Part shown: piece after piece, positions 1 through 12,440 of the stretch
How the letters are laid out: each line of letters begins with the position of its first letter
How positions within the stretch are numbered: the stretch's first letter is position 1
NCBI GenBank assembly: GCA_046726415.1
Contig: JBKPAK010000052.1
Coordinates: 1-12,440, forward strand
Source of the DNA: Candidatus Methylomirabilota bacterium
GTDB taxonomy: Bacteria > Methylomirabilota > Methylomirabilia > Rokubacteriales > CSP1-6
Length of the DNA stretch: 12,440 nt
Direction of reading: 5' to 3'
Notes under the pieces: model-generated
Told to the model about the DNA's origin: nothing
The model's database searches: none
Seen by the model: the letters and a program-made list of their open reading frames with translations, nothing else
Made by a program: the position numbers and the translations under genes

Positions 1-459
1 CGCGAGCCCGAGTACTACGCCAAGCAGGCCAAGGTGCTCTCGAACTTGATCAACATTCTCGGCTATACGGTGGCGATGTTCATGGCCATCGGGGCAACCT
101 TCGGCGCCCTCAACTGCATGTACTCGGCGATCGCCAGCCGCCAGGTCGAGATCGCCACCCTCCGCGCCATTGGCTTCAACGGCGGCCCTGTGGTCGTCTC
201 CGTGATGATCGAGGCGCTGTTGCTCGCACTGCTGGGCGGGGCGGTGGGCGGGGCCCTCGCCTACGTCTACTGCGACGGCGCCTCGCTCTCGACCCTCAAC
301 TTCAACACCTTTTCACAGGTGGCGTTCGACTTCCGGGTAACTCCGAGCCTCCTGGGGCAGGGTCTGCTGTGGGCGCTGCTCATCGGTTCCGCCGGCGGCC
401 TGTTCCCGGCCATCCGCGCGGCGCGGCTCCCGGTGACGGCGGCGCTGCGGACCATGTAG
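1..459 (+). CDS. ABC transporter permease, FtsX/MacB-like family (3' part; 5' end outside window)
   Basis: Frame is open from base 1 (REPEYYAKQAKVLSNLINILGY...) to TAG at 457-459. It has the 'SRQVEIATLRAIGF' motif, hydrophobic TM segments and the C-terminal 'GLFPAIRAARLPVTAALR' typical of FtsX-domain permeases. Confidence 0.9.
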   Translation, partial: REPEYYAKQAKVLSNLINILGYTVAMFMAIGATFGALNCMYSAIASRQVEIATLRAIGFNGGPVVVSVMIEALLLALLGGAVGGALAYVYCDGASLSTLNFNTFSQVAFDFRVTPSLLGQGLLWALLIGSAGGLFPAIRAARLPVTAALRTM

Positions 460-460
460 A

Positions 461-533
461 TGGGGGGCCCCGAAAGGGCCCCCCAAGCCCCCCGGGCGCT
501 CGGGACGCCCCGGCGGAGCCGGGGCGGCCCTCG
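461..533. repeat. REP-like double-hairpin extragenic element, copy 1
   Basis: Hairpin 1 is TGGGGGGCCC-CGAAA-GGGCCCCCCA (461-485). Hairpin 2 is CGCCCCGGC-GGA-GCCGGGGCG (506-526). It starts 1 nt after the permease stop and aligns along its length with 7657-7726. Confidence 0.8.
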
Positions 534-880
534 ATATCGCGCGGCATTGGGGCGGGCTGCCGCGGCCACGGCCTTCCCGCTCCGGGGGCCGCGGCGGAGC
601 CGGGGCGCCCCTCGATATCGCGCGGCGCTGGGGAGGGCTGACACTGCTACGGCGTTCGCGCTCGGGGGGCCGCGGCGAAGCCTGGGCGGCCCTCGATATC
701 GCGCGGCATTGGGGCGGGCTGACGCGGCCACGGCCTTCCCGCTCCGGGGGCCGCGGCGAGCCGGGGCGCCCCTCGATATCGCGCGGCGCTGGGGAGGGCT
801 GACACTGCTACGGCCTTCCCGCTCCGGGGGCCGCGGCGGAGCCGGGGCGGCCCTCGATCTGGCGCGACGGTTGGGCGGGC
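497..880. repeat. 81-bp tandem repeat array (4 full units plus partial and degenerate flanks; A-B-A-B higher-order pattern)
   Basis: The anchor CTCGAT(ATCGCGCGGC) recurs at 530, 611, 692, 772 and, degenerate, 853, giving periods of 81, 81, 80 and 81. Units 1 and 3 carry ATTGGGGCGGGCTG(C/A)CGCGGCCAC; units 2 and 4 carry GCTGGGGAGGGCTGACACTGCTAC. Confidence 0.95.
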
Positions 881-905
881 GGACCCAGATGCTTTCGGCG
901 GCTCC

Positions 906-1382
906 TTAGGAGCGGCGCCAGAGGCCGCGCTCGGCCTGTCGGGCGTCGCGCTGCAGCTTGACGAGGAGCTCTTGATGGCGGACGTTCGGCGGGATCGTCA
1001 TCACCTGGGCGTATCCGCGGCGCACGAGCTCGGCGTTGACCATTGTCTCGCCTATCCACACGTAGGCGAGGAGTCGCCCGTAGCGGTCGCGCTCCTGCAC
1101 GTCGAGCTCAAGTCGCACTTGGCGCCCTGCGACGAGGGCGCGATTAAGCGCGGCGGCCTCTCGTCCCCCCGGCTGCTCGCCTTTGCTCGGATGATGAACT
1201 TCCGGAGTGTTCACGCCAATGTAGCGGACCTTCTCCACCCGACCGGCGACGCGGACATGAATGGTGTCGCCGTCCACGACCTTGACCACTTCTCCGGCCA
1301 CTCCGGCCCGCGCCGTCGCGATGGCGGTGACGGCGAGGCAGGCCAGGACCAGAAGGAGGACGAGCGAAACAGCCCGGCGCAT
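906..1382 (-). CDS. Thermonuclease (staphylococcal nuclease, SNase-like) with N-terminal signal peptide
   Basis: SNase motifs VVDGDTI, VRYIGVNTPE, DRYGRLLAYV, NAELVRRGYA and ERGLW are present. The N-terminus MRRAVSLVLLLVLACLAVTAIATARA looks like a signal peptide. Confidence 0.95.
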   Translation of the reverse strand: MRRAVSLVLLLVLACLAVTAIATARAGVAGEVVKVVDGDTIHVRVAGRVEKVRYIGVNTPEVHHPSKGEQPGGREAAALNRALVAGRQVRLELDVQERDRYGRLLAYVWIGETMVNAELVRRGYAQVMTIPPNVRHQELLVKLQRDARQAERGLWRRS

Positions 1383-1518
1383 GGCCCCACCGTTTCATTG
1401 GGGTCTGCATGGTGTCAACTTTCGGAGACACGTTCCTCTTACCCACCACCCCCATGCCGCAACGCCTCGCCTGCGGAAGCGCTACCGTCGGTTGCGCGCG
1501 CTGCTGAGACGATCGCGC

Positions 1519-2496
1519 CTATGCCGTTGCCGGGATCAGATTGAGCGGGACTTCGCCCCGCGCGGTCCGGTGAATGTTCTCGGCGATGAGCGTGGCCCGC
1601 GCCTCCATCATCCCCTCGGTCCAGCCAGAGACGTGCGGCGTCATGAGCACGTTGGTCAGCTCATGGAACGGGTGGTGCGCGGGGCGGGTAGGGCCTGGGG
1701 CGTCGGGATATCGATACCAGACGTCCAGAGCCGCGCCCGCGATCGTCCGATCGGCCAGCGCCCGATAGAGCGACTCCTCCTCGACGATCTCGGCGCGCGC
1801 CACGTTGACGAGGAAGGCGGTCGGCTTCATCGTTCGCAACTGCTTGCCGGCGAGGAGACCGCGGGTGGCTTCCGTGAGCGACAGCGCGACGAGCAGGTAG
1901 TCTGAGCGCGACAGCACCTCGTCGAGTGCGTCGAGGCCGCCGAGAAGAGCCAGATCGTCCATCGCCGATCGCCCGACGTCGCGGCGGATGGCGCAGATCG
2001 CCATGTCGAACGCCCGGGCGCGCCGGGCCACGCACTGACCGATCCGCCCGTAGCCGAGAATGCCGAGCGTCTTCCCGGCCAGCTCTGGCCAGACCGGCGG
2101 GGGCGGTACCGACACCGCCCACTGGCTCTCCCAGTCTCCTCGTCGCAGGCTGGCGTCCACGCGGCAGAAGCCTCGGTTCAGGGCCAGCATGGCCCCGATC
2201 GCATACTCGGCGATGCCGACCTCGTGGCCGTAGGCATTCGCCAGCCACGCCCCGGCCGGAAGCGCGGATCGGTCGATCCGGTCGAGGCTGGCGCCGGGCA
2301 CCTGCACGAGCTTCAGCCGTGGAGCCGATGCCCCCATCGCGCCCGTAAACCCCATGGTCACCAGCACGTCGACGTCGGGTAGCCGCGGGATGAACCTGCC
2401 CTCCTCCACGATGACGTCGCACGGAATGGCCAGACGAAGCCGGACGTGTTCCGCGAGGCGAGCGGCGAAGACTCCGGTGAAGGCGACGCGCAGCAT
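1519..2496 (-). CDS. D-isomer-specific 2-hydroxyacid dehydrogenase
   Basis: Motifs GILGYGRIG (NAD binding), LVNVARAEIVEE, AGAALDVW and LMTPHVSG. Start placed at ATG 2496 (MLRVAFTG) because AAAGGAGG lies just upstream (2503-2510, minus strand). Confidence 0.92.
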   Translation of the reverse strand: MLRVAFTGVFAARLAEHVRLRLAIPCDVIVEEGRFIPRLPDVDVLVTMGFTGAMGASAPRLKLVQVPGASLDRIDRSALPAGAWLANAYGHEVGIAEYAIGAMLALNRGFCRVDASLRRGDWESQWAVSVPPPPVWPELAGKTLGILGYGRIGQCVARRARAFDMAICAIRRDVGRSAMDDLALLGGLDALDEVLSRSDYLLVALSLTEATRGLLAGKQLRTMKPTAFLVNVARAEIVEEESLYRALADRTIAGAALDVWYRYPDAPGPTRPAHHPFHELTNVLMTPHVSGWTEGMMEARATLIAENIHRTARGEVPLNLIPATA

Positions 2497-2551
2497 CGGT
2501 GCCCTCCTTTCCGATATTGCGAATAATCCTCGGCGCGGCGCGCCGGGCATT

Positions 2552-2572
2552 CAATTCCCTGGCGGGGAATTG
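2552..2572. promoter_or_regulatory. Palindromic operator candidate between divergent dehydrogenase and regulator
   Basis: Perfect 8-bp inverted repeat CAATTCCC-N5-GGGAATTG, further flanked by CGGGCA (2544-2549) and TGCCCG (2574-2579). It is AT-richer than its surroundings. Confidence 0.65.
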
Positions 2573-2662
2573 CTGCCCGCCGGTGCGCGCGTACGTTCGG
2601 GCTCGTGAGAGGTGGACGCCGCGCGCAGGTGCCTCGATGGCGATAGACTCGAGGCCCGGGCG

Positions 2663-3484
2663 ATGACGAATCAGACGGTCAAGAGCTTCGGCTCCCGCCT
2701 GCGCTGGTGGCGCGAGCGCCGTGGCCTGTCCCAGCTCGAGCTCGCCGCTGCCGCATCAACCACCCAAAGACACGTGAGCTTTCTGGAGTCCGGGCGCACC
2801 TCGCCGAGCCGCGAGATGGTGCTGCGCCTCGCCGCCACGCTCGACGTTCCACTCCGGCAACAGAATGCACTGCTCCTGGCCGCGGGCTTTGCCCCGGCCT
2901 GGCATGAGCGCGATCTCTCCGCCCCGGAGCTTGCCAAGGTCAACAGCGCGCTGGACTTCATGCTGGCGCAACAAGAGCCGTATCCGGGTTTCGTGGTCGA
3001 CCGGCGTTGGAACGTGTTGCGCGCAAATCTCGGGGCCCAACGGCTCACCGAATATCTCACCGGACCGGCGCCGGCGCCGCCGCCCTCAGAGCCCGTCAAT
3101 CTGGCCGAAGCGCTGGTGTCTCCCGACGGCCTCCGGCCGTTCATCGACAACTGGGAAGATGTCGCCCTTTACTTTCTTCGCGGCGTCCAGGCCGACGCAC
3201 TCGCTGACGGCACGGCCGAAACGGCCCAGCTCCTGAAGCGACTGCTTGCATTTCCTGGCCTTCCCGCGCTGTCGCAGGTCGTGCCGCCGGGAGAAGGGCA
3301 AGCACCGGTGCTGGCCATCCACTTTCGCCGTGATCAGACGTCGCTCCGCCTGTTCACGGCGATTGCCACGCTCGGCACACCCCTCGACGTGACAGTGCAG
3401 GAGATCAGAGTGGAGGGTTTCTTCCCGGCCGACGACGAAACCGCGCAGATCCTCCACGAGTGGGCGGGTCGCGCGAAGACCTAG
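2663..3484 (+). CDS. XRE-family HTH transcriptional regulator with MmyB-like ligand-binding domain
   Basis: N-terminal HTH_3-like region LRWWRERRGLSQLELA...RHVSFLESGR.SPSREMVLRLA, then QEPYPGFVVDRRWNV and TLGTPLDVTVQEIRVEGFFPAD. Start placed at ATG 2663 (MTNQTVKSFG). Confidence 0.9.
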   Translation: MTNQTVKSFGSRLRWWRERRGLSQLELAAAASTTQRHVSFLESGRTSPSREMVLRLAATLDVPLRQQNALLLAAGFAPAWHERDLSAPELAKVNSALDFMLAQQEPYPGFVVDRRWNVLRANLGAQRLTEYLTGPAPAPPPSEPVNLAEALVSPDGLRPFIDNWEDVALYFLRGVQADALADGTAETAQLLKRLLAFPGLPALSQVVPPGEGQAPVLAIHFRRDQTSLRLFTAIATLGTPLDVTVQEIRVEGFFPADDETAQILHEWAGRAKT

Positions 3485-3573
3485 GCGCGGCCGCGAGGCG
3501 GCGGTCAGATCATCGCGGAGTGCCTCGGGTGTCCGACGCGCGCAGGGGCTCGGGCGGGGCCCACTGTTCCCGA

Positions 3574-4209
3574 CTACTTCCGGTTGCCGCTCGAGAGGGC
3601 GGCGGCCACGCCGAGGCCGATGTACATGCCGCCGGACACCCACCGCCCGCCCGCCAGGAACCGAGCGTTCGCGCGCAGCCATCGCCGCGCCGCGCCAGCG
3701 CTGACCGCGTAGAGTCCGTCGGTGAGCACACCGAGTGACACGAAGAGCAACCCCAGGGCGAGGATCTGCGCGGCGACGGCGCCCCGTGCGACGTCGACGA
3801 ACTGGGGGAGGAACGCAAGGAAGAACAGCGCCGTCTTCGGATTCAGGACGTTGACCACGATGCCATCGACGAATGCGCGGTGGAGCGGGGCGTAGTCGGC
3901 GCATGTCGTGGTTTCGGCATGGCGGTGGAGGACACGGCGCACCCCCAGATAGACGAGGTAGGCGGCCCCCAGATACTTCACCACGCCGAACGCGGTGGCC
4001 GAGGCGGCGAGCAGAGCCGACAGGCCGACCGCGGCCGCGGCAATGTGGACGAGGGTGCCGACGTGCACGCCGAGCATGGAGATCAGTCCCGCGCGGCGCC
4101 CCTGATCGATGCTCCGGGCGACGATGTAGAGCACCGCCGGTCCCGGTGTCAGCAGCGGGACGAGAGCCGCAGCGACGAAGACGCCGAGGCTCGACCAGTC
4201 CGGAAGCAT
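3574..4209 (-). CDS. LysE/RhtB-family amino acid exporter
   Basis: Motifs TPGPAVLYIV, VKYLGAAYLVYLG and NVLNPKTALFFLAFLPQFV. Start at ATG 4209 (MLPDWSSL) with GAGGAG about 10 nt upstream. Confidence 0.93.
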   Translation of the reverse strand: MLPDWSSLGVFVAAALVPLLTPGPAVLYIVARSIDQGRRAGLISMLGVHVGTLVHIAAAAVGLSALLAASATAFGVVKYLGAAYLVYLGVRRVLHRHAETTTCADYAPLHRAFVDGIVVNVLNPKTALFFLAFLPQFVDVARGAVAAQILALGLLFVSLGVLTDGLYAVSAGAARRWLRANARFLAGGRWVSGGMYIGLGVAAALSSGNRK

Positions 4210-4278
4210 GTACGGACATCTCCTCGTGGCTCGATCTGGGCGCGTCGGCCCGCGCCAGGACAGGTCAAGTGTACCCAA

Positions 4279-4296
4279 GCCCGGCAGGAGCCGGGC
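4279..4296 (-). terminator. GC hairpin just after the glmS stop (possible terminator or processing hairpin)
   Basis: GCCCGGC-N4-GCCGGGC forms a perfect 7-bp stem 9 nt downstream of the glmS TGA. Only TT follows on the minus strand, so it is not a classic intrinsic terminator. Confidence 0.35.
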
Positions 4297-4305
4297 GGTC
4301 CACGT

Positions 4306-6087
4306 TCACTTCACCGTGACGCTCTTCGCGAGGTTGCGCGGCTTGTCGGGATCGTGGCCGCGTCGGCGGGCCAGGTCGTACGCCAGCAGCTGAGCGGGAA
4401 CGGCGTTGACGATGGGCGTGGCCGGCCCGAGATCCGCGACGGGAATGTGATGGTCGAAGGCCTCGTGCGGCTCGGGCGAGAGCCCGATGAGCATCGCTCC
4501 GCGCGCCTTCACCTCCATGGCTCCGGAGAGGATGTCCTCGCGCGTCTCGTCGCGCGGGGCCACGACGAGACACGGGGTTCCGGGCTCGATCAGGGCAATC
4601 ACCCCGTGCTTCAGCTCGCCGCCGGCGAAGCCCTCGGCATGCAGATAGCTGACCTCCTTCACCTTGAGCGCCGCCTCCAGGGCGAGAGGGTAGCTCGGAC
4701 CCCGCCCAATGACGAAGAGATGCCCGTGACTCTGCAGGCGCTCGGCGAGCTGGCCGATCAGCCCACGCCGGTGGTCGGTGAGCAGGCGCTCGATTTCATC
4801 AGCCGCGCGTTGCACGAGGGCCGCGCCCAGCTTGGACTGACCGGCCAGCGCATGCGCCACGCGCAAGACGACGGCGAGCTTGGCGGTGAAGCTCTTGGTA
4901 GCGAGCACACAGCGCTCGGGACCCGCCCCCAGCGGCACCGGGCAGTCCGCGAGCCGCCAGAGGCTGGAGCCCTCGACGTTGACGAGAGCGGCGATCAGGG
5001 CGCCGCGGCGCCGGGCGGCCTGGACCGCCTCGATGACGTCGATGGTTTCGCCGCTCTGGGAGAAGGCCACGACGAGAGATCCCTCGTCGACGAAGTTGCC
5101 GAGAAGGGCAAACTCCGAGGCCGGGGCAAAGGTGACCCGCCGGCCGGCGATTCTGGCCATCAGGTACTGGGCGGCCAGCGCGGCGTGGCCGGCCGTGCCA
5201 CAACCGACGACGACCACGTCCCTCGTGTCGCGCAGCAAGGCGGCGAACCGCTGAACGTGCGTGGCCCAGCCGGTGGCGATGCGGCGCAGCACCTCCGGCT
5301 GCTCGTGGATTTCCTTGGTCATAAAGTCGGAATAGCCGCCCAACTCGGCGGCCGTGGCCTCCCACTCGACCTCGGCGATCGCCGGAGTTACCTCCTGGGT
5401 CGTCGCCAAGTCGAAGAGGCGCACCGAGGTCGGATCGAGGAGCGCTGCCTGGCCGTCCTCGACGAAGGTGACTCGGCGCGTGTGCTCGAGCAGGGCGCTG
5501 TAGTCCGAGGCGATCAGATTGCCCCCTTCGCTCCAACCCAGCACGAGCGGAGAACCATTCTTGGCGGCGGCCAGCTGTCCGGTACGCACGTCCAGAACGG
5601 CGATGGCGTTCAGCCCGTGGAGCTGGCGAAAGGCCGCCATGACCGCCGTCACCAGCTGATCGGGTCCGGCCGGTGTCCGGGCCAGGCAATCCTCGAGCAG
5701 ATGCACCACGACCTCGGTGTCAGTCTCGGAACGCATCCGATGGCCGGCCCGAACGAGTGGTTCGCGCAGTTCGCGGTAGTTGGACACGATCCCGTTGTGG
5801 ATGAGGGCGAGGCGCCCAGAGCAATCGAGGTGCGGATGCGCGTTGCGCTCCGTCACCCCCCCATGGGTGGCCCACCGCGTGTGCCCGAGACCGATGGCGC
5901 TGGCCGGCAGACCGGTGACGGCATCGCCGATCTTGCCGACCCGCCTCTCGACGGCCACGCTACCGTGGCGCGCCACCGCGATGCCCCATGAGTCGTAGCC
6001 GCGATACTCGAGCTTTCTGAGCCCGCGCAGGACGATGCCCGCCGCTTCGTCGCCGTCGCTCCCAAGATACCCAAAGATCCCGCACAT
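4306..6087 (-). CDS. glmS: Glutamine--fructose-6-phosphate aminotransferase (isomerizing)
   Basis: N-terminal MCGIFG (catalytic Cys1), LEYRGYDS, GHTRWATHG, SETDTEV, SQSGET, ELKHG and C-terminal PRNLAKSVTV. True start is ATG 6087 with AGAGGA upstream; the ORF-track extension to 6243 is UTR. Confidence 0.98.
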   Translation of the reverse strand: MCGIFGYLGSDGDEAAGIVLRGLRKLEYRGYDSWGIAVARHGSVAVERRVGKIGDAVTGLPASAIGLGHTRWATHGGVTERNAHPHLDCSGRLALIHNGIVSNYRELREPLVRAGHRMRSETDTEVVVHLLEDCLARTPAGPDQLVTAVMAAFRQLHGLNAIAVLDVRTGQLAAAKNGSPLVLGWSEGGNLIASDYSALLEHTRRVTFVEDGQAALLDPTSVRLFDLATTQEVTPAIAEVEWEATAAELGGYSDFMTKEIHEQPEVLRRIATGWATHVQRFAALLRDTRDVVVVGCGTAGHAALAAQYLMARIAGRRVTFAPASEFALLGNFVDEGSLVVAFSQSGETIDVIEAVQAARRRGALIAALVNVEGSSLWRLADCPVPLGAGPERCVLATKSFTAKLAVVLRVAHALAGQSKLGAALVQRAADEIERLLTDHRRGLIGQLAERLQSHGHLFVIGRGPSYPLALEAALKVKEVSYLHAEGFAGGELKHGVIALIEPGTPCLVVAPRDETREDILSGAMEVKARGAMLIGLSPEPHEAFDHHIPVADLGPATPIVNAVPAQLLAYDLARRRGHDPDKPRNLAKSVTVK

Positions 6088-6180
6088 GCGCTGTCCTCTC
6101 TTCGGGGCCGGTACGCGCGATCCAGACTCACGACGGGCAGTCGAACGCCGCCGCTGGCCTCGGGGAGGGGGAAGGGAATG

Positions 6181-6244
6181 GCGAGACGGGTCAGGAAGAA
6201 CCCGCCGCACCTCGCGAGACGGGTCAGCACAACCCGCCGGCACC
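6181..6244 (-). repeat. Two-copy 33-bp-period direct repeat forming tandem hairpins in the glmS 5' UTR
   Basis: GCGAGACGGGTCAGGAAGAACCCGCCGCACC (6181-6211) and GCGAGACGGGTCAGCACAACCCGCCGGCACC (6214-6244). On the mRNA each folds as GGCGGGUU-loop-GACCCGUC. Confidence 0.8.
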
Positions 6245-6378
6245 CTGGGTGGCCTTTGTCAGCGCGTCACCGCACTGGTTTGCTCCACCCATCACGACCG
6301 TGCCCGCCGAGGGACCACCCGCCGAATAGTTCGATCGGTCCCTGCCTCGTCATCCGCCCGAAGGCGGACCTGGCGCTT
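6239..6378 (-). ncRNA. glmS glucosamine-6-phosphate-activated ribozyme (riboswitch)
   Basis: Minus strand reads AAGCGCCAGG-[TCCGCC TTCG GGCGGA]-TGACGAGG-CAGGGACC-GATCGAACTATTCGGCGG-GTGGTCCCT-CGGCGGGCACGGTCG...TGGGTGG-AGCAAACCAGTGCGGTGACGCGCTGACAAAGG-CCACCCA-GGGTGCC. The hallmark core motifs (AGCGCC, GACGAGG, ATCGAA..TTCGGCGG, AAAC..GGTGAC..ACAAA) are present in order, upstream of glmS on the same strand. Confidence 0.95.
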
Positions 6379-6450
6379 GTCCTGCGCGACCCCTCGATCC
6401 CCTCCGGATCGCCCTCGCGCCCCTCCTTCCCGGTCTTGATCGCTGAGACG

Positions 6451-6478
6451 ATCTTACCAGCCGGCCCGGCGAGCGCAA
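6451..6478 (-). promoter_or_regulatory. Putative sigma70-type promoter for the glmS ribozyme-glmS transcript
   Basis: Minus strand TTGCGC (6478-6473), 16-nt spacer, then TAAGAT (6456-6451) with an extended -10 TG (TGGTAAGAT). It lies about 70 nt upstream of the ribozyme cleavage site. Confidence 0.55.
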
Positions 6479-6561
6479 GCGCCCTGGCGCGATCAGCACC
6501 CTCACTCCGGTGTCCCGACGTGCGTGTCTCATTCACCGAGTACGGCGCGCCGACCGCGCGC

Positions 6562-6585
6562 GGATTGCCAGGGGCAAAGCAATCC
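6562..6585. promoter_or_regulatory. Inverted repeat upstream of the DUF4394-like gene (possible TF site)
   Basis: GGATTGC-N10-GCAATCC, perfect 7-bp arms, in the divergent intergenic region. Confidence 0.35.
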
Positions 6586-6661
6586 ATTCCTCCGCACGTC
6601 CGCGTATCCCCTCGTGAAGCGCGCGCCACAACGCAACAACGCACAGTCAAGGAGGGAGCAA

Positions 6662-7645
6662 ATGGAAGCTGAGGTTCGGATCGAAAGGCATCTTGGCAGG
6701 TACGTGCGATCGGCGGTGCTGGGGCTGGGCGCTCTGGCGATCGTGGCCTCGCCGAGTCAATCAGCGGCGACCGGGGCCTCGCCTTTTCTGTCCCTGGGGA
6801 GCGACAACTTCTGTAGCCAGATCTTCGTGACCAACACCCAGAACCAACTGCTGCGGATCGGTCGCCCCCGCGAGTTGCTCGGCGAGGATAACTTCTTCTC
6901 GCGGCTCTTCGGGGATACGGTGTTCGTCCGATCGCGCCAGAGCATCACCGGTCTGGCGGCCGGGGAAAGCCTCGTGGGCATCGACGTGCGCCCGGCCAAT
7001 GGGGTTCTCTACGGATTGGGCCGCATCGGCACACAGGCCGTCGCCCAGCTCTACACCATCGACACTGGCACGGGCGAGGCGAAACCCGTGGGGCCGCGCG
7101 CGATTCCGCTGAACGGTGTCGCCTTCGGCGTCGATTTCAATCCAGTGCCGGATCGCCTCCGGATCGTGAGTGATGCCGGCCAGAGCATTCGAGTCAATCC
7201 CGACAATGCCGAGGTGGTGGGCACGGACACGATGATCGCGTACGCCGCGATGGGGGACCCGAACTCGGGCCGTGCGCCCCGGGTGGTTGCCGTCGCCTAC
7301 ACCAACCCGGACACCGACGGCCAGACCAACACCGTGCTTCACGACATCGACGTGGCTCGCGGGGCCGATCCCGATCGCGCCGGGGACGGTCTGGCCATTC
7401 AGGTTCCACCGAACGCGGGAACGCTCAACTCCGTTGGCGCCCTGCGGGTGGATGTCGGTGACGTCGGCGGGTTCGACATCGGGCCCGACAACGAGGCGTT
7501 CGCGGCTCTTCAGCAAGTGGGAAGCGCGTTCTCGCGGCTCTACTCCATCGATCTCGCATCGGGCGAGGCGACGAATCTGGGCCGGATCGGTGGAGGCGAA
7601 GTGGTCACCGGGCTGGCCATCGGCCTCGGGCCGCGGTGCAAGTAG
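6662..7645 (+). CDS. Secreted DUF4394-like (beta-propeller-type) protein
   Basis: Strong SD AAGGAGG before ATG 6662 and a signal-peptide-like N-terminus (RYVRSAVLGLGALAIVASPSQSAA). Family motifs GESLVGIDVRPANGVLYGL, FGVDFNPVPDRLRIVS, VAYTN, QVPPNAGTL and GFDIG. Confidence 0.85.
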   Translation: MEAEVRIERHLGRYVRSAVLGLGALAIVASPSQSAATGASPFLSLGSDNFCSQIFVTNTQNQLLRIGRPRELLGEDNFFSRLFGDTVFVRSRQSITGLAAGESLVGIDVRPANGVLYGLGRIGTQAVAQLYTIDTGTGEAKPVGPRAIPLNGVAFGVDFNPVPDRLRIVSDAGQSIRVNPDNAEVVGTDTMIAYAAMGDPNSGRAPRVVAVAYTNPDTDGQTNTVLHDIDVARGADPDRAGDGLAIQVPPNAGTLNSVGALRVDVGDVGGFDIGPDNEAFAALQQVGSAFSRLYSIDLASGEATNLGRIGGGEVVTGLAIGLGPRCK

Positions 7646-7656
7646 GCCTGACCACG

Positions 7657-7726
7657 TGGGGGCCTCGATATGACCCCCAAACCCCCGCGCGTTCAGAGCG
7701 CCCCGGCGAAGCCGGGGCGCTCCTCG
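7657..7726. repeat. REP-like double-hairpin extragenic element, copy 2
   Basis: TGGGGGCCTCGATATGACCCCCAAACCCCCGCGCGTTCAGAGCGCCCCGGCGAAGCCGGGGCGCTCCTCG, with a perfect 12-bp stem 7696-7707/7711-7722 and GAA loop. Colinear with 461-533 and likewise between convergent genes. Confidence 0.8.
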
Positions 7727-7759
7727 CTGTCCGGCGGCCCCTCCTCGCCCGGCCTTCAG

Positions 7760-9025
7760 CTACTTGTGGCTGGCTCTCTCGCGGGTGCGCTGGAGCATCG
7801 AGCGCACGAGCGTCGCCACCGCCTCGCCCTGCACCTGGTTCACCACCCACGTGGGGAGTGCACCGCCGGGATCGCTGAACACCTCATAGCGCACCGCGGC
7901 CCCCCGGCCCTCCGGTCCGGGCTCGATCAGCCAGCGTCCCCGGATCGACGCGATGCGAATGTGGCTCCGGTCGGGAGGTGGGCCGGCCTCGTTGGCGGTC
8001 ACGAAGACAATCTCGTAGCGCTGGGCCTCGGTATCCACCCGCCTCTGGAGGCGGACTGTGTAGTCGCGATCCCTCGCCAGCGGGATCTCGATCTGCTCGT
8101 ACGCCACCCGCTCGTCGCCCGCTTCCGCGAGCAGATCGAGTCGCTTGAGGTAGGGCACGAACTGAGGATGGTCCTGCTGTCTCCAGACCGTGTCGAAGAT
8201 CGCAGCGGGAGAGAGCGAGCTCTGGGTCGTCGCGCGGACCTCGTAGAACGCCGAGCCTTCGTTGGCCCGGCGCTCGATGAGGAGCCCGTCCTTGTTGGAC
8301 AGGACCTGCCATTCGGTGGCGGACGCAGCCAGCGCAGACAGGATGACCACCAGAAGTGCGGCGATCAGCCCCGCCGATGTCGGGAAGGCGCGGCTCATCC
8401 GGCCGTCGGCGGTATCACCGTCTGGGGCCCCGCCCGTGGTGCGAAAGATGTGATCCCATAGCGGAGAGCTGACACCCCAGCGCGCCTCCGGAGTCGCGAA
8501 ATGATGAAGCATGTGCCAGCGTTGCAAGAATCGCCCGAGCCGCGTGCGAGGCCGGCCACGGTGCGCGGCGACGTGGATGTAGTCGTAGGCGAGATAGCCG
8601 ATCAGGAAGAAGGCGAAGAAGGGCTCGACATACCGCGATCCCAGCAGGGCGCGGAACACGCCGTACAAGGTTGCCGCCGCGATGATGGCGGGGAGCGGCG
8701 GCATCACCAGGCGCGTGGGATCGGCCGGAGTCTCGTGATGGACGCCGTGCACGATGAACTGCAGCCGCCGCCGTATCGGCGTCGTGGCCTCGAGATGGAA
8801 CACGAAGCGATGCAACAGGTATTCCGTCAGGGTCCAGACGAGGAGGCCCGCCCCCGCGAGTAGGACCATCGTGCCAGCCCCCAGCCGAGGGGCCATGGTG
8901 GAGGACCACAGCAACCAGGCGATCACCGGCACCCAGAGCAGGAGCGCGGCCAGCGGATGAGCGTGTGAGAGGCGCTCGAGCAGGCGGTTCTCGAAGAGCC
9001 GGACGCTCCAGACTGAGGTTCGCAT
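7760..9025 (-). CDS. Fatty acid hydroxylase (FA2H/Scs7-like, sterol desaturase superfamily) fused to a C-terminal START/SRPBCC lipid-binding domain
   Basis: His boxes EYLLHRFVFH, VHGVHH, YDYIH and WHMLHHF, plus RLFENRLLERLS, RLVMPP and WGVSSPLWDHIFRT. After a hydrophobic linker come START motifs EWQVL..KDG, ARDRDY, RGRWLIEP and DPGGALPTWVVN. Start is 9025 or 9049. Confidence 0.85.
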   Translation of the reverse strand: MRTSVWSVRLFENRLLERLSHAHPLAALLLWVPVIAWLLWSSTMAPRLGAGTMVLLAGAGLLVWTLTEYLLHRFVFHLEATTPIRRRLQFIVHGVHHETPADPTRLVMPPLPAIIAAATLYGVFRALLGSRYVEPFFAFFLIGYLAYDYIHVAAHRGRPRTRLGRFLQRWHMLHHFATPEARWGVSSPLWDHIFRTTGGAPDGDTADGRMSRAFPTSAGLIAALLVVILSALAASATEWQVLSNKDGLLIERRANEGSAFYEVRATTQSSLSPAAIFDTVWRQQDHPQFVPYLKRLDLLAEAGDERVAYEQIEIPLARDRDYTVRLQRRVDTEAQRYEIVFVTANEAGPPPDRSHIRIASIRGRWLIEPGPEGRGAAVRYEVFSDPGGALPTWVVNQVQGEAVATLVRSMLQRTRERASHK

Positions 9026-9126
9026 GCTGGGCCCCCGCCCAACATACATCGGGCCGGTGGCGGTTGCCTACAAATCGCCCCTCCGGCGGCCGCACGAAGA
9101 GTCACCGTGGACGGCGCGTTTCTTTG

Positions 9127-9132
9127 TATCAT
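9127..9132 (+). promoter_or_regulatory. Putative -10 element for a leaderless transcript of the reductase-SPT-GNAT operon
   Basis: TATCAT in a T-rich patch, with 7 nt between it and the GTG at 9140. No SD precedes that GTG. Confidence 0.45.
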
Positions 9133-9139
9133 CGTCGCG

Positions 9140-10135
9140 GTGCGCACCCTTTTCCTCACCGGCGGCACCGGGTTCGTCGGGAGCCATGTTGCGCAGGAGT
9201 TCCTGGCCCGGGGTTGGAATGTCCGAGCGCTGGTGCGCCGGCCCGAGCGCGCGAGCCTGCTCCCGCCCGGCGTGGAGCCGGTGCGCGCCGACCTGCTCGA
9301 TCCGGCCCACTATCGCAGCGACTTGAGAGGCTGTGCCGCCGTCGTCCACTGCGCCGGCGCCACTCGTGCCCTCAGCCTCGCCGAGTTTCGCCGCACGAAC
9401 GTGTCCGGCGCCGAGGCTGTCGCCCGGGCCGCCAGCGAGTCGTGTCCCGACGCCATGTTCGTCTACGTCTCGTCGCAAGCGGCTGCCGGTCCCTCCCGGA
9501 CCGGGGCGCCAGTTCGGGAGAGTGATGCGTCCGCGCCCGTCTCCTGGTACGGGCGATCCAAACTGGAGGGCGAGCTGACCGTGGCCCGTCACCACCTCGG
9601 CCGCTGGTGCGTGGTGCGCCCGTCCGTGGTGTATGGTGCAGGTGACCCCGGCCTCATCGCCATGTTCCGCGTCGTCGCGCGCGGGGTGGCGCCGCTCCTC
9701 GCAGGGAGCCGTCGGCGCGTGCAGCTCCTCGCCGCCGAGGATCTGGCGAGGATCCTCTTTGCCACCGCGCAGCGACCCGACTTGCATGGCCGGCGAGCCT
9801 TCGCGGCCGGCGACACCGTGAGCGTGGAGGAGCTGGTCCGCGCGGTCGCCGCTCTTCGGACACCGCGCGCGCGCGTCATCGCGGTTCCCGGCCCTGCTGT
9901 CCGCGTCTTGGGAGTGCTCGCGTCCCTCCAAGGGGCGCTCACCCGCACAGCCTCAGCCTTCAACCTCGACAAGGTCAAAGAGATGCTCCAGCCCGACTGG
10001 CTTTGCGACAGCGAGCCCTTCCTGCGGGATCTGCAGGTCACCACGGCCATTCCCTGGCAGGAGGGCATCCGACACACTTGCCGCTGGTACGTGCATGCGC
10101 GGTGGCTGGCGCCCACTGCGTTCGCGGGCGTATGA
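9140..10135 (+). CDS. NAD(P)-dependent epimerase/dehydratase-family extended SDR; candidate ceramide (3-oxo) reductase, CerR-like
   Basis: Motifs TGGTGFVG, VVHCAG, VYVSSQAAAGP, catalytic YGRSK and VRPSVVYG. Start placed at GTG 9140 (MRTLFLTGG). The specific function is inferred from gene context only. Confidence 0.85.
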   Translation: MRTLFLTGGTGFVGSHVAQEFLARGWNVRALVRRPERASLLPPGVEPVRADLLDPAHYRSDLRGCAAVVHCAGATRALSLAEFRRTNVSGAEAVARAASESCPDAMFVYVSSQAAAGPSRTGAPVRESDASAPVSWYGRSKLEGELTVARHHLGRWCVVRPSVVYGAGDPGLIAMFRVVARGVAPLLAGSRRRVQLLAAEDLARILFATAQRPDLHGRRAFAAGDTVSVEELVRAVAALRTPRARVIAVPGPAVRVLGVLASLQGALTRTASAFNLDKVKEMLQPDWLCDSEPFLRDLQVTTAIPWQEGIRHTCRWYVHARWLAPTAFAGV

Positions 10136-10170
10136 CGGCGAGGAACGTTCGCGCATCGGAGGAGGTGTTC

Positions 10171-11403
10171 ATGCCGGACGCTGCGGCACCCCCGGTGGAC
10201 ATCGCTCCAACCCCTCTGCCCGTGTTCGACAAGTGCCGGGTGCTGACCGACCGGGTGGCGGAGGCACGGGCGGCCGACGCGTACTGCTACTTCCGGCCGA
10301 TCGAGTCGGCGCAGGAGCCGGAAGTCGTGGTGGGCGGGCGGACGCTGGTCATGCTGGGGTCGAACAACTACCTCGGGCTCACCAACCACCCGAAGGTGAA
10401 GGAAGCGGCCATCCAGGCGGTGCGGCGCTACGGCACCGGATGCGCGGGCAGCCGGCTACTGAACGGAACGCTCACCATGCACGAGGCGCTGGAAGAGAAG
10501 CTGGCGCGCTTTGTCGGCAAGCCGGCGGCGGTGACCTTCTCCACCGGCTTTCAGGTGAACCTGGGGGCGATCTCCTGCCTGCTCGATCGCGGCGACGCGG
10601 TGTATCTCGACAAGCAAGATCACGCCTGCATCATCGACGGGGCGCGCCTGTCGTTCGCGCACATCCGCAAGTTCGCCCACAACGACCCAAGCGAGCTGCG
10701 GCGCCTCATGGCGGCCGAGCGCGGCGCCCGCGGGCGCCTGGTCGTGGTGGACGGCGTGTTCTCGATGGAAGGCGACATCACCCCCCTGCCGGACATCGTG
10801 AAGGTGGCGCGTGACTACCAGGCCGCCGTCATGGTGGACGATGCCCATGGCCTCGGCGTCCTCGGGCGCCGCGGACGCGGGACTCCCGAGTATTTCGATC
10901 TCGTGGACGAGGTCCACCTCATCATGGGCACGTTCTCTAAGTCGCTGGCCTCCATCGGCGGCTTCATCGCCGGGGACCGCGACGTGATCACCCACATCCG
11001 GCACACCGCCCGGAGCCTCATCTTCTCCGCCGCGCTCGCCCCGGCGGCCGCTGCCGCGGCGGGAGCGGCCGTCGACATCATCGACAGCGAGCCGGAGCGC
11101 CGGGAGCAGCTCTGGCGCAACGCGCGCTTCCTCAAAGGCGGGCTGTCGAGCCTCGGCTTCTGCACCGGCGACTCCCAGACCCCGGTCGTTCCGATCATCG
11201 TGGGCGACGACGACCGCGCCTTCGCGATGACGCGGCGGCTCGATGAGGAGGGGGTCTTCGTCAATCCGGTCATTTCGCCGGCCACGCCCCCCGGCCGGGC
11301 CCTCCTCCGCACGAGCTGCATGGCCACCCACACGGAGGCTCATCTGTCGCGGGCGCTCGAGGCCTGCGCCCGGGTCGGGCGGGAGTTCGGCATCATCGCG
11401 TAG
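10171..11403 (+). CDS. spt: PLP-dependent alpha-oxoamine synthase, most likely serine palmitoyltransferase
   Basis: Motifs GSNNYLGL, YGTGCAGSRLLNGT (the LNGT variant of bacterial SPTs rather than BioF/Kbl), DHACIIDG, DGVFSMEGD, DDAHG and GTFSKSL (PLP lysine). SD GGAGGAGGTG precedes ATG 10171; an alternative in-frame ATG at 10132 overlaps the upstream TGA. Confidence 0.8.
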   Translation: MPDAAAPPVDIAPTPLPVFDKCRVLTDRVAEARAADAYCYFRPIESAQEPEVVVGGRTLVMLGSNNYLGLTNHPKVKEAAIQAVRRYGTGCAGSRLLNGTLTMHEALEEKLARFVGKPAAVTFSTGFQVNLGAISCLLDRGDAVYLDKQDHACIIDGARLSFAHIRKFAHNDPSELRRLMAAERGARGRLVVVDGVFSMEGDITPLPDIVKVARDYQAAVMVDDAHGLGVLGRRGRGTPEYFDLVDEVHLIMGTFSKSLASIGGFIAGDRDVITHIRHTARSLIFSAALAPAAAAAAGAAVDIIDSEPERREQLWRNARFLKGGLSSLGFCTGDSQTPVVPIIVGDDDRAFAMTRRLDEEGVFVNPVISPATPPGRALLRTSCMATHTEAHLSRALEACARVGREFGIIA

Positions 11404-11414
11404 GCGCTTGGCCG

Positions 11415-12440
11415 ATGGCCGGCGAGCTGCGTCTCGAGGAGCTGTCACGCGACCGGGCGGGTCTGCGCCGGTTCCTTCGCGTTCCCTACGGGGTCTACCG
11501 CAACGATCCGCACTGGGTGGCGCCCCTGCTGAGCGACCGCCGCCAGGTGCTCGGTCCGGACAACCCCTTCTTCCGCCACGCGCAGATGGCTCTCTGGGTG
11601 GCGACGCGCGCCGGCCGCGACGTCGGCAGCGTGGCGGGGATCGTCGACGAGCATCACAACGCACGCCACCGCGAGACCACTGCCTTCTTCGGGTTCTTCG
11701 AGTCGGTGGACGACATCGCGGTGAGTCAGCTGCTACTCGATGCGGTGCGCGGGTGGGCCCGCCGCCTCGGGATGACGCGTCTGCTGGGCCCCATGAACCC
11801 GTCGATCAACGAGGAGTGCGGGCTGCTCGTCGAGGGGTTCGACGCGCCCCCAGTCGTCATGATGACCTACAACCCCCGTTACTACGCGGAGCTGTTTGCC
11901 AAGGCCGCGCTCAGGCGGTGCAAGGACCTGCTCGCCTACGATGTGGCCCTGGATGGCAGGCTGCTCGCGCGCCTCGAGCGCCTTGCCGCGCGGGCGCTTG
12001 ACCGCGCCGGCGGGGTGACCGTTCGACCCGTCGCCAAGCGCGCGTTCGCGCGGGATCTCGCGAAGATCCAGGAAGTCTACAACACCGCCTGGGAGGACAA
12101 CTGGGGCCACGTGCCCATGACGCCGGCCGAGATCGAGTTCATGGCCAGACGGCTCGCACCGCTGCTGGAGGAAGAGCTAGTCCGGCTGGCCGAGACGAAG
12201 GAGGGGGCGCCGGTGGGCTTCATCCTGGGTATGCCCGATCTGAACGAGCCTCTCGGCCGGCTTCGCGGCCGCCTCTTCACTCCGCGGTTGGCTCTGACTC
12301 TGCCCTACCTCATCAGGTTCAGGCGTCCGCGGTTTACGCGCGTGATCGCGCTGGGGGTCAAGCGCGAGTATCGACAGCGCGGCATCGACGCGGCGCTGAT
12401 CGCGCCCTGCCTGCGAGCGATGTTGCGCGGCGGCTACCAG
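11415..12440 (+). CDS. GNAT-fold N-acyltransferase, bacterial ceramide synthase (bCerS)/YghO-like; 3' end outside window, absent from ORF track
   Basis: Manual translation from ATG 11415 is open for 342 codons to the window end: MAGELRLEELSRDRAGLRRFLRVPYGVYRNDPHWVAPLL...NPFFRHA...AFFGFFESVDD...GPMNPSINEECGLLVEGFD.PP.VMMTYNPRYY...YNTAWEDNWGHVPMT...PDLNE...LGVKREYRQRGIDA (acyl-CoA-binding motif A). Confidence 0.88.
   Translation, partial: MAGELRLEELSRDRAGLRRFLRVPYGVYRNDPHWVAPLLSDRRQVLGPDNPFFRHAQMALWVATRAGRDVGSVAGIVDEHHNARHRETTAFFGFFESVDDIAVSQLLLDAVRGWARRLGMTRLLGPMNPSINEECGLLVEGFDAPPVVMMTYNPRYYAELFAKAALRRCKDLLAYDVALDGRLLARLERLAARALDRAGGVTVRPVAKRAFARDLAKIQEVYNTAWEDNWGHVPMTPAEIEFMARRLAPLLEEELVRLAETKEGAPVGFILGMPDLNEPLGRLRGRLFTPRLALTLPYLIRFRRPRFTRVIALGVKREYRQRGIDAALIAPCLRAMLRGGYQ

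Follow-up and report, generated by a model that had tools for sequence, protein, structure and literature searches.

A Hydroxylase–START Gene Pair, Fused by a Frame Change, at a Ceramide-Synthesis Locus of a Rokubacteria-Like Bacterium: A Candidate Periplasmic Lipid Carrier

Introduction

Sphingolipid synthesis is now attributed to many bacterial phyla. The genes for Spt, bCerS and CerR are often clustered and, in the accessible text of two reports, the enzymes of synthesis are named but no ceramide carrier through the periplasm is (PMC11087976, PMC11334938). According to the accessible text of the first of these, Spt and bCerS of Caulobacter are cytoplasmic and CerR is periplasmic, and its authors reason that export of the acylated lipid to the periplasm precedes its reduction, so that ceramide chemistry continues there (PMC11087976). 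Among systems of envelope lipid transport, PqiABC of E. coli is reported, in the accessible part of a preprint, to move glycerophospholipids (bioRxiv 10.64898/2026.09.15.751761). Literature searches on bacterial sphingolipids together with START domains returned only work on eukaryotic CERT or on Chlamydia, and found no study joining bacterial ceramide synthase, Spt and a hydroxylase. Judged by title and abstract, nothing relevant appeared for Rokubacteria and sphingolipids. The START family considered here is undescribed in the accessible text of the literature on bacterial periplasmic START lipid transfer, including an Asgard START preprint, and that text likewise yielded no START partner of PqiABC.

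Here, we analyze a stretch of 12,440 nucleotides (hereafter the window; contig JBKPAK010000052.1 of assembly GCA_046726415.1), in which a membrane hydroxylase and a START domain share one reading frame. The host is a Rokubacteria-like (Methylomirabilota) diderm soil bacterium, and the window carries a ceramide-synthesis locus. We favor, with moderate confidence, the explanation that the START is a periplasmic carrier of a lipid, probably ceramide, and that the fusion is a tolerated accident which signal peptidase probably resolves.

The Ceramide Gene Neighborhood

Three forward-strand genes relate the window to the Caulobacter model. An NAD-dependent epimerase/reductase (9107..10135, +; Pfam PF01370), CerR-like by position, is followed by a serine palmitoyltransferase-like alpha-oxoamine synthase (Spt; 10168..11403, +), whose top-ranking family is NCBIfam NF047600 (E 5e-160, 532 bits, below the 640-bit equivalog cut-off), and then by a GNAT-type acyltransferase (11415..12440, +; weak Pfam PF00583), bCerS-like by position, which runs off the window. 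The Atlas neighbors of this last protein are GNAT clusters, and its position behind Spt is conserved; the CerR-like reductase beside Spt is kept in L008, L009, L010, L012 and many metagenome loci. Family, position and synteny are what suggest the CerR-like and bCerS-like identities. In the window, in these four loci and in several metagenome loci, the GNAT-Spt-CerR genes lie divergently from the hydroxylase and START, and L013 has the same divergent arrangement, but no CerR match. Across the 251 genomes of the phylum, an Spt at least 81% identical occurs in six, exactly the six with the hydroxylase-START pair. The locus thus resembles that of Caulobacter in that the three enzyme families are clustered, here beside the hydroxylase-START module. 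It differs in that the accessible text on the Caulobacter model mentions no such module or periplasmic carrier (PMC11087976, PMC11334938), and in that the CerR of the window is without an evident signal peptide.

One Reading Frame for Hydroxylase, Signal-Peptide-Like Helix and START Domain

On the reverse strand, an uninterrupted ORF of 429 aa (7760..9049, −; stop codon 7760-7762) encodes, in order, an Scs7/FA2H-type hydroxylase, a signal-peptide-like helix and a START domain. A sequence-only reading of this DNA had proposed a single open frame at 7760..9025, in which an FA2H-like hydroxylase continues in-frame into a C-terminal START domain through a linker resembling a signal peptide, with an internal ATG at 8398 (M218) and then MSRAFPTSAGLIAALLVVILSALAASA|TEW, and it had linked the fused genes to sphingolipids. 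Translation of the frame, with no stop from ...WDHIFRT to the START domain, agrees with this description, as do the domain identities given below and the divergently adjoining Spt, CerR-like reductase and bCerS-like GNAT. The upstream end given there, 9025, falls on the second in-frame ATG (M9), an alternative start; the frame reaches 9049. A scan of 7600-9200 for sigma-70 promoters and intrinsic terminators found none.

The hydroxylase occupies residues 1-205 (8435..9049, −). Pfam FA_hydroxylase (PF04116) matches residues 67-204 (63.2 bits; gathering cut-off 31), the Scs7p structures PDB 4zr0/4zr1 match with E 1.4e-24 (residues 25-210 for 4zr1), and Foldseek against 4zr0 gives 33% identity and a TM of 0.65 by target. 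The di-metal His motifs (HRFVFH at 80, HGVHH at 101, HVAAH at 159 and HMLHH at 179) line up with all four of Scs7p, and the AF2 membrane helices (32-52, 58-84, 118-136 and 138-164) make up an Scs7p-like four-helix domain; hydropathy alone recovers three of the four. As with Scs7p and FA2H, the gene sits in a sphingolipid gene neighborhood. Unlike them, the window hydroxylase is bacterial and about 205 aa long, has an export signal and a START domain behind it, and is without an N-terminal cytochrome b5: there is no PF00173 match, which the eukaryotic matches P0114-P0116 do carry, and the N-terminus comprises about 30 residues ahead of the first membrane helix. Myxobacteria have a b5-less FA2H homologue, and a literature search for a myxobacterial 2-hydroxylase returned no report. 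Its similarity to Scs7p and its gene neighborhood make 2-hydroxylation of the ceramide N-acyl chain the most likely activity of the enzyme, and homology to Scs7p suggests that its catalytic histidines face the cytoplasm.

Between the two domains lie the former START start codon and a Sec-type signal peptide (M218-A244; 8318..8398, −), recognized by hydropathy, AF2 and family counts. It consists of an n-region MSR, an h-region LIAALLVVILSAL and a c-region A-S-A|T, contains the most hydrophobic 19-mer of the whole protein (residues 226-244, Kyte-Doolittle 2.47), and is modeled by AF2 as a helix at residues 224-241. By a crude rule-based test rather than a trained predictor, a hydrophobic stretch precedes the START domain in 116 of 125 family members and a small-x-small site is present in 121, the Sec signal-peptide counts being 116, 121 and 108 of 125. 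Signal peptidase cleavage is predicted after A244, and the A-x-A site is retained in fused forms.

The mature START domain (residues 245-429; 7763..8317, −) is matched by Pfam START (PF01852) at residues 240-423 (27.7 bits; gathering cut-off 22), and by Polyketide_cyc (PF03364) at residues 279-418. Its AF2 model, with pLDDT mostly above 90, has strands at 248-393 and a C-terminal helix at 400-428, that is, a helix-grip fold, and more than 40 START structures are among the top Foldseek matches. The best structural match, also bacterial, is the STAR-related lipid transfer protein of Xanthomonas axonopodis (3QSZ; TM 0.87, rmsd 2.0 over 179 residues; sequence E 8e-8). Its crystallized fragment, 25-204, is without the first 24 residues; however, identity is only 20-21%, and the title of the 3QSZ entry gives no function. 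In sequence, PCTP (STARD2, 1LN1; E 6e-13 over the whole domain) comes closest among solved STARTs, and DWQxL at the domain start is common to both, but PCTP is cytosolic and from animals, and nothing here points to phosphatidylcholine. With CERT (STARD11), the window START shares the helix-grip fold (TM 0.65-0.71 to CERT START structures), a genetic tie to ceramide synthesis and, putatively, the role of ferrying ceramide from one membrane to another across water. In contrast to cytosolic CERT, which is not a sequence match at E<=1, it is predicted to be periplasmic, and it has neither PH domain nor FFAT motif, the ORF holding, by Pfam and AF2, only hydroxylase, signal helix and START.

Settings of the START Family and the Question of Cargo

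A START paralogue in this genome (Pfam START, 47.2 bits) is the last gene of pqiA-pqiA-pqiB-pqiC-START, and L014 and 11 of the 62 metagenome loci have such a pqi-linked paralogue too. The family thereby touches PqiABC/MCE envelope lipid transport, its paralogues being encoded directly behind pqiB-pqiC. In 16 of the 62 loci, START is next to another GNAT, which shares 31-40% identity with the bCerS-like one, and L033, the one such locus examined, has desaturases and an aminotransferase-domain protein near START, so the cargo of the family may extend to other N-acyl lipids. Together with the phosphatidylcholine transfer protein as best PDB sequence match, these settings would speak for a START that is a general periplasmic carrier, or one specific for a non-sphingolipid (glycerophospholipid, another N-acyl aminolipid, hopanoid or sterol), and its place beside ceramide genes would then reflect envelope remodeling, not ceramide transport. 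We regard such a carrier as rather unlikely, since the hydroxylase-linked clades keep START by CerR-Spt-GNAT even without the hydroxylase (three loci, with START divergent from CerR), START co-occurs with the close Spt clade of the phylum in six of six genomes, and its sole fusion partner is a sphingolipid-type hydroxylase. The idea that START may move ceramide survives, and both the conservation of gene order and the Pqi-linked paralogues strengthen it. A wider proposal, which we put forward tentatively as a possibility, is that the Sec-exported STARTs are the bacterial counterpart of CERT, namely soluble periplasmic carriers that would take (2-hydroxy)ceramide from the inner to the outer membrane, in some lineages via a dedicated PqiABC conduit.

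The Junction and Its Split Relatives

The junction at 8398-8445 was checked in sequencing runs. A 575-nt contig from run X1, possibly the source sample, spans 8223-8797 with 0 differences and 0 gaps, and a 193-nt contig from run X3, which comes from a different study, spans 8342-8534 with 0 differences at a depth of 16.7, so that both bridge the junction without error. The contigs of run X2 cover the ends of the stretch only and those of X4 fall short of the junction, and neither run is informative there. A second contig from X3, at a depth of 42.1, has 12 substitutions over 8387-8534 and one extra base behind 8423. By frame reading, this base would let the hydroxylase end at the TGA at 8417-8415 and so give the split form. 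Fused and split forms thus coexist in run X3, the variant strain being ~92% similar to the window. In the window, the same TGA is a relic stop, out of frame, within a new linker made by the frame change (residues 206-217, the GAPDGDTADGR region; 8399..8434, −).

Among relatives, the split state predominates. Five of seven genome loci with the pair are split and two fused (the window and L013), and ten of twelve metagenome loci are split and two fused. The nearest START relatives, P0123/P0124 (94% identical, 214 aa), are standalone and start at the Met matching M218. In G001, a genome of the same genus, TGA, a 16-nt spacer and ATG follow one another at the place matching the window junction, and in the split loci of G002, G146, G176 and G155 stop and start overlap or abut, with ATGA overlaps in G002 and G176. 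A relic ATGA overlap was also considered for CGG-ATG-A in the window and rejected, as the nearer relatives, G001 and the X3 variant, have the spaced arrangement of TGA, 16 nt and ATG. On a quick IQ-TREE tree of START, the eight fused rows need seven separate changes, against a mean of 7.8 with shuffled labels. They are scattered tips that cluster no more than shuffled labels do, and fused clades include standalone members such as P0192. One fused type with a trimmed linker (P0005, L013, L030, L031; a 90%-identity cluster of 35 sequences) occurs in one genome and two metagenome contigs, and at least one lineage therefore keeps the fusion.

The sequence-only reading had not recognized the fusion as a described architecture and had suggested that it could couple ceramide modification to extraction and trafficking. 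The outcome that it had named as telling against this, two genes or a strain-specific stop loss among close homologues, is what the relatives show. Because the closest relatives are split, the X3 strain has a frame-restoring base and the fused tips are scattered, the fusion is not a conserved architecture and is unsupported as a designed one; we read it as a strain-level, tolerated accident. The conserved unit is the gene pair, a hydroxylase followed by a START with a predicted Sec export signal, divergent from the CerR-Spt-bCerS-like cluster. A selected bifunctional enzyme, in which START stays tethered to the hydroxylase and modification is coupled to extraction, draws on the reality of the fused ORF, on the lineage that keeps its fusion, and on the exclusive choice of partner: the five START carriers of 372-2000 aa among 7999 candidates scored are all hydroxylase fusions. 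We nevertheless consider it improbable, given the split nearest relatives and the tree counts, the standalone members inside fused clades and the A-x-A site kept in fused forms. Direct coupling is unlikely also because, by Scs7p homology and the export signal, the catalytic histidines and START would lie on opposite faces of the membrane. An error of assembly or sequencing in the MAG is a very improbable source of the fusion, for although the frame change falls within a G/C-run region (GGGCGGGGCCCC) and the same-genus MAG G001 has a frameshift inside the START signal peptide where the metagenome protein P0128 is intact, two runs that belong to different studies yield independent contigs with 0 differences at the junction, and the fused form coexists with the split variant in X3. 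In the wider proposal made above, the sporadic hydroxylase fusions would serve as natural 'Rosetta stone' evidence for a START-ceramide link.

A Model of the Hydroxylase-START Pair

In the explanation that we favor, a periplasmic lipid carrier with an accidental fusion, the first gene of the module encodes a b5-less Scs7/FA2H-type di-metal hydroxylase that most likely acts on the ceramide N-acyl chain at the cytoplasmic face, and the second a START whose Sec signal peptide would direct it to the periplasm. The window strain lacks one base about six to eight codons ahead of the hydroxylase stop, and its hydroxylase frame therefore passes the old TGA and the old START start codon, yielding the 429-aa protein. 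As the C-terminus of the hydroxylase would be cytoplasmic, the former signal peptide is predicted to insert as a fifth membrane helix, N-in C-out, and would leave START on the periplasmic side. Cleavage by signal peptidase I after A-S-A probably follows and would free the soluble START that the split relatives also make; this would account for the recurrence of such fusions and for their being tolerated. The cargo of START is most likely ceramide or a related N-acyl lipid, picked up at the outer leaflet of the inner membrane, which it may then carry within the periplasm toward the outer membrane or a Pqi-type conduit. What the analysis shows is the ORF with its domains, junction and export signal, the split relatives and the gene contexts. 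The hydroxylase substrate, the cleavage, the START ligand and the direction of transport in this model are what we infer.

Implications

The hydroxylase-START gene pair may help to explain how ceramide moves across the bacterial periplasm. Since the START family occurs in three settings, namely near ceramide genes whether the hydroxylase is present or absent, after pqiABC, and occasionally in fusion with the hydroxylase, it offers a concrete, cloneable candidate. The window also provides a clean case of adjacent, often overlapping genes fused by a single-base change with the membrane topology intact. If the proposed kinship of function with CERT is true, these proteins would be the first candidate machinery for the unexplained delivery of sphingolipids to the bacterial outer membrane.

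Domain Organization of the Fused Frame

The very G+C-rich window contains, on the minus strand at 7760–9049, a single open frame of 429 amino acids in which two domains exceed the Pfam gathering scores, namely FA_hydroxylase at residues 67–204 and START/Polyketide_cyc at residues 240–423. Against solved structures, residues 25–210 match yeast Scs7p (4zr1, E 1.4e-24), a ceramide very-long-chain fatty-acid 2-hydroxylase, and residues 241–420 align with phosphatidylcholine transfer protein (1ln1, E 1.8e-12) and with the Xanthomonas START protein 3qsz. All four histidine motifs of the hydroxylase are intact, and a cytochrome b5 domain is absent from the 429-residue frame. The inter-domain stretch reads GAPDGDTADGR-MSRAFPTSAGLIAALLVVILSALAASA|TEW, its methionine being the ATG at 8398, and its hydrophobic run scores 2.47, the top value within the fused protein. 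The AlphaFold2 model (61-row alignment, mean pLDDT 87.4) is confident in both domains, places a helix at residues 224–241 and has low confidence at linker residues 217–222; Foldseek searches with this model returned 3qsz (TM 0.87, rmsd 2.0), Scs7p at 33% identity, STARD10, PCTP and numerous CERT START entries (TM 0.65–0.71). The sequence-only reading, which had placed both domains in one frame with a linker helix at the 8398 ATG, is thus correct in every detail.

The fused gene is convergent with a plus-strand gene for a DUF4394 protein (6524–7645, E 7e-68); the spacer between them carries a GC-rich inverted repeat at about 7701–7728, lacking a T-tail, and a terminator scan of 7600–9200 found none. 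Elsewhere in the window, long repetitive Arg/Pro/Gly-rich frames on both strands (460–909, plus; 267–731, minus), with repeats like GPRRSRGAPRYRAALGRA, look like a tandem DNA repeat between FtsX-like and SNase-like genes.

Probable Ceramide Gene Neighborhood

Divergent from the fused gene lie genes for an NAD-dependent epimerase-family reductase (CerR-like, 9107–10135), a serine-palmitoyltransferase-like enzyme (Spt, 10168–11403), whose best-matching family is NF047600 (E 5e-160, 532 bits, below the cut-off of 640), and a bCerS-like GNAT (11415 to the window end). Spt, bCerS and CerR are described in two papers as the bacterial ceramide pathway, the genes of which are often clustered (PMC11087976; PMC11334938). 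The order GNAT, Spt, CerR, then divergent hydroxylase and START, is also found in loci L008, L009, L010 and L012 and in metagenome loci L019, L020, L022, L023, L068 and L077; it recurs without a CerR match in L013 and, in the same layout, in L030 and L031, and shorter contigs carry portions of it. Among 251 genomes of the phylum, START is detected at E ≤ 1e-10 in 22, with at least 54% identity in only 7, and Spt at E ≤ 1e-120 in 33 (including the unpublished genomes G074 and G084), with at least 81% identity in only 6, which are exactly the genomes carrying the hydroxylase–START pair. In genome G155, the pair and Spt are on separate contigs. In three metagenome loci (L035, L036, L070), START is divergent from CerR with the hydroxylase missing between them, the START of L036 having 222 aa and its own signal peptide; START is therefore tied to the ceramide cluster, beyond hydroxylation alone.

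Two further kinds of hydroxylase arrangement were seen. In P0009, P0018, P0023 and P0030, the START membrane helix is directly preceded by a leftover piece of hydroxylase N-terminus (LFENDLLERLSH...), and these proteins, like the loci lacking the hydroxylase, look like cases in which the hydroxylase was deleted and START kept. P0019 (522 aa) and P0022 (504 aa) have an N-terminal FA_desaturase (PF00487) fused to the same hydroxylase family, 55–59% identical to that of the window, and constitute a second fusion type, possibly a sphingolipid desaturase-hydroxylase.

START Paralogues and the Possible Range of Lipid Ligands

The same genome encodes a second START (230 aa, 63–67% identical), whose signal peptide ends in V-A-S-A|E and whose gene closes a minus-strand pqiA-pqiA-pqiB-pqiC-START run on contig C230 (L007:4449–9022), where PqiB (601 aa) has three MlaD stretches and PqiC is an ABC_trans_aux lipoprotein. 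The same order occurs in a Methylomirabilia MAG (L014), whose PqiB and PqiC are just 33–35% identical, and in 11 of 62 metagenome loci, and the two Pqi-linked START groups sit in different clades of the START tree. Locus L011, on a contig labelled 'Actinomycetota bacterium' MAG, encodes Pqi and START proteins 99–100% identical to those of C230; this label is probably wrong, since genus-level relatives are titled Rokubacteria.

In 16 of the 62 metagenome loci, START is divergent from another GNAT, 31–40% identical to the bCerS-like one. Neighborhood detail for these comes from L033 only (758–5582), where that GNAT adjoins a 910-aa protein bearing an aminotransferase class-III domain; within a few kb there are also two fatty-acid desaturases as well as a LEA_2 protein. 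Such loci may belong to a different N-acyl lipid pathway. The other GNAT is upstream of pqi genes in L054, L065 and L067. Of the remaining metagenome loci, 14 have less than 700 nt upstream and 6 are without any listed neighbor type. Ceramide is suggested as the probable START ligand by the order of the genes, their co-occurrence and the hydroxylase being the only fusion partner; given the Pqi and GNAT settings and a sequence close to that of PCTP, START may bind other lipids or a wider set of them.

Fused and Split Forms

Fused relatives exist, but most genome and metagenome pairs are split. A whole-protein search (E ≤ 0.001, 8000 candidates scored) passed 122 proteins, of which five are full-length fusions (P0002–P0006, 404–426 aa, 54–68% identity) and one, P0007, is a fused fragment, the others being hydroxylase-only or START-only. 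Among 7999 scored candidates of 372–2000 aa, START occurs in five, all of them hydroxylase fusions, and the hydroxylase is the sole fusion partner of START. A START-only search (E ≤ 1e-5, 2508 candidates) passed 147 proteins; its top two matches (P0123 and P0124) are 94% identical, standalone, 214 aa long and begin at the same methionine, and one of them stands for 23 clustered sequences from 12 contigs.

The pair occurs in seven genome loci, two of them fused. Within the genus, G002 has separate genes whose stop and start overlap as ATGA, and G001 has a TGA, a 16-nt spacer and then ATG; G146 (L010), G176 (L012) and G155 (L015) are also split, with stop/start overlaps of 14, 4 and 1 nt, respectively, and L013 carries a fusion in which the linker is trimmed. 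The hydroxylase is directly upstream of START in 12 of the 62 metagenome START loci, 10 split and 2 fused, both of the L013 type. The START of G001 (L008, about 9900–10010) shows a frameshift inside the signal-peptide region, which is absent from an intact metagenome version (P0128); either the MAG carries an indel error or this START gene is a pseudogene.

For a quick IQ-TREE tree, 245 sequences were reduced to 133 aligned over at least 150 residues and, after removal of the duplicate P0122, to 132 START domains. Seven changes are needed for its eight fused rows, the starred branches also forcing seven; shuffled labels gave a mean of 7.8, and 72 of 500 shuffles were as low, so that the fused rows group no better than shuffled ones. 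Standalone members are nested in fused clades, such as P0192, which has its own methionine, beside P0005 and L013. Fusions thus arise repeatedly, lie at shallow depth and mostly do not last, and the earlier proposal of a designed, bifunctional hydroxylase–START enzyme, consistent with the five-of-five fusion record, is not supported, as the nearest relatives are standalone, the loci mostly split and the fused rows scattered on the tree.

The fused DNA itself was confirmed in Logan contigs from four soil runs aligned over 7700–9100: a 575-nt contig of run X1 (8223–8797), which may be the source sample, and a 193-nt contig of run X3 (8342–8534, depth 16.7), from a different study, both span the junction with 0 differences, so that an error confined to this assembly is improbable and an artefactual fusion nearly excluded. 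A second, more abundant X3 contig (depth 42.1) has 12 substitutions over 8387–8534 and one extra base behind 8423, with which the hydroxylase frame, read by hand, ends on TGA at 8417–8415, 16 nt before the ATG. In-frame 3-nt insertions behind 8385 and 8317 (X3 or X4) correspond to the extra Ser and Ala of standalone P0123/P0124. Fused and split alleles, of about 92% nucleotide similarity, thus coexist in nature; in the strain of the window, a one-base deletion has fused the two genes.

Predicted Export and Topology of the START Domain

The signal-peptide-like character proposed for the linker was upheld by its hydrophobic run, its A-S-A|T site and a signal common across the family. By a rule-based count, as distinct from a trained predictor, over 125 members with a recorded N-terminus, a hydrophobic 12-mer (≥1.6) directly precedes the START domain in 116, a small-x-small site follows that stretch in 121, and Lys or Arg lies ahead of the stretch in 108; the 9 without the stretch are short, seemingly truncated gene calls. 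The cleavage-type site is kept in fusions, as A-S-A|T in the window and similarly in P0002–P0007. Judged by these N-termini, the START family is predicted to be exported. The genome carries pqiABC and an outer-membrane beta-barrel gene, and the host is therefore diderm.

The histidine cluster and C-terminus of Scs7p reportedly lie on the cytoplasmic face in its published structure. By homology, those of the bacterial hydroxylase would also be cytoplasmic, so that the next helix would cross from N-in to C-out and place START outside. Signal peptidase I would then free START from the fusion; fused and split genes would therefore give the same two products, and single-base fusions would, for that reason, keep arising without being quickly purged.

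Implications

Each component has been described before, whether START domain, Scs7-type hydroxylase or bacterial ceramide cluster. In the open-access papers and preprints searched, no START family was found that is Sec-exported and linked to ceramide genes and pqiABC, nor was START found as a fifth Pqi-operon gene. The best-supported reading is a two-gene module, comprising a cytoplasm-facing ceramide acyl 2-hydroxylase and a periplasmic START lipid carrier serving the sphingolipid pathway. The fusion itself is minor; what gives the START family its value is that its candidate role in moving ceramide through the periplasm can be tested.

Follow-up and report, generated by a model that had tools for sequence, protein, structure and literature searches.

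A putative 2-hydroxy-dihydroceramide locus in a Rokubacteria genome, with a candidate exported START-domain lipid carrier

Among the closest described systems are those of Caulobacter crescentus and Escherichia coli BL21, where the ceramide pathway comprises Spt (CC_1162/ECD_02854), bCerS/aca (CC_1154/YghO), and CerR/epi (CC_1164/ECD_02852) (PMC9386255, PMC11087976), YghO being the ortholog of CC_1154 (PMC9386255). According to PMC11334938, the ceramide core is predicted for about 40 phyla, and SPT-like enzymes may take other amino acids. The passage of sphingolipids across the periplasm was called open in papers of 2024 and 2026. For Rokubacteria, which are soil bacteria, we found no report of sphingolipids in the literature outside the supplementary phylum list of PMC11334938, and a literature search returned no paper on bCerS homologs across this phylum.

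Here, we describe a stretch of 12,440 nucleotides (the window), the whole of one contig from a Candidatus Rokubacteria genome. To judge from its genes, it probably carries a two-armed cassette for aerobic 2-hydroxy-dihydroceramide synthesis. This degree of confidence covers the ceramide pathway with hydroxylation; the role of the adjoining START protein as a periplasmic lipid carrier is a separate and more tentative proposal.

Layout and conservation of the locus

All four open reading frames (ORFs) lie where the first-pass annotation had placed them. Its three tightly packed plus-strand genes, an extended SDR (9140..10135), an oxoamine synthase (10171..11403), and a GNAT ORF (11415..12440), are present with their motifs and are separated by 35 and 11 bases, respectively. 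On the minus strand, a single ORF of 421 amino acids (7760-9025) carries a hydroxylase and a START domain. The 114 bases between the two arms (9026..9139) may hold a shared promoter region, and the divergent layout is kept in relatives; our searches found no sigma-70 promoter consensus in this interval and no terminator consensus at the locus. The five-part order is retained in five relatives with 72-79% DNA identity over 4.5-4.7 kb, and the ORF set is therefore not a matter of chance. In genome G155, the two arms of the cassette lie on different contigs.

The contig ends inside the GNAT ORF, which is therefore incomplete, and the downstream region cannot be read in the assembly, within which no overlapping contig end was found. 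Contigs of runs X3 and X4 extend 519 bases beyond that point. Downstream of the cassette, relatives carry differing genes (HpnR, a methionine-synthase-like gene, an LLM-like gene, and others), so the cassette ends with bCerS. The first-pass annotation had named this side as the place to look for genes for ACP, acyl-CoA synthetase, and headgroup transfer; here the contig ends, and the locus includes no gene for ACP, acyl-ACP synthetase, or headgroup transfer. Misbinning of the contig is unlikely, given that its tetranucleotide correlation of 0.989 exceeds the median for contigs of similar length and that a flanking permease gene is common to it and a same-genus genome.

The START protein and its neighbors

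The START part of the minus-strand ORF (7760..8398) amounts to 212 amino acids from its own ATG at 8398, and a stand-alone relative (P0085, 214 amino acids) is 94% identical. Pfam Polyketide_cyc/START covers ORF residues 232-415, and searches of PDB sequences returned human PCTP (1ln1, E 6e-13) as well as Xanthomonas 3qsz. The structural model (pLDDT 90) scored Z 24.0 against 3qsz and Z 21-22 against STARD4/5, CERT, and StAR; the comparison with CERT (Z 21.7, 184 residues, 2.2 Å) points to a full-length helix-grip fold. Identity with CERT is 14%. The sequence alignment to CERT (E 0.13) falls below significance and is too weak for a reliable comparison at the ceramide headgroup residues, which in CERT are Arg442, Glu446, Gln467, Tyr482, Asn504, and Tyr553 (PMC13525633).

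The START part appears to bear its own export signal, which the first-pass annotation had missed. A hydrophobic helix ending in A-S-A (8318..8374, minus strand; residues 218-236) is the strongest hydropathy peak of the ORF and resembles an N-terminal signal peptide of the START gene; in the fused form it would be an internal membrane or export segment. Similarly, a crude Kyte-Doolittle test detected a signal-like hydrophobic core in 94 of the 96 stand-alone START homologs scored. At 80 metagenome loci of the same clade, the first gene upstream of START was a hydroxylase (20 loci), a distant bCerS paralog (16), PqiC/Mla (13), or the operon SDR (4); none was recognized at 8 loci, and 19 were too short. 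Members of the clade thus adjoin either a bCerS-family gene or an MCE lipid transporter at 53 of 61 informative loci, which represent few independent lineages, the loci with a bCerS paralog and Mla collapsing to one cluster at 80% identity.

We tentatively propose that the START protein is a periplasmic lipid carrier, possibly a bacterial functional counterpart of CERT that takes (hydroxy)ceramide, or a similar lipid of the N-acyl amide kind, from the inner membrane and ferries it outward. Alternatively, and with a likelihood not far short of even, the ceramide core is correctly read and START does not handle the product but came along with the cassette, as a passenger or as an exported lipid-binding protein of a generic kind. 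Of 50 other genomes with bCerS, 4 gave a START match and 46 gave none, and its distant homologs (about 30% identity) adjoin unrelated genes, which led us to reject the idea that START accompanies bCerS generally. Several further observations favor a passenger: a second START copy in the genome lies behind pqiA-pqiA-pqiB-pqiC on a contig without a ceramide gene, structural scores put sterol STARTs and CERT at equal distance (Z within 1), the sequence is nearer to PCTP, and the independent lineages are few. Yet START stays by the operon at four loci where the hydroxylase has been lost, and it is kept beside the bCerS paralog where SPT and SDR have been replaced. Fusion to the hydroxylase on at least four occasions, each time with an intact export helix, likewise speaks for a link to the product, as does a 24%-identical START that lies, in another family, about 3 kb upstream of SDR-SPT-bCerS at two loci (one genus, and hence one event).

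Enzymes of the cassette and the hydroxylase fusion

The SDR begins with GTG, as in relatives, with a further in-frame GTG at 9107, and has the motifs TGGTGFVG and YGRSK (Pfam Epimerase, E 3e-25). It is a candidate for a CerR-like reductase of 3-keto(dihydro)ceramide or of ketosphinganine, and it is the best match in the genome for E. coli BL21 epi (at the position of ECD_02852; 29.6% identity, 105 bits, next paralog 93.6). With epi as the single reference, its E value of 2.1e-25 falls short of the CerR homolog filter (E ≤ 1e-30, coverage ≥ 50%; PMC11334938). A tree with no Caulobacter sequence among its rows grouped it with epi at 82% local support, together with an unlinked paralog from the same genome, and its history there runs parallel to those of SPT and bCerS. 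An extended SDR consistent with CerR is what remains of the earlier CerR-type assignment, which the missed filter and the 82% grouping make less firm.

The oxoamine synthase starts with ATG behind GGAGGAGG and contains GSRLLNGT and the lysine in GTFSKS. Among 17 matching models, NCBIfam SerpalmtaseCFB (NF047600) was the best, at 532.3 bits against 391 for BioF and 393 for Kbl, yet below its curated cut-off of 640. The best solved relative is the Sphingobacterium multivorum SPT (432 bits, E 1.5e-128, residues 38-414 aligned gap-free), with Kbl/AONS at 316 bits; ALAS, too, ranked far lower. In a single query with E. coli BL21 Spt, where the paper used 273 queries, the protein passed the Spt homolog filter of PMC11334938 (E ≤ 1e-70, coverage ≥ 70%) with E 2.8e-79 at a database size of 1e8, the alignment spanning residues 40-386 of the 390 in the query. 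A quick IQ-TREE phylogeny of 41 rows, drawn up without ALAS and Caulobacter sequences, placed it among 30 rows that form an SPT-like group (SH-aLRT 93), to which neither the two BioF nor the two Kbl sequences belong; its neighbors are SPT-like proteins of Bacteroidota, Verrucomicrobiota, and Acidobacteriota, and it adjoins the assayed E. coli BL21 SPT. Model scores, solved relatives, and tree together bear out the SPT-type assignment first annotated and indicate a serine palmitoyltransferase-like enzyme of the Bacteroidota (CFB) type, the tree on its part separating SPTs from BioF and Kbl.

The GNAT ORF encodes the first 342 of about 375 residues of a putative bCerS/YghO-family N-acyltransferase, the contig end having removed some 31-35 residues (close relatives have 373-377). 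It contains the motifs DPHWVAPL, GFFES, and NWGHVP, and its match to E. coli YghO (32% identity, E 1.3e-56, residues 15-318 of 380, database size 1e8) passes the bCerS filter of PMC11334938 (E ≤ 1e-30, coverage ≥ 50%) with YghO as the reference. Pfam, NCBIfam, and PDB sequence searches gave no match, which is also true of YghO; the predicted structure (pLDDT 88) had the tandem GNATs 7q3a and 2wpw as best Foldseek matches (E 1e-8, TM 0.59), in agreement with the GNAT-type bCerS first proposed. Of the phylum's 251 genomes, 71 have homologs. The flank retrieved contained an SPT-like gene at 38 of the 80 top-ranking bCerS loci outside this genome and showed none at 42, many of these flanks being short, and one bCerS-family clade pairs with a PigE-like enzyme in place of SPT. 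By its genomic context, the family is not ceramide-specific.

These enzymes might instead make a ceramide-like amide lipid other than a serine ceramide, for example one with an alanine- or glycine-derived 1-deoxy base or another amino-acid-derived base. The score under the NF047600 cut-off fits this view, and PMC11334938 describes deoxy- and unusual ceramides as abundant in nature and SPT as able to use alanine. In addition, the bCerS paralog in the START clade adjoins an aminotransferase/acyl-ACP-reductase fusion, not SPT. We consider such a product improbable, since the active-site region, with its GSRxLNGT and GSNxYLGL stretches, is nearly gap-free against the S. multivorum SPT, and cysteate acyltransferase scores 245 bits against 432 for SPT.

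The hydroxylase part (8426..9025, minus strand; about 200 amino acids) is a predicted Scs7/FA2H-type membrane di-metal fatty-acid 2-hydroxylase. Pfam FA_hydroxylase (PF04116) matches ORF residues 59-196 (E 4e-17), and the one PDB entry to reach significance is Scs7, a ceramide hydroxylase of yeast (4zr1, E 2e-24), which gives the lipid hydroxylase domain noted earlier a more precise family. Histidines 72, 77, 93, 96, 97, 151, 155, 171, 174, and 175 are invariant in all six aligned sequences and form HxxxxH, HxxHH, HxxxH, and HxxHH boxes. The ORF, which begins 16 residues before the Scs7-aligned catalytic region, gave no Cyt-b5 match. Three other Rokubacteria have more distant FA_hydroxylase genes within 3 kb of bCerS homologs.

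A single hydroxylase-START gene, as first annotated, is indeed what the window holds, but most relatives have two genes, and the fusion is a derived state. The former stop and spacer (8399..8425, minus strand) are read through in frame because of a one-base difference near 8423; the neighboring frame reads ...PRR-stop, comparable to ...ARR-stop in a relative. Fusions with differing junctions arose at least four times, and all six fused proteins aligned keep the export helix. An ancient conserved fusion is rejected, as the one-base change is recent and the genes are mostly separate in relatives. An assembly error could be suspected, because the junction lies at a G/C run where one base would split the ORF and because the two genes stand separate at 18 of the 20 metagenome loci that have both. 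Such an error is very unlikely: contigs from runs X1 and X3, which come from two studies (X1 may be the source sample), match the window across the junction letter for letter, and fusions seen elsewhere have junctions that differ from this one. Another X3 contig carries an additional base behind 8423. The fusion is thus, on the evidence of these contigs, real DNA that reflects a recent one-base loss.

Proposed pathway and comparison with described systems

In the 7.6-Mb genome, the best matches of E. coli Spt, YghO, and epi all fall in one 3.3-kb stretch. The 35-base gap before spt contains no ACP gene; the L154 AcpR query matched nothing in the genome, and the E. coli AcpR query gave one weak match on another contig. 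The Rhodobacteria-type SPT system, with acpR directly before spt and aasR nearby, is not what this locus has. Searches of the genome for headgroup genes with three Aur1-like PAP2 queries and one nucleotidyltransferase query returned no match, and LptF/G queries found one pair only, on another contig. Replacement of LPS by a sphingolipid is rejected because the genome has LpxC, LpxB, and BamA and because the cassette is patchily distributed. That the oxoamine synthase is a BioF or Kbl of biotin synthesis or threonine breakdown, with unrelated neighbors, is hardly credible and by sequence already largely refuted: no second member of its family was found in the genome, and the BioF and Kbl models each give it about 390 bits, but the SPT model is 140 bits higher, the tree places it elsewhere, BioB was not found in the 98%-complete genome, no bio or tdh gene lies beside it, and its linkage to bCerS and SDR is conserved.

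Taken together, gene content, family membership, and conservation support the first reading of a reductase-SPT-bCerS ceramide locus, which neither the SPT tree nor the bCerS match contradicts. Knowledge of the families suggests the individual reactions and the membrane topology. SPT would condense serine with an acyl-thioester to a 3-keto long-chain base; the donor is probably acyl-CoA, because no AcpR/AasR pair is linked. The bCerS-family GNAT would add the N-acyl chain and the SDR would reduce the 3-keto group, in either order. The Scs7-type enzyme, working in the inner membrane, could use oxygen to 2-hydroxylate the amide-linked acyl chain. START, exported via its own signal helix, may bind the lipid product outside the inner membrane, its ligand being speculative. 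In the fused form, the export helix comes after the hydroxylase C-terminus, so that the START domain would again lie outside, either tethered or released by cleavage. In some lineages, the candidate carrier could work with MlaE-MlaF-MlaD-PqiC or PqiABC (MCE), instead of export through LptF2/G2/C2 as in Caulobacter.

The core pathway is known, and one more uncultured phylum beside about 40 is a small step. The main interest lies in the accessory arm, in which a small soluble protein of CERT/PCTP fold with an apparent export signal is tied to ceramide-synthase-family genes and MCE transporters. START would be a convenient protein to express and assay as a candidate for ceramide movement across the envelope in some bacteria. 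If the carrier role is true, bacterial sphingolipids would have a second export route, as yet undescribed, with the repeated hydroxylase-START fusions as a hand-off device. The compact five-part cassette could also serve as a handy kit to produce 2-hydroxy-ceramides in bacterial hosts.

Compared with Caulobacter and E. coli BL21, the same three enzyme families occur here, but SPT is of the CFB type, and linked AcpR or AasR, LptF2/G2/C2 paralogs, and cpg headgroup genes were not found at the locus or in the genome searches. The order SDR-spt-bcerS is like that of Acidobacteriota loci and unlike that of Caulobacter and E. coli BL21. Caulobacter CerR is periplasmic, whereas we saw no signal peptide in the SDR. 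The S. multivorum SPT (PDB 3a2b, 8guh; NF047600) is the best solved relative of an enzyme that nevertheless scores below the family cut-off. Bacteroidota pathway genes are unclustered according to PMC11334938, whereas those of the window are clustered. The hydroxylase of Caulobacter is of the DesA type and lies elsewhere in its genome (PMC11324152), so the Scs7-type enzyme here belongs to a different family. With yeast Scs7p and mammalian FA2H (4zr1) it shares the catalytic domain and the ten-histidine pattern, but it has no cytochrome b5 domain and is coupled or fused to a START gene. Ring et al. (2009) reportedly described a Myxococcus xanthus homolog of the FA2H type that acts on sphingolipids. 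A 2026 review of bacterial START proteins does not contain the words "periplasm," "signal peptide," "Mla," or "hydroxylase." The START protein shares the full-length helix-grip fold of CERT/STARD11, PCTP/STARD2, STARD4/5, and Xanthomonas 3qsz, sterol-binding STARTs scoring the same as CERT. It differs from the cytosolic bacterial STARTs of about 140 residues (PMC13525633) in being full-length and from eukaryotic lipid-transfer STARTs in its apparent export signal.

The probable ceramide core of the locus

The window holds a genuine ceramide-type locus of a known kind, whose genes probably make up a ceramide pathway. All of the open reading frames and motifs listed in the first-pass annotation were found. 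The plus-strand genes, an extended SDR (9140-10135), an oxoamine synthase (10171-11403), and a GNAT protein (11415-12440), are separated by gaps of 35 and 11 bases, and the third is truncated after 342 residues.

The phylogeny that the annotation had called for sets the synthase apart from BioF and Kbl, bearing out its assignment as a serine palmitoyltransferase (SPT) type. In a quick tree of 41 rows, two of them BioF and two Kbl, it fell in a 12-row clade nested among SPT-like proteins of Acidobacteriota and Planctomycetota (support 100) and inside a broader group that takes in Bacteroidota and Verrucomicrobiota proteins (support 93), beside the assayed SPT of E. coli BL21. The best NCBIfam model was that of Bacteroidota SPT, at 532 bits and below its cut-off of 640, followed by the BioF/Kbl subfamily (413), beta-proteobacterial SPT (398), Kbl (393), BioF (391), and ALAS (245). 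Against solved structures, S. multivorum SPT scored 432 bits, Thermus-type Kbl/AONS 316, and cysteate acyltransferase 245. The window copy is the sole member of the oxoamine synthase family found in the host genome, where no BioB was found.

Sequence searches of Pfam, NCBIfam, and the PDB gave no match to the GNAT protein; its predicted structure matches tandem GNATs. Its proposed place in the bacterial ceramide synthase (bCerS) family held up, since it passes the bCerS filter of PMC11334938 and is 32% identical over 309 columns to YghO, the product of the E. coli orthologue of the Caulobacter ceramide synthase gene CC_1154 according to PMC9386255. In both same-genus genomes bCerS is frameshifted, near codon 256 (L010:9499-10522) and near codon 214 (L011:9095-10119), which is likely long-read error given that these few-contig assemblies carry other frameshifts.

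The SDR has intact cofactor and catalytic motifs and, on the basis of genomic context, is a CerR-like candidate. When the genome was queried with E. coli epi, it was the best match (105 bits versus 93.6 for the next); with this single query it missed the published CerR filter. FastTree placed it in a Rokubacteria clade inside Acidobacteriota/Planctomycetota with a support of 100, the same path as for SPT and bCerS, and a group with E. coli epi had a support of 82%, with an unlinked paralogue also inside.

The hydroxylase and START arm

A literature search returned no description of an accessory arm of this kind, an Scs7-type hydroxylase plus a START protein predicted to be exported. The earlier claim of one hydroxylase-START gene (7760-9025, minus strand) holds for the window, where a single reading frame spans both parts, but the two are separate genes in five related genomes and in most metagenome loci that have both. 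The N-terminal 200 residues (8426-9025) form an Scs7/FA2H hydroxylase domain with ten of ten histidines kept, and an internal Met at 8398 opens the START part (7760-8398), a basic-hydrophobic-A-S-A stretch followed by the START domain. Related loci L010, L011, L015, L151, and L152 each have a stop codon closing the hydroxylase and a separate start codon for START; among 20 metagenome loci with both, 17 have them in different frames, one in frame with a stop, and two fused. Stand-alone START proteins of about 212 residues numbered about a hundred among the matches listed, the nearest being 94% identical, and a crude test found a hydrophobic N-terminal core in 94 of the 96 scored (10 skipped).

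The window's fusion is present in the DNA. It is matched exactly by a contig of run X1, possibly the source sample, and by one of run X3, from a different study. Another X3 contig, with a similarity of about 92%, carries an additional base behind 8423 that, read by hand, shifts reading to a frame ending ...PRR-stop. Four more fused proteins and that of L018 have junctions different from the window's, and the START tree puts fusions in at least four separate places, with the window's adjoining a stand-alone protein. Every fused protein examined retains the hydrophobic helix. Scs7-type domains have their C-terminus on the cytoplasmic side, so a signal helix placed after the hydroxylase would still take START outward, and fusion may be tolerated for this reason.

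Other architectures turned up beside these. A fused cassette without the SDR occurs in L018 (a bin titled Gemmatimonadales) and in the metagenome contigs L187 and L188, whose encoded proteins are identical. The SPT of this cassette falls within the Rokubacteria, implying transfer or misbinning. Protein P0208 fuses a classical SDR to START; P0018, P0021, and P0027 fuse a fatty-acid desaturase to the hydroxylase; and P0057 joins the hydroxylase to an Mpo1-like 2-hydroxy-palmitate dioxygenase.

It is possible, though rather doubtful, that START serves as a ceramide carrier. Its model (pLDDT 90) shows the helix-grip fold at full length. Xanthomonas 3qsz is the closest match (Z 24.0), followed by STARD4/5, CERT, STARD3, and StAR, which share Z scores of 21-22, with aromatase/cyclases well behind (Z 15-18). 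A 2026 review (PMC13525633) portrays bacterial STARTs as generally short, cytosolic proteins. At E <= 1e-10, START representatives number 1,814. In 80 metagenome loci of the START clade, retrieved with search patterns that favored close homologues, 61 were informative, having enough upstream DNA or a recognized neighbor, and in 53 of these the first upstream gene was one of four: 20 times the hydroxylase, 4 times the SDR of the operon, 16 times a distant bCerS paralogue, and 13 times the pqiC of an mlaE-mlaF-mlaD-pqiC operon, which in three cases has the bCerS paralogue ahead of it. The remaining eight had none of these four neighbors, seven belonging to the most distant subgroup. This linkage has its limits: the bCerS-paralogue and Mla loci belong to a single lineage, the host genome commonly has MCE operons, distant START homologues are unlinked, and START occurred in only 4 of 50 other bCerS-bearing genomes (50 of 80 loci examined). 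The host's second START, 66% identical and with a signal-like N-terminus, lies directly 3' of pqiA-pqiA-pqiB-pqiC-like genes (L148; G000:C230:4449-9022), named by sequence resemblance to PqiABC, with the PF03886 protein of L218 as a relative of PqiC. Many START homologues within P0085-P0199 are auto-labelled "ribosome-associated toxin RatA" by one source, which looks like a fold-level mislabel because they carry export signals. No LptF2/G2/C2-type paralogues were seen in the host genome, and the papers found on START domains together with sphingolipids and the periplasm dealt with eukaryotic lipid transfer. How sphingolipids are exported beyond LptF2/G2/C2 is still described as open in bioRxiv 10.64898/2026.04.12.717747 and PMC11324152.

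Host genome and surrounding genes

The host genome comprises 7.6 Mb in 352 contigs and is 98% complete; the window is its 12,440-base contig C52 in full, and the tetranucleotide content of this contig is ordinary. The host belongs to Ca. Rokubacteria (phylum Methylomirabilota): the GNAT gene has its closest organism-labelled relatives (L016, L085, L019) in Rokubacteria or Methylomirabilota; for host LpxC, eight of 120 listed matches carry an organism label, six Rokubacteria/Methylomirabilota and two Binatia. LpxC, LpxB, and BamA were found, marking the host as a diderm with lipid A genes. An FtsX-type permease gene opens the contig (1-459); a genome of the same genus has it 1.3 kb away from this cassette. 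The window stretch is present in sequencing runs from soil metagenomes. The genes between permease and cassette (906-7645), encoding an SNase-like nuclease, 2-hydroxyacid dehydrogenase, MmyB-type regulator, LysE, second GlmS (sharing 41% identity with that of contig C313), and DUF4394 protein, are missing at the corresponding place in L010. An intergenic tandem repeat (500-890) has four copies of a ~81-base unit in register; a related GC-rich hairpin (7696-7722) has a REP-like core with 11 exact copies over eight contigs.

Distribution and related loci

Our literature search found no report of sphingolipids in Methylomirabilota/Rokubacteria, and the main text of PMC11334938, which predicts producers in 40 phyla, does not name Methylomirabilota. 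Of 251 genomes of the phylum, 71 have bCerS homologues; among the 104 near-complete genomes the figure is 35. An oxoamine synthase shares the contig with bCerS at a distance of at most 10 kb in 45 of the 61 genomes with coordinates, ten being omitted, mostly for want of a listed match. The window's type, with closest SPT, hydroxylase, and START together, is confined to six of the 251 genomes in four genera (3/3 in the host genus; 1/17, 1/10, and 1/4 in the others), and this patchiness points to a cassette that is mobile or often lost.

Several loci combine bCerS with other partners. Locus L183 (1715-5729) has a bCerS paralogue (31-40% identity) and, behind it, a ~930-residue fusion that joins a class III aminotransferase to an acyl-ACP-reductase-like domain, as do L181, L190, L201, L202, L211, L213, L215, L218, L222, L223, L233, and L235, which form one lineage. 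The fusion's best models are PigE (NF053554), PDB 4ppm, and cyanobacterial AAR, its domain order being opposite to that of PigE, and START or mlaEFD-pqiC-START lies divergent from the pair. This arrangement suggests an SPT-free route from acyl-ACP through fatty aldehyde and fatty amine to an N-acyl amine that would mimic ceramide. Several spt loci from Methylomirabilota and Acidobacteriota have a PAP2_3 (Aur1/IPC-synthase-like) gene convergent with bcerS (L149:12057-12953, L150:12545-13420, L012:3110-3964, L086:9095-9979), a candidate headgroup transferase. Neither the fusion locus nor a PAP2_3 gene was found in the window's genome. Locus L270 (G113:C66:2952-6518) is an operon of an SPT-like domain, classical SDR, fatty acid hydroxylase, and bCerS, whose SDR we take to resemble eukaryote-type ketosphinganine reductase.

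The bCerS loci of the phylum are of several origins. Alongside the window's type, family f8 and genome G018 carry an SDR-spt-bcerS-PAP2 type, and family f13, with a bCerS match in 12 of 20 genomes, has a locus of the Rhodobacteria type that includes acpR and lptFG paralogues. The SPT of f13 genome G093 passes NF047599 (632 versus a cut-off of 500). Within the same class, L154 (G093) and L163 (G101) of f13 are of the Caulobacter type, with bcerS, epi, acpR, spt, lptF/G paralogues, and a nucleotidyltransferase. The window departs from Caulobacter in its reductase: whereas the SDR has no signal peptide at its conserved start, Caulobacter CerR is periplasmic, as described in PMC11087976.
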